Origin: Candidatus Fervidifonticultor secundus
GTDB taxonomy: Bacteria; Sysuimicrobiota; Sysuimicrobiia; Sysuimicrobiales; Humicultoraceae
DNA length: 64,000 nt
Assembly (NCBI GenBank): GCA_031459385.1
Contig: JAVKIP010000003.1
Location: forward strand, 1 to 64,000
Direction of reading: 5' to 3'
Part shown: piece after piece, positions 1 through 64,000 of the stretch
Layout: every line of letters starts with the position of its first letter
Position numbering within the stretch: the stretch's first letter is position 1
Notes under the pieces: generated by a model
Told to the model about the DNA's origin: nothing
The model's database searches: none
The model's input: only the letters and a program-made list of their open reading frames with translations
Made by a program: the position numbers and the translations under genes

Positions 1-958
1 GGTTCAGCACATGGGTGTAGATCATGGTCGTGCTCACGTTCCGGTGACCGAGCAGTTCCTGGACCGTGCGGATGTCGTGTCCGTCCTCGAGCAGGTGGGT
101 GGCAAACGAATGGCGGAGGGTGTGGCAGGTCGCGCCCCTGGCAATCCCGGCGCGCCGTGCGGCCTCCCGGACCGCCCGCTGGAGCACGGTCTCGTGCAGG
201 TGGTGGCGGCGCCGCTGGCCGGTTACCCGATCGAGGTAGAGCCGGGTGGCGGGAAAGACCCACTGCCAGCCCCACTCCCGGCCCGCGTTAGGGTACTTCC
301 GCATCAGGGCTCCGGGGAGCTCGACCCAGCCGGCACCCCGCGTGAGATCCCGCTCATGCTGCCGCCGCACGCGCTCGAGGTGTTGGGCCAGGTCGGCTTT
401 CACAGCGGCGGGCAGCACGGTCACGCGGTCCTTGTCGCCCTTGCCGGCCCGCACGACGATCTGGTTTCGTGAGAAATCAATATCCTTCACCCGCAGACGG
501 GCGCACTCCAGCAGGCGCAGTCCGGCTCCGTACAGCAGCAGCGCCATCAGGCGCGGGACCCCCTGAAGATGGCCAAGGAGCGCCCGCACCTCGTCTCGGG
601 TCAGCACCACAGGGAGCCTCCGGGAGCGCTTCGCGTGCACGAGACCGTCGAGCCAGGGGACGTCCTGCCCGAGCACTTCACGGTAGAGGAAGAGGAGCGC
701 GCTGAGGGCCTGGTTCTGGGTCGAGGCCGCCACCCTGCGCTGCACGGCTAGCGACGTGAGGAACTGCGTGATCTCCGCGGCGCCCATCGCGGCCGGATGG
801 CGCTTGCCGTGGAAGAGGACGTACCGGCGGATCCAGGCGATGTACGCTTCCTCGGTGCGCCGGCTGTAGTGATGCGCGCGGAGGGCGTCCCGCACGCGGT
901 CGAGGAGCCGCGGCTCCGGGCCCGACCGGCCCGCCGCAGGCAGAGGAACGGGTCCCAC
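1..958 (-). CDS. intI: Integron integrase (tyrosine recombinase, IntI type); 3' end runs off the window
   Basis: Manual minus-strand translation from GTG at 958 (GGAG upstream): [31 protein letters not shown]...[15 protein letters not shown]...[20 protein letters not shown]...GKGDKDR...[18 protein letters not shown]...RRHHLHET (IntI-specific insertion)...[39 protein letters not shown]. It is absent from the ORF track because no stop codon lies in the window. Confidence 0.95.
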
Positions 959-1256
959 GATTGAAGACGCTCCACTACCAGTAATCGTCCCGATGCACGC
1001 TGTGTGTGGGGGCCTCCAGCGTCCAGTTTCGGGGGGAGGTGCGGCGGCCGTCGGTGCTGGGGCGTCGCCAGAGCTTGACGCGTCCGCTCGGTCAGCAGGC
1101 CCGCGGTCTGCGTGCTGTGCACGTCCAAGCACCGCCAGCCGCTGCTCAGCGGGTCTGCAGGCCCACCCGACGCAGAAACCGATAGATCGTGGCCGGCGTC
1201 GGGCGCCAGCCGCCGTGCTCGGGGCGGCCAGCTGCGCAGCCAGCCGGGCCGGGCAC

Positions 1257-1375
1257 CAGCCACTGTTCGACCAGCTGGTTGAGATGCGCCCAGCTCTCAA
1301 CCGCCCGGTACCGGACGAAGAAGTGCTGCTTGAGGTAGCTGAGGGTCCGCTCATCCTTGCCCTTGGGCTGCGGGT
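1257..1375 (-). mobile_element. IS21-family IstA transposase fragment
   Basis: Internal peptide [36 protein letters not shown] resembles the IstA KGKxER segment; flanks are not transposase-like. Confidence 0.65.
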
Positions 1376-1561
1376 CTGTCGCGCGTCGGCTGCGTGCAAA
1401 TCCCCCCGGTCCTTCCCTGTTGCCCCTGCTGCGTAAATGTTTCGGGCTCGAGGGTTGCTGAGCCCCAGCACCTTTGCGGCCCCCTCTTGTCCCGGCGTGC
1501 CACCGCCGAAGACAGCACCAGCAGGTCCGAGGACCCCGTGGGCTATTGCCGTGTGGTCCAG

Positions 1562-1660
1562 ATTGAGGTCCGAACTGTAGCCAGGCAGGAGCAACAGACG
1601 GAGGCGTGGACGATGGCGCGCCACCCAGCGTTTCACCGCTTTGGCCCAATCATAATGGGC
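1562..1660 (-). mobile_element. IS630-family transposase fragment
   Basis: Minus-strand peptide [33 protein letters not shown] resembles the IS630/Tc1 LPxYSPxLNP motif region. Confidence 0.6.
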
Positions 1661-1919
1661 ATCCGTCGCCATGACCGGGCACCCATGGAAGGATGACCGC
1701 GGGGTCCGAATCGGGATCAGCAGAGCAACGGCCAACGGAAGCGCATAATCCCATGGGCAGGTAATCACTGGTGAGCGAGGGGGGTGGTAGGCGCTTTTTT
1801 GTGGAAGAATCGGCGGCCTGCGAACAGCCCCGGCATCCGCCGCTGCCGCTGCGGCGGTTAGACCAGCGGTACCCTGCGGGCGCGGAGCGACGCCAGCGTC
1901 TCGGCGACCGGCAACGCCG

Positions 1920-2604
1920 GCATCGCACGAGCCGCGCTCCGCCGGCTGGCCGACCGCGGCCAGAAGGCGGCCGACCGGCACGCCGGCGACGACGAGGTCG
2001 CCCGGGAAGCCGAAGTTGGGCACCGTCAGGATGCCGACCCGGTACCCGGCGTCGGGCAGGACGCGCGAGGCCGTGCCGACCCCCGACTTGTAGCCCAGGC
2101 ACCGCATGCCCACGCCCGCGCCGACGCAGCCCACCTCCACCGGCCCGTCGCGGGCCCCCTCGATGGCCGCCACGACCTCCGCCTCGCCCACCGCCCGGAG
2201 GCGCGCGTCGCTGAGGTATCCGTCGAAGCACTCCAGCACGACCGGGTTCACGGTGTCGCGGAGGCCGAGCTCAGGCCGATGCCCCAGCATGTACGAGATC
2301 AGCGCGTCGGCCACCCGTGGCACGTTCAGCGTCCTCGTGATGAGGATGGGCGTCTCGAGCGTGCCCAGCTCGTCGATTTACAGCAGGCCCACCGACTTGC
2401 CGTAGCCGTTCAGGCCGGCAACAGCCGCCGTCCGCTTGTCCTGGTAGGGGTCGCCCTCGCCGGGGATAACGGCCGTCACTCCCGTGCGCAGGTCCCCGTC
2501 GGTCAGCGAGACGTGGCCGATGCGCACCCCTGGCACGTCGGTGATGGCGCCAGCGGTCCCGAGGGCACGATCCCCAGGTGCAGGAACTCACGAGCGCGCG
2601 GCAT
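1920..2604 (-). pseudogene. P1/DmpA (peptidase S58) aminopeptidase pseudogene
   Basis: MPRARE..LG...[frameshift ~2550]AITDVPGVRIGHVSL...RTGVTAV...NGYGKSVGLL*(TAA ~2378)[17 protein letters not shown]...[15 protein letters not shown]...[23 protein letters not shown]...VPNFG; the C-terminal part is lost. Confidence 0.85.
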
Positions 2605-2989
2605 GGCGTCGAACGCGGTCAGGCCCCGCCCGGGCACCGCCTTATGGTGAGGGCGGGCCCGCCGCGAACCTCTCCATGACCGCCTGGCGCGCGCGCCGGG
2701 GGCCCGCCGGCGCGCGCTGCGCCCGCGTCCGCTGCGTGACGCACCAGGTCCTGCCAACCGCTGCCCGACCCTTCAATGCCGCTCGCTTCGTGGCCATGCC
2801 GCTTCTCCTCGCGGTGTCCCCTGGAGCTGCCTGCCTCGCGCGCCGACTGCCGGCACCGCGGGACCGGCAACGCCGCGCGCCGGAGCTACAGGAGTCCGGG
2901 ACCTGTCTTCGGAATACTGGCCTGCAGCCGCAGGCTGACGGCGCCAGCCGCGGGGCGCGTCAGATCACCGAGCGAGGTGGAGGACATCG

Positions 2990-4267
2990 ATGAGGGGATG
3001 CAGGACCGCACTGGCCGTGGTAGTTCTTACCGGGCTCCTCTCCGGCCCGGGCATCGCCGGCCCGGCCGCGCGGGTCGGAGTGCTGATCCACCCGACCCTG
3101 TACCGGGCCACCGGCGGCGAGACGGGTGTCATTCACGAGGTGGCCACCCGCCAGGGATTCCAGGTCGAGGTGGTGACCGCCACCGATCAACTGGTCGAGC
3201 GCGCGACGGTCGAATGGATCGCCCGGTCCGGACGCTTCGACATCGTCACCCTGCTCGACCGGGATCTCCATGAGCGCCACGCCGCGTTCCTCCAGGCGCT
3301 GGACGGCTACATGGAGAAGGTGGGACCCGGGTACAACGCGGGGGACATCATCCCCTCCCTGCTGGCCGCCGGCCGGATCCCCGCGGGCGGTCCCCTGGTG
3401 GGCATTCCGTTTCGGGCCGGCGTGGGCCTGCTCTTCTACCGCAAGGACCTCTTCGAGCAGTTGCGCCTGAAGGTCCCCACGACGCTCGGCGAACTCATGG
3501 ATGCGGCGAAGCGCATCTCCGAGGCCAAGAAGGAGGGAAAGCTCGATGCCTTCGGCCTGGTCCAGCGGGCCAAGGACCCGTTCACGGGGGTCGAGGACTT
3601 CCTCCGGTACGTGTACGCGCACGGCGGCCGGGTCATGGATCCCGCGAAGCGCACCTGCCTGCTGGACCGACCCGAGGGGGTGGCGGCGGAGCGCTTTCTG
3701 GTGGACCTGATCAAGAGCGGCGCGGCGCCGCCGGACATGGTGGCCTACGGTCGTGACGAGCAGATCGTCGCCTTCCAGCAGGGCAGGGTGGCGATGACCG
3801 TTGGCTTCAGCCCCTATTACGGCCTGTTCGAAGACGCCCGCCGATCGGTGGTGGTGGGCAAGACCGGCTTCGCGCCGATGCCCACAGCGCCGGGCGTCCC
3901 GCGGGGCCGGTCCCTGAACTCCGTCTGGTACGTCACGATGGACCGGAACAGCAGGAACAAGGAGGCGGCCTGGAAGATCATCGAGGCGCTGACCGAACCC
4001 GCCAACCAGACCCGGATGGCCATCAACTTCGCCAACGGCCCGGTGCGGACCACGATCTACAGGAGCAGGCAGTACATCGAGGACTTCCCGCTGGCGCCGG
4101 TGGTCCTGGATGCGATGCGGGCGTCGCTGAGCGAGTCCCACGCGCAGTGGCAGCGCATGCAGGACATCATCTTCGAGGAGCACACCGCGGCGCTGCTGGG
4201 CCGAAAGGCACCCGAGCAGGCCGTGGCCGCGATGTGCCAGCGGATGGCGCCCCTGCTGAGCCGCTAG
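2990..4267 (+). CDS. Carbohydrate ABC transporter substrate-binding protein
   Basis: Signal peptide, LFYRKDLF..LKVPTT, FQQGRVAM motifs; GGAGG RBS; followed by two permeases. Confidence 0.9.
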   Translation: MRGCRTALAVVVLTGLLSGPGIAGPAARVGVLIHPTLYRATGGETGVIHEVATRQGFQVEVVTATDQLVERATVEWIARSGRFDIVTLLDRDLHERHAAFLQALDGYMEKVGPGYNAGDIIPSLLAAGRIPAGGPLVGIPFRAGVGLLFYRKDLFEQLRLKVPTTLGELMDAAKRISEAKKEGKLDAFGLVQRAKDPFTGVEDFLRYVYAHGGRVMDPAKRTCLLDRPEGVAAERFLVDLIKSGAAPPDMVAYGRDEQIVAFQQGRVAMTVGFSPYYGLFEDARRSVVVGKTGFAPMPTAPGVPRGRSLNSVWYVTMDRNSRNKEAAWKIIEALTEPANQTRMAINFANGPVRTTIYRSRQYIEDFPLAPVVLDAMRASLSESHAQWQRMQDIIFEEHTAALLGRKAPEQAVAAMCQRMAPLLSR

Positions 4268-4301
4268 CAGGTCGCGCCGGGGCGGTGCCGTCGCGCGTTC
4301 G

Positions 4302-5228
4302 GTGCGCATCCTGCCGGCAGCGCGAGCCATCGACGGGCCGCGGCAGGGCCGTCGCCGGCTGGCCCACGCCGCCCCCCTGCTGCTCCTGGCGCCGACGCTG
4401 GGCGTCCTCGCGCTCGTCACCGTCTACCCGCTCCTGTGGAACGCCGTCCTGGCGCTGCTGCGCTGGGAGCTGACGGCGCCGACCGTCCGTTCCTTCGCGG
4501 GCCTGGCGAACTTCCGCGAGTTGTTCGTGGGACGGTCCATCCCGTTCTGGGACTCGCTGCGGTTCACGCTGCTCTTCACCGCGGCTTCGGTGGCGCTCAC
4601 GGTCGTGCTCGGGCTGGTCGCCGCCCTGCTCGTCCGCTCCGTGGGACGCGGCCGCAACGTCGTCGTCGCCCTGCTGATGCTACCGTACATGATGGCTCCG
4701 ATCGCCGTGGGGTTGGGCTGGCGCCTGATGTGGGCCCGGGAGTACGGCGTCGTGAACTTCGTGCTGCGCGCCCTGGGGCTGCCCGAGGTGTCCTGGCTCG
4801 CCGACCCGACGGCCGCAGTCTGGGCGACCATCGCCACGGAAGTCTGGCGCTCTACCCCGTTTGCGATGCTCATCCTGCTGGCCGGTCTCGCCGCCCTGCC
4901 CGGCGAGGTGTTCGAAGCCGCGCGCATCGACGGCGCGTCTGTCGCACAGGAACTGCGCCACGTCACGCTGCCCCTGCTGGTCCCGTCCCTGACCGTCGTC
5001 GTGCTGTTCCAGACCATCTTCAAGCTGCGCGTGTTCGACCTGATCTTCTCCCTGACCGGCGGGGGGCCCGGGACGACGACGACCCCGCTGGGGCTGCTGC
5101 TGTACCGGACATCTTTCCGGTACTTCGACGGCGGGCTGGCGGCCGCGCTGGCGCTGTGCATGCTGGCGCTCGGCGCGGCGCTCGCGTCCCTCTACCTGCG
5201 CGTGGTCCCGCTGCGCGAGGAGTCGTAG
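4302..5228 (+). CDS. Carbohydrate ABC transporter permease
   Basis: Multi-TM protein, EAA loop FEAARIDGAS, LTGGGPG. Confidence 0.92.
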   Translation: MRILPAARAIDGPRQGRRRLAHAAPLLLLAPTLGVLALVTVYPLLWNAVLALLRWELTAPTVRSFAGLANFRELFVGRSIPFWDSLRFTLLFTAASVALTVVLGLVAALLVRSVGRGRNVVVALLMLPYMMAPIAVGLGWRLMWAREYGVVNFVLRALGLPEVSWLADPTAAVWATIATEVWRSTPFAMLILLAGLAALPGEVFEAARIDGASVAQELRHVTLPLLVPSLTVVVLFQTIFKLRVFDLIFSLTGGGPGTTTTPLGLLLYRTSFRYFDGGLAAALALCMLALGAALASLYLRVVPLREES

Positions 5229-5231
5229 CCC

Positions 5232-6059
5232 ATGCCACGGCGGGGCCGGCTGCTGGCGAGCGTAGCACGGGGCCTCGGGCTGGCAGCCTTGCTGGTGCAG
5301 GCAATCGGACCGATCCTGTGGCTGATGCTGACGTCGATCAAGCCGAGGGTGGACATCTTCGCCAGCACGCCACGCCTGTGGTTCCACCCCACGTGGGAGG
5401 CCTGGGTGAAGCTGTTCGTCCACGGCGCATGGCGCGACAACCTGACGAACAGCCTCCTGGTCGCAGGCGGGACCACGCTGGTGACCACAGCCGTGGGCAG
5501 CGCCGCGGCCTACGCGTTTGCCCGGTACCGGTTCCCCTGGCGCCGCAGGCTGCTGTTCGCGACCTTTGCCTCGCGCCTGTTGCCGCCAATCACCGCGGTC
5601 GTGCCCCTGTTCCTGCTGCTCGACCGGCTCGGGCTCATCGATACCCGGCTGGCCCTGGTCGTGATCTACACCGGGCTGGAGCTGCCGCTGGCCATCTGGA
5701 TGCTCAAGACGCACTTCGATCACGTGCCGGTGGAGCTCGACGAAGCAGCCTATCTGGATGGATGCACCCGGTGGCAGACCTTCCGACACGTGACGTTTCC
5801 CCTGGCGGCGCCGGGCATGGCGGCCGCGGCCACGTTCCTGTTCGTCACTGCCTGGAACGAGTTCACTTTCGCCTTCATCTTCACCAGCACCCGGGCGCGC
5901 ACGCTGCCGGTCAACATCGCGCAGACCATTGGCGAGTTCGAGATCTACTGGAACGACCTGACGGCACAGGCCACGCTGATCGTCCTGCCTGTCCTGGTGT
6001 TCGCCCTGGCGGCCCAGCGGTACCTGATTCAGGGCCTCACGGTGGGATCCCTCAAGTAG
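5232..6059 (+). CDS. Carbohydrate ABC transporter permease
   Basis: ELDEAAYLDGC EAA motif, AWNEF. Confidence 0.92.
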   Translation: MPRRGRLLASVARGLGLAALLVQAIGPILWLMLTSIKPRVDIFASTPRLWFHPTWEAWVKLFVHGAWRDNLTNSLLVAGGTTLVTTAVGSAAAYAFARYRFPWRRRLLFATFASRLLPPITAVVPLFLLLDRLGLIDTRLALVVIYTGLELPLAIWMLKTHFDHVPVELDEAAYLDGCTRWQTFRHVTFPLAAPGMAAAATFLFVTAWNEFTFAFIFTSTRARTLPVNIAQTIGEFEIYWNDLTAQATLIVLPVLVFALAAQRYLIQGLTVGSLK

Positions 6060-6085
6060 GCGGCGGTGGTCGCGGGAGGATGGGG

Positions 6086-7471
6086 ATGGTGCGGATCATC
6101 GGCACGTGGGATGTCGTCGTCGCCGGCAGCGGCTCTGCGGGGCTGGTGGCTGCGGTGGCCGCCGCCCGGGAGGGGGCGCGGACGCTGCTCGTGGAGCGCT
6201 ACGGCTTCCTGGGGGGCAATCTGACGGCCGGGATGCTCGGGAACTTCCTGACGTTCCACAACATGCGCGGCGAGCAGATCGTCGGCGGGATCCCCCAGGA
6301 GATCGTCGACCGCCTGATGGCCCGCGGTGGCTCGCCCGGCCACCTGCGCAACGCCTACGGGAACGCCTACAGCGTGACGCCGTACGATACCGAAGCAATG
6401 AAAGCTGTGGCGCTGGAGATCACCCAGGAGGCCGGGGTCGAACTGCTGCTGCATACGTTCATCACCGACACCCTGGTCGAGGACCGGCGGGTGCGGGGGC
6501 TCCAGGTGGCCAACAAGTCGGGCCTCCAGCTCATCCTGGGGCGGACGGTGGTCGACGCCAGCGGCGACGGCGACGTGGCCGCGCTGGCCGGCGCCGCGTT
6601 CGAGAAGGGACGACCCGAAGACGGCGCGACCATGGCCATGACGCTGATGTTCCGCGTGGCGAACGTCGACACCGATCGGGTGGCCGAAGAGGTCCGGCAG
6701 CGCCCGGGGCAGTTCATCCTGGCCGAAGACCCCTACATCGGCAAGAGCCGCGAGGAGGTTGCCGCAGGCATCCGCTCGCTGCACGATGCGCCGTTGCTGA
6801 CGGGCTGGTTCGATCTGGTCGCGATGGCGAAGCGGCGCGGCGAGTTCCACCCCAACCGCCAGCGCGTCGTGATCTCCCTGTCGCCGCGGCCCGGCGAGGT
6901 CTACGTGAACTCCACCGCCGTCGTGCGCTACGACGGCACCGACGCGCGACAGCTGACCGCGGCAGAGGTCGAGGCCCGCCGGCAGGTCGACGTGGTGTTC
7001 ACCTTCCTCAGGCGCTACGTGGCCGGGTTCGAGCAGGCGGTGCTGGCCGAGGTCGCGCCCGGCATCGGTGTCCGGGAGACGCGTCGCATCCTCGGCGAGT
7101 ACGTCCTGACCCTGGAGGACGTCCTCGAGGGCCGCACCTTCCCCGACGGTGTCGCGAAGGGCGCCTACGCCGTCGACGTACACGAGCCCGACGGGACGAT
7201 CTGGCACAAGCACGTGAAGGACGGCAGAGCCTACGACATCCCCTACCGGTGCCTGGTCCCCCGGGACGTTGACGGCCTCCTGGTCGCCGGACGCTGCATC
7301 TCGGTCTCGCGCGAGGCGCTGGGCAGCACGCGGGTCACGGCCCAGACGATGGCCGTCGGGCAGGCCGCCGGCACAGCGGCGGCGCTGGCGGCCAAGGAAG
7401 GCATCGAGCCGCGGCGCATACCGGCCGGAGTGCTGCGCACGACGCTGGCGGCCCGGGGGGCCATTGTCTAG
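6086..7471 (+). CDS. FAD-dependent oxidoreductase (FAD_oxidored family)
   Basis: DVVVAGSGSAG, ERYGFLGG, VDASGDGD, GVRETRRI, YDIPYRCLVP, VAGRCIS; GGAGG precedes ATG 6086. The 1011-aa track ORF is an over-extension. Confidence 0.9.
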   Translation: MVRIIGTWDVVVAGSGSAGLVAAVAAAREGARTLLVERYGFLGGNLTAGMLGNFLTFHNMRGEQIVGGIPQEIVDRLMARGGSPGHLRNAYGNAYSVTPYDTEAMKAVALEITQEAGVELLLHTFITDTLVEDRRVRGLQVANKSGLQLILGRTVVDASGDGDVAALAGAAFEKGRPEDGATMAMTLMFRVANVDTDRVAEEVRQRPGQFILAEDPYIGKSREEVAAGIRSLHDAPLLTGWFDLVAMAKRRGEFHPNRQRVVISLSPRPGEVYVNSTAVVRYDGTDARQLTAAEVEARRQVDVVFTFLRRYVAGFEQAVLAEVAPGIGVRETRRILGEYVLTLEDVLEGRTFPDGVAKGAYAVDVHEPDGTIWHKHVKDGRAYDIPYRCLVPRDVDGLLVAGRCISVSREALGSTRVTAQTMAVGQAAGTAAALAAKEGIEPRRIPAGVLRTTLAARGAIV

Positions 7472-7596
7472 CAGTAGACTCGGGCGAGAGCCTGGGCGGT
7501 GACCAGCCAGCGCTGGACCAACGCCGTCCCTCGTATGCGCCGGCGCGAGGTCTCCCGCGGTCCGACGGCCTTGGCGAGGCGGCTCCGGAAGTCATC

Positions 7597-8460
7597 CTAC
7601 ACTGCCCGCTGCCGCAGGCCCGGATTCAGCCAGGCTTCGAAGTCCTGTCCGATGATCGCCAGGGCCAGGGTGACGGCCGCGATCGCCAGGGCCGGCGGCA
7701 GCGCCCACCAGGCCCACGCGGTACCTACGAACAGCAGCGGATAGGCGAACGCCGTCTGCAGGATCATTCCCCAGCTTGGCTGCGTGGGGTCGCCGAGCCC
7801 CATCAGGGCCAGGACCGCTTCCATCACGATCGCCCACCGCAGCGTCAGCAGGAACTTCGTCCACAGCACCGGCAGGATCTCCGGCAGCACGCACGCGCGA
7901 AAGACGCGCATCTCCGTAGCACCCAGCGCCCGGGCCGCTTCCACGTAGTCCCGCTGGATGGCCCCTGCGACCTGGGTGCGCACCACGCGAGCAAATGCCG
8001 GCCAGCTCAACACCGCCAGCGCCGCCACCAGTTGCGTCGGCCCCGGGCCCAGCAGGGACACGATCAGCACGATGACCGGCAGGTTCGGAATCGCCATGAG
8101 CCCTTCGGTGGCAGCCAGGAGTGGCAGCCGGGCAGGCCGCCAGAGGACCGAGAGGGTCCCCACGGCTGCCGACAGCAGCGTCGAGCACGAGGCGGCCAGG
8201 AACCCTACTGCCAGCGAGCGCCTGGCGCCGTGCAGCAGCAGGCTGAGCAGGTCCTGGCCCAGGTCGTTCGTCCCCAGGCGGTGCGCCCCCGACGGCGCCT
8301 CGATCGGCGCCCCGACGATCGCCCGTGGAGGATACGGCGCAAGCGCGCCGGCAACCAGCGCAACGAGCACCGTCCCGGCCAGGACTCCAGCGGCCAGCAG
8401 CGACGCGGTGGGCCGCCACAGGCGTCGTCGAGGGAGGGCCAGGGGAGCGACCGCGCTCAT
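7597..8460 (-). CDS. Ni/peptide ABC transporter permease (DppC/NikC-like)
   Basis: HRLGTNDLGQD, YVEAARALGA, PSWG; last gene of the hydrogenase operon. Confidence 0.9.
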   Translation of the reverse strand: MSAVAPLALPRRRLWRPTASLLAAGVLAGTVLVALVAGALAPYPPRAIVGAPIEAPSGAHRLGTNDLGQDLLSLLLHGARRSLAVGFLAASCSTLLSAAVGTLSVLWRPARLPLLAATEGLMAIPNLPVIVLIVSLLGPGPTQLVAALAVLSWPAFARVVRTQVAGAIQRDYVEAARALGATEMRVFRACVLPEILPVLWTKFLLTLRWAIVMEAVLALMGLGDPTQPSWGMILQTAFAYPLLFVGTAWAWWALPPALAIAAVTLALAIIGQDFEAWLNPGLRQRAV

Positions 8461-8479
8461 CCCCGCGGCTGCCGCCTCC

Positions 8480-9469
8480 TCAGCCCTGTGCCTGTCGAAT
8501 CCGGGGGTCGAGGAGGCTCGCGGCGAGGTCCAGGGCTACGTTGACCGCGACGATCACCACGCTGGCCACCAGGAAGACGCCCTGCATCACCGGGTAGTCG
8601 CGCCGGACCACCGCTTCGAACAACAGCAGGCCCATGCCGGGGTACGCGAAGATCCGCTCGACCAGCGCCGCGCCTGTGATCGCAAACGCCAGGCGCAGCC
8701 CGAGCAACGTGAGGACCGGCGGGAGCGCGTTGCGCCACGCATGCCGCAGCACGCCGGCTGTCCCCAGGCCCTTTCCCCTGGCCGTCAGCAGGTACCGCTC
8801 GCCCAGCACATTGGCCAGGGCGTTCCTCGAGAGGAGGAAGAACGCCGGGGTCAGACCGGCTGTCAGTGTGGCACCCGGCAGGGCCGCGTGCAGGAGGAGA
8901 TCCCGCGCCGCGGCCAGCGGCCCTCCGATGCCCGAGACCGTCAGGAACGGCGTCATGGCGCCCCCGACGGGCAGGAGCCGCAGGCTGGTCCCCAGCAGGA
9001 CGATCAGCGCCATTGCCACCAGGAACTCGGGCAGGGCACCCAACCCGATCACGAGCGGGCCGAACAGGCGCGTGCCGATGCCGTCAGGTCGCCAGGCGGC
9101 CGCGGTTCCCAGGGCTATCCCCACCACGGCCGCGATCAGCACCGACGAGCCCACCAGGAACACGGTCCACGGGAGCCGCTCCGCGATCATCTCCACGACC
9201 GGCCGGTGCGTGGCCAGGGATCGGCCCAGGTCGCCGCGGGCGAGCCCGCCCAGGTAGCGGAGGAACTGCTCGGACAGCGGCCGGTCCAGGCCGTAGGCCC
9301 GGCGGATCTCCTGGAGCGTGCCCGAAGGCAGGAACGCACTGGTGGCCTCACCCGCCGCGCTGCTCAGCGGGCTTCCCGGCAGCAGGCGCGGGAGCAGGAA
9401 GTTGACCAGCACCAGCGCCCCGAGCAGGGCCGCGAACCGGCCCAGATGCCCACGGGCGGCCGCGCTCAT
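8480..9469 (-). CDS. Ni/peptide ABC transporter permease (DppB/NikB-like)
   Basis: YGLDRPL..QF..Y, GDLGRS, TARGKGL, FAYPGMG, RDYPVMQG. Confidence 0.9.
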   Translation of the reverse strand: MSAAARGHLGRFAALLGALVLVNFLLPRLLPGSPLSSAAGEATSAFLPSGTLQEIRRAYGLDRPLSEQFLRYLGGLARGDLGRSLATHRPVVEMIAERLPWTVFLVGSSVLIAAVVGIALGTAAAWRPDGIGTRLFGPLVIGLGALPEFLVAMALIVLLGTSLRLLPVGGAMTPFLTVSGIGGPLAAARDLLLHAALPGATLTAGLTPAFFLLSRNALANVLGERYLLTARGKGLGTAGVLRHAWRNALPPVLTLLGLRLAFAITGAALVERIFAYPGMGLLLFEAVVRRDYPVMQGVFLVASVVIVAVNVALDLAASLLDPRIRQAQG

Positions 9470-9474
9470 GGAGA

Positions 9475-11025
9475 TCAGCGGGCGAGAAACGCCAGCTTGT
9501 TGTCCGCGTGCGGGATCCCGTTCATCACCCCACCGCGGGTCGCGATGGGGCTGAACTTCCGGCTGTCGTAGATCCAGAAGAACCGGCGGTAGTACAGCGG
9601 CAGGGTCGGCAGCTCCTCGGCCAGCATCACCTGCATCTGGTCGATGAGGCGCCGGCGCTGCCCGGCATCGAGCGTCCGCAGCTGCAGGCGCGCCAGGCGC
9701 AGGTATTCGGGCGAGCGCATCCGGCTGCCCCGCGCGAACAGGTTGGCCTCGTCGCCGGTAAACCAGGTCCGCAGGTAGTCGGGGTCGCCGCCGCTCCCGG
9801 TGTGCAGGGTCAGCAGTATCTGGAAGCGCCCCTCGCCGCCCAGGTGCGCGCGGGTGGCCGGGTCTACCGTCCGGAGGCGGAGGTCGACGCCGACAGCCTT
9901 CAGCATCTGCTGGACGAACTCCACGTCCCGGATCGGCGTGGACACCAGCTCGACCACCAGGCGGTCGCCGTCGCGGTCCTCCAGCCAGCCATCACCGTCC
10001 CGATCATCGTAGCCGAGTTCGCGCAACAACGCCCGGGCGCGGGCCGGGTCGTACGGGTACTCGGGAACACGGGGGTTGTACCAGGGATCGGTCGGCGGGA
10101 TCACCCCCGCGCTGCCGACCGGCGCGGGCCCACGGGTGATCGTCTCCCCGATGCGTCTGCGGTCCAGGGCATGAGCCACGGCACGGCGGAAGGGCCGCAT
10201 GCTGGTCGGAGCGCGCTCCAGGTTGAACAGCAGACGGGCAACAGACAGCGGCTCGGTCTCCAGCACCCGCAGGTAGGGATGCCCCGCAAAGGCCCGGACC
10301 ACATCGTAGGTCGTGGCCATCGCCTGATCGATCTGCCCGGTCTGGATGGCGAGGACCTGCCGCTCGGTGGGCGTCACCGTGTAGTGGACCTCGTCGATGC
10401 GGAGCCGCCCTTTGAAGTAGCCCTCGAACGCCGTGAAGCGATACGCGCCCGCCTCCGGCCGGTAGTCGGCGAGCCGGTAGGGCCCGGAGCCGACCGCCAT
10501 CCTCGTGTCCTGCTCCCGCTCGGGATGCTCGATGCCCCGCCAGATGTGCTCGGGGATGATGGGGACGACGCCGGCGATGTTTTCGAGGAACGGCGCGTAG
10601 GGCTGTGCGAGCCGGACGACGACCGTGCGGCGGTCGCGCACTTCCGCCTTCGTGACGATAGACGTGTCCACCCACCGGAACGGATGCCTCCGGTAGTAGT
10701 CAAAGGAGAACTTCACGTCGTGGGCAGTCAACGGCTGGCCGTCGTGCCACTGGACCGGCCAGTGGAGGGTGAACACGTAGGCGGTGCCGTCCGGGCTGGT
10801 CCGCCAGGAGTCGGCCAGCCAGGGGATGAGTCCGCGCTCGTCCTTCCATACCAGGGTGTCGTAGATGAAGGAGAGGCGGACGATGCCTCCGGGGCCCAGG
10901 GTCGAGAAGGCGAAGGGTGTGGGGAAGCCGACATCGGTCCACCAGGTGAGCCGCAGCACCAATGGCTGCGCCGCGGCCGGCAGGACCAGCAGGATGGGCA
11001 GGATCAGGACAGGCGCGACCCTCAT
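9475..11025 (-). CDS. ABC transporter substrate-binding protein, family 5 (probably nickel)
   Basis: Signal peptide, IYDTLV, WHDGQPLTAHDVKFS, GSGPY; overlaps the DUF6390 gene. Nickel specificity is inferred from context only. Confidence 0.85.
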   Translation of the reverse strand: MRVAPVLILPILLVLPAAAQPLVLRLTWWTDVGFPTPFAFSTLGPGGIVRLSFIYDTLVWKDERGLIPWLADSWRTSPDGTAYVFTLHWPVQWHDGQPLTAHDVKFSFDYYRRHPFRWVDTSIVTKAEVRDRRTVVVRLAQPYAPFLENIAGVVPIIPEHIWRGIEHPEREQDTRMAVGSGPYRLADYRPEAGAYRFTAFEGYFKGRLRIDEVHYTVTPTERQVLAIQTGQIDQAMATTYDVVRAFAGHPYLRVLETEPLSVARLLFNLERAPTSMRPFRRAVAHALDRRRIGETITRGPAPVGSAGVIPPTDPWYNPRVPEYPYDPARARALLRELGYDDRDGDGWLEDRDGDRLVVELVSTPIRDVEFVQQMLKAVGVDLRLRTVDPATRAHLGGEGRFQILLTLHTGSGGDPDYLRTWFTGDEANLFARGSRMRSPEYLRLARLQLRTLDAGQRRRLIDQMQVMLAEELPTLPLYYRRFFWIYDSRKFSPIATRGGVMNGIPHADNKLAFLAR

Positions 11026-11777
11026 CGTTCAAGGATCACCGCGCCCCGGCGCTGCTCGTTGGTCAGCGCGAGGTGGTGACGCGTGTACTGCACGAGGAAG
11101 CGCCGTTGCCGCAACGTCAGGACGTGGCACGCGCAGCCCCAATGGATCGCGACGGTGTCGCCGGGTCTGACCTGGGAGACGAGCGCCTTGCCGCCGAAGC
11201 GCCGCAGCACGCGGCGCGGCGCAGGGGACCCCAGGGCCAGTGCATCGCCCTCGAGCACGAGCGGGCGGCGCTCGACCAGCAGGCCGTCGCCGTCTTCTGC
11301 CAGCACCCGGCCCCACGAGATGCGGCACTCGTCGAGGGTCTCCAGGGTGTGGGGGATCTCCAGGTGACCGGTGCGGATCGGCATGCTGAGCACGTGGAAG
11401 TTGTGGTGGGGCCGCGCGCCCCTCGGCACGATGCCCAGCACCGCCTGCAGCACTCTGGGCGGGAAGCGGCGGCCGAACCGGTCGGACAGGTGCCGGTGCA
11501 GGTCGTGCAGTTCCACGTTCTCAAGCAGCTCGTTGCCGATCCAGTAGGCCTCGATCACGCGCACGTCGAACGGGTCGCCGATGCCGTTGGCCGCCGCGAT
11601 GAACGAGTAGTAGGGGAAGGCGCCGGCAAAGCGCGCCAGGATCTGCGCGAGCCCGCGGTCGGCGGCCCCCGCGGCCACGTAGTCGAGCATCGCCCGGTTC
11701 TCCTCCGGCCCGCAGTAGCCCAGGCGGTTGGGCATGAAGGAGAAGCGCGCGGCCAGCAGCGCGCCGGCCTGGCTCAT
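11022..11777 (-). CDS. DUF6390-like hydrogenase-associated protein
   Basis: RFSFMPNRLGYCGP, VIEAYWIGN, PHHNFHV, DECRISWG, VAIHWG motifs; adjacent to hypC. Confidence 0.75.
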   Translation of the reverse strand: MSQAGALLAARFSFMPNRLGYCGPEENRAMLDYVAAGAADRGLAQILARFAGAFPYYSFIAAANGIGDPFDVRVIEAYWIGNELLENVELHDLHRHLSDRFGRRFPPRVLQAVLGIVPRGARPHHNFHVLSMPIRTGHLEIPHTLETLDECRISWGRVLAEDGDGLLVERRPLVLEGDALALGSPAPRRVLRRFGGKALVSQVRPGDTVAIHWGCACHVLTLRQRRFLVQYTRHHLALTNEQRRGAVILER

Positions 11778-12058
11778 CCCTCACCCTCCCCTGCGGCGGG
11801 GACGTCCGCGACGGCCGGCGCGAGCTCCCCTTCGAACATCTGGCTCACCTCCTCCAGCAGCCGCATCGTCTCCCGTGCGGTCGCCTCGTCGATCTTCTCG
11901 ACCGCGAACCCCACCTGCACCAGCACCCAGTCGCCGGGGAGGACGTCGGGGAGCATGGCCAGGTTCACCAGGCGCGGGGTTCCGAGCACGTCGACCCGCC
12001 CGATCCGCCTGGCCTGGTCCACGATCTCCACGATGTGTCCAGGCACTGCGACGCACAT
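11774..12058 (-). CDS. hypC: Hydrogenase maturation chaperone HypC/HybG/HupF
   Basis: MCVAVPG N-terminus, PGDWVLVQVGFA; 94 aa. Confidence 0.93.
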   Translation of the reverse strand: MCVAVPGHIVEIVDQARRIGRVDVLGTPRLVNLAMLPDVLPGDWVLVQVGFAVEKIDEATARETMRLLEEVSQMFEGELAPAVADVPAAGEGEG

Positions 12059-12060
12059 GG

Positions 12061-12921
12061 CTATCCCACCGCCACCTGCACCTGGCCCTGCTCGATCACC
12101 ACGGGCACATGCTCCAGCACCAGGGTGGGATCGCTCAGGCTGCGGCCGCTGCGGAGATCGTAACGCTCGCCGTGGCAGGGGCAGACCAGCACGAACGCCT
12201 CCAGCGTCGCGCCCTGCAGTGAACCGCCACCGCGCGGGCAGCGGTCGCGCACGGCGTAGATGCGGCCGAACGCGGTGGCCAGTACGACCGCGGTACCGTG
12301 CAGGAGGAGATGCTGGACGCCATAGGAGAACTGCTGCACCGGACCGAGGTCGTTCCATCGCCTCGCCTTCTCGACGGCTTCCAGCGGCACGAAGGCCTCG
12401 CCGGCGCGCACAGCCGGCAGGCCCTCGACTTCGATCCCCCGCAGGTCCGGCACGGCGTCCCTGAGCACCTGCTCGATCCCCATCTTCAGGGTGAGCAACG
12501 ATGAGCCGCAGCCGTGGCAGGCGCCCTGCAGCCGCAGGCGCGCCACGCCGTCCCGCACGTCCAGCACCTCCACGTCGCCGCCATGCCCGTGCATGTAGGG
12601 CCGGACCCGGTCGAGCGCGGCGCGCACCCTGGCCTCCGGCGCCTGCGCCGGCCCATCGAGCAGGCCATGCTCGGCCAGCAGCACCCCGACCACGGGATCG
12701 CCACGCAGCACCTCCAGCACCCGTGCGCCCTCCGGGGCGTTGCGCAGCAGCATCACGATGCGAAAGAGCGCGTCGTGGTGCAGGTGCATCACGGCCTCCG
12801 AGACGTCGAGCACCAGGTCGTGCACGGCAGGATCAGGATGTGCCTCGGCCCGTCGGAACAGGGTCTCCAGCGCCTCCGTGAAGGCGACCGGATCGTCGAT
12901 GGGGGGAAAGCGGCGGCTCAC
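12061..12921 (-). CDS. NifU-like plus Rieske-like domain fusion (Fe-S carrier for hydrogenase)
   Basis: VRPYMHGHGGDVE..LQGACHGC (NifU) followed by DRCPRGG...VCPCHG..YDLRSG (Rieske-like); GTG start overlaps the upstream stop. Confidence 0.85.
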   Translation of the reverse strand: MSRRFPPIDDPVAFTEALETLFRRAEAHPDPAVHDLVLDVSEAVMHLHHDALFRIVMLLRNAPEGARVLEVLRGDPVVGVLLAEHGLLDGPAQAPEARVRAALDRVRPYMHGHGGDVEVLDVRDGVARLRLQGACHGCGSSLLTLKMGIEQVLRDAVPDLRGIEVEGLPAVRAGEAFVPLEAVEKARRWNDLGPVQQFSYGVQHLLLHGTAVVLATAFGRIYAVRDRCPRGGGSLQGATLEAFVLVCPCHGERYDLRSGRSLSDPTLVLEHVPVVIEQGQVQVAVG

Positions 12922-13412
12922 GGGCGCTCGCGGAGCAGGATGACGATGCGCTCGACGGCCCGATCCACCGCCGCAGCCACTGGCGCGGAGAGCGTCATCG
13001 TCATCTCTTCGAGGGTCTGCGGCTCGCACCCGACGATGAGCGTCTCCCTGGGCAGCGCTCCCAGCGCCCTGGCCAGCAGCAGGACGCGCGACGGCGTCGT
13101 GGTGTGCGGATCGCCGACGAGCGCTCCCACCTCATCCGCCGGGAGACCGTTCAGGTCGGGCAGCTCCGGCCGCAGCACCACCACGCTTCCGGGCGGCTTC
13201 CCGCAGTGGACGGCATCGACGAGGACGATGAGATCGTAGCCGTCGAGCAGGTCCTGCACGAGCGGGATGCCGCCGATGCCCGCGTCCACCACCCGCACGC
13301 CCGGTGGGAGGTCGGCGCGCTGCCGCAGCCGGCGGACGACCTCGATGCCGAAGCCGTCGTCGCCGCGCAGCACGTTGCCGATGCCGGCCACGAGAATCCG
13401 CGGGGCCGTCAC
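12918..13412 (-). CDS. Hydrogenase maturation endopeptidase (HybD/HycI family)
   Basis: GIGNVLRGDDGFG, VDAV, DPH; canonical metal ligands are intact. Confidence 0.92.
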   Translation of the reverse strand: MTAPRILVAGIGNVLRGDDGFGIEVVRRLRQRADLPPGVRVVDAGIGGIPLVQDLLDGYDLIVLVDAVHCGKPPGSVVVLRPELPDLNGLPADEVGALVGDPHTTTPSRVLLLARALGALPRETLIVGCEPQTLEEMTMTLSAPVAAAVDRAVERIVILLRERP

Positions 13413-14305
13413 GGGGTTCGAGCGCCTCCCCGTGTCGGGCCGCGGCGCACGCACTGCGCCGGGTCACCGGTGAGGTGGCAGTCGCACTCAGGATCGTTGC
13501 ACTCGCCGTGGCCCTGCCGCAGCAGCGGCGCGAACTCCTCCACGAAGCGGCGCCGGCCCTCGTTGCGGCCGACCACGCTCAGGCGGTAGCGGCCAGGCTC
13601 GGTGCCGGCGGCCTCCAGGTAGCCCTGGCGGCGCAGCGTCTCCAGGTGGCCGGCGATGGCGGCCTCGCCGACGCCGACAAACGGCGTGAGGTCTGCGGGC
13701 CGCACGTCCCTCGCCAGGCCCTCCCCTTCCATCCAGTAGAGCACCTGCAGGATATCGTCGCGCTGGCGCAGGGCCTCGACGGCGGCGCTCCCGGCGGCGT
13801 CCCCACCGAACCCGCCTTCGCGGCCCAGAGCGTCGCGCACGGCCTCGATCGCCGGCGCCACCGCCTGCTCGACGGCGAGGCTCAGACCGTCGCCCCAGCC
13901 CAGGTCGTGGGGCTCGACCTCGACCACCTCGACGTCGCGCGGCAGCACGCCGAACTGCCTGGCAATGACGAGCAGGTTGTCGAGGCTGATCGTACCGCCC
14001 AGCGCCTCGCCCACGCGCTCCTGCACCTCCGCGGGATCGGGCAGCACGCCCGTCGGGCAGTACCGCACGAGCGTGCCGGCCAGCCGCCGGCCGCGCGGGA
14101 CCGCGCCGACGAACACGATGCGGTCATAGGGCTGCTCCTGCCAGCGATGCACGAGCGCGATGGGTGCATAGGAGAGATCCTCCACGTCGACGCCATCGAG
14201 CCAGGGGGCGCCCCGCAGGCGATCGACCACCAGCGGCCCGAACGCCAGGTCGCGCGTGAAGCGGTAGCCCACGCCCCCGACGAGGACGCGGGGCCGGCCG
14301 GTCAT
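13409..14305 (-). CDS. Degenerate hydrogenase maturation protease-fold domain fused to a winged-helix-like domain with a Cys/His-rich tail
   Basis: N-terminal RVLVGGVGYRFTRDLAFG...EVEP...GDGLS..VE.AV; C-terminal RDDILQVLYWMEGEG...HGECNDPECDCH..C. Confidence 0.75.
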   Translation of the reverse strand: MTGRPRVLVGGVGYRFTRDLAFGPLVVDRLRGAPWLDGVDVEDLSYAPIALVHRWQEQPYDRIVFVGAVPRGRRLAGTLVRYCPTGVLPDPAEVQERVGEALGGTISLDNLLVIARQFGVLPRDVEVVEVEPHDLGWGDGLSLAVEQAVAPAIEAVRDALGREGGFGGDAAGSAAVEALRQRDDILQVLYWMEGEGLARDVRPADLTPFVGVGEAAIAGHLETLRRQGYLEAAGTEPGRYRLSVVGRNEGRRRFVEEFAPLLRQGHGECNDPECDCHLTGDPAQCVRRGPTRGGARTP

Positions 14306-14312
14306 GGCCCGG

Positions 14313-16190
14313 TCACCCGTCGACCTCGCAGGCGCACGTGTTCACCTCGCGGGTAATGACGCGGTTGGCATCGGCTACGGCGATGTGCGTGGTGCACGGC
14401 ATGCACGGGTCGAACGACCGGATGGTGCGCAGGATGTCGATCCCCTTGAAGTCGTCCGGGCCCGAGAATGTCTCGAGGATCGGCGTGTTCAGCACAGCCT
14501 CCTCGTAGGCCCCGCCGTGCCCCCACGGGTCCTTCGGCGAGGCGTTCCAGGTCGAGGGCGTGAGGATCTGATAGTTGGCCACGGTCCCGTTCTCCAGCAC
14601 CAGGTGGTGCGTGAGGTACCCGCGCCCCGCGCCCCAGAAGCCGGCACCGATCCGCTGCCCGCGCCGGGGGATCGCGAACCGGCTGCTCACGCGCGTCTCC
14701 CCCTTCTTCAGGTAGTCGAGGCCGCGCAGCCAGTTGTCCATGGCGACGAGGGCCGTGTACGGGATGCAGTACGCCCGGCCGCGGTTGCGCTCGAACGCAT
14801 TCCAGACGTCGGGGATCTTCCAGGCCATCACCGTCTCGGGTCGGGCGCCCGCCGGCAGGCGCAGGACGAGGCTCCTGCCCGTTGGCTCGATGAACGTGCT
14901 CGTCGGCAGTTTCCGCGCCGCTGCGGTGAGCCACATGCGCGCCGTGCACTCGGCCTCCATCACCCGGCGGTCCCAGCGCGGCGAGGTCGCCCACGAGTAC
15001 TTCTCCTTCCACGACTGGCCGACCGGCTTGGGCTTCGTGTCGCGGTTCCACATGTGATGGGGGCTGAGCGGGTTGCCCGCAGGATCGACCGGGAAGCGCT
15101 GCCCGTCCCAGGGCTCATAGTACGAGTGCTCGACGAACTCCTCGATGCCGATGTTCATCGCCTGGAGTTCCGTCGTGACGACCTCGCCGTCGACGATGAC
15201 GCCAGGGGTGGCCCAGCGCCGCTGGCCCCACGCGTTGCAGTTCGTGTAGGTCGCGTCGTACGCCTCCGGATCATCCCAGATGCCGGGGTCGATCAGGGTG
15301 GCCGGCCGCGCGCCCACCTGCCTGTAGCGCGGGTCGGCGCCGTAGAAGAACTCGACGAGATCATCCCAGAACGGTACGACCTTCTTGGCGTAGTCGAAGA
15401 ACTGCTGCAGGCGCACGTAGATCTGGTTGAAGGTCGAGAGGCTGACCGTGACGCTCATGCCGCCCGGCACGACCGTTTCGGGGTGCGGGTACTTGCCGCC
15501 GATGAGCACGTAGGCCTCGCGGGCCACGCGCGTCATGTGCAGTGCCTCCAGGTAGAGCTTCCCGGTCAGCGGGTTCAGATCGACCATCATGTCCCCGATG
15601 GTCCGGTAGCCGTGCAGATGCCCGCGGGGTGCCTCGGTGTGCTGCGCGCGCTCCCAGAGCTCTGGATTCGTGGTGGAGACGATGGCCTGCGAGTAGTCGG
15701 GCCCGGCGAGCAGAAACAGGTGCAGGGGGTGATCGTAGAGGAACTCGAGCGCCAGGAGCAGGTTGCGCATGACGATCCCCAGCGGCGGCGGGACGACGCC
15801 GATGGCCATCTCCATCGCGAGCGCCGCGGTGGTGGCGTGGACGCCGCCGCACACGCCGCAGGCACGGCTGGTGATGAAGAGGGCATCGCGCGGATCGCGG
15901 CCCTTCATGATGACCTCGTAGCCGCGGAACAGCGTGGCCATCGAGGCCGCGGACAACACCCTGCGCTCCTTGAGGTCGGCTACGGCGTGGAAGGCCAGCG
16001 CGCCGGCGACGCGCGTGACCGGGTCGAAGTCGACCGCCTTGATGTGGCCGTTGCGCCGCAGCAGCTCCTCGATGCGCTCCTCTTCTGTCGCGATGGGCGT
16101 CGCCTCGTACGCGTAGGGGTTGCGGACCTCGGGCCGCAAGAACGCCCGGCCCGTCGCGTCGAACTCAATCGGGAGGTTCTTGAAGCACAT
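14313..16190 (-). CDS. [NiFe]-hydrogenase large subunit, group 1l-type (HylL-like)
   Basis: FDPVTRVAG, L1 motif TSRACGVCGGVH, L2 motif RSFDPCMPCTTH, plus a 23-aa cleavable C-terminal tail. Confidence 0.95.
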   Translation of the reverse strand: MCFKNLPIEFDATGRAFLRPEVRNPYAYEATPIATEEERIEELLRRNGHIKAVDFDPVTRVAGALAFHAVADLKERRVLSAASMATLFRGYEVIMKGRDPRDALFITSRACGVCGGVHATTAALAMEMAIGVVPPPLGIVMRNLLLALEFLYDHPLHLFLLAGPDYSQAIVSTTNPELWERAQHTEAPRGHLHGYRTIGDMMVDLNPLTGKLYLEALHMTRVAREAYVLIGGKYPHPETVVPGGMSVTVSLSTFNQIYVRLQQFFDYAKKVVPFWDDLVEFFYGADPRYRQVGARPATLIDPGIWDDPEAYDATYTNCNAWGQRRWATPGVIVDGEVVTTELQAMNIGIEEFVEHSYYEPWDGQRFPVDPAGNPLSPHHMWNRDTKPKPVGQSWKEKYSWATSPRWDRRVMEAECTARMWLTAAARKLPTSTFIEPTGRSLVLRLPAGARPETVMAWKIPDVWNAFERNRGRAYCIPYTALVAMDNWLRGLDYLKKGETRVSSRFAIPRRGQRIGAGFWGAGRGYLTHHLVLENGTVANYQILTPSTWNASPKDPWGHGGAYEEAVLNTPILETFSGPDDFKGIDILRTIRSFDPCMPCTTHIAVADANRVITREVNTCACEVDG

Positions 16191-16229
16191 GGCGGCTCGT
16201 TCCCCTTTCGGCGGGATCCGGGCGCGTGA

Positions 16230-16496
16230 CTACATGCGCAGCACGACGGCGACGCCCTTCAGGTGCTCGTCGATCTGCCTGAGACCGCCCAGCAACTGTC
16301 CCGCAGCGCGGTTGATCGCCGACAGGTGCTGTGTCAGCGGCCGGGTGTTGGCCTCGATGGCCTCCAACCCCTCGGCCAACTGCCACAGGTGGCGGCTGGT
16401 ACGGCGCAGCGAGGCGATGATCGCGAGCAGGTACCCTGCCACCACCACGACCACCAGGGCCAGCGTGACGATCGTCAGCCAGATCAGCACCGTCAT
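16230..16496 (-). CDS. Short single-TM hydrogenase-associated protein 5 (HylTM-like)
   Basis: 88 aa; N-terminal TM helix plus amphipathic helix; lies between the small and large subunit genes. Confidence 0.8.
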   Translation of the reverse strand: MTVLIWLTIVTLALVVVVVAGYLLAIIASLRRTSRHLWQLAEGLEAIEANTRPLTQHLSAINRAAGQLLGGLRQIDEHLKGVAVVLRM

Positions 16497-16795
16497 CGCC
16501 GACCCCCCTCCAGCCTCTGCCGGCCCAGCGCCTGCTCGATGGCGCCGGCGCTCCGCGCGATGGCGTCGGCACCGGCCAGCATCTGCGTCGCCACGGCGAT
16601 AGTGGTCTGCAGCGCCGAGACCGCCGCGGTGTTCCGCGCGATGCCGGCGCCGGCGGCCAGCGTGTCAGCGGCGTAGCGCTCGATGGCGCGCGCGGCCCGC
16701 AGTACACGGTGGAGCAGGTACCACACCGTCGGCAGCACGACCACGGCCGCGACGACCAGCGTGATCCACCAGATGACCAAAACCGCGCCCATCAC
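16493..16795 (-). CDS. Short single-TM hydrogenase-associated protein 4 (HylTM-like)
   Basis: 100 aa; TM plus helical tail; start/stop overlaps with neighbours. Confidence 0.8.
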   Translation of the reverse strand: MMGAVLVIWWITLVVAAVVVLPTVWYLLHRVLRAARAIERYAADTLAAGAGIARNTAAVSALQTTIAVATQMLAGADAIARSAGAIEQALGRQRLEGGRR

Positions 16796-17076
16796 GACCG
16801 CCCTCCCAGCGCCCGCGCGGTGGCATCCAGGTGCCCGGCCACGGCCTTCAAGCCTGACAGCAGCGCCGAGGTGCCCTCGTTGAACCGGGTCACCTGCGGC
16901 GCCAGCATGCCGGTCTCCGTCTCGATGGCGCGCACGCCCATGCGGATCTTCGCCAGATAACTCGTCGGCGAGCCGCCGATCGCGTCCAGCGTGCGGACGA
17001 TGCCGATGAGATAGGCGATCAGGACCGCGGCGAAGACGACCACGGTCACCGCCGACAGGAGCGCGAGCCAGACCAT
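16792..17076 (-). CDS. Short single-TM hydrogenase-associated protein 3 (HylTM-like)
   Basis: MVWLALLSAVTVVVFAAVLIAYL..., 94 aa; TGATG overlap at 17074-17078. Confidence 0.8.
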   Translation of the reverse strand: MVWLALLSAVTVVVFAAVLIAYLIGIVRTLDAIGGSPTSYLAKIRMGVRAIETETGMLAPQVTRFNEGTSALLSGLKAVAGHLDATARALGGRS

Positions 17077-17381
17077 CAGGCCGTCCCTCCCCCGTGGCGA
17101 ACGGCCTCCGCGATGCGCGCGCTGGCCTGCGCCACCGCCCCGGCCTCCGCCAGGATGCCGCCCAGGACGTAGTTCGTGCGGTCGAGCATCGCGATATGCA
17201 CCGTGTTGTTGGCCACGCGTTGGCCGTCGGTCCAGATGTCCGATGCGACCTTCAAGATCAGGCGGGCGGTGTTGAGGATGGCCTGCAGCAGCAACGCCAC
17301 GACCACCGTGACGACGAGGCCCAGCAGGATGGAGACGCTCCACACCAGGGAGACGGTCTGCGCGCTCGGAGCCACTACCAT
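17076..17381 (-). CDS. Short single-TM hydrogenase-associated protein 2 (HylTM-like)
   Basis: 101 aa; GGAGG RBS; TM plus helical tail. Confidence 0.8.
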   Translation of the reverse strand: MVVAPSAQTVSLVWSVSILLGLVVTVVVALLLQAILNTARLILKVASDIWTDGQRVANNTVHIAMLDRTNYVLGGILAEAGAVAQASARIAEAVRHGGGTA

Positions 17382-17392
17382 GGCCGCCCCTC

Positions 17393-17689
17393 CTAGGCTC
17401 GCGGCCCCGCCGGTGCCTGCAGCGCCTCGGCGATCTCCTCCGCGTGCCTGCGGATGGACTTCGCCGTCTCACGCAGGTCGAAGGCGACCGCGTTCGTGCT
17501 CTCGAGCGTCCAGATGACCTGCGTGTGCTCCGCGATCTTCCCCACGGCCTGATGGCACCGCAGGGCGGCCCGCGCGATCCTGCGCGCCGTGACCATCACT
17601 GCGATGAGCAGCGCGGCCACGACGGCGACGAGCACCCCGGCGATGCCGAGGATCAGGTACCACTGGCTCAGCAGCTCGGCGTCGGTCAC
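17393..17689 (-). CDS. Short single-TM hydrogenase-associated protein 1 (HylTM-like)
   Basis: 98 aa; GTGA overlap with the small-subunit stop; TM plus helical tail. Confidence 0.8.
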   Translation of the reverse strand: MTDAELLSQWYLILGIAGVLVAVVAALLIAVMVTARRIARAALRCHQAVGKIAEHTQVIWTLESTNAVAFDLRETAKSIRRHAEEIAEALQAPAGPRA

Positions 17690-18975
17690 GCGTGACCCTC
17701 CCGCTTGCGATGCTTCTGATAGGGCACCTCGTAGCCGCCCGGGTACATCTCTTCGGGCCTAGTACGGCCCGGCCGCTCCGCAGCGTGGAACTGCCACTTC
17801 TCGTAGAAGAAGTGGATGAGCCGCTGCAGCGCCGACGGCTCCGTGACGTGACCCCAGCCGCTGGGGACAGCGCCCGCCTCGTCCCAGCGCGGCTCACGGT
17901 TCTGGAACTGCATCGAAATCCGACGCAACGGCCGGATGAACACGCCGGTGACCATGGCGGGCTTCGTGGAGAGGACCGCGCCCGGGGGGGTCTGATAGAA
18001 GGGCGAGAATCGGTCCGGGAACCCCGGCATCGTGCACCCGATGCAGACGCCCCCGACGCTCATGCAGCCGCCCATGTGGTTGATGGCACCGCGGCTGGTG
18101 ATGTTGCACTGGACCACCGGCCCCCAACACCCGATCTCGACCAGACACTCCTTGTCGCCGTAGCGCTGTGCGAACGACCCTTCCTCGTAGTATCCGGCGC
18201 GCACGCACTGCCGGTGGACGGTCTCGCGGAACAGCCACGCCGGCCGCCCCAGTTCGTCGAACTCGGGCAGAGGCCCCAGCCCCTGCAGGAAGAGCAGGAC
18301 CGCAGCCACGGTCTCCGTGAAGTTGTCCCCGACCGGCGAACAGCCGGGGATGTTGATGACCGGCAGGCCGAAGGCGCTGCGGAAGTCGCGGCCCAGGAAG
18401 TCCATCACGCCCATCGCGCCGGTCGGATTCCCCATCGCGGCCGGAATCCCGCCCCACGTCGCGCAGGTCCCGATGGCGATCACGGCTGCCGCCTTCGGCG
18501 CCAGGCGCTTCAGCCACTCCGAGGTGGGAATCGGCCGGCGTGTGCCGTCGGGCATCACCTCGACCCCGAGTGCGGCCCAGTAGCCGCCGGTCTCCGCGGC
18601 GACCGACTCGTCCGGCACCGACCCTTCGTAGATCACGACGAAGGGGGCGCCCAACTTGCCTTCCTCCGCCAGCCGGAAGTTCTGGACGAACTCCTCTCCG
18701 GCCTCGACCGAGAGCACCGGATGGTGCAGGATCAGCTTCGGCATCGCCGGGATGGTGCCGGTCAGCAGCCCTTCCACGCCGGGGCTGGTGGCTCCCGACA
18801 CCGCGATCGTGCAGCCGTCGCACGACATCCCTGCGAGCCAGAACGCGTGCACGACCCGCAACGGCCCCAGCGGCAACTCCTGGGGCTGCGGCTTCGGCTC
18901 GCGCTCCAGCACGATCCGGGCCGTGGATTCCAGCGTCTGCTCGGGGAGCATCGTGGGGGGGCTCGTGGTGCCCAT
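17686..18975 (-). CDS. [NiFe]-hydrogenase small subunit (HylS-like), no Tat signal
   Basis: WLAGMSCDGC, AIGTCATWGGIPA, NIPGCSP, VHRQCVR, CLVEIGCWGP, CMSVGGVCIGCTMPGFPD. Confidence 0.95.
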   Translation of the reverse strand: MGTTSPPTMLPEQTLESTARIVLEREPKPQPQELPLGPLRVVHAFWLAGMSCDGCTIAVSGATSPGVEGLLTGTIPAMPKLILHHPVLSVEAGEEFVQNFRLAEEGKLGAPFVVIYEGSVPDESVAAETGGYWAALGVEVMPDGTRRPIPTSEWLKRLAPKAAAVIAIGTCATWGGIPAAMGNPTGAMGVMDFLGRDFRSAFGLPVINIPGCSPVGDNFTETVAAVLLFLQGLGPLPEFDELGRPAWLFRETVHRQCVRAGYYEEGSFAQRYGDKECLVEIGCWGPVVQCNITSRGAINHMGGCMSVGGVCIGCTMPGFPDRFSPFYQTPPGAVLSTKPAMVTGVFIRPLRRISMQFQNREPRWDEAGAVPSGWGHVTEPSALQRLIHFFYEKWQFHAAERPGRTRPEEMYPGGYEVPYQKHRKREGHA

Positions 18976-19013
18976 GCGTCGTTGCCTCCCGGCGACGGGT
19001 GTCGCCCGTTCAA

Positions 19014-19817
19014 TTAGCCGGCCGCGCCACCCTCCAGCAGCGCCGCCAGGTGCGCAATCGCCTGCACCCCGTGGGCCTCGGGGGCCACGTCCAGCGGCGC
19101 CCGGCCCTGGCGGTCAGCCCCTACCAGGGCTGCGTCATAGGGAATCGTGCCCAGCAGCCGCAGCCCGTGCCTGCCGCAGAACGCGCGGACGGCTTCGGCG
19201 TCCTCTGCGCCCTGCACCTTGTTGGCCACGGCGAAGATCCGCGGCACCCCCAGCTCGGCCGCGAGGTCACAGATCTTGCGGCCGGTCTCCAGCGACTTGA
19301 AGTAGGGCTCGATGACCGCCACGATGGTGTCCACGTGGCGCGGGGTGCCGCGGCTCAGGTGCTCCAGCCCTGCCTCCATGTCGGCGACCGTTGTCGCGGT
19401 GGCGGCGCCGACCAGGGCGGCGATCAGGCTACGCACGGTAGCGTGGGTACGGCACATTCAGCCCGCCCCGGCATGGTCCACGCGGCCCATCAGCAGCAGC
19501 GTCACGTTGTCGGGCGCGCGGACACCGTACCGCCGGAAGATCTCCTCGGGAGGCGCAGCCAGCACCGCGCGCTGCACGCCTGTCTCGTCCGTCCGCTGTT
19601 CCAGGAGCGTGCGCGGCAGCGGTTGGAGCCTCTCGGCCTCGTCCGGCGGAATCCCCAGCGTGATCGCCAGGTTGGGGTTGGAATCGCCGTCTATGGCGAT
19701 GACGCGGTGGCCACGGCGCGCCAGCACCCGCGCCAGCGTGCCGGCGATGGTGGTCTTCCCCGACCCACCCTTGCCGCAGACCGCGATGCGCTGGGCGCCG
19801 TCTTGATCCGTCCCCAT
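19014..19817 (-). CDS. CooC/AcsF-like Ni-insertion ATPase with in-frame UGA at 19458-19460 (candidate selenoprotein, ~267 aa)
   Basis: GKGGSGKTT, AIDGDSNPNL, LLLMG...HAGAG-UGA-MC, DMEAGLEHLSRGT, VANKV; the two track ORFs (19458..19835 and 19014..19457) are in frame with zero gap. Confidence 0.85.
19425..19445 (-). promoter_or_regulatory. Candidate bacterial SECIS hairpin
   Basis: CA-C-GCTAC[CGTGC]GTAGC-C-TG; the apical loop begins 20 nt after the UGA and has G at loop position 2. Confidence 0.5.
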
Positions 19818-19982
19818 CGTCACGATGCCTCGCACTCCGTATGCATCGTACTGGCGGACAGATTCCTCGCGCTCTGTGCAGGCAGTTCCCGACCTTCGTG
19901 CAGAGTGGGTTCGCCCATGAACGCCCCGTGCCCTGCCGGCCGCCGGGCGTGGGAGCTCGAGCCGCCTTTTGGTCGCGGGAGG

Positions 19983-20000
19983 GTATTAGCTCGCTAATAC
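19983..20000. promoter_or_regulatory. Perfect 8-2-8 palindrome GTATTAGC-TC-GCTAATAC, probable operator
   Basis: AT-rich inverted repeat between the divergent hydrogenase operon and the XRE gene; a TATAAT -10 lies at 20038-20043. Confidence 0.75.
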
Positions 20001-20053
20001 GACGACCATCATCTTCGCGCCTGCCACCTCATCGGGCTATAATGGTCTGGCAC

Positions 20054-20374
20054 ATGGCGAATCTGCAGATCAGCGAGAGCATCCGGCGTGCGCGGCAGGC
20101 GCGCGGGCTGACCCAGGCCGAGCTGGCTCCCCTCATCGGGGTGACCCAGGGGGCGATCTCCTCCTGGGAGCAGGGGAATGAGTCCCCCTCGTTCGTGCAC
20201 ATGCTGAAGCTGCTGCTCCATCTCCCCGAACTGCGCCACACCCTCGCACGGGAACAGGTTGACCTGCTGGTGCGCGTCGAGCGCGCGCTCTTCGCAGACC
20301 GCTGCACGTGTGACGACTGTTCGTGTCACACCCTGGACTCGCCCGCGCCCACCTTGCCGCCGGGCCCGCGATAG
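20054..20374 (+). CDS. XRE-family HTH regulator with C-terminal CxCxxCxCH motif
   Basis: IRRARQARGLTQAELAPLIGVTQGAISSWEQG..SP; tail RCTCDDCSCH; TATAAT 10 nt upstream and no SD, so near-leaderless. Confidence 0.88.
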   Translation: MANLQISESIRRARQARGLTQAELAPLIGVTQGAISSWEQGNESPSFVHMLKLLLHLPELRHTLAREQVDLLVRVERALFADRCTCDDCSCHTLDSPAPTLPPGPR

Positions 20375-21234
20375 GGCAGGCCGTCTTCGTCTCCGACTGC
20401 CGCGGCCCGCGCCAGCGAAGGCGTCATCAGGATGTGCAACCCCTCCGCGATGAGGTGCAGTGCCAGGATGGTGACGGTCAACACCAGGCCCGGGAAGACG
20501 GCCAGCCACCACGCGTGCCGCATGTAGCCCTGGGCGCCCTGCAGCAGCCTCCCCCAGCTCGCCACGGCCGGATCTCCCAGGCCGAGAAAGCCCAGGCCGG
20601 CTTCCAGCAGGATCGCCCGGCCCACCTGCAGCGGCAGACCGATCAGGACGGCCGGGAACGCGCCGGGCAGCAGATGCCGCCAGAGCAGGTGGACCTCGCC
20701 TGCCCCCAATGCCCGGGCCGCCAAGGTGAACTCCCGCTGGCGCAGCGAGAGGATCTCGCTCCGCGCGACGCGCGCGATCATGGGCCAGCCCGTGACCGCA
20801 ATCACCGAGATCAGGGTCCACCGTGTGCTGCCGAAGAGCGTGACCAGGAGGAGCGCGATGAGCATGCGCGGGATGATCTGGAACAGTTCGGCCAGCCGCA
20901 TCAGGCCCTCGTCCCACCACCGGCCCAAGAGGCCCGCCGCGGCACCTGCGCCAAGGCCGATCGTCGCGGCCAGCAGCGCCGCCAGGACGCCGACCAGCAG
21001 GGACGTCCTGGCACCATGGGCAAGGTTGGCCCACAGGTCGCGGCCGAGTTCGTCGGTCCCGAGGGGATGCCCGCCAGACGGTGGTAAGAGCGGCGAGCCT
21101 CCGATGCGCATCGGATCCAGCGGGGCCACCGCCGAGGGGAAGCTGGCCAGCGCTGCGATGACGCCCAACATCGCGAGCCCAGCCACCAGATCGGGCGCCT
21201 GATGCACGACCCGCCTCAGGGGCCTCCGCGGCAT
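20326..21234 (-). CDS. Peptide/Ni ABC transporter permease (DppC-like)
   Basis: HPLGTDELGRD, GARTSL, FTLAARALGA, SWG, WWLAVFPG. Confidence 0.9.
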   Translation of the reverse strand: MPRRPLRRVVHQAPDLVAGLAMLGVIAALASFPSAVAPLDPMRIGGSPLLPPSGGHPLGTDELGRDLWANLAHGARTSLLVGVLAALLAATIGLGAGAAAGLLGRWWDEGLMRLAELFQIIPRMLIALLLVTLFGSTRWTLISVIAVTGWPMIARVARSEILSLRQREFTLAARALGAGEVHLLWRHLLPGAFPAVLIGLPLQVGRAILLEAGLGFLGLGDPAVASWGRLLQGAQGYMRHAWWLAVFPGLVLTVTILALHLIAEGLHILMTPSLARAAAVGDEDGLPYRGPGGKVGAGESRV

Positions 21235-21271
21235 GCAGGCCCCCACCACGGCGGGGGCCGGATTTCGGGGG

Positions 21272-22249
21272 CTACCCGTACGTGATCCTCGGATCGACCA
21301 CCGCATAGGCGACGTCCGTCAGCAGGTTGAGCACCACCGTCCCCGCCGCAGCGACCATGATCGTCCCCATGATCAGGGGATAGTCCCGCGTCAGCGTGGC
21401 ATCGAGTGCCAGCCGGCCCAGGCCGGGCCAGGCGAACACCGTCTCGGTCAGCACCGCTCCCGTGATCAGCATGCTGGCAGATCCTCCGATGACGGTGATA
21501 ACGGGCAGCAGCGCGTTTCGGACCGCGTGCCCCAGCACCCGGGCCCGAGGGAGGCCCTTCGCCCGAGCGGTCAGCACATACGGCTCCGACAAGGCCTCGA
21601 GGACCTTGAGACGCATCAGCCGCGACAGCGATGCCAGGGGCTGCAGGCCCAGGGCCAGGGCGGGCAGCATCAGGTGGTGGAGCACATCGACCCACCCCGC
21701 CGCCTGCGTGCGCGGGGAGGCCATCCCCTGTGCGGGGAACCATCCAAGCCACAGGGAGAAGCAGACCACCAGCAACAGGCCGCTCCAGAAGACGGGCACC
21801 GCGGCGCCCAAGGCCGTGAAGGCCAGCAGGGCGCGATCGAGCAGGCTGCGTGGGCGTGATGCCGCCCACACGCCCAAAAGGGCGCCGCCGACCGAAGCCA
21901 GGCCGAGGGCGCTCCCGACCAGCAGCAGCGTGGCCGGGAGACGTTCCACGATCAGCCCGAGCACGGGTTGGCGCTGGTGGATCGACCGGCCGAGGTCGCC
22001 CTGCGCGACCTGCCACAGGTGGCGCAGCAACTGCTCGAAGAGCGGCCTGTCCAAGCCGAGCTGCCGGCGGACCTGCGCGTAGTGCTCCGGCGTCCCCCCT
22101 TCCCCGGCCAGGAGATAGACGGGATCCCCCGGGGCCAGGTGCATCAGGAGGAAGGAGACCGCCGCCACGGCCAGCAGCATCGGCGCGGCGGACAGCGCCC
22201 GGCGCGCAGCATAGCGCGGCACCGACATGGTCTCCCGCAGGGGGGTCAC
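21272..22249 (-). CDS. Peptide/Ni ABC transporter permease (DppB-like)
   Basis: APGDP, LGLDRPL, GDLGRS, TARAKGL, ETVFAWPGLG, RDYP. Confidence 0.92.
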   Translation of the reverse strand: MTPLRETMSVPRYAARRALSAAPMLLAVAAVSFLLMHLAPGDPVYLLAGEGGTPEHYAQVRRQLGLDRPLFEQLLRHLWQVAQGDLGRSIHQRQPVLGLIVERLPATLLLVGSALGLASVGGALLGVWAASRPRSLLDRALLAFTALGAAVPVFWSGLLLVVCFSLWLGWFPAQGMASPRTQAAGWVDVLHHLMLPALALGLQPLASLSRLMRLKVLEALSEPYVLTARAKGLPRARVLGHAVRNALLPVITVIGGSASMLITGAVLTETVFAWPGLGRLALDATLTRDYPLIMGTIMVAAAGTVVLNLLTDVAYAVVDPRITYG

Positions 22250-22252
22250 GAC

Positions 22253-23893
22253 CTACCGCGGCGCAGCCCAGTACGCCCGCTCCGCGACGTTCCCCGTCCA
22301 GTACTGCACCGCCCGCAGGCCGCTGTGGAAGCCCACGTAGCGAAACGTCTCGACCAGCCAGAGGTACGGGAGGTCGCGGACCAGGATCTCCTGGATGGCG
22401 CGGTAGTGCCGCCCGCGCTCCTGAAGGTCAAGGGAGCCGGCTGCCAGGTCGAACAGCTGGTCGATCGCGGCATTGCGATACGACGCCCCGTTGCTGAACG
22501 GGATCGGCTGGATGTTGCTGCTGACGTACATGCGCTTGACGCCAATATCCGGGTCCGGCCCGTTGCAGTACGAGGCAAAGGCAAGATCGAAGTCCCGGCG
22601 TACGAAGACGCGCTGCGTCGCGGCAGTGAACTCCATCGGGACCACGTTGACGTCGATGCCGACGTCCCGCAGGTTGTCCCGGACGACCTCGGCGTAGCGG
22701 ATCTGTGTGGTGGCTGCAGGATACGTCAGCGCGAAGCGCACCCCGCCTGCCCCGCGCGCAAAGCCGGCGTCGTCCAGCAACGCATTGGCCCGCGCCACGT
22801 CGTAGCGGACCTGCGGCAGGCCGGGGTGCTGCGCCCACCGGATCCCCCGTGAGATGGGCGCCGTCGCCACGCGCCCCTGCCCGCCGAGCACGGCGAGGAC
22901 GATGAAGTCGCGGTTGATCGCATGGTACATCGCCTGCCGCACCTTCAGGTTGTCCAGTGGCGGGCGGGTCAGATTGGGGATGAGCGTGCCGATGCAGAAT
23001 GAGCCGCCGGGGCCGGCCAGGGTGGGCCGCATGGTCAGGTTGCGGTTGGTGCGGAGGCGCTCCACGTCGGGCGCGGGCACCGCGTCCAGGTAATCGACCT
23101 CTCCCCGCTCCAGCGCGATCACCGCCAGCGCGGGTTGGGGCAGCACCCTGAAGGTGAGCTGATCGACGACCGGCAGGCCGGGCTTGAAGTACCGCTCGTT
23201 CTTCACCAGGGTCACCTGGGCGCCGCGGGTCCACTCCTTGAACCTGAACGGGCCCGTGCCGACGGGAGCGGCGTTGGACGGATTCTGGAGGATGTCCGTC
23301 CCCTCGTACAGATGCCGCGGCAGGATGGGCGCTTCGGTGACGTCCGCGCGCTGCACGAGCGCGCCGAAGGGCCGGTGGAACCGGAAGACGACGGTGCCCG
23401 GATCAGGGGTCTCCACGGCGGCCAGGACGCCTTCCAGGCCGGCCCGCGTGCGGGCGTGGTATTTCAGCAGCACCTGCTCGTAGGTAAACTTCACGTCAGC
23501 CGACGTCAGCGGGCGTCCGTCGTGCCAGCGAACGCCGCGCACCAGCGTGAACGTGTAGGCGCGGCCATCAGGCGAGACCGTCCAGCGCTCCGCTAGGTCC
23601 GGCGTCGGATTCAACTGTTCGTCGAGCTGGACAAGCCCGTTGAAGATCGAATCGGCGACGGTGTGCGCTGCCGCGGCCGTCGTGATGCCCCCGTTCAGCG
23701 TCCCGGGGTCGGTGGCGGCGCGGACGACGAGCGTGCCGCCGTACCGGGCGGGCGGCGCGGTCCCCGCATGCGCCGCCAGGGCTGCGGCAGCCAGCAGTCC
23801 GATGAGCAGCGACACCGTTTTGGCCCCGCGCCGACGCCGGACACCGTGGGGCCCGCGCAACTGCATCGCCGGACGCGGCTGGCGATCTCTCAT
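22253..23893 (-). CDS. ABC transporter substrate-binding protein, family 5
   Basis: YGGTL, IFNGLV, WHDGRPLTSADVKFT, PVGTGPF, VRQAMYHAINR. Confidence 0.92.
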   Translation of the reverse strand: MRDRQPRPAMQLRGPHGVRRRRGAKTVSLLIGLLAAAALAAHAGTAPPARYGGTLVVRAATDPGTLNGGITTAAAAHTVADSIFNGLVQLDEQLNPTPDLAERWTVSPDGRAYTFTLVRGVRWHDGRPLTSADVKFTYEQVLLKYHARTRAGLEGVLAAVETPDPGTVVFRFHRPFGALVQRADVTEAPILPRHLYEGTDILQNPSNAAPVGTGPFRFKEWTRGAQVTLVKNERYFKPGLPVVDQLTFRVLPQPALAVIALERGEVDYLDAVPAPDVERLRTNRNLTMRPTLAGPGGSFCIGTLIPNLTRPPLDNLKVRQAMYHAINRDFIVLAVLGGQGRVATAPISRGIRWAQHPGLPQVRYDVARANALLDDAGFARGAGGVRFALTYPAATTQIRYAEVVRDNLRDVGIDVNVVPMEFTAATQRVFVRRDFDLAFASYCNGPDPDIGVKRMYVSSNIQPIPFSNGASYRNAAIDQLFDLAAGSLDLQERGRHYRAIQEILVRDLPYLWLVETFRYVGFHSGLRAVQYWTGNVAERAYWAAPR

Positions 23894-23913
23894 GCGTGCT
23901 CCCCCCAATTCGG

Positions 23914-23933
23914 GATATCAGCGCGCTAATATC
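23914..23933. promoter_or_regulatory. Palindrome GATATCAGC-GC-GCTAATATC, second copy of the 19983 operator motif
   Basis: 9-2-9 inverted repeat with one mismatch, ~20 nt upstream of the SBP start. Confidence 0.7.
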
Positions 23934-23990
23934 GCTCGGCCAAAAAAGCCGCACCTTGGATCGAAGCCGTCTGGATGCCAGGTACGGCCC

Positions 23991-25475
23991 TCAGCGCCTT
24001 GGCGCAGGGAGGGCCCCGAAGAGCTTCTCCAGCGCCAGGCCGATCGCCAGAAGTCTGCGATCGCTCCCGGCGGGCCCGTCGAGCTCCATGCCCACGGGAA
24101 GGCCCGACTGCGTCATCCCGATCGGAATGGAGAGCCCCGGAATGCCTGCGTTGCTGCCCGGATCCGTGTTACGGATGAACGTCACGAACGTGGGTACCTT
24201 CTTGTCGTTGAGCACGGTTTCGTTGTCGTCGCCGATCGGCGCGGCGGGAAGTGGCGTGGTGGGGAACACGATCGCTGCGACCCGCTGCGATGCGAAGTAG
24301 TTCGCGTAGGCCGCCTTGAGTTTGGGGCGGTAGACTTTGATGGCCTGCTCGTATACCTTCCGTGGTACGCTGGGTGGCTTGCCGGCTGCGAGCGCGTCGA
24401 ACAGACCTTTCACGTCTGGGCTGGCGACTTGCGCGGCGACGCCCCTGAAGTCGAGCGGGATGCCGTACCTCTTGAGGTACTTGGGGAGGTCCACCGTCAC
24501 CTCGTAGAGGGCGATGGGGAAGCTCACCTTGCGATTCAGATCGGCGAGGTCGGGGATATCGGCCTGGACGAGCACGATCCCGGCCTCTTTCATCTTCGCC
24601 AGCGCCGCTTCCATCAGCCGCTGCGTCGCGGCGTCGAGATTGTCGTAGAAGTACTTTCGCGGCACGCCGATGCGTAGCCCTTTCAGCGACGCGGGCCTGA
24701 CGCGCCCCTTCACTCCGCTGATCACGGCATCGAGGAGCACCACGTCCGCGACCGAGCGCGCCATAAGCCCGGCAGTGTCGCGCGTGTGCGCGATGGGCGT
24801 GATGCCCTCCTGGGGATAGCGACCGAGGGTCGGGCGAAGGCCAACGATGCCGTTCACCGCGGAAGGGATGCGCACGGACCCGCCAGTGTCGGTGCCGAGG
24901 CCCGCGGGCACCAGGCGCGCGGCGATCGCGGCTCCGGTGCCGCCGGAGGAGCCTCCGGCGATGCGCGTCGGCTCGTAGGGGTTGCCCACCGCGCCGAAAG
25001 CGGCGTTGTTGCTCGTGATGCCGAAGGCGAGTTCGTGCATGTTGGTCTTGCCGAGTACGATCGCGCCGGCATCGATCAGCTTCTTCACCACCGGGGCGTG
25101 GGCACGGGGCACGAACCTCCTGAGCGCGGGTGTCCCTGCGGTGTTTGGAAGCCCTGCGACGTGAATGTTGTCCTTCACGACGATCGGCACACCGTGCAGC
25201 GGCCCCTTCCACTTCTTCGCTTTGGCCAGGGCGTCGGCCTCGCGGGCCGCCTTGATTGCGCCTTTCTCGTCGAGCGTGATGAAGGCATTCAGATTCTTGG
25301 TGGCCTTGGCCCGTTCGATGAGCGCAGTGACAAGCGCTTCGCTCGAGAGTTCCCCCGAGCGGACCTTCGCGGCTATCTCGGTAGCGGTAAGCGACGTGGG
25401 CCCGTTCTGCGCCCGCGCGGCGCTCGGCGCAAAGATCATCAGCACAGCGAGGACGACAGCGGAAGATACTTTCAT
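23991..25475 (-). CDS. Amidase-signature enzyme (indoleacetamide hydrolase-like) with signal peptide
   Basis: GPLHGVPIVVKDNI, GKTNMHELAFGITS, GGSSGG, GTDTGGSVRIP; start MKVSSAVV follows GGGAGG. Confidence 0.92.
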   Translation of the reverse strand: MKVSSAVVLAVLMIFAPSAARAQNGPTSLTATEIAAKVRSGELSSEALVTALIERAKATKNLNAFITLDEKGAIKAAREADALAKAKKWKGPLHGVPIVVKDNIHVAGLPNTAGTPALRRFVPRAHAPVVKKLIDAGAIVLGKTNMHELAFGITSNNAAFGAVGNPYEPTRIAGGSSGGTGAAIAARLVPAGLGTDTGGSVRIPSAVNGIVGLRPTLGRYPQEGITPIAHTRDTAGLMARSVADVVLLDAVISGVKGRVRPASLKGLRIGVPRKYFYDNLDAATQRLMEAALAKMKEAGIVLVQADIPDLADLNRKVSFPIALYEVTVDLPKYLKRYGIPLDFRGVAAQVASPDVKGLFDALAAGKPPSVPRKVYEQAIKVYRPKLKAAYANYFASQRVAAIVFPTTPLPAAPIGDDNETVLNDKKVPTFVTFIRNTDPGSNAGIPGLSIPIGMTQSGLPVGMELDGPAGSDRRLLAIGLALEKLFGALPAPRR

Positions 25476-25636
25476 CGACAGCCTCCCGTGCCCGCCGAGA
25501 CGATAGCAATCGCATAACCTCCGTCGGACGATGGCCGAAGTTCCCTTCGGCGGAGCCCTGACGAAGACCTGCATCGACTCCAGGCCATGGTAGACAGCAC
25601 CCTGCGGGAGACCGTAGGCGAGGCTGATGAGTTGCA

Positions 25637-25672
25637 CAGACAGGACACGAGCCAAAACCCGCGTCCTGTCTG
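25637..25672 (-). terminator. Hairpin downstream of tRNA-fMet
   Basis: CAGACAGGAC...GTCCTGTCTG inverted repeat 10 nt past the CCA end; weak U-tract. Confidence 0.5.
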
Positions 25673-25681
25673 CCTCCTATA

Positions 25682-25758
<77 letters not shown>

Positions 25759-25769
25759 TCGCACATAGT

Positions 25770-25798
25770 ATCCTATCAATCCGCCGCGGCAGTGTCAA
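25770..25798 (-). promoter_or_regulatory. Sigma70-type promoter of tRNA-fMet
   Basis: TTGACA-17 nt-TAGGAT with TGn extension. Confidence 0.8.
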
Positions 25799-25967
25799 CG
25801 CCACCGACGCGGGGCGGCGGCCGGCAGCGGCGCGTTCCACCCTCCCGACAAGGGGTCGCATCCTGCGCCGCCCAACTTCTCCACGGGTCCACGGGTTCCA
25901 CGACCTGCATGCGCGCCACGCCGATCTGGACCCCGGGAGCGAAACGACGAGCCGTCGGAGGAGCGCA

Positions 25968-27350
25968 GTGATCGCCGATCTGGTCATCCGCGGGGGAACG
26001 CTGGTCACATCGGCAGGCGAGCGCCGCGGCGCCCTAGCCATCGCCGGGGGGCGCATCGCAGCCGTGGACCGCGACGACGCCATGCCCGAGGCGCGCGCGA
26101 CGCTGGACGCTGCGGGCCTGCACGTGCTGCCGGGGATCATCGACACCCACGTCCACCTGCGCGACCCGGGCAGGATCGAGCGGGAAGACTGGCTGTCGGG
26201 CACCCGCGCAGCGGCCGCGGGCGGCATCACGACGATCCTGGAGATGCCCCTGGCGATTCCTCCGGTGCACAGCGCGGCGATCCTGACGGCGCGGGCCGCC
26301 CACGTGCAGCCCCGCTCGATGGTGGACTTCGCCCTCTACGGCGCCGCCAGCGGCGACAACCTCGGCGAGATCGAGGCGATGGCCGACGCCGGGGCGGTGG
26401 CCTTCAAGACGTTTCGCACGCGCGCGCCGGCCGGGCGCGAGCACGAGTTCGCCGGCATCTGCTGCCCGGACGCGGGACAGATGCTGCAGGTGATGGCACG
26501 CACGGCGCGCACCGGGCTGCTGCACGCGGTCCACGCAGAAGAGCAGCAGATCCTCGACGCGGCCGAGGCGCGCGTGCGCGCCGCGGGCCGCCACGACGGC
26601 CGGGCGCACGCCCTGGCGCGGCCCGAGGCCGCGGAGGCCGCATCCGTGGCGCAGTGCATCGCCCTGGCGGAGGCGACGGGCGCGCGGCTGCAGATCGCGC
26701 ACATCAGCGCCGCCGCAGCCCTGGCGTGGGTGGCGCGGGCCAAGGACGCCGGGCTGCCAGTCACCGCCGAGACGTGCCCCCACTACCTGGTGTTCACCGA
26801 GGATGCCCTGGCCCAGTGGGGGCCGTGTGCCAAGTGCAACCCGCCCCTGCGGCCGCTGGAGACGCAGCAGCGGCTGTGGGAAGCGGTCAGAGCCGGGGTC
26901 ATCGACGTGCTGGGTACCGACCACGCGCCCTACCTGCCCGAGGAGAAGGCGCCCTACGTCGACAACATCTGGGGCGCCGCGGCCGGCCTGCCCGGGCTGG
27001 AGGAGTTCGCCCCGCTGCTGCTGACCGCGGTCGCCCGCGGCCACCTGGATCTGCCGCGGCTGGTCCGCCTCACCAGCGAGAACCCGGCGCGGCTGTTCGG
27101 CCTCTGGCCGCGCAAGGGCGCGCTCGCCCCCGGCGCCGATGCCGACGTCGTGCTGGTGGACCTGCGGGCGGAGTGGGTGCACGACCACCGCGCGCTCTTC
27201 ACGAAGGCCCGTGAGGTGGCCGTGCTCTACGACGGGCTGCGCCTGCGCGGCCGGCCGGTGGCGACGGTGGTCCGCGGGCGCGTGGTCATGCGCGACGGGC
27301 AGGTGGTCGGCGAGCCCGGCTGGGGGCAGTGGGTGCGGCCGCACGGGTAG
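25968..27350 (+). CDS. Cyclic amidohydrolase (allantoinase/dihydroorotase family)
   Basis: PGIIDTHVHLRDPG, GGITTILEMP, AETCPHYL, KCNPPLR, GTDHAP; GGAGGAG RBS. Confidence 0.9.
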   Translation: MIADLVIRGGTLVTSAGERRGALAIAGGRIAAVDRDDAMPEARATLDAAGLHVLPGIIDTHVHLRDPGRIEREDWLSGTRAAAAGGITTILEMPLAIPPVHSAAILTARAAHVQPRSMVDFALYGAASGDNLGEIEAMADAGAVAFKTFRTRAPAGREHEFAGICCPDAGQMLQVMARTARTGLLHAVHAEEQQILDAAEARVRAAGRHDGRAHALARPEAAEAASVAQCIALAEATGARLQIAHISAAAALAWVARAKDAGLPVTAETCPHYLVFTEDALAQWGPCAKCNPPLRPLETQQRLWEAVRAGVIDVLGTDHAPYLPEEKAPYVDNIWGAAAGLPGLEEFAPLLLTAVARGHLDLPRLVRLTSENPARLFGLWPRKGALAPGADADVVLVDLRAEWVHDHRALFTKAREVAVLYDGLRLRGRPVATVVRGRVVMRDGQVVGEPGWGQWVRPHG

Positions 27351-27428
27351 CCTGTGCCGCAGCGCCGCGGGCTGTGGCGGCGCTGCGGTCAGCAGGGACC
27401 CGAGCAGCGGGCCGGTAATCCCCCGGCG

Positions 27429-28196
27429 ATGAGCGCGCGCCTCTACGTGGGCACCTCGGGGTTCAGCTACCCCCAATGGCGCGGGACGTTCTACCCTGCC
27501 GACCTGCCCCCCGACCAGATGCTGGCGTTCTACAGCCGGGCCTTCACCACGGTCGAACTCAACACCACCTTCTACCGGTTCCCGCGCCTGGCACAGGTCG
27601 ACGAGTGGCGGCGGGCGACGCCAGAGGGGTTTCGTTTCAGCGTCAAGGCGCACCGGAACATCACCCACCTCAAGCGGCTGCGCGACGTGGACGACCTGGT
27701 GAGCGTGCAGCTGGAGCGGGCGCGGCGGCTAGGCGACCGGCTGGGCCCGCTGCTCGTGCAGCTGCCGCCGTCGCTGCGCCGCGACGTGGGCCTGCTGCGC
27801 ACGTTCCTGGCGCTCTTCCCGCCCATGGCGCTGGCGGTGGAGTTCCGCCACGCGTCCTGGCATGCGGAAGAGGTGTACACGGCGCTCGCCGAGTCCCGCG
27901 CGGCGCTGGTCGTCATGGAGTCGGACGAAGACCCCCCCGTGCTGCGCTTCGTGGGGCCGTTCGTCTACCTGCGCCTGCACCGGTCGGCCTACGGCCCCGA
28001 GGCGATGGCCACGTGGGCGGCGCGCGCACGCGACCTGCTCGCCCAGGGGCGGGACGTCTACGCCTACTTCACCCACGAGGACGGCGCGCCGGCGCCCGCC
28101 TACGCGCAGACACTGGCGCGGCTGGTGGCGGGCACACCGGAACCCGACGGCGGCAGCACGCGTAGAATGGGCAGGACGAGCGGGGCGTGCTGCTAG
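27429..28196 (+). CDS. DUF72 domain protein
   Basis: YVGTSGFSY..W.G.FYP, VELNTTFY, FSVKA...ITH, LVQLPPS, EFRHASW. Confidence 0.93.
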   Translation: MSARLYVGTSGFSYPQWRGTFYPADLPPDQMLAFYSRAFTTVELNTTFYRFPRLAQVDEWRRATPEGFRFSVKAHRNITHLKRLRDVDDLVSVQLERARRLGDRLGPLLVQLPPSLRRDVGLLRTFLALFPPMALAVEFRHASWHAEEVYTALAESRAALVVMESDEDPPVLRFVGPFVYLRLHRSAYGPEAMATWAARARDLLAQGRDVYAYFTHEDGAPAPAYAQTLARLVAGTPEPDGGSTRRMGRTSGACC

Positions 28197-28258
28197 GACC
28201 ACAGCGCCCGGACATGGCAGGGCGTCCCGGCAGGCTGATCTCGGTGAAGGAGGGACTC

Positions 28259-28711
28259 ATGCGCACCACGCGGATCGTGGCGGCCCTGGTGGCCGCGGCG
28301 CTGTTCACCGCCGGCGTGACCGCCGGCGCGTCCGCCCAGGACCTCTTCGGCATCCTCAAGACCCTCGGCGTCGGCTACGCCGTGCGCCAGTTCGCGCCAC
28401 AGATCAACAACTTCATCAACGACCTGCTGCAGAACCGCGGCGTAGCCGTGCGGCAGCAGACGAAGGTCGTGCCCATCTTGAGCATCGCCATCGGCGTGGG
28501 CAACCCGGGCGGCGCGTACGTCGGTGCCGCACAGGTCTCGGGGCCGGCCTCGGCGGTCAACCGGGTCCAGGCCGTGGCCCTGCTCGAGGCCGACTTTCAG
28601 ACGGCGTTCCGCATCAAGGCCTACGTGCCCGTCGACAACCTGAAACCCTGGGAAGCGTTCCGGCGCGTGCCGGGCGTGGGCGTGTCGGCTATCGTGGACA
28701 TCCGCATCTAG
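28259..28711 (+). CDS. Secreted hypothetical protein
   Basis: AAGGAGG RBS, signal peptide ending ASA, TKVVPILSI motif, strong codon bias. Confidence 0.75.
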   Translation: MRTTRIVAALVAAALFTAGVTAGASAQDLFGILKTLGVGYAVRQFAPQINNFINDLLQNRGVAVRQQTKVVPILSIAIGVGNPGGAYVGAAQVSGPASAVNRVQAVALLEADFQTAFRIKAYVPVDNLKPWEAFRRVPGVGVSAIVDIRI

Positions 28712-28721
28712 CGGGTCGCCG

Positions 28722-29585
28722 TCACTCGTGGAGGAACGACGGAGGCGGCGTCGGTCCCCAGCGGTTCACCGTGTGCAGGCGCTGCGCGGGATCCCACCGA
28801 CCCGGCCGGTACGCTGCCTCGTCGTCGATCCGCTGCAGCTCGCAGAAGATCTCCCAGCGCACGCCCCAGGGGTCGCGGAGGTAGACGAAGATGTTGCCGC
28901 CGGGACCATGCCGGCCGGGGCCGAACTCGATACGGGTGCCCGTCTCGATGCAGTGATCGCCCAGGCGGCGGATCGCATCCCACGAGGCGGCTTCGAACGC
29001 GATGTGGTGGGTGCCGGCGGCCCCGGCGCGGACGAAGGCGATCGTGTGGTGGTCGCGGTTGCACCGCAACCAGACGAACTCCTCCCCCATCTGGTCGGAC
29101 ACCCGGAAGCCGAGCATGTCCTGCCACCACCGCGCCACCCGCGCAGGGTCAGGGCTGCGCCGGGTCACGTGCCCCAGGCGTAGCAGCTCAAAGGGCGCCG
29201 CACCCGCGGGCCGCGGGACCGCCGGGGCCGGCGGCCCCAGCTCGACCCCCAGGCCGTCGGGATCGCGCACCCACAGCCCGGGCCCACCCGCGCCGCCCGC
29301 GGGGTGCGGTCCCTCGACGGCGTGGCCCTGCGCGTGCAGCGTCCCGACGGCCGTTGCCAGCGCCGCAGTGTCGAGCGCCAGCGCGACCGCCTCGAGGGCG
29401 GGCGTGCTGCCGGGGACCAGCAGCAGTTCGCCGTCGGGCACCGCCACCGCGGCGGCCGGGCGGCAGCTCAGGCGCACCGCGCCGCCGGCGCCGCGGCCCG
29501 TGAGCCCCAGGCCGAGCACGCGCTGGTAGAACGCCGCCGCGGCCTCGGGATCGGGCACCCGCAGCACCACCCGCGCCAGGTGCAT
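28722..29585 (-). CDS. VOC family protein (extradiol dioxygenase-like)
   Basis: Two VOC domains; LGHV, RCNRDHH, HHIAF, GPGRHGPG.N.F.Y..DP.G...E. Confidence 0.88.
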   Translation of the reverse strand: MHLARVVLRVPDPEAAAAFYQRVLGLGLTGRGAGGAVRLSCRPAAAVAVPDGELLLVPGSTPALEAVALALDTAALATAVGTLHAQGHAVEGPHPAGGAGGPGLWVRDPDGLGVELGPPAPAVPRPAGAAPFELLRLGHVTRRSPDPARVARWWQDMLGFRVSDQMGEEFVWLRCNRDHHTIAFVRAGAAGTHHIAFEAASWDAIRRLGDHCIETGTRIEFGPGRHGPGGNIFVYLRDPWGVRWEIFCELQRIDDEAAYRPGRWDPAQRLHTVNRWGPTPPPSFLHE

Positions 29586-30335
29586 TCAGCCGTCTCGCCG
29601 CCGCGTCGCGCGCAGCGCGCCCGCCAGCAGCGCGCGCGTCGTCTGCAGGTGCTGGCGCAACTCGTCCTGCGCCCGGGTGACGTCACCGGCGCGGGCGGCG
29701 GCGACCAGCCGGCGGTGCTCGGCGTTGGCCTCGCGGTTGCGGCGCACGCTGCGGCCGCCGGCCCAGAAGTGGCGCGCCACCTGCCGGCGCAGCTGGCCGA
29801 TGAGCCGGCAGACGAACTCCTTGCCCGACGGGCGGTACAGGGCGTCGTGGAACTGGTCGTTCAGACGCATCCAGCGGCGGTGGTCACTCTCCCGGTCCAT
29901 GGCAGCGACCAGTGCCTCCAGCGCCGAGAGCTCGGCGGGGGTCATCCGGGGCACAGCGGCCGCCAGCGCCATCGTCTCCAGAGCGATCCGCACGTCGAAG
30001 ATCTCGTCGAGCAGCGTCGGCGTCAGGGCGGCCACCACCGTGCGGCGGTGCGGAGGAGAGACCACCAGCCCCTCGGCCTCCAGCCGCCGGAGCGCTTCGC
30101 GCACGGGCACGCGGCTCACGCCGAACTGCCGCGCGAGTTCCACCTGGTTGAGCACCTCGCCGGCCTGGAGCATGCCCGTGACGATGGCGTCGCGGAGGAC
30201 GTCGGCCACGATCTCCGTGGTGCTGCGCCGGCCGTCCATGGCGCGCCCGGCCAGGGTGCGGAGGTCGGCCAGGGCCGACGAGCCCTCCGTCCGACGGCGG
30301 GGCGCGGGAGCGCGCGAGCGACGAGGCATCTGCAT
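29586..30335 (-). CDS. GntR-family regulator (FCD domain)
   Basis: ELARQFGVSRVPVREALRRLEAEGLV; NDQFH, EHRRL. Confidence 0.93.
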   Translation of the reverse strand: MQMPRRSRAPAPRRRTEGSSALADLRTLAGRAMDGRRSTTEIVADVLRDAIVTGMLQAGEVLNQVELARQFGVSRVPVREALRRLEAEGLVVSPPHRRTVVAALTPTLLDEIFDVRIALETMALAAAVPRMTPAELSALEALVAAMDRESDHRRWMRLNDQFHDALYRPSGKEFVCRLIGQLRRQVARHFWAGGRSVRRNREANAEHRRLVAAARAGDVTRAQDELRQHLQTTRALLAGALRATRRRDG

Positions 30336-30391
30336 ACAGTTAGACAAGAGGCCGCGCCAGCGTCAAGGGGATGGGCCGGCGTCGCGCCCGC

Positions 30392-31510
30392 TCAGTCCAG
30401 CTTCTTCTGGAAGCGCGCCACGCTCACCGCGAAGAAGAGCGCGCCCAGGGCGAACATGGGCAGAATCTGGTCCCACAGGTGCGCCAGGCCCACGCCCTTG
30501 AGGATCACGCCACGGACGATCACCAGGAAGTAGGTGATGGGCAGCCCGTAGGAGAGCCACTGCAGGAACTCGGGCATCCCTTCCCGCGGGAACATGAACC
30601 CCGAGATGATGATGGTGGGCAGCAGGATGAAAAACGACGCCTGCATGGCCTGGCGCTGCGTGCGCGAGACCGTGGAGACGAAGATCCCCAGGCCGAGGCT
30701 GGAGAAGTAGAAGCACAGCGTCACCAGGTAGAGGAGGGCCAGACTGCCGCGGATCGGCACCTGGAACCAGTAGGCGGCGAGCAGCAGGGCCAGCGTGAGG
30801 TCGGCGTAGCCCACGACGACGTAGGGCAGGATCTTCCCCAACATCAGCTCCCCGCGCCGGATCGGCGTCACCACCAGCTGCTCGATGGTACCCAGCTCGC
30901 GCTCGCGCACGATGGCGATGGCGGTGAGGCTCAGGGTGATGTTCTGCAGCACCACCGCCAGCAGGCCGGGCACCATGAAGTTGGCGCTGCGCAGGTCGGG
31001 GTTGTACCAGGCGCGGGTCCGCACCTCCACGGGGGCCCGGAGGCCGGATCCGCCCAGCTGCCGGCTGACGATCTCCAGCGACGCCGCCCGTCCAAGCGCC
31101 TCGGCGGTGCCGAGCGCGCTGCTGGCGACCAGCGGGTCGGAGGCGTCGACGATGACCTGGACGCGGGCGCCCAGACCGCGCTGCGCGCGCGTGGCGAAGT
31201 CGGGCGGCACGACGATGACGACACGGGCCCGCCCCCGCTGGACGAGCTCCTCCGCATCGGCGAGCCGGTCGAGGTGGTAGCGGGGCGTGTAGTAGCGCGT
31301 GTTGGCGAAGCGCTGCAGCAGCGCCCGGCTCTCGGGCGTGCGCGAGTGGTCGACGACGGCGGTCGGCAGGTTCTGCACGTCGGTGGAGATGGCATACCCG
31401 AACAGGAGCAGCTGGATCACGGGGAGCAGCAGGGCCATGCCCAGCGTGCGCGGATCGCGCACGAGCTGGATGAACTCCTTCATGACGATGGCACCCAGCC
31501 GTCGGATCAC
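30392..31510 (-). CDS. ABC-2 type exporter permease (YbhR/S-like)
   Basis: KEFIQLVRDPRT, WYNP, RERELGTIEQL.VTP. Confidence 0.92.
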   Translation of the reverse strand: MIRRLGAIVMKEFIQLVRDPRTLGMALLLPVIQLLLFGYAISTDVQNLPTAVVDHSRTPESRALLQRFANTRYYTPRYHLDRLADAEELVQRGRARVVIVVPPDFATRAQRGLGARVQVIVDASDPLVASSALGTAEALGRAASLEIVSRQLGGSGLRAPVEVRTRAWYNPDLRSANFMVPGLLAVVLQNITLSLTAIAIVRERELGTIEQLVVTPIRRGELMLGKILPYVVVGYADLTLALLLAAYWFQVPIRGSLALLYLVTLCFYFSSLGLGIFVSTVSRTQRQAMQASFFILLPTIIISGFMFPREGMPEFLQWLSYGLPITYFLVIVRGVILKGVGLAHLWDQILPMFALGALFFAVSVARFQKKLD

Positions 31511-32475
31511 GGCCCCGCCTCCGCTGCCCCTGCCACCGGGGGCGCATCCTGTCCGCCTGCGACCAGGGCCACGAAGACGTCCTCCAGCGTGGGCGCCTGT
31601 GGCACGATGGCGCGGACCCGCACGCCGGCGGCCGCGAGGGCATCGGCCAGGGCGGGCGCCGCCCGGGCGGGCTCGGCGACCCGCGCGTGGATGGCGGTGC
31701 CGTAGAGCGCCGCCTCCGCGACCAGCGGGGACGCGCGCACGACCTCCAGGGCGGGCATCCACGGCTCGGCCTCGACGCGCAGCAGCGCGCCCGGCAGGTG
31801 ACGTCGCTTCATCTCGCCCGGGGCGCCCTCGGCCACGATGCGGCCGCCATAGATGAAGGCCACCCGGTCGCAGTGCTCGGCCTCGTCCATGTAGTGGGTG
31901 GTGACCATGACCGTCGTGCCGTCCTCCGCGAACCGGTAGATCAGGTCCCAGAACTGCCGCCGCGACAGCGGGTCCACGCCTGCGGTCGGCTCGTCCAGCA
32001 GCAGCAGGTCGGGTCGGTGGAGGATGGCGCAGCCCATCGCCAGGCGCTGCCGCCAGCCGCCGGAGAGCGTGGAGACCAAGTCCCGCTCGCGGCCGCGCAG
32101 CCCCGCCATCGCGATCCAGTCGTGCACCTTGCGGCGGCGCGTGGCGGGGTCCAGCCCGTACACGCGCGCGTAGAACTCCAGCTGCTCGACGACGGTCAGG
32201 TCGCCGTAGAGGCTGGCGCGCTGGCTCATGTAGCCGATGCGGGGGCGGAGGCGCTCGGGCTCACGCGCGGGGTCGAGCCCCAGCACCCGGACCTCTCCCT
32301 CCGAGCGGTCCAGAATGCCGCACAGCATGCGGATCGTCGTGGACTTGCCCGCGCCGTTCGGGCCCAGGAACCCGAAGACCTCGCCCCGCCGGATCTCCAG
32401 GTCGATGTGGTCCACGGCCACGAAGGCACCGAAGCGCCGCGTCAGCCCCCTGGCCGCGACGGCTGGCTCGCTCAC
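31507..32475 (-). CDS. ABC exporter ATP-binding protein
   Basis: GPNGAGKST, LSGGWRQR, LLLDEPT, TTHYMDEAE. Confidence 0.93.
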   Translation of the reverse strand: MSEPAVAARGLTRRFGAFVAVDHIDLEIRRGEVFGFLGPNGAGKSTTIRMLCGILDRSEGEVRVLGLDPAREPERLRPRIGYMSQRASLYGDLTVVEQLEFYARVYGLDPATRRRKVHDWIAMAGLRGRERDLVSTLSGGWRQRLAMGCAILHRPDLLLLDEPTAGVDPLSRRQFWDLIYRFAEDGTTVMVTTHYMDEAEHCDRVAFIYGGRIVAEGAPGEMKRRHLPGALLRVEAEPWMPALEVVRASPLVAEAALYGTAIHARVAEPARAAPALADALAAAGVRVRAIVPQAPTLEDVFVALVAGGQDAPPVAGAAEAGP

Positions 32476-33464
32476 GGGCGACCTCCTGCCTGCGCGGGCG
32501 CGCCAGCCAGCAGCGCGATGAAGACGTCCTCCAGCGACGGCGTCGCGCGTTCCACCGCCGCAACGGTGACGCCCTGCGCCTCCAGCGCCGCCCGCACCCG
32601 CGGCGCGGCGGTGGAGGCGTCGGGCACGGCGAGGTGCAGCGCGTCGCCGAAGATGCTGCCCGTGCGCACCTCGGGCAGCGCGCGGGCTGCGGCCAGCGCC
32701 CGGCGCCGCGGCTCGGCCCGGACCTCCAGGATCTCGCAGGGGACCTGGGCCTTCATGGCGGCCGGCGTGTCGACCCCCAGCAGCCGGCCGCCGTACATGA
32801 AGCCGATGCGCGTGCACCGATCGGCTTCATCCATGTACGGCGTCGCCACCAGCACGGTCGTGCCCCGCCGGTTCAGGTCGTAGAGCAGCCCCCAGAACTC
32901 GCGGCGCGACACCGGGTCCACGCCGGTGGTCGGCTCGTCGAGCAGCAAGAGTTCGGGTTCGTGCAGCAGCGCGCAGGCCAGCGCCAGTTTCTGCCGCATG
33001 CCGCCCGACAGGTGCTCGGCCAGCGTGCGGGCGAACGGTTCCAGGCGCGCGAAGGCCAGCAGGCGCTGGAAGCGGTCAGCCATGGCGCGGGGCGGCACCT
33101 GGTAGGCCTCGGCGAAGAAGCGCAGGTTCTCGATGACGCTGAGGTCGCGGTAGAGCGCGAACGTCTGGGGCATGTACCCCAGGCGCTGCCGCACCGCTTC
33201 AGGCTCCGCGGCCAGGTCCACGCCGTCGATCCGGACCCGCCCCGCGGTCGGATCGAGCACGCCGGCCAGCATGCGGACCAGCGTGGTCTTGCCGGCGCCG
33301 TCAGGTCCGACCAGACCGAACACCTCCCCCTGCGTCACCTGCAGATCCAGGCCCTCGACGGCCGTGGTCGTGCCGAAGACGCGGGTGAGCCCGGCGGCCT
33401 CGATGGCCGGCGGCCCGCTGGACGGCGCACGGGGTCGGCCGGGGACCAGGGGCGCAGAGGTCAC
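32472..33464 (-). CDS. ABC exporter ATP-binding protein
   Basis: GPDGAGKTT, LSGGMRQK, LLLDEPT. Confidence 0.93.
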   Translation of the reverse strand: MTSAPLVPGRPRAPSSGPPAIEAAGLTRVFGTTTAVEGLDLQVTQGEVFGLVGPDGAGKTTLVRMLAGVLDPTAGRVRIDGVDLAAEPEAVRQRLGYMPQTFALYRDLSVIENLRFFAEAYQVPPRAMADRFQRLLAFARLEPFARTLAEHLSGGMRQKLALACALLHEPELLLLDEPTTGVDPVSRREFWGLLYDLNRRGTTVLVATPYMDEADRCTRIGFMYGGRLLGVDTPAAMKAQVPCEILEVRAEPRRRALAAARALPEVRTGSIFGDALHLAVPDASTAAPRVRAALEAQGVTVAAVERATPSLEDVFIALLAGAPAQAGGRP

Positions 33465-33491
33465 GAGGTGCGCCGCGGGCGCCGCCGCGCC

Positions 33492-34811
33492 CTACGGCAG
33501 CGGAGCCAGGGCGATCCGGGCATCGGCAGGCATCCCCGGCTTCAGCAGCCCCGCGGGGTTCTCCAGCGTGATGCGCACGCCGAAGACGAGCTTCACGCGT
33601 TCCTCTCGGGTCTGCACGTTGCGGGGCGTGAACTCTGCCTGGTCGGCGATCTCGGACACGGTTCCGGCGAACGGCCGCCCGGGGAACGCGTCCACGAAGA
33701 CCTGAGCTGGAGCCCCGGGCCGCAGGCGGCCCAGCTGCGCCTCGGGCACGAAGACGCGCAGCCAGACGCGGCGCAGGTCGGCCACCGACAGCAGCGATGT
33801 CCCCGCGGCCACGACCTCGCCCGGCTCCACGGCCCGCGCCAGCACCACGCCGTCGATGGGCGAGCGGAGCACGGCGTTGGCGCGCAGCGCCCGGGTATAG
33901 CGCAGAGCGGCCTCCGCGCTGGTGACGGCCGCCTGCGCGGCCGCCACTTCCTGCTGGCGCTGCGCGACCAGATCCCGGCCGCTGCGGGCCCCGGCGGCCG
34001 CGGCCGCGGCCTGCGCCTGCCGCGCCTGGGCGATCGCGACATCCTGGCGGCGGATCGCGATCTGCCGGCGGATCGCCTCGGCCAGTGCCAGGGCCGCCCG
34101 CGCCTGTTCGACCTGCTGCGCTGCGACAGCCTCCTGCGCGGCGGCGGCCTGCTCCTGGGCCGCGAGCGCCTCGACCGTCGCGCGGGCCGCGTCTGTGGCC
34201 TGCGCCGCGACCGCGCCCTCGCGGAAGAGCGCCTGCGCGCGGGCGAGGTCTCCCCGGCCCTTCTCCAGATTCGCGCGCACGGCCTCCCGGGTGGCGCGCG
34301 CCGCCGCCTGCGCCGCCTCGGCGGCGGCTACCGCGGCCCGCGCCTGGGCCACCTGCTGCCGGGCCTGATCCTCCTGCAGGCGCAGCGCCTCGCTGGCCTG
34401 CGGCACCTGCGCCGCCGCCGCCTGCGCGGCTGCTTCCGCCTGGGCCAGCGCTGCGGCGGCCTGCGTACGCTGGGCGCGCAGCGCCGCCTGCGCCTGCGCG
34501 AGCCGCGTGCGAGCCGCGGCGACGCCTGCGTCGGCCTGGGCGACCTGCGCGTCGAGTTCGGCGGCGTCGAAGCGCACCAGCACCTGGCCGGCACGCACGC
34601 GGTCGCCGGCATCCACCAGGACCTCGGACACGCGGCCAGCGATCTTGCCCGCGATCTGGACCTGCGTGGCCTCGATCGTCCCCGACCCCTCCACGTACGG
34701 CGCATGGGCCGCGCGCCGGTCCTCCAGCGCCCGGCTGCCGGTGTAGACGGCCGCCGCGGCCAGGAGCGCCACGGACACGATCGGCATGCGACGGTGTCCT
34801 GCGCGGATCAT
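33492..34811 (-). CDS. HlyD-family membrane fusion protein
   Basis: SGTIEA, long Ala/Gln coiled coil, AEFTPRNVQTREER, LKPGMPAD. Confidence 0.92.
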   Translation of the reverse strand: MIRAGHRRMPIVSVALLAAAAVYTGSRALEDRRAAHAPYVEGSGTIEATQVQIAGKIAGRVSEVLVDAGDRVRAGQVLVRFDAAELDAQVAQADAGVAAARTRLAQAQAALRAQRTQAAAALAQAEAAAQAAAAQVPQASEALRLQEDQARQQVAQARAAVAAAEAAQAAARATREAVRANLEKGRGDLARAQALFREGAVAAQATDAARATVEALAAQEQAAAAQEAVAAQQVEQARAALALAEAIRRQIAIRRQDVAIAQARQAQAAAAAAGARSGRDLVAQRQQEVAAAQAAVTSAEAALRYTRALRANAVLRSPIDGVVLARAVEPGEVVAAGTSLLSVADLRRVWLRVFVPEAQLGRLRPGAPAQVFVDAFPGRPFAGTVSEIADQAEFTPRNVQTREERVKLVFGVRITLENPAGLLKPGMPADARIALAPLP

Positions 34812-34819
34812 GCCCGTCT

Positions 34820-36193
34820 CTACTCCACCGGGCCGCCGACGGCGCGCTCCAGCTGCGCCCGTGCCATGTTGACGTTGAACAGCGCCTGGATGCGGCTCGC
34901 CTCGGCCTGTGAGAGCGCCGCCTGGGCCGTGATGACCTCGAGGTTGGTCGACACACCGGCGGCGAACCGGACATTGGCGATGCGCAGCCCCTCCTGCCCC
35001 TGCTGCACGCCGACGTCGGCCGCCGCCAGTTCCTCCATGGCCGCCGCCAGGGTCAACAGCGCGCGGCGCACGTCGAGCTCGATGCCCTGCCGCAGCTGCA
35101 CTTCGGCGGCCTGCAGTTGCGCCACGCGCGCCTCGGCTTCGCGGATGCGCTGCGCGGTCAAGCCGCCGTCGAACAGGGGCACCGTCGCGGCCAGCGTCAG
35201 GCTCCATCCGAGCACCGCTGCCGACGACCCGAGCCCTGCGCTGGTGGCGTTCCCCCACGTGGGCCCGCCGGAGAGGACCAGCGCCGGGCGTGCGCCAGCG
35301 CGGGCCACTTCGATGGCGGCGGTGGCCGCCGCGATGCGCGCGCGGTGTTCGGCCAGCTCGGGACGCGCGTCCAGGGCGCGGCGCAGCAGGACGGCGAGGT
35401 CGGTGCGCACGGCGGCGAAGGTCATGCGCTCCCCGGGCTGCAGCGGCGCGTCCATGGGCTGGCCCACGAGGGCCGCCAGCGCGTGCTGCGCCAGGGCCAG
35501 CGCGTTGCGCGCGCGGATGAGGCCCTGGCGCGCGCTGGCGACGTTCACCTCGGCCTGGACCTCGTCGAAGCGCGGCGAGGTGCCGGCCGCCACACGCGCG
35601 CGGGCCACGCGCAGGTTCTCCTCGGCGGCGGCCAGCGTCCGCTGCGCGCCCTCGACCCCCGCCTGGGCCAGGAGGACCTGGTAGTAGGCCTGCCTGGCGT
35701 CCAGGATCAGCTGCTGCTTGGCGCGCTCGAGGGCCGCCTCGGCGCCCTGGAGGTTGGCGCGCGCCAGGGCCACCTGCGCCTCGATGCGGCCACCGGTGTG
35801 CAGCGGGTACTGGAACGTGAGCGCGGTCGTGTAGAGGTCGGGGGTGGGCGGCGGCAGCGGAATGGTGATCGGCGTGGACACGCCGGGCACGGTGCCGCCC
35901 GGGATCACGATGGCGCCGCCCTCCCGGTCGTTGATGCGGGTGTACGACCCGGTCAGCACCAGCGTGCCGCTCCGAAGGGCTTCGGCCTGGGCCAGCTGCG
36001 TGCGGGCCACCGTGACCTCGAACGCTGCCGCGCGCAGGGCCGGGCTGTGCTGCGCGGCCAGCGTCAAGACCTCGGCCAGCGTGATCGGCCGGGCGACCTG
36101 CGCCCGCACTCCCGGCGACGGGATCAGCACCGCGGCCAGCAGCACTGCGACACCCGCGGGCCCGATCCCCCGCGCGGCGCGACGTGGCATCAT
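34820..36193 (-). CDS. TolC-family outer membrane efflux protein
   Basis: Signal peptide, PLHTGG and PLFDGG repeats, RFAAGVST..EV..AQ. Confidence 0.9.
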   Translation of the reverse strand: MMPRRAARGIGPAGVAVLLAAVLIPSPGVRAQVARPITLAEVLTLAAQHSPALRAAAFEVTVARTQLAQAEALRSGTLVLTGSYTRINDREGGAIVIPGGTVPGVSTPITIPLPPPTPDLYTTALTFQYPLHTGGRIEAQVALARANLQGAEAALERAKQQLILDARQAYYQVLLAQAGVEGAQRTLAAAEENLRVARARVAAGTSPRFDEVQAEVNVASARQGLIRARNALALAQHALAALVGQPMDAPLQPGERMTFAAVRTDLAVLLRRALDARPELAEHRARIAAATAAIEVARAGARPALVLSGGPTWGNATSAGLGSSAAVLGWSLTLAATVPLFDGGLTAQRIREAEARVAQLQAAEVQLRQGIELDVRRALLTLAAAMEELAAADVGVQQGQEGLRIANVRFAAGVSTNLEVITAQAALSQAEASRIQALFNVNMARAQLERAVGGPVE

Positions 36194-36882
36194 CGGCGTG
36201 ACCTCCTCCCAGACGTGGTGACCCCGCCCGCCAGCCGCCTCTGCGGGGCCAGCACGCCGTAGAGGAACAGCCGGGCGACCTCCCGCGCCAGGAGGCTGTC
36301 GTCGTGCGGCAGCAGCCGGCGGCCGAGCAGGACCTCGCTCAAGGCCAGCATGCCCAGCATCGCCGGGAACGCCCGCGCGGCGATCGCCGGTGAGAACCCG
36401 GCGCGGTAGAGGCCCCGTGCCTGGCCGGCGCGCAGGTGCGGCTCCAGCAGCCCCGCCACCGCAGTGGGCATCAGGCGCATGTAGGCCTCACGGGCGCGAG
36501 GACTGAGGTACGGCAGGGCCGAGAAGAACACCTTGAGGAACCGCACGTGCGCCCGCACCCGGTCCAGGATGACCCGCCCGGCGCGGGTGAGCACGCGTTC
36601 GGCCGCGACGGCGTCGTGCGCCTCGGGCAGCCGGGTCGCCAGATCGTCGAGGACCGCGCCGGCCAGGTGCCGCGGGATGCCGATGAGCAACTCTTCCTTG
36701 CTGTGGAAGTAGTTGTAGATCGTGCCTTCAGCTACGCCAGCGTCGCGCGCGATGGCCTCGATGGTGGCGGCGGCGTACCCTCGCGCTGCGAAGACGCGCG
36801 CCGCGGCGTCCAGGATCTGCCGCCGGCGTTCCTCGGACAGCGCGGCCCGGCCGGTGGCCGTCAGGCGCGGCATCGCCGGCAC
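36190..36882 (-). CDS. TetR-family regulator
   Basis: RRQILDAAARVFA..GY...TIEAIARDAGVAEGTIYNYF.SKEEL. Confidence 0.94.
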   Translation of the reverse strand: MPAMPRLTATGRAALSEERRRQILDAAARVFAARGYAAATIEAIARDAGVAEGTIYNYFHSKEELLIGIPRHLAGAVLDDLATRLPEAHDAVAAERVLTRAGRVILDRVRAHVRFLKVFFSALPYLSPRAREAYMRLMPTAVAGLLEPHLRAGQARGLYRAGFSPAIAARAFPAMLGMLALSEVLLGRRLLPHDDSLLAREVARLFLYGVLAPQRRLAGGVTTSGRRSRR

Positions 36883-36888
36883 CGATCG

Positions 36889-36951
36889 ATGAATGAGTAC
36901 TCACTCATAATGGGCGATCCATAGAATACCGCCGGGAGGTCGGGCTGTCAA
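36889..36951 (-). promoter_or_regulatory. Efflux-operon promoter and probable TetR operator
   Basis: TTGACA(36951-36946)-17 nt-TATTCT(36928-36923); downstream palindrome ATGAATGAGT/ACTCACTCAT at 36889-36908 with one mismatch. Confidence 0.82.
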
Positions 36952-36966
36952 CGGGCGGGGCCGGGC

Positions 36967-37569
36967 TCAGCGCCAGCGCGCCAGGCCGGGGTCGTGGGCC
37001 AGCATCCAGGCCTCGTTGAACCGCCAGGGTGACAGCGCCTCGGGCCGTACGACGACCCGGGTGCTGGTCCAGACCACCTCTTCCCGCGGCTGTGGCCGGC
37101 CGTCGGGCAGGTGGCGCCACGTGAGATCGCGGACGAGGAACCAGACGAAGTGCAGGTAGGACGACGCCACCACCTCGCAGACGTCCATGACCCCGGCGTC
37201 GAACACGCCCACCGGCGACTCGCCGTACGGGTCGGTGCGGTCCAGGAGCAGCACGTAGGGGTTGCCCGCGCCGTCGTTCCCCACCTCCACGAACTCCTGG
37301 GCCCACCCCAGCGGTCCCCAGTAGGCGCGCGCCTGGCGCGTCGCGAACACCAGATCCAGCGCCGACTGCACCGGGGGCACGCCGTGCAGCGGATCGGTGA
37401 TCAGGAAGCCGCCGTTGAACGTGGTGAGCACCGTCCGCATCGACCGCGGCAGCCGCACGCCCAGCTCGCGCTCGGCGCGCCGGATGTCGCGGTCGGCCGC
37501 CGGGGGGTTCAGCCGTACCACGCCCGGGCCGAAATACCCCAGTTCAGCCCAGATCTCATCCAGGGTCAA
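36967..37569 (-). CDS. SMI1/KNR4-family protein
   Basis: LNPPAADRDIRRAERELGVRLP.S.R..L..FNGG, GNDGAGN. Confidence 0.8.
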   Translation of the reverse strand: MTLDEIWAELGYFGPGVVRLNPPAADRDIRRAERELGVRLPRSMRTVLTTFNGGFLITDPLHGVPPVQSALDLVFATRQARAYWGPLGWAQEFVEVGNDGAGNPYVLLLDRTDPYGESPVGVFDAGVMDVCEVVASSYLHFVWFLVRDLTWRHLPDGRPQPREEVVWTSTRVVVRPEALSPWRFNEAWMLAHDPGLARWR

Positions 37570-38555
37570 AGCCGCTCCCCTGCGCTGCGCCCCGCGCCCT
37601 CAAGGTAGGCGCGGATCCACCGGCTCGGGTGCACGACGGCGTCACCCGAAGGTCCCGCTCCGGCATAGGTGACGAGCGCCAGGTAGCGCTCGACCAGCTT
37701 CTCGGCGGGCTGCTCCGCTTCTACTAATACCCCAATGCCGGCGACTTCAGCCCGGAACTCGCGCATGAGGTCGTAGACGCCCCGCGCGGTGCCCCCGCCG
37801 CGGAGGAAGTCGTCGATGAACAGCACCCGGGCGCCCGGGGGCACGGCGCGCAGGGGCAGGGTCATGGACTGCACCAGGCGCGAGGAGCCCGAGACGTAGT
37901 TGACGCTGACCGACGGGCCCTCGGTCACCCGGCCGTCGCGCCGCGCGGTGAGCAGGGGCACGTGGAACGCCCGCGCGGTCATCAGCGCCAACGGAATGCC
38001 CTTCACCTCCATGGTCAGGACGGCGTCGGGCCGGGTGTCTGCGAAGAGCGTGGCGAAGACCTCGCCGAGGTCGGCCACGAGCCAGGGCAGCGCCAGCAGG
38101 TCGCTGGTGTAGAGGAAGCCGCCCGGCAGCACGCGGCCGGGCTCCCGCAGGCGCGCGCAGAGCTCTTCCACCAGCGCGCCGACCTGGGCGGGTGTGCGGG
38201 CCGGCGTGTACCGCACGCCGCCCGCCGCGCCGGGCAGCGTCTCCACGCGCCCCAGCCCGAAGCGCTCGCAGGCGCCCCGCAGGAACCCCAGGTCCTCGCT
38301 GATGGTCGAGCGCGCGGCACCCAACAGGTCGGCGAAGGTCGCGAGCGGGATCAGGCGGTGCGGCGCCCGGAGCAGCGCGTGGGCGATGACGACCATGCGC
38401 TCGCCCCGCCGCAGCCGGCCGCGCCGGACCTCACCGCTCCCGTGCGGCTCCCCGCGGCGCTGTCCCCTCGTGCCCCGCGCGGGCCCGGCGCCAGCCGGCG
38501 GCCCGTCGCCGGACTCGCCACCACGCGATCGTCCGGGTCCGCGCGCGGCAGCCAC
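37566..38555 (-). CDS. purR: Pur operon repressor (Bacillus-type, PRTase fold); start uncertain
   Basis: R.ERM, AARSTISEDL, GAAGGV.Y, R.LPGGFLY.SD, VTEG..VSVNYVSGS, VLFIDDFLRGGGT. Confidence 0.9.
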   Translation of the reverse strand: MAAARGPGRSRGGESGDGPPAGAGPARGTRGQRRGEPHGSGEVRRGRLRRGERMVVIAHALLRAPHRLIPLATFADLLGAARSTISEDLGFLRGACERFGLGRVETLPGAAGGVRYTPARTPAQVGALVEELCARLREPGRVLPGGFLYTSDLLALPWLVADLGEVFATLFADTRPDAVLTMEVKGIPLALMTARAFHVPLLTARRDGRVTEGPSVSVNYVSGSSRLVQSMTLPLRAVPPGARVLFIDDFLRGGGTARGVYDLMREFRAEVAGIGVLVEAEQPAEKLVERYLALVTYAGAGPSGDAVVHPSRWIRAYLEGAGRSAGERL

Positions 38556-38556
38556 C

Positions 38557-39321
38557 TCAGGCTCCCCCCGGGCGGTCGCCTTCCAGCGCGCCCCGGAGCA
38601 GGGCCAGGTTCTCGGGACGCCCGGCGTCCACGTCCAGCGCCAGCGCCGGGTCGTCGACGATCACGGCCCGCGCCCGGAGGCCGGTGACGTCCCGGGCGCG
38701 GGCCTCCATCTCGGCGATCGACAGCGCGCCCGAGGCGAACTTGAGCACCGTGGACCACCCGAACAGCTGCGCGAGCAACCAGGGCTTCTTGCGCGCCGCC
38801 ATCATCCGCTCGACGAATCCCCGCGCCCGCTCCAGGGCCGACGGGTCGAACAGCAGCACGCTTCCACCCGTGAAGACGCCGTCGGCTACGCGGACGTACG
38901 TCTTGCGCGCGCCGGGGAAGCGCTGCTCCACTGCCTGTCGGGGCACGATGGGGTAGAACAGGCTGTAGTCGCCTTCGCACTGCGAGAGGAACCGGCCAAG
39001 CGCCTCGCTGGTGAGCAGCGGCAGGTCCGCGGCGATCGCCAGCACCGCGGTGGCACCAGGCAGCGCCCGGACGCCAGCGGTTACGTTGTCCATCATCCCG
39101 GCGCCCTGGGCGACGACGTCCACGCCGTCTCCCAGCAGGTCGCGCAGGGCCGCCACAGGCCCGACCACGACCACGCGGTCGATCGCCGGACAGCCGCGCG
39201 CTGCCTCAAGTGCGCGCTCAACCAGCGTGATCCCGCCCAGGCGCAGGAACGCCTTGTTCGGGAGCCCGGGGGCCAGTCGCGGCTCCGGCGGTCCGCCGGC
39301 GAGAATAACCGCCGGCGGCAC
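38557..39321 (-). CDS. MobA-like NTP transferase domain protein
   Basis: AVILAGG...NKAFL, ADLPLLT, FTGG, RKKP, LDVD. Confidence 0.8.
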   Translation of the reverse strand: MPPAVILAGGPPEPRLAPGLPNKAFLRLGGITLVERALEAARGCPAIDRVVVVGPVAALRDLLGDGVDVVAQGAGMMDNVTAGVRALPGATAVLAIAADLPLLTSEALGRFLSQCEGDYSLFYPIVPRQAVEQRFPGARKTYVRVADGVFTGGSVLLFDPSALERARGFVERMMAARKKPWLLAQLFGWSTVLKFASGALSIAEMEARARDVTGLRARAVIVDDPALALDVDAGRPENLALLRGALEGDRPGGA

Positions 39322-39359
39322 TCACTCCACCCCGGTGCCGGCGGCGGGCGGCGGCACGC

Positions 39360-40226
39360 CTATCGCTCCTCCGCGAACGTCCTGGTGACGAAGACGTCCA
39401 CGTCAGGGACCGCCGCGAGGTCGTCGGCGACCCGGCGGGCCGCGGCCTCGTTGGCCATCAGGCCGACCACGGTGGGGCCGGTGCCGGTCATGCAGGCGCC
39501 GTAGGCCTCGCCCCGCAGGATGCGCTGCTTCACCTCGGCCACGACAGGATACCGCGCGGCGATGAACTCCTCAAAGACGTTGCCCATGAGCCTCCCCACC
39601 GCGGGCACGTCGCCGCGCCGCACCGCGTCCGCGAGCGCAGGGATGTCCGGGCGCCGGGCGACCTCTGTCGGCTGGAAGTGCCGGTAGGCCCATTCGGTCA
39701 GGATTGGGATGCGGGGGCGGGCCAGCACGACCCACGTCGTGGGCAACGCCGGCAGGGGGTGGACGCGTTCCCCGCGGCCGCGGGCCAGGGCCGAGCCGCC
39801 CTCGAGGAAGAAGGGCACATCCGACCCGAGCTTCGCAGCTGCCGCCCGCAGCTCCCTGCTGTCGAGGCGCAGCTTCCACATCTGCGCCAGGCCCATCAGC
39901 GTTACGGCGGCATCGGCGCTCCCGCCGCCCAGGCCCGCGGCGGTCGGGATCTGCTTGCGCAGGTGAATCTCTACCGGCCGCGCGACGCCGTACTGCTCGC
40001 GCAGCAGCTGCGCAGCCCGGAACACCATGTTGGCCGTGCCCTCGGGCACCGGCTCGCCCTCGGCGACGACCTGGATGGCATCCCCGGCCTCCCGCAGGAC
40101 GACGACGTCGTAGAGCCCCACGGTATGGAGCACCGCTTCCACCTCGTGGTACCCGTCGTCTCGCTTGTGCAGGACGTTCAGGCCCAGGTTGACCTTGGCA
40201 TAGGCGTTGAGACGGAGCTCTTTCAC
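39360..40226 (-). CDS. ispE: 4-diphosphocytidyl-2-C-methyl-D-erythritol kinase
   Basis: AYAKVNLGL.V..KRDDGYHE, KQIPTAAGLGGGSADAA, LGSDVPFF. Confidence 0.96.
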   Translation of the reverse strand: MKELRLNAYAKVNLGLNVLHKRDDGYHEVEAVLHTVGLYDVVVLREAGDAIQVVAEGEPVPEGTANMVFRAAQLLREQYGVARPVEIHLRKQIPTAAGLGGGSADAAVTLMGLAQMWKLRLDSRELRAAAAKLGSDVPFFLEGGSALARGRGERVHPLPALPTTWVVLARPRIPILTEWAYRHFQPTEVARRPDIPALADAVRRGDVPAVGRLMGNVFEEFIAARYPVVAEVKQRILRGEAYGACMTGTGPTVVGLMANEAAARRVADDLAAVPDVDVFVTRTFAEER

Positions 40227-40337
40227 GCAGGCTGCCTCCCCAAGGGATCCGGCGGCCCTAACTCCTTAGGGATCGGGACCGACAAGTCCTCTTGCGGTTC
40301 GTTGCGCCCGCCCGGGGGTTCCCGTAAGATAAGGGCC

Positions 40338-41675
40338 GTGACGGCAGCCCCGCACCTGCCTCCCCTGTCCCCGGCCGATCCCCTCCCCGAGAGCGGCGTG
40401 CCTGCCCCAGGCGTTCCGGGGGCGGATCACGGGGCCCATGGGCGCCCGCGCCGCCCGTGGGTCCGGTGGCTGCTGTGGGGCACTCCTGCGCTGATCGTGA
40501 TCGTCGGCGGGCTGCTGGCAGGCCTCTACCTGTACCTCGTGGGTCAGGTGGCGGTGCGCGAGGTGACGGTGCGGCGGCCGCGCGTCCCCGCGTTCGCCTG
40601 GCCCCTGCGGCTCGTCGATCGCGTCAACGTCCTCGTCATCGGGACCGACATCACCCTGGACAACCGGCGACGTGTCCTGAACGTGGCGCGCGCCGACGCG
40701 CTGGCGCTCGTGACCTTCGACCCGGAGCGCGGCCGCATCGGTGTCCTCTCGATTCCCCGCGACACCCGCGCGGTGATCCCCGGCCACGGGGAGGCCAAGA
40801 TCAACGCCTCGTACGCCTATGGCGCGGCCGGGCTGACCATCCGTACGGTCGAGCAGCTGCTCGGCGTGCGCATCCCCTACTACGTCAAGCTGGGTCCGGA
40901 CTCGTTCGCCAGGATCATCGACGCGCTGGGCGGGGTCGAGGTCGAGGTGGAGAGGGACTTGAAGTACACCGACTCGTGGGCCGGCTACACCATCGACCTC
41001 CGCAAGGGCCGACAGCGCCTCACGGGCGAGCAGGCCACGGGCTACATCCGTTTCCGCCACGACGCCCTGGGGGACATCGGGCGTGTGGAGCGCCAGCATC
41101 GTCTGCTCGGGGCCCTGCTAGCGCAGCTCAAACAGCCGTCGACGCTGCTGGCGGCGCCCCGTCTGCTGCGGGCCGTGAGCGCGCACACGGACACGAACCT
41201 GCGCCCGGCCGAGTTGATGGCGCTCGGCGTCTTCGCCCTGCGCGTGCGCGACCACCCGCTGCAGGTGCACACGCTGCCCGGGACCTTCGCGCCCCTGTAC
41301 TGGGAGCCCGACCGCGCCCGGGTGCGCGCGCTCGTCGCCGACCTCTTCTACGGCGTCACCCTGGAGGAGGTGGCGGCGGTCCGCGTGGAAGTGCTGAACG
41401 CCAGCGGCACCACCAGGCTGGCCCGGCGCGTGGCCGAGCGCCTGGCGGGGCTGGGGGTCACCAGGATCCGCGTGGATCGCAGCCCCCGTCCTGCGGATGT
41501 CACCACGATCATCGACCGGACCGGGCGCCGCGGGCTCGTCCAGATGGTGGCGACGGCCCTGGGGGGAGCGGCGGTCCGCCGCGAGGCGCCCGCAGGCGAG
41601 CCTTCGATGACGATCGTCCTGGCCAGGGACGCAGCCCGCGTCCTCTCCGCCACGCCGTTTCGACGGACCGACTGA
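40338..41675 (+). CDS. LCP-family (LytR/CpsA/Psr) protein with LytR C-terminal domain
   Basis: TM helix, VLVIGTD, LSIPRDT, KINASY, RFRHD..GDIGRVERQ, VEVLNASG; TAAGAT -10 7 nt before the GTG (leaderless). Confidence 0.92.
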   Translation: MTAAPHLPPLSPADPLPESGVPAPGVPGADHGAHGRPRRPWVRWLLWGTPALIVIVGGLLAGLYLYLVGQVAVREVTVRRPRVPAFAWPLRLVDRVNVLVIGTDITLDNRRRVLNVARADALALVTFDPERGRIGVLSIPRDTRAVIPGHGEAKINASYAYGAAGLTIRTVEQLLGVRIPYYVKLGPDSFARIIDALGGVEVEVERDLKYTDSWAGYTIDLRKGRQRLTGEQATGYIRFRHDALGDIGRVERQHRLLGALLAQLKQPSTLLAAPRLLRAVSAHTDTNLRPAELMALGVFALRVRDHPLQVHTLPGTFAPLYWEPDRARVRALVADLFYGVTLEEVAAVRVEVLNASGTTRLARRVAERLAGLGVTRIRVDRSPRPADVTTIIDRTGRRGLVQMVATALGGAAVRREAPAGEPSMTIVLARDAARVLSATPFRRTD

Positions 41676-41762
41676 CCGGGGGCGACCGCACGCGCCGGGT
41701 TGACGCGCGCAGCGGCCGGACGGCACGCCGGTCGGCACGCTGTGCGACACGGCGGGCCGCAC

Positions 41763-41853
41763 AAAATGTCAGCGGCCGCCGCAACCGAGTTAGGCCGGGT
41801 CGCTCCCGAGGGAGTACCTCACTCCCACCTCAGCCGCCAGCAGACCGCTGACG
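41763..41853 (-). ncRNA. Candidate unclassified structured small RNA
   Basis: Own promoter TTGACG(41888-41883)-17 nt-TAGGGT(41865-41860); 22-bp closing stem enclosing two hairpins, then ATTTT. Confidence 0.55.
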
Positions 41854-41884
41854 AGTTTCACCCTATCACGGGACCTTCGGGCCG

Positions 41885-43132
41885 TCAATCCGAAACGGTC
41901 GTTCCCCTCCTGTGGATCGTGTGGACAGGTGGCGCCACCTGACGCACGAGCGCCGCGAGCCGCGCGATCCCGGCGCGAATCGCGTCCTCGGACGAGTAGG
42001 AGAAGTTCAGGCGCAGCGTGTTGCGGCCGCTGCCGTCGGCAAAGAACGCCTGGCCGGGGACGTACATCACGCCGGCATCCACCGCCGCGCGCAGCATCGC
42101 CCCGGCGTCGAGCCCCTCGGGCAGCCGCACCCAGAGGAACAGCCCGCCGTCCGGGCGCGTCCAGCTCACGCCTGCCGGCATCTCCTGCGTCAGCGCCTCC
42201 AGCATCACGTCGCGCTTGCGCCGGTACAGCGCCACCGTCGCAGGGAGACGTCGCAGCAGATCGCCCCGCCGCAGGAGCGCCGCTGCGATCGCCTGGGTGA
42301 GGGACGGGCTGCAGAGATCCATGGCCTGCTTGACAGTGACGCAGTGGGCCACGACCGGCTCAGGGGCGGCGATCCACCCGATGCGCAGGCCCGGCGCCAG
42401 CGTCTTGCTGAACGTGGACAGGTAGAGCGTGCGGGCCTCGCCGTCCAGTGCCGCGATGGGCGGAGGCGCGGTACCGGCGAACCGCAGCTCCCGGTAGGGG
42501 TTGTCCTCCACCACCAGGGCGCCAAACTCGCGGGCCAGGGCCAGCAGCTGCTCGCGCCGTGCGCGGCTCCAGGTGACCCCGGAGGGGTTCTGGAAGTCCG
42601 GCACCGCATACAGCAGTTTGATCCGGCGCCCCGCGCCCCGCAGGCGGTGCAGGGTCTCGGCCAGGCGGTCCACAGCGATGCCCTCGTCGTCCTGCGGGAC
42701 GCCCACCAGGTCGGCGCCGTAGGCGCGGAAGGCCTGCAGGCCGCCGAGGTAGGACGGCAGCTCCACCACCACGACATCGCCCGGATCCAGGAACACCTTG
42801 CCCACCAGATCCAGCGCCTGCTGGGACGATGTCGTGACCAGGACGTGCTCGCGGGTCAGGTGCAGCCCGTCCTTGGCCATCCAGGTCACGAGCTGGTCGC
42901 GCAGCACCGGGTCGCCCTCGGTGGGCCCGTACTGCAGGCAGAGCGCGGCCTCCGAGCCCAGGATCTCCTGCGTCACCTCCGCGATCTCGGCCACCGGGAA
43001 TGTGGACGGGTCGGGGAACCCGCCCGCGAAGGAGATGACGTCGCGCTGCCGGGACACCTTGAGCAGCTCGCGGATCAGCGAGCGTTCGGCCGTGCGGGTC
43101 AGGCGGGCAAAGAGTGCCTGGTAGTCGATCAT
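41885..43132 (-). CDS. PLP-dependent aminotransferase class I/II (LysN/Aro8-like)
   Basis: SLIRELLK, ISFAGGFPDP, LQYGPTEG, PDFQNPSG, EDNPY, STFSKTLAPGLRIGW. Confidence 0.93.
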   Translation of the reverse strand: MIDYQALFARLTRTAERSLIRELLKVSRQRDVISFAGGFPDPSTFPVAEIAEVTQEILGSEAALCLQYGPTEGDPVLRDQLVTWMAKDGLHLTREHVLVTTSSQQALDLVGKVFLDPGDVVVVELPSYLGGLQAFRAYGADLVGVPQDDEGIAVDRLAETLHRLRGAGRRIKLLYAVPDFQNPSGVTWSRARREQLLALAREFGALVVEDNPYRELRFAGTAPPPIAALDGEARTLYLSTFSKTLAPGLRIGWIAAPEPVVAHCVTVKQAMDLCSPSLTQAIAAALLRRGDLLRRLPATVALYRRKRDVMLEALTQEMPAGVSWTRPDGGLFLWVRLPEGLDAGAMLRAAVDAGVMYVPGQAFFADGSGRNTLRLNFSYSSEDAIRAGIARLAALVRQVAPPVHTIHRRGTTVSD

Positions 43133-43178
43133 CGTGCCCTCCCGGGATGCTCCCCCGGGGTCTTCCCTGCCGGCGGCG

Positions 43179-44054
43179 TCATTCCCTGTCCCTGGCATCG
43201 GCCAGGCGCGCGAACTCCTCGACCGAGAGCGTCTCGCCGCGCCGCCGCGGGTCGATGTCCGCCCGCGCGCACCAGGCCACCACATCCGCGGCGGTCAGGC
43301 GCCGCTCGCCGACCTGCCGCAGCGCGGCCCGCAACATCTTGCGCCGCTGCGCGAACGCGGCCCGGGCCACAGCCACGACATCTGCGAGACGGTCGGGGGA
43401 CCGGATCGGCTGCGGGCGCACGTCCAGGCGGACGACCGCCGAGCGCACGCGCGGCGCCGGGTAGAAAGCGGTCCGCGGCACCCGTGCCACCAGCGCCGCA
43501 CGCGCGTACGCGTGCACGAGCACCGTCAGCAGACCGTAGGCGGGCTGGCCGGGCGCTGCCAGCAGGCGGTCGGCCACCTCCTCCTGCACCATCACCACCA
43601 GCCGGCGCCCCGTGCCGGTTTCGAGCAGGCGGACCAGCAGCGGCGACGCAATCGAGTAGGGCAGGTTGGCGACCACCGCCGTGGGCGCCCACGGCAGCCC
43701 GATCCAGGGCAGGGCCAGGGCGTCGCCGTGCACGACGTGCACCCGCGGCTCCCGCGCACAGACCGCTCGCAGCACCGACACCAGCCGCGGATCCACCTCG
43801 ACGGTGATCACGCGCGCGCCGGTGCGGGCCAGCGCCGTGGTCAGCGTGCCGATGCCGCCGCCGATCTCCAGGACGACGTCGTCGGGGTCCAGGCCTGCAG
43901 CCGCCACGATCCGGTCGAGGAGCCGCCGGCTGACCAGGAGGTGCTGGCCACGCGCGGGCCGCAGCCGCAGGCCGAACGTGCGCAGCACCGTGGCGGCGCC
44001 GGCGCGGCTGGCGAGGTCGAGGTCAGGAGGGAGCGCCGGGGCGCCGGCGGTCAA
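43179..44054 (-). CDS. rsmA: 16S rRNA m6,2A dimethyltransferase
   Basis: [48 protein letters not shown]. Confidence 0.95.
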   Translation of the reverse strand: MTAGAPALPPDLDLASRAGAATVLRTFGLRLRPARGQHLLVSRRLLDRIVAAAGLDPDDVVLEIGGGIGTLTTALARTGARVITVEVDPRLVSVLRAVCAREPRVHVVHGDALALPWIGLPWAPTAVVANLPYSIASPLLVRLLETGTGRRLVVMVQEEVADRLLAAPGQPAYGLLTVLVHAYARAALVARVPRTAFYPAPRVRSAVVRLDVRPQPIRSPDRLADVVAVARAAFAQRRKMLRAALRQVGERRLTAADVVAWCARADIDPRRRGETLSVEEFARLADARDRE

Positions 44055-45067
44055 CGCGACGCGCGGGATGGGGCAGGGGTGGACAGGATGTAGACGCGCA
44101 CCGGTCGCCGGCCGAACCGGATCGCCTCACGGGCCGTGTTGAACCCCAGGTCGATGCGGTGCCCCTTGATGGCGCCGCCGGTATCGCCGGCGATGGCGAC
44201 GCCGTACCCCTCGATGTAGAGCCGCGCCCCCAGGGGGATCACGCGGGGATCCACGGCGACGACCCCATAGCCGGCGCGCATGCCCGTCGCGGTGACATCG
44301 TCCACTCCCCACCCGGTCCACGGTGCGTATCCCGTGGCTTCCATGTGGAGGATCTCCTTGCCCGCGAACTCCCCGCGCGAGGCGACCATCCGCCGGGTGC
44401 CGACGTGCACGATCCGGGCGTGCGGGGGCTGGACCAGCACGTGCCCCACGTCGCGCCGGCCGATGACGACGCCGTCGGCAAGGGTCACGGCCACGCGCCG
44501 CAGGCGCAGCCCGGGCCGGCCGGGCTGCACGACGCGCATCAGCCCCCGCGGCAGCCCGTCGTCGGGACGCAGCACGCGTCCCGGGCGCACCCGCTCCACC
44601 TCCTCGACGATGCGGGTCTCGATGCGGACGACACGGACCAGAGCGCCTGGGACCAGGGCGACGTCCCGAGCAGGGAAGACCCGATCACCAGGCCGGACCA
44701 CCAGCCCGCCGGGGCGCTCGGCGAGGAGTTCGTCCACGGTCTCCGCCGCGCTCAGCACGCGGTACTGCGTCCGGCCGACCGCGACGGTCACGGGGACGGC
44801 GCGCCGCACGCGAAGCGTCGTGCCCGAAGCCACGGGCGTCGCGCGCGGAGGCCGCACGCGGTCGTGCGGCCCGAGCCGTACGCCGGCGTCGGTCAGCACC
44901 TCGTCCACCGTGGCCCGCCAGGTCAGGATCACGCGGGAGGTGGCGTCGGTGACGACGACGACGGCCTTGTAGGCGTCCGTCAGGGCTGCCGTGCTGATGG
45001 CGGTGACGAGCGTGGAGAGCACCCATACCAGCCCGAGGCGCCGTGCGGAAGCGCTCAAGCCTCTCAC
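44051..45067 (-). CDS. YabE-like cell-wall protein (DUF348-G5-3D domains)
   Basis: TM helix, two TVDE repeats, G5 segment, MEATGY...TATG...VAVDPRVIPLG...AGDTGGAIKGHRIDL. Confidence 0.9.
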   Translation of the reverse strand: MRGLSASARRLGLVWVLSTLVTAISTAALTDAYKAVVVVTDATSRVILTWRATVDEVLTDAGVRLGPHDRVRPPRATPVASGTTLRVRRAVPVTVAVGRTQYRVLSAAETVDELLAERPGGLVVRPGDRVFPARDVALVPGALVRVVRIETRIVEEVERVRPGRVLRPDDGLPRGLMRVVQPGRPGLRLRRVAVTLADGVVIGRRDVGHVLVQPPHARIVHVGTRRMVASRGEFAGKEILHMEATGYAPWTGWGVDDVTATGMRAGYGVVAVDPRVIPLGARLYIEGYGVAIAGDTGGAIKGHRIDLGFNTAREAIRFGRRPVRVYILSTPAPSRASR

Positions 45068-45214
45068 CTCCGATCGGGCTGCCTGTCAGGGTCGGCCGGG
45101 CCGTGGGAGTGCGCCCGCCCGCGCACCGCCAGCCGGCGCGCAGCAGCAACACGGCGCGCCGCTGCGATCTCCCGCTGTGCATGAATGCGTCACTGAGATG
45201 CGGAGACTACGACC

Positions 45215-45243
45215 AGTATAGGAACTCGTGGGGCGACCCGCAA
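45215..45243 (-). promoter_or_regulatory. Sigma70-type promoter for yabE-rsmA with a ~140 nt 5' UTR
   Basis: TTGCGG-17 nt-TATACT. Confidence 0.7.
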
Positions 45244-45270
45244 GGGACGCCGGGGCCGTCACCGCACCAG

Positions 45271-45681
45271 CTACTGTCCGCGGTCTTCCACCAGTTCCAC
45301 CAGCACGCCGTGCAGGTCGCGGGGATGGAGGAAGGCCACGCGCATCCCGTGGGCGCCCGGTCGGGGCGCCCCATCCACCAGTGCCAGACCTGCCGCGCGT
45401 GCCCGGGCCAGGGCCGCCGCCACATCGGGCACCGCGAACGCCAGGTGATGCAGACCCTCACCCCGGCGCGCGATGAAGCGCGCCACGGGCCCACGGCCGT
45501 CCAGCGGCTGCAGCAACTCCAGCAGGACGGTGCCGGCGGGCACGAAGAGCACGGCGACCGCATCGTGCTCCAGGTGTTCGGGGGCGCCGGGCTGCAAACC
45601 CAGCGTCTCGCGATAGAAGCGCGCCGCCGCCTCGAGGTCCCGCACGGCGATGCCGACGTGGTGCAGCCGCATGGCCGTCAC
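45271..45681 (-). CDS. mce: Methylmalonyl-CoA epimerase
   Basis: HHVGIAVRDL, LELLQP, RGEGLHHLAF, GAHG..VAFLHP...GVLVEL. Confidence 0.92.
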   Translation of the reverse strand: MTAMRLHHVGIAVRDLEAAARFYRETLGLQPGAPEHLEHDAVAVLFVPAGTVLLELLQPLDGRGPVARFIARRGEGLHHLAFAVPDVAAALARARAAGLALVDGAPRPGAHGMRVAFLHPRDLHGVLVELVEDRGQ

Positions 45682-46628
45682 CGGGACGCGCCGGCCTGCA
45701 GCAGCCGGTCGGCCGCGGCATGCGGGTCGAGTTCCCCGGTGGCTACGCGGGCGGCCAGGTCCTCGAGCAGCGCGGCGGTGGCGTGCAGCACCCGCGCGCG
45801 CAGTCGCGCTTCGGCGATGCGCAGGATCTCGCGCTGCCAGTGCGCCCGTCGCCGGGCCTGCAGCGCGCCGGTGCGCTCCAGGTGCGCCCGGTGCTCGCTC
45901 AGCGCGGCCAGCACGGCCCCCACGCCTTCGCCGGTCGTGGCCACGGTCGTGAGCACCGGCGGGCGCCAGCCCGCAGCGGGCAGCAGGTGCACGACCAGCT
46001 GCAGGTCGCTCACGAGCCGGCTGGCCTCGGGCCGGTCGGCCTTGTTCACGACGAACAGGTCGGCGATCTCCATGACGCCCGCCTTCAGCGTCTGGATGGC
46101 GTCGCCCATGCCGGGGGCGGCCACCACCACCACGGTGTCGCATGCGGACACGACGTCCACCTCGGCCTGGCCGGTGCCGACCGTCTCCACGAGGATCGTG
46201 GTCGCGCCCCACGCGTCCAGGATCGCCACGGCATCGCCGGTGGCCGGCGCCAGCCCCCCGAGGCTCCCCCGCGTCGCCATGGAGCGCACGAACACCTCGG
46301 GATCCGTGCTGTGATCCATCATGCGAATCCGGTCGCCGAGCAGCGCGCCGCCGGTGAAGGGGCTCGTGGGATCGATGGCGACCACCGCAACCCGCTGGCC
46401 GGCCTGCCGCAGGCCGCGGATCGCGGCGTTCACCAGGGTGCTCTTGCCCGATCCGGGCGGGCCGGTGACGCCGACGACGTGGGCGCGGCCCGTGTGGGGA
46501 TGCAGCGCAGCCCGGGCGTCCCGCGCCGTCGCGCCGTCGTTCTCTACCAGCGAGATGAGCCGCGCGGCGGCCTGGGCCGACCCGGCCAGCACGGCGTCGG
46601 CGAGCCGGCGGGCGACCTCGGCGCTCAC
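45678..46628 (-). CDS. meaB: Methylmalonyl-CoA mutase-associated GTPase
   Basis: [43 protein letters not shown]. Confidence 0.95.
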
Positions 46629-48217
46629 ACCACCACGGGCGGTCGGTACGTGGAGAAGACGCCCCGCAGCGCGTCGCAGATCTCGCCCACCGTCGCGTAC
46701 GCCTCCACGGCGTCGAGGATGTAGGGCACGAGGTTATCGCGCCCGCGCGCCGCCTCGCCCAGGCGGCGCAGCGTGCGCGCGACGGCGCCGCCGTCGCGCC
46801 CGGCGCGCACCTGTCGGAGCCGCGCCTGCTGGCGCGCCACCACCTGCGGGTCGACGCGCAGCGTCTCCACCCGGGCCGGCGTGGCGCTCTGGAACCGGTT
46901 GACCCCGACCACCACCTTGTCCCCGCGCTCGATGGCCTGCGCCTCGCGGAAGGCGCTCTCGGCGATCTCGCGCTGGATCAGGCCCGCCTCGACCGCCCGG
47001 AGCACGCCGCCTGCGGCCTCCACCTGCTGGATGCGCTCGCGGGCCCGGCGTTCGATCTCGTCGGTGAGACGCTCGATGAAGTACGCGCCGGCCAGAGGGT
47101 CGGCGGTGGCGGCTGCGTCGGTCTCGTAGGCGATGATCTGCTGCGTGCGCAGGGCCAGCAGCGCGGCGTCCTCGGTGGGCAGGCCCAGGGCTTCGTCGCG
47201 GGCGTTGGTGTGCAGCGACTGCGTGCCGCCCAGCACCGCTGCCAGCGCCTGGAGCGTGACGCGCACGACGTTGTTGTCGGGCTGCTGGGCCGTGAGCGCC
47301 GCGCCGGCAGTCTGCGTGTGGAACCGCAGCATCGCCGCCCGCGGCTCGGACGGGGCAAACCGCTCACGCACCAGCCGGGCCCACAGGCGCCGCGCCGCGC
47401 GGAACTTCGCCACCTCCTCGAGCACCGGCATCTGGGCCGCGAAGAAGAACGACAGCCGGGGGCCGATCTCGTCGACGCCCAGGCCGGCGTCCACCGCGGC
47501 CTGCAGGTAGGTCAGCCCGTTGGCCAGCGTGAACGCCACCTCCTGCACGGCGGTGGCACCGGCCTCCCGGATGTGGTATCCGCTGACGCTGATCGGGTTC
47601 CATCGGGGCAGGTGCCGCGCGCAGTAGGCGCAGAGATCGGTGACCAGGCGCAGGGACGGGCCCGGCGGATAGATGTAGGTGCCGCGGGCGATGTACTCCT
47701 TGAGGATGTCATTCTGCGTCGTCCCGTCGATGCGGTCGCCGGGCACGCCCTGCTTGCGCGCCACGGCCACGTACATCGCCAGCAGGATCGCCGCGGTGGC
47801 GTTGATGGTCATGGAGGTCGAGACGCGATCGAGCGGGATGCCGTCCAGCAGGACCTCCATGTCGGCCAGCGAGTCGATGGCGACGCCGACCTTCCCCACC
47901 TCGGGCTCGGCCAGGGGATGATCGGAGTCGTAGCCCATCTGCGTCGGGAGGTCGAACGCAATCGACAGGCCCGTCTGGCCCTGAGCCAGCAGATACCGGT
48001 AGCGCCGGTTGGACTCCTCGGCCGTGCCGTAGCCGGCGTACTGCCGCATCGTCCACAGCCGGCCACGGTACATCGTGGGGTAGATCCCCCGCGTGAAGGG
48101 AAACTGTCCGGGCGCACCCAGGTCGCGCGCGTAGTCCACGCGCACGTCGTCGGGGCCGTAGACCACGGCCAGGGGCATCCCGTCGGTGGTAGTCACCTGG
48201 CGCGTGTCCTGGCTCAT
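46625..48217 (-). CDS. Methylmalonyl-CoA mutase, substrate-binding (large) subunit
   Basis: [44 protein letters not shown]; no B12-binding domain. Confidence 0.95.
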
Positions 48218-48744
48218 ACGCCCCCACCGGGGTGGGCGCCGCTCGCGTGCAGCACGACCAGCACCTGCGCGCCGGCGACCTCCTGGCCGGGTCGCACGCG
48301 CACCTCGCCGACCCGTCCGGCCGCAGGTGCCGGCACCTCCATCTGCATCTTCATGGCTTCGACGACGGCCACCGCCTGGCCCGCCGTCACTGCCTGACCC
48401 GGCGCGACGGGCACGGCCACCACCAGTCCCGGCATCGGCGCGTGCACCTCCACGGCCCGGGCGCTGGCCGCCGCCGCCGCCCGCCGCGACGGCACCGGCA
48501 GCGCGCGCCGCACCGTCAGGTCCGCGCGCGCCGGGCCCACGGTGACGCGCAGCCCTTCCTGGTGGGGGCGGATCCGGACAGCCCACCGCTGGCCATCGGC
48601 CTCCAGGCGCCACCACTCGGCGCCTGCCAGCCGGTGGAGCCGCACGTGCCGGCGGGTCTCGCCCCACGCCACGACCAGCGCGTCCGCGTCCTCGCCCACC
48701 GCCACCCTGTGGAGCCGGCCTGCCAGTGCGACCTCCACGATCAC
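48214..48744 (-). CDS. Biotin carboxyl carrier protein
   Basis: [14 protein letters not shown]. Confidence 0.93.
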
Positions 48745-50207
48745 CGCAGCGCCTCCTCGCGCGCGGCGGCGACCCAGCGCAAGCCCGCACCATCCGCCGG
48801 CAGCAGCGGCGCGGTCAGCTGTCGGTAGAACCACGCGGCTGCGGCCAGCACGGCCACGTCGTCGATCTCCCCGGCGCCCCATGTCTCGGCGAACCGCACG
48901 TCGTAGGTGCCGGCCTGGAACACGGGTTGCTCGAGCGCCCACAGGTGGAAGGGGATCGTCACATCGACGCCCGAGATGTAGTACTCCGACAGCGCGCGGC
49001 GCATGCGGGCCAGCGCCACCTCGCGGCGCGGCCCCCAGGCAATGACCTTGGAGAGCAGCGGATCGTAGTGGCGCGAGACCCGCTGGCCGACCCACAGCCC
49101 ACTGTCCACGCGGATGCCCGGACCGGCCGGCTCCACGAGACCGTCGATCACGCCCAGCGACGGCAGGAACTGCGCATGCGGGTCCTCGGCGCTGATGCGG
49201 CACTCCAGCGCCGCGCCCTGCCAGGCGACGTCTTCCTGCCGCAGATCCAGGGGCCAGCCTGCGGCGAGCTGGATCTGCCAGGCGACCAGGTCGCATCCGG
49301 TCACCACTTCGGTGACGGGATGCTCCACCTGCAGGCGGGCGTTAACCTCGATGAAGTAGAACTGGTCGCCGTCGAGGAGGAACTCCATGGTGCCGGCCCC
49401 GCGATAGCCCAGGGCGCGCGCCACCGCCACCGCTGCCTCGCCCAGGGCCGCGCGCGTCGCCGGCCGCAGCCCCGGCGCCGGCGCCTCCTCGATCAGCTTC
49501 TGGTGCCGCCGCTGCACCGAGCACGCGCGCTCGCCCAGGTGCACGACGCGGCCCGCGGCATCGGCCAGCACCTGGACCTCGACGTGGCGGGGCGCTTCCA
49601 GCCATCGCTCCAGGTAGACCCGGGGGTCGCCGAACGCGGCCTGTGCCTCGCCGCGGGCCAGCCGCAGCGCCGCGGGCAGCTCGTCCGGCGCCCCGACATG
49701 GTGAATGCCCTTGCCGCCGCCGCCGCCCACGGCCTTGATGAGCAGGGGGAACCCCAGGCGCGCGGCCTCGCCCGCGGCCTCCTCGTCGGTCACCGGCCCG
49801 GTGCCCGGGAGCACCGGGACGCCGGCCGCCGCGGCCGCGGCGCGCGCCGCGGCCTTGTCGCCGCAGCGGGCCAGCACCTCCGACGGCGGGCCGATGAAGG
49901 TCAGCCCGGCGGCCTCGCAGGCAGCCGCGAAGGCCGGGTTCTCGGCCAGGAACCCGTAGCCCGGATGCACCGCGTCGGCGCCGTGGCGGCACGCGAGGTC
50001 AACGAGCAGCGGCAGGTTGAGGTAGCTCTCGGCCGGCGCGTCGCCGGGCAGCGGCAGCGCGGCATCCGCCATCCGCACGTGCGGGGCGCCGGCGTCCACC
50101 GGCGCGTAGACCGCCACCGGCGCCACGCCCAGGTCGCGGCACGCCCGGACGATCCGCACCGCGATCTCCCCTCGATTGGCGATCAGTAGGCGGCGAACCG
50201 GCCGCAT
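48741..50207 (-). CDS. Acyl-CoA carboxylase biotin carboxylase subunit
   Basis: [46 protein letters not shown]. Confidence 0.95.
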
Positions 50208-50217
50208 CCCGATCCGC

Positions 50218-50736
50218 TCACGCGTCGTCCTGCTCGTCCTCGTCCTCTTCGTCGGTGGAGCGGGGACGGTCCGGCCGGTACACCAGCGAGTAGCGCGCGA
50301 TCTGAAACCCGCAGGCTTCCCAGAAGCGCAGGCCGCGCAGGTTGCCGGCCACGACGCCCGACTGGATCTCATCGGCCCCATGGCTCTTCAGCCAGTCGAT
50401 GACGGCCTGGGCCAGCTTCCGGCCCAGGCCCTCGCGGCGGTACTCGGGATAGACGAAGAACTCCCCGATCTGCCCCACGGTGCGCGATTGGTCCGCCCAG
50501 TGCTTGGCCAGCACGGCCACGACGAAGCCCACCTTGCGCCCGTTGTCGACGCCCCACCAGATGAACCGCCGCGCGGGGTCGGCAAAGAGCACCTGCAGGT
50601 AGCGGTCGAGCCAGGCGTCAGGCGGTGGCTCACCCATGATCTCCTCGCGGTAGCGCCGCAGCCAGTCGCGAAAGCGGGCGTCGCCGGCAAAGACGGGTTC
50701 GAGCTTCATGGGCACGAGAGTCCGCACGGAATTCAC
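50218..50736 (-). CDS. GNAT-family N-acetyltransferase
   Basis: FFVYPEYRREGLG, N..GLRFWE..GF; acidic tail. Confidence 0.88.
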   Translation of the reverse strand: MNSVRTLVPMKLEPVFAGDARFRDWLRRYREEIMGEPPPDAWLDRYLQVLFADPARRFIWWGVDNGRKVGFVVAVLAKHWADQSRTVGQIGEFFVYPEYRREGLGRKLAQAVIDWLKSHGADEIQSGVVAGNLRGLRFWEACGFQIARYSLVYRPDRPRSTDEEDEDEQDDA

Positions 50737-50852
50737 CGCAGAGATTCCACCTGTCCCGGGCGGATTCCTGGCTCGGCGGCCGCCGGGTCAGGCACCGCCG
50801 CCACGACCGGCCGATCCCGGTCGGCCCGCTGGTGCCACCATGGCCGTTCTCC

Positions 50853-52400
50853 CTACAGCGGGATGTTGCCGTGCTTGCGGCGGGGAACGCTCACGCGCTT
50901 GCGGTGCAGGACCTCCAGTGCCGCGACCAGCCGGCGGCGCGTCTCACGCGGGGGGATCACATCGTCGATGTAGCCACGGGCGGCCGCCACGTAGGGGGTG
51001 GCGAACTGCGCCCGGTATTCGGCGACCAGCTCGCGACGCCGGACCTCGGGATCGGGAGCCTCGGCCAGCTCCTTGCGGAAGATGATGTCGATGGCGCCTT
51101 CCGGCCCCATCACGGCGATCTCGGCCGTGGGCCAGGCCAGGTTCAGGTCGCCGCGAATGTGCTTGCTGGACATGACGTCGTAGGCGCCGCCGTAGGCTTT
51201 GCGGGTCACGACGGTCAGCTTGGGCACCGTGGCCTCGCAGTAGGCGTAGAGCAGCTTGGCGCCGTGGCGGATGATGCCCCCGTGCTCCTGCGCTACGCCC
51301 GGCAGGAACCCCGGCACGTCCACGAACGTGACCAGCGGCAGGTTGAACGCGTCGCAGAACCGGACGAACCGGGCGCCCTTGACCGACGCGTCGATGTCGA
51401 GCACGCCGGCCAGCACCGCCGGCTGCTGCGCCAGCACGCCCACCGGCCGGCCCGCGAGCCGCGCGAAGCCGCACAGCAGGTTGCGGGCGAATCCCGCGTG
51501 AACCTCCAGGAAGTCGCCGTCGTCGACGATGCGCCCGATCACCTCGTGCATGTCGTAGGGCTTCGTGGGATCCTCGGGCACCAGGGCATCCAGCGCCGGA
51601 TCGGCCCGCGCGGGATCGTCCGTGGGCGGCCGCCGCGGAGGTTCGTCCAGGTTGTTCGACGGCAGGTAGCCCAGCAGCCGGCGGATCAGGGCGAGGCACG
51701 CCTCGTCGTCGGCCGCGACGAAGTGGGCGATGCCGCTGCGCTCGGCGTGCACATCAGCGCCGCCCAGCGCTTCGAACGACACCTCCTCACGGGTCACCGC
51801 CTTCACCACCTGGGGGCCGGTCACGAACATGTACGACGTGCCTCGCACCATGACGACGAAGTCGGTGATCGCCGGCGAGTAGACGGCGCCCCCGGCGCAC
51901 GGTCCCATGATGGCCGAAATCTGCGGGATCACGCCGCTCGCCTGCGTATTCCGCCAGAAGATCTCGGCGTAGCCGCCGAGGCTCATCACGCCCTCCTGGA
52001 TCCGCGCGCCCCCGGAATCGTTCAGCCCGATGATCGGCGTGCCGGTGCGCAGGGCCAGGTCCATGACCTTGCAGATCTTCTCGGCGTGCGCCTCGCCCAG
52101 CGAGCCTCCCAGCACCGTGAAGTCCTGCGAGAAGACGTGCACCGGTCTGCCGTCGATCGTCCCCCACCCGGTGACGACGCCGTCGGCCGGAGCGTCGACG
52201 CGGTCGAGCCCGAAGTCGCGGTTGCGCGGAGCGGCGAAAGGGTCGAGCTCGATGAACGAGCCGGGGTCCAGGAGCGCGTCCAGACGCTCGCGCGCGGTGA
52301 GCTTCCCGGCCTCGTGCTGCCGGCGGACCCGCTCGGGCCCGCCCATGGCCAGGACCCGCTGGCGGCGACGGCGCAGGTCATCCAGGCGGTCGTCAGGCAC
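50853..52400 (-). CDS. pccB: Propionyl-/acyl-CoA carboxylase carboxyltransferase subunit
   Basis: [53 protein letters not shown]. Confidence 0.93.
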
Positions 52401-52420
52401 GACGCCGCGGCGGAAGCCGG

Positions 52421-53653
52421 CTAGGCCGTGACGTCGGGATCCGGGGGCAGCGGCCCGTGGGGCCGGATCGCAATGATCCCGTGCTTGAAAAGCAGCTCCT
52501 GCACGCCGTTGACCTCGACGATCAGGCTGTACGTGCCGTACTCCCGGACGATCGCCGACGGGAGCTCGTAGCCGTCGCGGCAGCGGATGTGGACCGGCGC
52601 GGCCGAGAGCACCAGCCGCCGGTAGAAGGCGTCCTCGACGGACAGCTTGCCGACGGCGGACCTGCCTGGCGTGGGCCCGTCGGTCCGTGCCTCCTCGCGC
52701 ATCACGGTGGGTGCACCTCCCTGGCGTTCAGGACGGATCTCGCGCATGTCCCTGACGACGTCTTCCGCCACGGGCTCAGGCGGCGCCGCGGGCGGCGCAG
52801 CCTGCACCCGCTCGCCAGCGCCCACCTGGTCGGCGGGCGGCTCCGCCCCCAGCGTGACCGCAGTGGCCCAGGTGGCCGCAGTCTCCGCGGCGTCAGGCGA
52901 CGCCGCGGCGGGCCTTCCGGCGGCGAGCGCGGGCCCCCGGATCAAGCGCTCGTAGTGCTGGCGCAACCCCTCGACCTGCCGCCGGCGGTCGGGCCGGAGG
53001 GGCTGGGCCGGCCGCGCGCGCTGCGGCTTGCGGGCCGCGTCGATGACCGCCGCCACCACCGCCTCGGCCTCGCTGGCATCCACGGTCTCGGCGCCCACGT
53101 GGAGGAGCGTCCCGCGGTGGGAGGCCAGCGACACCGCTGCCAGCGCCACCGTGACGCCGGCGAACGCCGTCAGGGTGAGGCCCTCCAGCGCGGGCCGGAA
53201 TCCGCCGCGCTCAGCCAGGGGCCGCAGCGCCTCCACTGTGGCCAGGGCGACGGTGCGCAACCGGTGCATCTGCCCGGGCGGCGCCTGCGCGGAACCCGCG
53301 ACGGTCTTCTGCGCGCCCTCGCGCTCGTAGCGCAGCTCGACGACAGCCCGCGCCAGGGTTTCGGTCAGGGTCTCCTCGAGCCGGACGAGCTGGCAGGGGG
53401 GGATCACCTCGGGCGTGGGCTGCGGCTCGAGGTGCGCGATCTGCACCCGCCACCCGTCCACGGGCAGCCCGTACTGGCTGATCAGTGCCGAGGTGATGGC
53501 GCGCCGGATCGCCCCGTCGTCGCGGGTCGACTCTGTGGTGACGTAGATACGCTCGATCTCGCCGCCCTCATTGGCCACCACCCGAGCGGCGGCGACGGCC
53601 TCCAGCCGCTCCAGGAACGTCTCGATCTCGTCGGCGAACACCTCACGGGGCAC
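52421..53653 (-). CDS. Uncharacterised two-domain protein fused to a C-terminal Hfq-like (Sm-fold) domain
   Basis: C-terminus [10 protein letters not shown]....[23 protein letters not shown]...[14 protein letters not shown] aligns by eye with Hfq Sm1/Sm2; GGGGAG RBS before GTG 53653. Confidence 0.75.
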
Positions 53654-53724
53654 CGGCGACTCCCCACTGCTGCCCTCAACGGTTTCCGTTACCTTCTGCG
53701 GTGCACAGACGTCTCCTGCCCGGC

Positions 53725-54234
53725 TCAGAACTGCGGAGGTACCGGCGGGCGCCCGATGGGCCGATCGATCAACAGTCCCTCCCCGCCCAGCGCCGGACGC
53801 TCCTGGCCATCGACCAGGAGCCGGACCTGCCGTGCGGCGGACAGCTGGGTACCGGTGTAGACGAGCTGCCACAGCCGCGCCTGCATGCTGGTCGAGCCCC
53901 CACCCGTCGCCACGTCGCCGCTCAGGTCGATGACGGCCACGCCCTCGCGCACCCGAACGGCGCGCAACCGCGTCCCGGCCGGGATCTCCGTCACGAGGCC
54001 GCGGGCACGCTCCTCGGGCGTGGGCCCGGCCAGCAGCGCCGCCAGCGCGCCCGCCAGCAGCTCGTCCGGGGCGCGCCCCCGCACCGTGCGCGCCACCGGC
54101 ACCAGGGTGCTGCCACCGTCGGCGGGGCCGAGGAAGAACACCTCCACGCGCGCCTCGCGCGGTCGGAGCTGCGTCCACCACACGGCCGCCACGATGACGG
54201 CCAGGGCCAAGCCCCAGAGCAGGATGCGCCGCAC
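53725..54234 (-). CDS. GerMN domain membrane protein
   Basis: TM helix, LVPVAR, LLAGPTPEE..GL.TEIP.GT.L, GGGS, QLVYT.TQ. Confidence 0.88.
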   Translation of the reverse strand: MRRILLWGLALAVIVAAVWWTQLRPREARVEVFFLGPADGGSTLVPVARTVRGRAPDELLAGALAALLAGPTPEERARGLVTEIPAGTRLRAVRVREGVAVIDLSGDVATGGGSTSMQARLWQLVYTGTQLSAARQVRLLVDGQERPALGGEGLLIDRPIGRPPVPPQF

Positions 54235-54248
54235 GCCGCCTCCCCGTC

Positions 54249-56315
<2,067 letters not shown>

Positions 56316-56320
56316 CTACC

Positions 56321-56605
56321 CTACCATGCCGCCGCGCCCCCGGCCATGGCAGGGATGATGGAGACCTCCGCGCGCTGGTCCAGCGGGGTGTGCAGGCCCT
56401 GCAGCGTACGCACGTCCTGCTCGTTCACGAAGACGTTCACGAAGTGGTGGAGCTGGCCGTCCCCGTTCACCAGCCGCTCGCGCAACCCCGGGAAGCGGCG
56501 CTCGAGTTCGTCGATGGCCTCCGCCAGCGTCAGCGCCTCCACCGTGACCACCCGTGCGCCGTTCGTGTAGCGGCGCATGGGTGAGGGAATGCGAATCGTC
56601 GCCAC
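56321..56605 (-). CDS. MoaD/CysO-like ubiquitin-fold sulfur carrier with C-terminal extension (GG-AAAW)
   Basis: IRIPSPMR..T.G, FVNVFVN..DVR, IIPAMAGG; GGAGGA RBS. Confidence 0.9.
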   Translation of the reverse strand: MATIRIPSPMRRYTNGARVVTVEALTLAEAIDELERRFPGLRERLVNGDGQLHHFVNVFVNEQDVRTLQGLHTPLDQRAEVSIIPAMAGGAAAW

Positions 56606-56616
56606 CGTCGTCCTCC

Positions 56617-57843
56617 TCACGAGACCCTGGCCAGCACCGCGTCTTCGAACGCCCGCAGCGACGGCCGCACGCGCACAGGCGCCGCCACCGCGTCGGCCAG
56701 GTGGTCTGCGGTCTTCAGCCCCATGCCCGTGATGAACGCCACCGTGACGCCCGCGGGATCCAGGGCGCCGCCTGCGGCCAGCTTCTTGAGCACCGCGATC
56801 GTCACCCCGCCGGCGGTCTCGGTGAAGATCCCCTCGCACTCGGCCAGCAGGCGGATGCCGTCGACGATCTCCTCATCGGTGGCGTCGTCGATGCGGCCGC
56901 CGCTGGCTCCCACCGCGGCGATGGCGTACCGCCCGTCGGCCGGCGTGCCGATGGCCAGCGACTGCGCGATCGTACGGGGCCTGACGGGGGTGATGGCCCC
57001 GCCCCGTTTGAACGCCGTGCTGACCGGCGCGCACCCTGCCGGCTGCGCGCCGTGCACGCGCGTCGTCGCGGCGGCGACCAGGCCCACCGCGGCCAGTTCC
57101 TGGAAGCCGCGGTGGATCTTGACCAGCAGGTTGCCCGACGCGACGGGCACCACCACGTCAGCGGGCACCTGCCATCCGAGTTGCTCGGCCACCTCGAAGG
57201 CCAGGGTCTTCCCGCCCTCGCTGTAGTACGGCCGCATGTTGACGTTGAGGAAGGCCCAGTGGTGCTCCTCGCCGATCTCGGCGCAGAGCCGGTTGACGTC
57301 GTCGTAGCTGCCCTCGACCTCGACCACGGTCGGCCCGTAGATGGCCGAGGCCAGCACCTTGCCGCGCTCCAGGCCGGCGGGGATGAAGACGTAGGCGCGC
57401 ATGCCGGCGCGGGCCGCGTGGGCAGCCACCGAGTTGGCCAGGTTGCCGGTAGAGGCGCAGGCGAGCACGTGGTAGCCGAACCGGCGCGCCGCCGCCGTCC
57501 CGATGGACACCGACCGGTCCTTGAACGACCAGGTGGGGTTGGTGGAATCGTTCTTGATGTACAGGCGCTGCAGCCCCAGGCGCTCGCCCAGCCGGGGCGC
57601 CGGCACCAGCGGCGTGCACCCCGGGGAGAGGTCTGCGGCCGGATCGCAGGGCACCGGCAGGAGATCGGCGTAGCGCCAGATCGACCGGGGTCCGGCCTCG
57701 ATCCGCTGCCGCAGCGGCAGACGGCGCAGCGTCTCCAGGTCGTACACCGGTTCCAGCGGGCCCAGACAGCGCTCGCACACGTACACCGGCCCGGCCGGCA
57801 CCTCCGCGTCGCACTCGCGACACCGCAGCCGATCGACTGCCAT
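56617..57843 (-). CDS. Threonine synthase-like PLP enzyme (possible O-phosphohomoserine sulfhydrylase)
   Basis: N-terminal Zn ribbon CREC..CERC, NPTWSFKDR, ASTGNLA, RPYYSEGGKT, ITG.GLK. Confidence 0.9.
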   Translation of the reverse strand: MAVDRLRCRECDAEVPAGPVYVCERCLGPLEPVYDLETLRRLPLRQRIEAGPRSIWRYADLLPVPCDPAADLSPGCTPLVPAPRLGERLGLQRLYIKNDSTNPTWSFKDRSVSIGTAAARRFGYHVLACASTGNLANSVAAHAARAGMRAYVFIPAGLERGKVLASAIYGPTVVEVEGSYDDVNRLCAEIGEEHHWAFLNVNMRPYYSEGGKTLAFEVAEQLGWQVPADVVVPVASGNLLVKIHRGFQELAAVGLVAAATTRVHGAQPAGCAPVSTAFKRGGAITPVRPRTIAQSLAIGTPADGRYAIAAVGASGGRIDDATDEEIVDGIRLLAECEGIFTETAGGVTIAVLKKLAAGGALDPAGVTVAFITGMGLKTADHLADAVAAPVRVRPSLRAFEDAVLARVS

Positions 57844-57875
57844 CTCTCTCCTCCCCCGCCCGGTGTTCCCGGCGG

Positions 57876-58775
57876 TCAGGTCGCCAGGGCTCCCCGGGGT
57901 TCGATGCGTGTCTCGATCGCACGGCTGTGCACGCCCACCGCGGCGAAGGCAGCCACCATGGCGGCGCCCACCGCGCCCGCAGCCTCCGGTGGCGCCAGCG
58001 CCGCCACCGTGGGCCCGGAGCCGCTCAACACCGCGCCGTAGGCACCCGCGGCCTCGGCAGCGCCCACTACGGCCTCGAAGCCCGGTACCAGCGACGCCCG
58101 GTACGGCTGGTGGAGCCGGTCGCGCAGCGCGCCCCGCAGGGCCCCGGCCTGACCCGTGGCCAGCGCGGCGACCACCAGCGCCACCTGCGCCAGGTTGAAC
58201 ACGGCATCCGCGCGCTCGACCTGGGCCGGCAGCACGCGTCGCGCCGCCGCGGTCTCCACCTCCAGCGCCGGCACCGCCAGTACCACGGCCACCGGGAGTG
58301 CCGGGACGATCCGCGCCCACCGCAGTGCCGTCCCGTCGCGGGCCACGATCACGACGCCGCCGAAGAGCGCCGCCGCCACGTTGTCCGGATGGCCTTCCAG
58401 GTCCGTGGCCAATCGCAGCAGCCTCTCGGCGTCCAGGGCGTCGCCCAGCAGCCGGTGCGCGGCCACGAGCCCCCCGACGATGGCCGCAGCGCTACTCCCC
58501 AGGCCGCTGCGCAGGGGAATCGGCGAGCGCGCCCGCAGGGCGAAGGCGCCCTGCCAGCCGGTGGCGGCAGCGGCCACCTGCGCGCTGCGGTAGATCAGGT
58601 TCGAGACGTCCTGTGGGACGTCGACGCCCGCGACCTCGACAGAGGGCGTCGGCGCTGCGGCCAGCGTGACCTCGGCAAACAGGCCAACCGCCGCCCCCAG
58701 GCAGTCGAACCCCGGCCCGAGGTTGGCGACGGTTGCCGGCACCTGCACAGTGACCTGGTCGAGCGCGACGGCCAC
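57876..58775 (-). CDS. thrB: Homoserine kinase
   Basis: VPATVANLGPGFDCLG, IPLRSGLGSSAAA, EGHPDN, DRLHQPYR, LSGSGP. Confidence 0.95.
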   Translation of the reverse strand: MAVALDQVTVQVPATVANLGPGFDCLGAAVGLFAEVTLAAAPTPSVEVAGVDVPQDVSNLIYRSAQVAAAATGWQGAFALRARSPIPLRSGLGSSAAAIVGGLVAAHRLLGDALDAERLLRLATDLEGHPDNVAAALFGGVVIVARDGTALRWARIVPALPVAVVLAVPALEVETAAARRVLPAQVERADAVFNLAQVALVVAALATGQAGALRGALRDRLHQPYRASLVPGFEAVVGAAEAAGAYGAVLSGSGPTVAALAPPEAAGAVGAAMVAAFAAVGVHSRAIETRIEPRGALAT

Positions 58776-58794
58776 GCCCCATCTCTCCCGCACA

Positions 58795-58834
58795 TAACAA
58801 GAAACCCCTCCACTTCCTGCGCCGGGAGGGGTTC
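58795..58834 (-). terminator. Riboswitch-coupled intrinsic terminator
   Basis: GAACCCCTCC...GGAGGGGTTTC stem followed by TTGTT. Confidence 0.8.
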
Positions 58835-58838
58835 TACC

Positions 58839-58943
58839 CTCTTATCCGCCGGAACTGGGTTCCGCGGGGCTTGGCACCTTACCGCCCATGCGGCAGGTTG
58901 CCGGGGGTCATCGGGCCCGTCCCTCACCCACTCTTGATAAGAG
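58839..58943 (-). ncRNA. SAM-I (S-box) riboswitch
   Basis: CTCTTATCAAGAG..GAGGGACGGGCCCGATGA..CCGGCAACC...AAGGTGCCAA...GATAAGAG. Confidence 0.96.
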
Positions 58944-58964
58944 AAACGTATGCAGTTGAGAGTC

Positions 58965-58993
58965 AACCTAGCATAGCGTGGCGCACGCGTCAA
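58965..58993 (-). promoter_or_regulatory. Promoter of the SAM-I leader
   Basis: TTGACG-17 nt-TAGGTT with TGn extension. Confidence 0.7.
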
Positions 58994-59073
58994 CCCCTTG
59001 CGCGCGGTCGGCGCGGCCGGCGAAGGCTCCCGCGGCTACGTCCCGCTCGCCATCCCCCAGGGCAGAGGGGCGC

Positions 59074-60471
59074 CTACGGCAAAGCGACGAGCTTGCCTGG
59101 GTTCATGATGTTGTGTGGGTCGAGGGTCTGCTTGAGGGCGCGCATCACTTCCAGGGTCTCGCCGTGCTCCCTGGCCATGTACGGCAGCTTGCCGATGCCC
59201 ACGCCGTGCTCGCCGGTGCAGGTGCCGCCCAGGGCCAGGGCCCGCAGGACCATGCGCTCGTTGAGGCGTTTCACTTCCGCCATCTCCGCCGGGTCGTCCG
59301 GATTCACCAGGAACACCAGGTGGAAGTTCCCGTCGCCGACGTGGCCCACCAGCGCCACCGGCACGGGCGAGGCTGCCAGGTCCCGCTTCGTCTCCACGAT
59401 GCACTCGGCCAGGCGCGAGATCGGCACGCAGACGTCGGTCGTGAGCCCGCTGGCCCCCGGCCGCAGCGCCAGCGCGGCCCAGTAGGCGTCGTGCCGCGCC
59501 TTCCACAGCCGCGCCCGCTGGTCGGCGTCGGTGGCCCATCGAAACGCCTGGCCGCCGTGCTGGAGGGCGATCTCCTTGACCATGTCGGCCTGCTCGGCCA
59601 CGCTGCGCTGGCTCGGCCCGTGAAACTCCAGGAACAGCGTGGGCGCCACGGGACAGTCGAGCCCCGCGTGGCGGTTGCAGGCGGCCATCTGCACCTCGTC
59701 CAGGAGTTCGATGCGGGCCACCGGGATGCCCAGCTGCACCGTGGTGATGACGGTGTCCACGGCTCCGGCGATCGCCTCGAAAGCACACGTCGCGGCCGCC
59801 ACCGCCTCAGGCACCCCGTGCAACCTGACCGTGACCTCGGTGATGACGCCCAGGGTCCCCTCCGAGCCCACGAAGAGCCGGGTCAGGTCGTAGCCCGCGG
59901 CCGACTTGCGCGCGCGCGTGCCAGTGCGGATCACGCGCCCGTCGGCGAGCACCACCGTGAGGCCCAGCACGTTCTCCCGCATGGTGCCGTAGCGCACCGC
60001 GGTGGTCCCCGACGCGCGCGTGGCGGCCATGCCGCCCAGGGTGGCGTCGGCCCCCGGGTCCACGGAGAAGAACAGGCCGAGCCCGCGCAGGTGGCGGTTC
60101 AGCTGCCGGTGCGTGACCCCCGCCTCGACGGTGGCGTCCAGATCCTCGGGGCTGACCCGCAGGATGCGGTTCATCTGGGAGAGGTCGATGCAGATGCCGC
60201 CCTGCGTGGCGGCCACGTGGCCCTCGAGCGACGTGCCGGCGCCGAAGGGGATGACCGGCGCGCCCGCGCGGGCGCACACCTCGACGATCGCCCGCACGTC
60301 GTCGGTGGAGTGCGGGAACGCCACCGCGTCCGGCGGGTGCGGCGGGAGGTACGTCTCTCCGCGGCTGTGGTGCTCGCGCACCGCCGTGGCGGTCGAGAGG
60401 CGGTCGCCGAGCAGCGCCCGGAGCTCGGCGATCACCCGCTCGGCGGCGTAGGGGCGCGGCACCACGCTCAT
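59074..60471 (-). CDS. FAD-linked oxidase (D-lactate dehydrogenase/GlcD family)
   Basis: PFGAGTSLEGH, VDPGADATLGGM, GSEGTLG, GHVGDGNFH, TGEHGVG.GK, MNPGK. Confidence 0.93.
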   Translation of the reverse strand: MSVVPRPYAAERVIAELRALLGDRLSTATAVREHHSRGETYLPPHPPDAVAFPHSTDDVRAIVEVCARAGAPVIPFGAGTSLEGHVAATQGGICIDLSQMNRILRVSPEDLDATVEAGVTHRQLNRHLRGLGLFFSVDPGADATLGGMAATRASGTTAVRYGTMRENVLGLTVVLADGRVIRTGTRARKSAAGYDLTRLFVGSEGTLGVITEVTVRLHGVPEAVAAATCAFEAIAGAVDTVITTVQLGIPVARIELLDEVQMAACNRHAGLDCPVAPTLFLEFHGPSQRSVAEQADMVKEIALQHGGQAFRWATDADQRARLWKARHDAYWAALALRPGASGLTTDVCVPISRLAECIVETKRDLAASPVPVALVGHVGDGNFHLVFLVNPDDPAEMAEVKRLNERMVLRALALGGTCTGEHGVGIGKLPYMAREHGETLEVMRALKQTLDPHNIMNPGKLVALP

Positions 60472-60826
60472 GGCATGTCGCTGTCCACGATCGCGCCGCC
60501 CGGGCCAGCGGCCCGGAACGTCAGATTCCCATCCCACACCGTTCGAATATGCTCTCGTGGCATGTCCTGCCCCCCGCCGTCATCTCAGCGTCTCACGCCA
60601 GGGACCGCACGCGCCGCGCCGGCTCCAGACCTCGTCGTGACCTCGCGCGTCGTGCGCCACGGCACCGTGCATCCGTTCTCCACATCCGCGAAGACCTCCC
60701 CCGTGCACACCGCGCACGCTCTCCCGACGTCCGGGCGCCGGCCACCCAGGGCGCCTGTCGGGGCAGATCGATCCAGGCGGGGCCTGCTTGAGGCCCTCTC
60801 GCCGCAGTGCTAGACTTGGGCCCGCT

Positions 60827-61555
60827 GTGGATCCCGTGCTGGTGCAGCTCGGTCCCGTCGCGATCCGCTGGTACGGCGTGATGCTGGCCACGACGATCGT
60901 GCTGAGCCTGCTGGTCGCGTACCGCATCGGCCCTCGTCTGGGCGTGCCGGCCGCCGTGCTCGACCGCACCGCCACGGCGGCAGTGCTCGTCATGTTCGTC
61001 GGGGCGCGCCTGGGATACGTGGTCTCCCATCCCAGCCAGTTCCTCCCGGCCCTCTGGGAGATCGTGCGGATCGACCGGGGCGGGCTCTCGTCGCACGGCG
61101 CCATCGCCGCGGGCCTGCTCTACGCCGCCTGGGCCGCCCGGCGCACGGGCGTCTCGCTCTGGCAGTTTGCCGATACGTTCGGCTGGGCGATCCCCATCGG
61201 CAACATCTTCGTCCGCTTCGGCAACTTCATGAACGGCGAGCTCTACGGCGACCCCACGGGGCTCCCCTGGGGTGTCGTCTTTCCGACGATGCCCGACGCC
61301 CCTCGCCATCCGCTGCAGATCTACGAGATGCTCCTGGCGGTCGTCGTCCTGCTCCGGGCGCGCACGGTCGCCGCCCGCCCGCGATTCCCGGGGGAGGTGT
61401 TCTGGAGCATCGTGGTGCCGACCTCGGTGGGGCGGCTGGTGTTCGACGCGCTGCGCAGCGAGATGCGGGCCCTGGGCCCGCTGACGCTGGGCCAGCTCCC
61501 GGCCCTGGTGCTCATCGGCTGGGGGCTGTGGGACCTGCGCCGCCAGCGGCGGTAG
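60827..61555 (+). CDS. lgt: Prolipoprotein diacylglyceryl transferase
   Basis: DPV..QLGP..IRWYG, GARLGYV, GGLSSHG, RFGNFMNGELYG, HPLQIYE. Confidence 0.94.
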   Translation: MDPVLVQLGPVAIRWYGVMLATTIVLSLLVAYRIGPRLGVPAAVLDRTATAAVLVMFVGARLGYVVSHPSQFLPALWEIVRIDRGGLSSHGAIAAGLLYAAWAARRTGVSLWQFADTFGWAIPIGNIFVRFGNFMNGELYGDPTGLPWGVVFPTMPDAPRHPLQIYEMLLAVVVLLRARTVAARPRFPGEVFWSIVVPTSVGRLVFDALRSEMRALGPLTLGQLPALVLIGWGLWDLRRQRR

Positions 61556-61613
61556 CGCCGGCGCTGGCAGCGACGGCGGCAACCGCAGCGTTTACCGCGA
61601 CGGGGAGACCAGG

Positions 61614-62522
61614 ATGAACGTCCGCATCGGCGCTGCGCCCATCAGCTGGGGCATCTGTGAGATCCCGGGGTGGGGACCGCAACTGCACTACGACCGCGTG
61701 CTGGACGAGATGCAGCTGGCCGGGTACGCCGGCACGGAGCTGGGCCCTTGGGGGTTCCTCCCGACCGATCCCGACGTGCTGGCTGCGGCGCTGGCCCGCC
61801 GGAGCCTGTCGCTGGCGGCGGCCTTCGTGCCGCTCCCGCTCAAGGACCCGTCGGCCTACGCCGAGTGCGAGAAAGGCGTGCGCGAGACGGCCGCACTGCT
61901 GCAGCGCCTGGGCGCCGGTGACATCCTGCTGGCCGACGCGGGCGACGAGACCCGCCGGAAAATCGCAGGGCGCCCGGAGGAGACCCGCGCGCACGGGTTG
62001 CAGCCCCGCGAGTGGCCGGGCTACGCCGCCCGGGTGGAGCGGCTGGCGCAGATCTGCCGGTTCGACTACGGGCTGGTGCCGTCCTTCCACCCGCACGCCG
62101 GCACGTTCATCGAACACCCCGACGAGATCCGCACGCTGCTCGAGCGCTGCGACCCGCACCTGGTGAAGTTCTGCCTGGATACCGGGCACGTAGCGTTCGG
62201 CGGGGGCGATCCAGTGGCGATCGCCAGTGCACATGCGCCGCGACTGGGGTACGTGCACCTCAAGGACATCGACCTGCCCAGGTTGCGGACCCTGCTGGTC
62301 GCGGGGAAGGACTACGTCGCCGCGGCTCAGCGGGACGTGTTCGTCGAACTGGGCCATGGGTCCCTGGACCTGCGGGCGCTCGTCGAGACGCTGCGCACCG
62401 CAGGCTACACGGGCTGGATCGTCATTGAGCAGGATCGCGTGGTGCAGGCTGACACCGACACCCTGGGCCGTGCCCGGCGCAACCTGGCCGCTCTCCGGGC
62501 GTTGCTGGAGGCTGCGTGCTAG
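61614..62522 (+). CDS. Sugar phosphate isomerase/epimerase (IolE-like TIM barrel)
   Basis: APISWG, GTELGPWGF, FHPHAGTFIE, LDTGH, VHLKD, WIVIEQD. Confidence 0.88.
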   Translation: MNVRIGAAPISWGICEIPGWGPQLHYDRVLDEMQLAGYAGTELGPWGFLPTDPDVLAAALARRSLSLAAAFVPLPLKDPSAYAECEKGVRETAALLQRLGAGDILLADAGDETRRKIAGRPEETRAHGLQPREWPGYAARVERLAQICRFDYGLVPSFHPHAGTFIEHPDEIRTLLERCDPHLVKFCLDTGHVAFGGGDPVAIASAHAPRLGYVHLKDIDLPRLRTLLVAGKDYVAAAQRDVFVELGHGSLDLRALVETLRTAGYTGWIVIEQDRVVQADTDTLGRARRNLAALRALLEAAC

Positions 62523-63970
62523 CGCCCGGCCCCCAGCGCGCTCACCTGCTGCGCGAAGCCGACAAGGGCCCCCGGCAGGACGCCCACCTGAACGATGGTC
62601 AGGACCGCCAGCGCCAGGACCGCGGTCACCAGCGGACTGCGGTGCAGGCGCACGGCGGCGGGCGGCTCGCCCGCGTACATCACGTACGCGACCCGCAGGT
62701 AGTAGTAGACCGAGATCACGCTGGTCAGCACCCCCACCAGCGCCAGACCCAGGCCCAGCCGCCCGCCGCCCTCGATGGCCGCGGCGAACACGCCCAGCTT
62801 GGCGACGAATCCCCCAGACGGGGGCAGCCCGGCCAGCGAGACCATGCACACCGCGGTGGCGAAGGCCAGCAGCGGCGCCCGGGCGGCCAGGCCAGCGTAG
62901 TCGTCGATGCGGTCGGCCTCGCGCCCGGCGCGCTCCAGCCCCGCGGCCACGGCGAACGCGCCGAGGGTCATCGCGGCGTAGACCGCCAGGTAGCCCACGA
63001 CCGCCGCGGTGGCCGCCGCGGTGCCCGTCGCGACGCCGATCAGCAGGTACCCCGTGTGCGAGATGCTGGAGTAGGCCAGCAGGCGCTTGTAGTTCGTCTG
63101 CGCCAGCGCGGCCAGGTTCGCCACCGCCATGGTGACGATCGCCAGCGCCCCCGCCAGCGGGCGCCACTGGTCGGCGAGCGGCGCCAGCGTCAGCGGGAAG
63201 ACGCGCAGCAGCGCCGCAAACGCGCCCACCTTGGCGATCACGGACATGAATGCCGCGGCCGGCAGCGGCGCGCCCTCGTAGGCATCCGGTGCCCAGGTGT
63301 GAAAGGGCACCGCGGCGGCTTTGAAGCCCAGGCCGATGGCCACCAGGCCCATGCCGGCGGCAGCCGCAGGGTCGAGGGGACGCTGGGCCAGCGCCGCGGC
63401 CAGCTCGGGCAGGCGCGTCGTCTGGCCGACCCCGTAGAGCAGCGCCACACCGAAGAGCAGGAACGCGCTGGCGAACGCGCCCAGGAGGAAGTACTTCATG
63501 CCGGCCTCCTGGGAGCGTGGCAGGCTGCGGTGCCAGGCGGCCAGAACGTACAGCGGGATCGACAGCGTCTCCAGCGCCAGGAACAGCAGGAGCAGATCGC
63601 GGCTGGCGGCCATCAGCATCGCGCCCGCCGTCGCCACCAGCACCAGCACGTAGTATTCGCCCCGCTCGAGCCCGGCCCGCCGCAGGTAGTCCGGCGCCAC
63701 CGCCAGGCCGAACGCGCCCACCGCCGCGGCGATGGCCTGGGCCGTGCGCGTGAGCCCGTCGCGCACGTACATGCCGGCGAACCCGGCGCCGTCGGGCGTC
63801 ACGGCGGCCGCCCACCCGGCCCACACCGCGCCGGCGATGCCGGCCGCCACGAGCCAGCCGCGTCGCGACGGCGGCATCCACAGGTCCGCGAGCAGCAGGA
63901 CCAGCGCCGCGCTCAGGACGATCAGCTCTGGCGCCAGCAGCTCGAGGGCCACCGGCGGCGGGGAGATCAT
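62519..63970 (-). CDS. nuoN: NADH-quinone oxidoreductase subunit N
   Basis: GEYY.L, LETLSIPLY, EAGMKYFLLG, FKAAAVPFH.WAPDAYEGAP, KRLLAYSSISH.GY, SLAGLPP..GF.AK. Confidence 0.95.
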   Translation of the reverse strand: MISPPPVALELLAPELIVLSAALVLLLADLWMPPSRRGWLVAAGIAGAVWAGWAAAVTPDGAGFAGMYVRDGLTRTAQAIAAAVGAFGLAVAPDYLRRAGLERGEYYVLVLVATAGAMLMAASRDLLLLFLALETLSIPLYVLAAWHRSLPRSQEAGMKYFLLGAFASAFLLFGVALLYGVGQTTRLPELAAALAQRPLDPAAAAGMGLVAIGLGFKAAAVPFHTWAPDAYEGAPLPAAAFMSVIAKVGAFAALLRVFPLTLAPLADQWRPLAGALAIVTMAVANLAALAQTNYKRLLAYSSISHTGYLLIGVATGTAAATAAVVGYLAVYAAMTLGAFAVAAGLERAGREADRIDDYAGLAARAPLLAFATAVCMVSLAGLPPSGGFVAKLGVFAAAIEGGGRLGLGLALVGVLTSVISVYYYLRVAYVMYAGEPPAAVRLHRSPLVTAVLALAVLTIVQVGVLPGALVGFAQQVSALGAGR

Positions 63971-64000
63971 CGCCTGCGCTCCGCGGGGGCTGGCGCTGCA

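Follow-up and report, generated by a model that had tools for sequence, protein, structure and literature searches.

A gene on the minus strand of Candidatus Fervidifonticultor secundus is best explained as encoding a single CooC-like selenoprotein ATPase that carries selenocysteine (Sec) in its metal motif and would deliver metal to the adjacent hydrogenase, a reading to which we assign a probability of roughly 0.85. The gene lies at 19014..19817 of the window, that is, of the whole stretch of 64,000 nt that was analysed (positions 1 to 64,000 of contig JAVKIP010000003.1), and encodes a CooC-like deviant-Walker-A ATPase of 267 aa when read through one UGA from an ATG at 19817. In the mechanism that we propose, the two ORFs seen at this place would form one gene for a CooC-like P-loop ATPase of the MinD/ParA class, and the UGA at 19460-19458 would be translated as Sec by the organism's own SelA, SelB, SelC and SelD, with a hairpin 18-32 nt downstream acting as a putative SelB-binding SECIS element. 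In the CxC motif, which in CooC1 holds one Ni or Zn between two monomers, Sec would stand in for the first cysteine, and a predicted dimer would accordingly offer a site of two Se and two S, possibly helped by an invariant histidine (His131). From this site a metal, probably nickel, would be delivered in an ATP-dependent manner while the neighbouring [NiFe]-hydrogenase, which is Cys-only and group 1l-like, matures. Dimer formation, the identity of the metal and of the client enzyme, and any benefit from selenium are inferences on our part, and the one-Ni-per-dimer stoichiometry and the ATP-dependent delivery are carried over from CooC1 only.

The ORF listing contains 19835..19458 (125 aa) and 19457..19014 (147 aa), which share a common frame on the minus strand and meet at the sequence CAT GCC GGG GCG GGC TGA ATG TGC CGT. 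Both the coordinates and the junction sequence bear out the original prediction that two in-frame ORFs are joined across a TGA, and since mechanical ORF calling returns two ORFs, the expectation that gene callers would split the gene was borne out as well. Whether it is read from the ATG at 19817, which has GAGG 10 nt upstream, or from an alternative GTG at 19835, the frame down to 19014 is interrupted by the TGA at 19460-19458 only, with no further stop or frame break; the predicted read-through protein of about 267 aa without other lesions thus corresponds to a single intact frame from the ATG. The GTG start yields a protein of 273 aa with the TGA translated as U (P0001), and its numbering is used here. 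Accordingly, the in-frame UGA (19458..19460, minus strand), read as Sec, is residue 126 (120 when counted from the ATG) and forms the first position of a U-x-C metal motif. The deviant Walker A sequence G-K-G-G-S-G-K-T occupies residues 21-28 (19752..19775, minus strand), and the codons from C128, the second cysteine of the metal motif, to H131, an invariant histidine specific to the family, span 19443..19454 on the minus strand.

Pfam assigned the ATPase to the broad CbiA/MinD/ParA nucleotide-binding domain alone (CbiA, PF01656, 5.6e-17), and none of the NCBIfam models scored above its own cut-off against the 273-aa protein. Among solved structures, its best relative is CooC1 (PDB 3kje), which was matched with an E value of 2.5e-37 over residues 16-243 of 273, and the second-best match reached 3.9e-08. 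In the CooC1 alignment, U126 and C128 are matched with C112 and C114, respectively, of the CooC1 segment GGSQCYCR, so that UxC and CYC correspond column for column and the UGA sits, as had been predicted, at the position of the CooC Ni-binding motif. The ATPase shows two features of CooC proteins, namely a MinD/ParA-class fold with the deviant Walker A sequence GKGGxGKT and a CxC motif at the C112/C114 position, the latter in the form UxC. As described in PMC6006190, each CooC1 monomer contributes C112 and C114 as Zn ligands at the dimer interface, Ni competes with Zn for this four-coordinate site, and CooC1 binds one Ni per dimer with a Kd of 0.4 uM. To follow these positions in relatives we used a set of 84 loci, made up of the best 80 of 572 confirmed relatives (bacteria, one genome per species) and four loci from the phylum of our organism. 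Throughout this best-80-plus-four set, G21, K22, G23, G24, G26, K27 and T28 are invariant (84/84), as is G125, which adjoins the TGA or Cys codon, and the same holds for C128 and for H131 (84/84 each). CooC1 has Asn at the column of His131 in the 3kje alignment, and the histidine may be an extra metal ligand. Taken together, the ATPase is best filed as a member of a sister family of CooC that is associated with hydrogenase clusters and spread over many phyla.

The relatives came from a bacteria-wide scan, which put the number of related stretches at an estimated ~2900 and from which the best 80 of 572 confirmed were examined; one locus (L024) was omitted from the 84-locus set because it lies on the same contig as another (L045). 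At the codon aligned with residue 126, these 84 loci (best 80 of 572 plus four) have TGA in 42, TGC in 33 and TGT in 9 cases, and TAA, TAG or an out-of-frame split was found in 0/84. The in-frame UGA thus corresponds to Cys in homologs, and both its flanks and the reading frame are conserved. Alternation of exactly this kind (42 TGA against 42 TGC or TGT) had been proposed as a check on the Sec reading, and neither of the two patterns named beforehand as evidence against it, a TGA unique to this assembly or homologs with TAA, TAG or a frame split, was seen in the set, 42/84 loci of which carry TGA. By their record titles, the TGA rows of the best-80-plus-four set bear eight phylum-level labels: Armatimonadota, Acidobacteriota, Gemmatimonadota, Myxococcota, SAR324, Chloroflexota, Verrucomicrobiota and Actinomycetota. 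Armatimonadota is the NCBI label of the Sysuimicrobiota lineage studied here. Judged by this codon, about half of the close family members use Sec.

Within the phylum, an ortholog at 71-100% identity is present in 5 of 41 genomes (our own included), which represent three genera, and all five have TGA in one shared column of the conserved segment G-(A/V)-G-U-M-C-(R/G)-T-H-A-T-V-R-S-L. For one of these genomes (G011) an automatic count gave two TGA codons; by in-frame reading, one lies inside the frame and the other apparently bounds the frame upstream. Extending the search to the complete class, whose 94 genomes make up the whole phylum, returned no orthologs beyond the same five. Eighteen weaker within-phylum matches (33-42% identity, 9 genomes) have Cys at the codon, in the context GGAGCACPQ or GAGCYCAAN. 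Cys also occupies the position in a full-length ortholog at 69% identity (P0002) and in the full-length database entries whose sequence was examined (6 of 120 listed), and the public names of the Cys homologs include 'AAA family ATPase', 'P-loop NTPase' and 'CO dehydrogenase maturation factor/CooC'. We then placed the 84 rows together with 6 of the 18 paralogs as outgroup on a maximum-likelihood tree, obtained by a quick search with SH-aLRT support only. The ATPase family is separated from the Cys-type outgroup paralogs with a support of 94, and 9 Sec/Cys changes are needed among the 84 loci (best 80 of 572 plus four), 6 of which are forced by well-supported branches.

Decoding of UGA as Sec requires a dedicated machinery, the presence of which had been named as a further check. 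In our genome we found a tRNA-SeC with anticodon tca (64.5 bits; ARAGORN calls the UCA-anticodon tRNA tRNA-SeC), selA (549 bits), selB (368 bits) and selD (388 bits), the last of which itself contains one in-frame TGA of the Sec type, so that selA, selB, selC and selD all occur in one genome. The tRNA-Sec, selA and selB genes lie together on contig C12, with some 2-4 kb at most between the tRNA and the other two genes. A tRNA-Sec match was likewise obtained in 4/4 relatives that carry the TGA ortholog and in 5/5 TGA-bearing genomes from other phyla (57.5-73.8 bits), and hence in 9/9 of the TGA-bearing genomes tested besides our own. No tRNA-Sec match was obtained in two Gemmatimonadales of the Cys type that branch within a Sec clade. 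Among the Cys-type genomes tested, 3/5 had a match, two of them clear and one at 49.7 bits, which is the level of our own genome's tRNA-Ser; since some Cys-type genomes have tRNA-Sec, the capacity for Sec does not force the Sec form. On this comparative evidence we regard it as very likely that the UGA is decoded as Sec, and the claim that it gives rise to a UxC motif came through all of the observations that had been named in advance as able to overturn it.

A candidate bacterial SECIS (bSECIS) hairpin, GCTAC-CGTGC-GTAGC, is located at 19428..19442 on the minus strand, 18-32 nt after the U of the UGA. Its 5-bp stem pairs 19442-19438 with 19432-19428 and encloses the loop CGUGC at 19437-19433, which starts 20 nt past the A of the TGA, the distance at which the loop had been placed originally. 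Folded as a single sequence, the 50 nt after the TGA are no more stable than expected by chance (-9.3 kcal/mol, where shuffles average -11.3; z = +0.89), and 163/200 shuffles fold at least as well as the native sequence. The DNA around the hairpin is G+C-rich, and the hairpin taken alone is unremarkable. It is the comparative pattern across genes that goes beyond chance, and not the single-sequence fold. For the comparison, six pairs joining offsets 18-23 with 27-32 from the U of the UGA were scored in the 42 TGA rows and the 42 Cys rows of the 84-locus set (best 80 of 572 plus four); the region is free of indels, so that the rows are in register, and the rows are kin to one another. In the 42 TGA rows, 88.1% of cells are paired, a value that 0/500 shuffles reach, against 52.8% in the 42 Cys rows, which 244/500 shuffles reach and which equals the shuffled controls. 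When the partner strand was slid by 1-3 columns, pairing was 30-43% in the TGA rows and 29-46% in the Cys rows of this best-80-plus-four set.

Two of the pairs show compensatory changes among these TGA rows, one a CG<->UA and the other an AU<->GC exchange, in 9 rows each. Each of these swaps combines a synonymous with a non-synonymous change, namely Ala GCC/GCU with Gly GGC/Ser AGC and Thr ACN/Ala GCN with Arg CGU/CGC. Centred on the site, 37/42 TGA rows have an uninterrupted helix of at least 5 bp, against 11/42 Cys rows (best 80 of 572 plus four), and in the 11 Cys genes concerned it measures 5-6 bp. For the five TGA rows that lack such a helix, RNAfold returned a bulged helix in four and a short 4-bp helix in the fifth. 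RNAalifold, applied independently to the 42 TGA rows of the same set, recovered the core three pairs alone, at -1.51 kcal/mol. When the association between Sec and hairpin was examined on phylogenetically independent pairs, the median p was 0.5, with six pairs only and hence little power. A scan of 19380-19480 against Rfam with E values up to 10 gave three chance-level matches and no family. In our genome's own selD, a 7-bp hairpin with the identical loop CGUGC follows the GUxxK Sec site. Overall, the region behaves as a bSECIS element should, with a 3' hairpin within coding sequence that is kept by compensatory change, although the signal is weak in the single-sequence, RNAalifold and independent-pair tests; the covariation analysis that had been suggested as a check separates TGA genes, where compensatory changes occur, from Cys genes, which stay at the shuffle level.

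These data allow three other accounts of the stop codon to be weighed. A bare stop codon, taken with nothing more, would suggest a nonsense mutation, a sequencing error or gene decay. We consider this exceedingly improbable, since a TGA occupies this codon in 42 loci of the best-80-plus-four set, from separate assemblies with eight phylum-level labels, and is kept in orthologs at 71-79% identity, and since the flanking residues are invariant and the frame has no other lesion; the phylum orthologs and the 42 loci contradict both a nonsense mutation and an error in the sequence. Alternatively, the UGA could terminate translation and the C-terminal half could be made from the ATG that follows it. 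Mechanical calling does give two ORFs, and an ATG follows the TGA here and in 22/42 TGA genes of the 84-locus set (best 80 of 572 plus four); in the remaining 20/42, however, the next codon is CTG, CTA, CTC, GCT or ACG, and as these genes have a non-start codon after the TGA, re-initiation cannot be general. In addition, TGA is the one stop found at this place across the same 84 loci, TAA and TAG being absent, and without exception it occupies the Cys codon. The two halves share one frame, a split would part the two ligands of the metal motif, and the TGA is accompanied by both the hairpin and the Sec machinery. Two separate genes are thus very improbable. We hold it to be equally improbable that a suppressor tRNA other than tRNA-Sec recodes the UGA to cysteine or another residue. 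Passages of PMC13582414 mention a tRNA-ReC-type system, and the 42 Cys homologs (best 80 of 572 plus four) indicate that Cys is tolerable at the site, but the UCA-anticodon tRNA of our genome is tRNA-SeC by ARAGORN, lies on the same contig as selB and selA at the short distance given above, and is accompanied by a selD that is itself a UGA gene.

The ATPase gene is followed, 39 nt downstream and on the same strand, by a [NiFe]-hydrogenase small subunit gene (17686..18975, minus strand; Pfam NiFe_hyd_SSU_C and Oxidored_q6). Between this and the large subunit gene (14313..16190, minus strand; Pfam NiFeSe_Hases, 1.8e-74) lie small minus-strand ORFs at 17689-17393, 17381-17076 and 16707-16165 (span 16165..17689) that match no family; by eye, the first two contain hydrophobic stretches, and they have homologs at the same place in other loci. 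The large subunit has only cysteines at both of its Ni-binding motifs, RACGVCGGVH and DPCMPCTTH. Accessory genes of the cluster follow at 11022..14305, all on the minus strand, and encode a divergent protease-like protein (14305-13409), a HycI-type protease (13454-12918), a NifU+Rieske fusion (13029-12061), HypC (12358-11774) and DUF6390 (11777-11022). In excerpts of a preprint (bioRxiv 10.1101/2020.08.06.239558), group 1l clusters are laid out with subunit genes set apart by several short membrane-protein ORFs and with a Rieske-type protein and a HupD protease. The cluster resembles this group in layout, with three short ORFs between the subunits and the NifU+Rieske fusion and HycI-type protease after them.

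Linkage to hydrogenase genes extends to the relatives: within the flank examined, at least one homolog of a hydrogenase-cluster gene stands beside the ATPase gene in 72/84 loci (best 80 of 572 plus four), and in 50/84 of them it is the small or the large subunit. The position of the ATPase gene within the cluster varies, and the proposal that it heads the operon applies to the Fervidifonticultor lineage only, as in many other loci the gene is found at the far end of the cluster. In many loci its immediate neighbour is the divergent protease-like gene. The genes typically linked to CooC, cooS and acsA, are not its neighbours; hydrogenase genes take their place here and in 72/84 loci of the best-80-plus-four set. 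A search of our genome, which is 97.6% complete, with PF03063 (Prismane/CooS family) gave no match, and as no CooS-family gene was found, the ATPase is not a CO-dehydrogenase factor.

We slightly favour, by analogy with CooC1, that the ATPase would deliver nickel to the adjacent hydrogenase. Of the original proposal of a Se-dependent maturase serving a Cys-only hydrogenase, the Cys-only enzyme is confirmed by both motifs of its large subunit; nickel as the metal and the role in maturation are inferred, and the genome has hypB. A less likely alternative is that a genuine selenoprotein serves another cargo or client, be it an Fe-S cluster, iron, another metal, or a different step such as small-subunit cluster assembly, or quality control together with the protease-like neighbour. 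Consistent with such a role, hypB is found elsewhere in the genome as two adjacent copies on contig C13, so that canonical Ni insertion is available, and the genome encodes at least one further [NiFe]-hydrogenase. The cluster contains the NifU+Rieske fusion, and the divergent protease-like gene directly adjoins the ATPase gene in many loci. Moreover, the ATPase weakly matches dimeric P-loop ATPases of the NifH and Mrp/NUBPL types. NifH and Mrp/NUBPL-type ATPases bridge Fe-S clusters through cysteines. The invariant His131 is absent from CooC1, and according to passages of PMC6006190, the CooC of Rhodospirillum rubrum does not bind Ni tightly, so that even a true CooC need not be a Ni binder. 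Against another cargo, the sole strong solved relative is the Ni-binding CooC1 (2.5e-37, compared with 3.9e-08 for the next), the U/CxC motif falls exactly on the Ni/Zn ligands of CooC1, and 72/84 loci (best 80 of 572 plus four) tie the gene to a Ni enzyme.

If the Sec reading is correct, the prokaryotic selenoproteome gains a widespread new family from the class of P-loop metallochaperone ATPases, for which the catalogue in PMC13188914 has one loosely comparable entry. Table 1 of that work, a 2026 list of 119 selenoprotein families and subfamilies, includes no CooC, MinD, ParA or CbiA-type ATPase. The main texts of BSepDB (PMC13326102) and deep-Sep (PMC12013277) likewise contain no mention of CooC, nickel, ATPase, MinD, cobyrinic or hydrogenase, and the supplements of these works could list more families. 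Full-text searching of the literature retrieved no description of a Sec-containing CooC-like ATPase, and what is new is best described as the Sec form of a hydrogenase-linked sister family of CooC. An annotation error, the gene being divided in two by mechanical ORF calling, would become correctable. Furthermore, the Sec-form genes lie in aerobic uptake hydrogenase clusters, which would connect selenium with hydrogen oxidation, in a manner open to testing, in carriers that include Gemmatimonadota, Acidobacteriota, Chloroflexota, Verrucomicrobiota, Actinomycetota, SAR324 and the hot-spring lineage of Fervidifonticultor. The matched Sec and Cys forms would provide a natural comparison of what selenium contributes at a metal-transfer as opposed to a redox site. 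More speculatively, and at somewhat less than even odds, many bacteria of soils, the sea and hot springs might have a hidden need for selenium in the assembly of their oxygen-tolerant, H2-scavenging hydrogenases. The ATPase would then be the first selenoprotein of the MinD/ParA class and the first Sec-containing maturation factor for a metalloenzyme; it would hold Ni on a Se2S2 (plus His) site resistant to oxidation by air and hand it to a Cys-only enzyme, and the repeated switching between Sec and Cys would track access to selenium.

Known systems share individual features with this ATPase. HypB proteins, including those of the 3vx3 type, are nucleotide-driven Ni-insertion factors for [NiFe]-hydrogenases, and 3vx3 is a ParA/MinD-family ATPase. 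We take the PDB 3vx3 group to be the archaeal form of HypB, an Mrp/MinD-type ATPase. The protein studied here matches 3vx3 weakly (6.5e-05) and in the P-loop region only (residues 12-66), and the hypB model TIGR00073 is absent from its matches. The CobW-related selenoprotein presumably belongs to the CobW/G3E GTPase family and not to the MinD/ParA class. It is the nearest entry in Table 1 of PMC13188914, where it is listed as predicted and with a UxxC motif; like our ATPase, it combines a predicted Sec in a Cys-rich metal motif with a nucleotide-dependent family of metallochaperone type, but its motif is UxxC as opposed to UxC, and no link to hydrogenases is stated for the entry. [NiFeSe] hydrogenases employ Sec as a Ni ligand in hydrogen metabolism (PMC13188914), a role that the Sec of the ATPase would share; their Sec, however, resides in the large subunit, whereas here the enzyme is Cys-only and Sec is located in an accessory ATPase. 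The closest parallel is CooC1 of Carboxydothermus hydrogenoformans (3kje, 3kjg, 3kjh, 3kji), the factor for ATP-dependent insertion of Ni into Ni,Fe-CO dehydrogenase, which has in common with the ATPase the GKGGxGKT sequence and the position of the metal motif. The ATPase differs from CooC1 in that its first ligand is Sec instead of Cys, in that His131 stands where CooC1 has Asn, and in that its gene resides in [NiFe]-hydrogenase clusters and not next to cooS.

On the minus strand, the [NiFe]-hydrogenase cluster that follows the CooC-like ATPase gene is itself directly followed, in the same orientation, by an ABC transporter (7597-11025). Its genes include two permeases and a solute-binding protein of family 5, and transporters of this type count both nickel and peptide importers among their members. 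At the other end, the ATPase gene adjoins a divergently transcribed gene on the plus strand (19841-20374) encoding an XRE-type HTH protein, which may act as a regulator of the hydrogenase cluster; homologs of this protein adjoin the ATPase gene in loci L025, L061, L074, L080 and L104. Within the cluster, two hydrogenase-maturation-protease-like genes stand in tandem on the minus strand (13409-14305 and 12918-13454). The former encodes a 298-aa protein that matches TIGR00072 only over residues 8-160 and has no Pfam match. At many other loci, the CooC-like gene has a homolog of this gene directly beside it, so the 298-aa protein may be a functional partner of the ATPase.

Elsewhere in the same genome, selD (locus L017, contig C1:104038-104961, outside the window) is itself a UGA gene, with a GUxxK site (LVACAGUASK). 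A 7-bp hairpin lies 3' of this UGA. The loop, CGUGC, begins 35 nt from the U of the UGA and is identical to the loop in the CooC-like gene. The genome also carries two adjacent hypB matches (L125 and L126) at the start of contig C13 (4-1318), a partial large-subunit-like match on that contig (4779-5330) and a second full [NiFe]-hydrogenase (contig C14:45048-47713).

In the relatives G004, G005, G007, G014-G016, G020, G021 and G029, loci L027-L044 comprise two Cys-type CooC paralogs per genome, which lie about 8 kb apart, carry the motifs GGAGCACPQ and GAGCYCAAN and are perhaps part of a CO dehydrogenase/acetyl-CoA synthase cluster. A mostly proteobacterial clade marked by the residues H-R-A-V-R-G includes five loci with cysteine at the selenocysteine codon (L071, L083, L092, L097 and L110) and one with selenocysteine (L081). 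The codons CGC GCG GUG CGC GG of this clade are self-complementary, and the hairpin is therefore present in its Cys genes too, where it would be either a pre-adaptation for selenocysteine gain or a relic of selenocysteine loss.

Three residues past the second motif cysteine, all 84 members of the family have a histidine, His131 (codon 19443-19445, minus strand). CooC1, the Ni-insertion factor of Carboxydothermus hydrogenoformans, has Asn at the same position. The histidine may be an additional metal ligand that distinguishes the CooC-like family.
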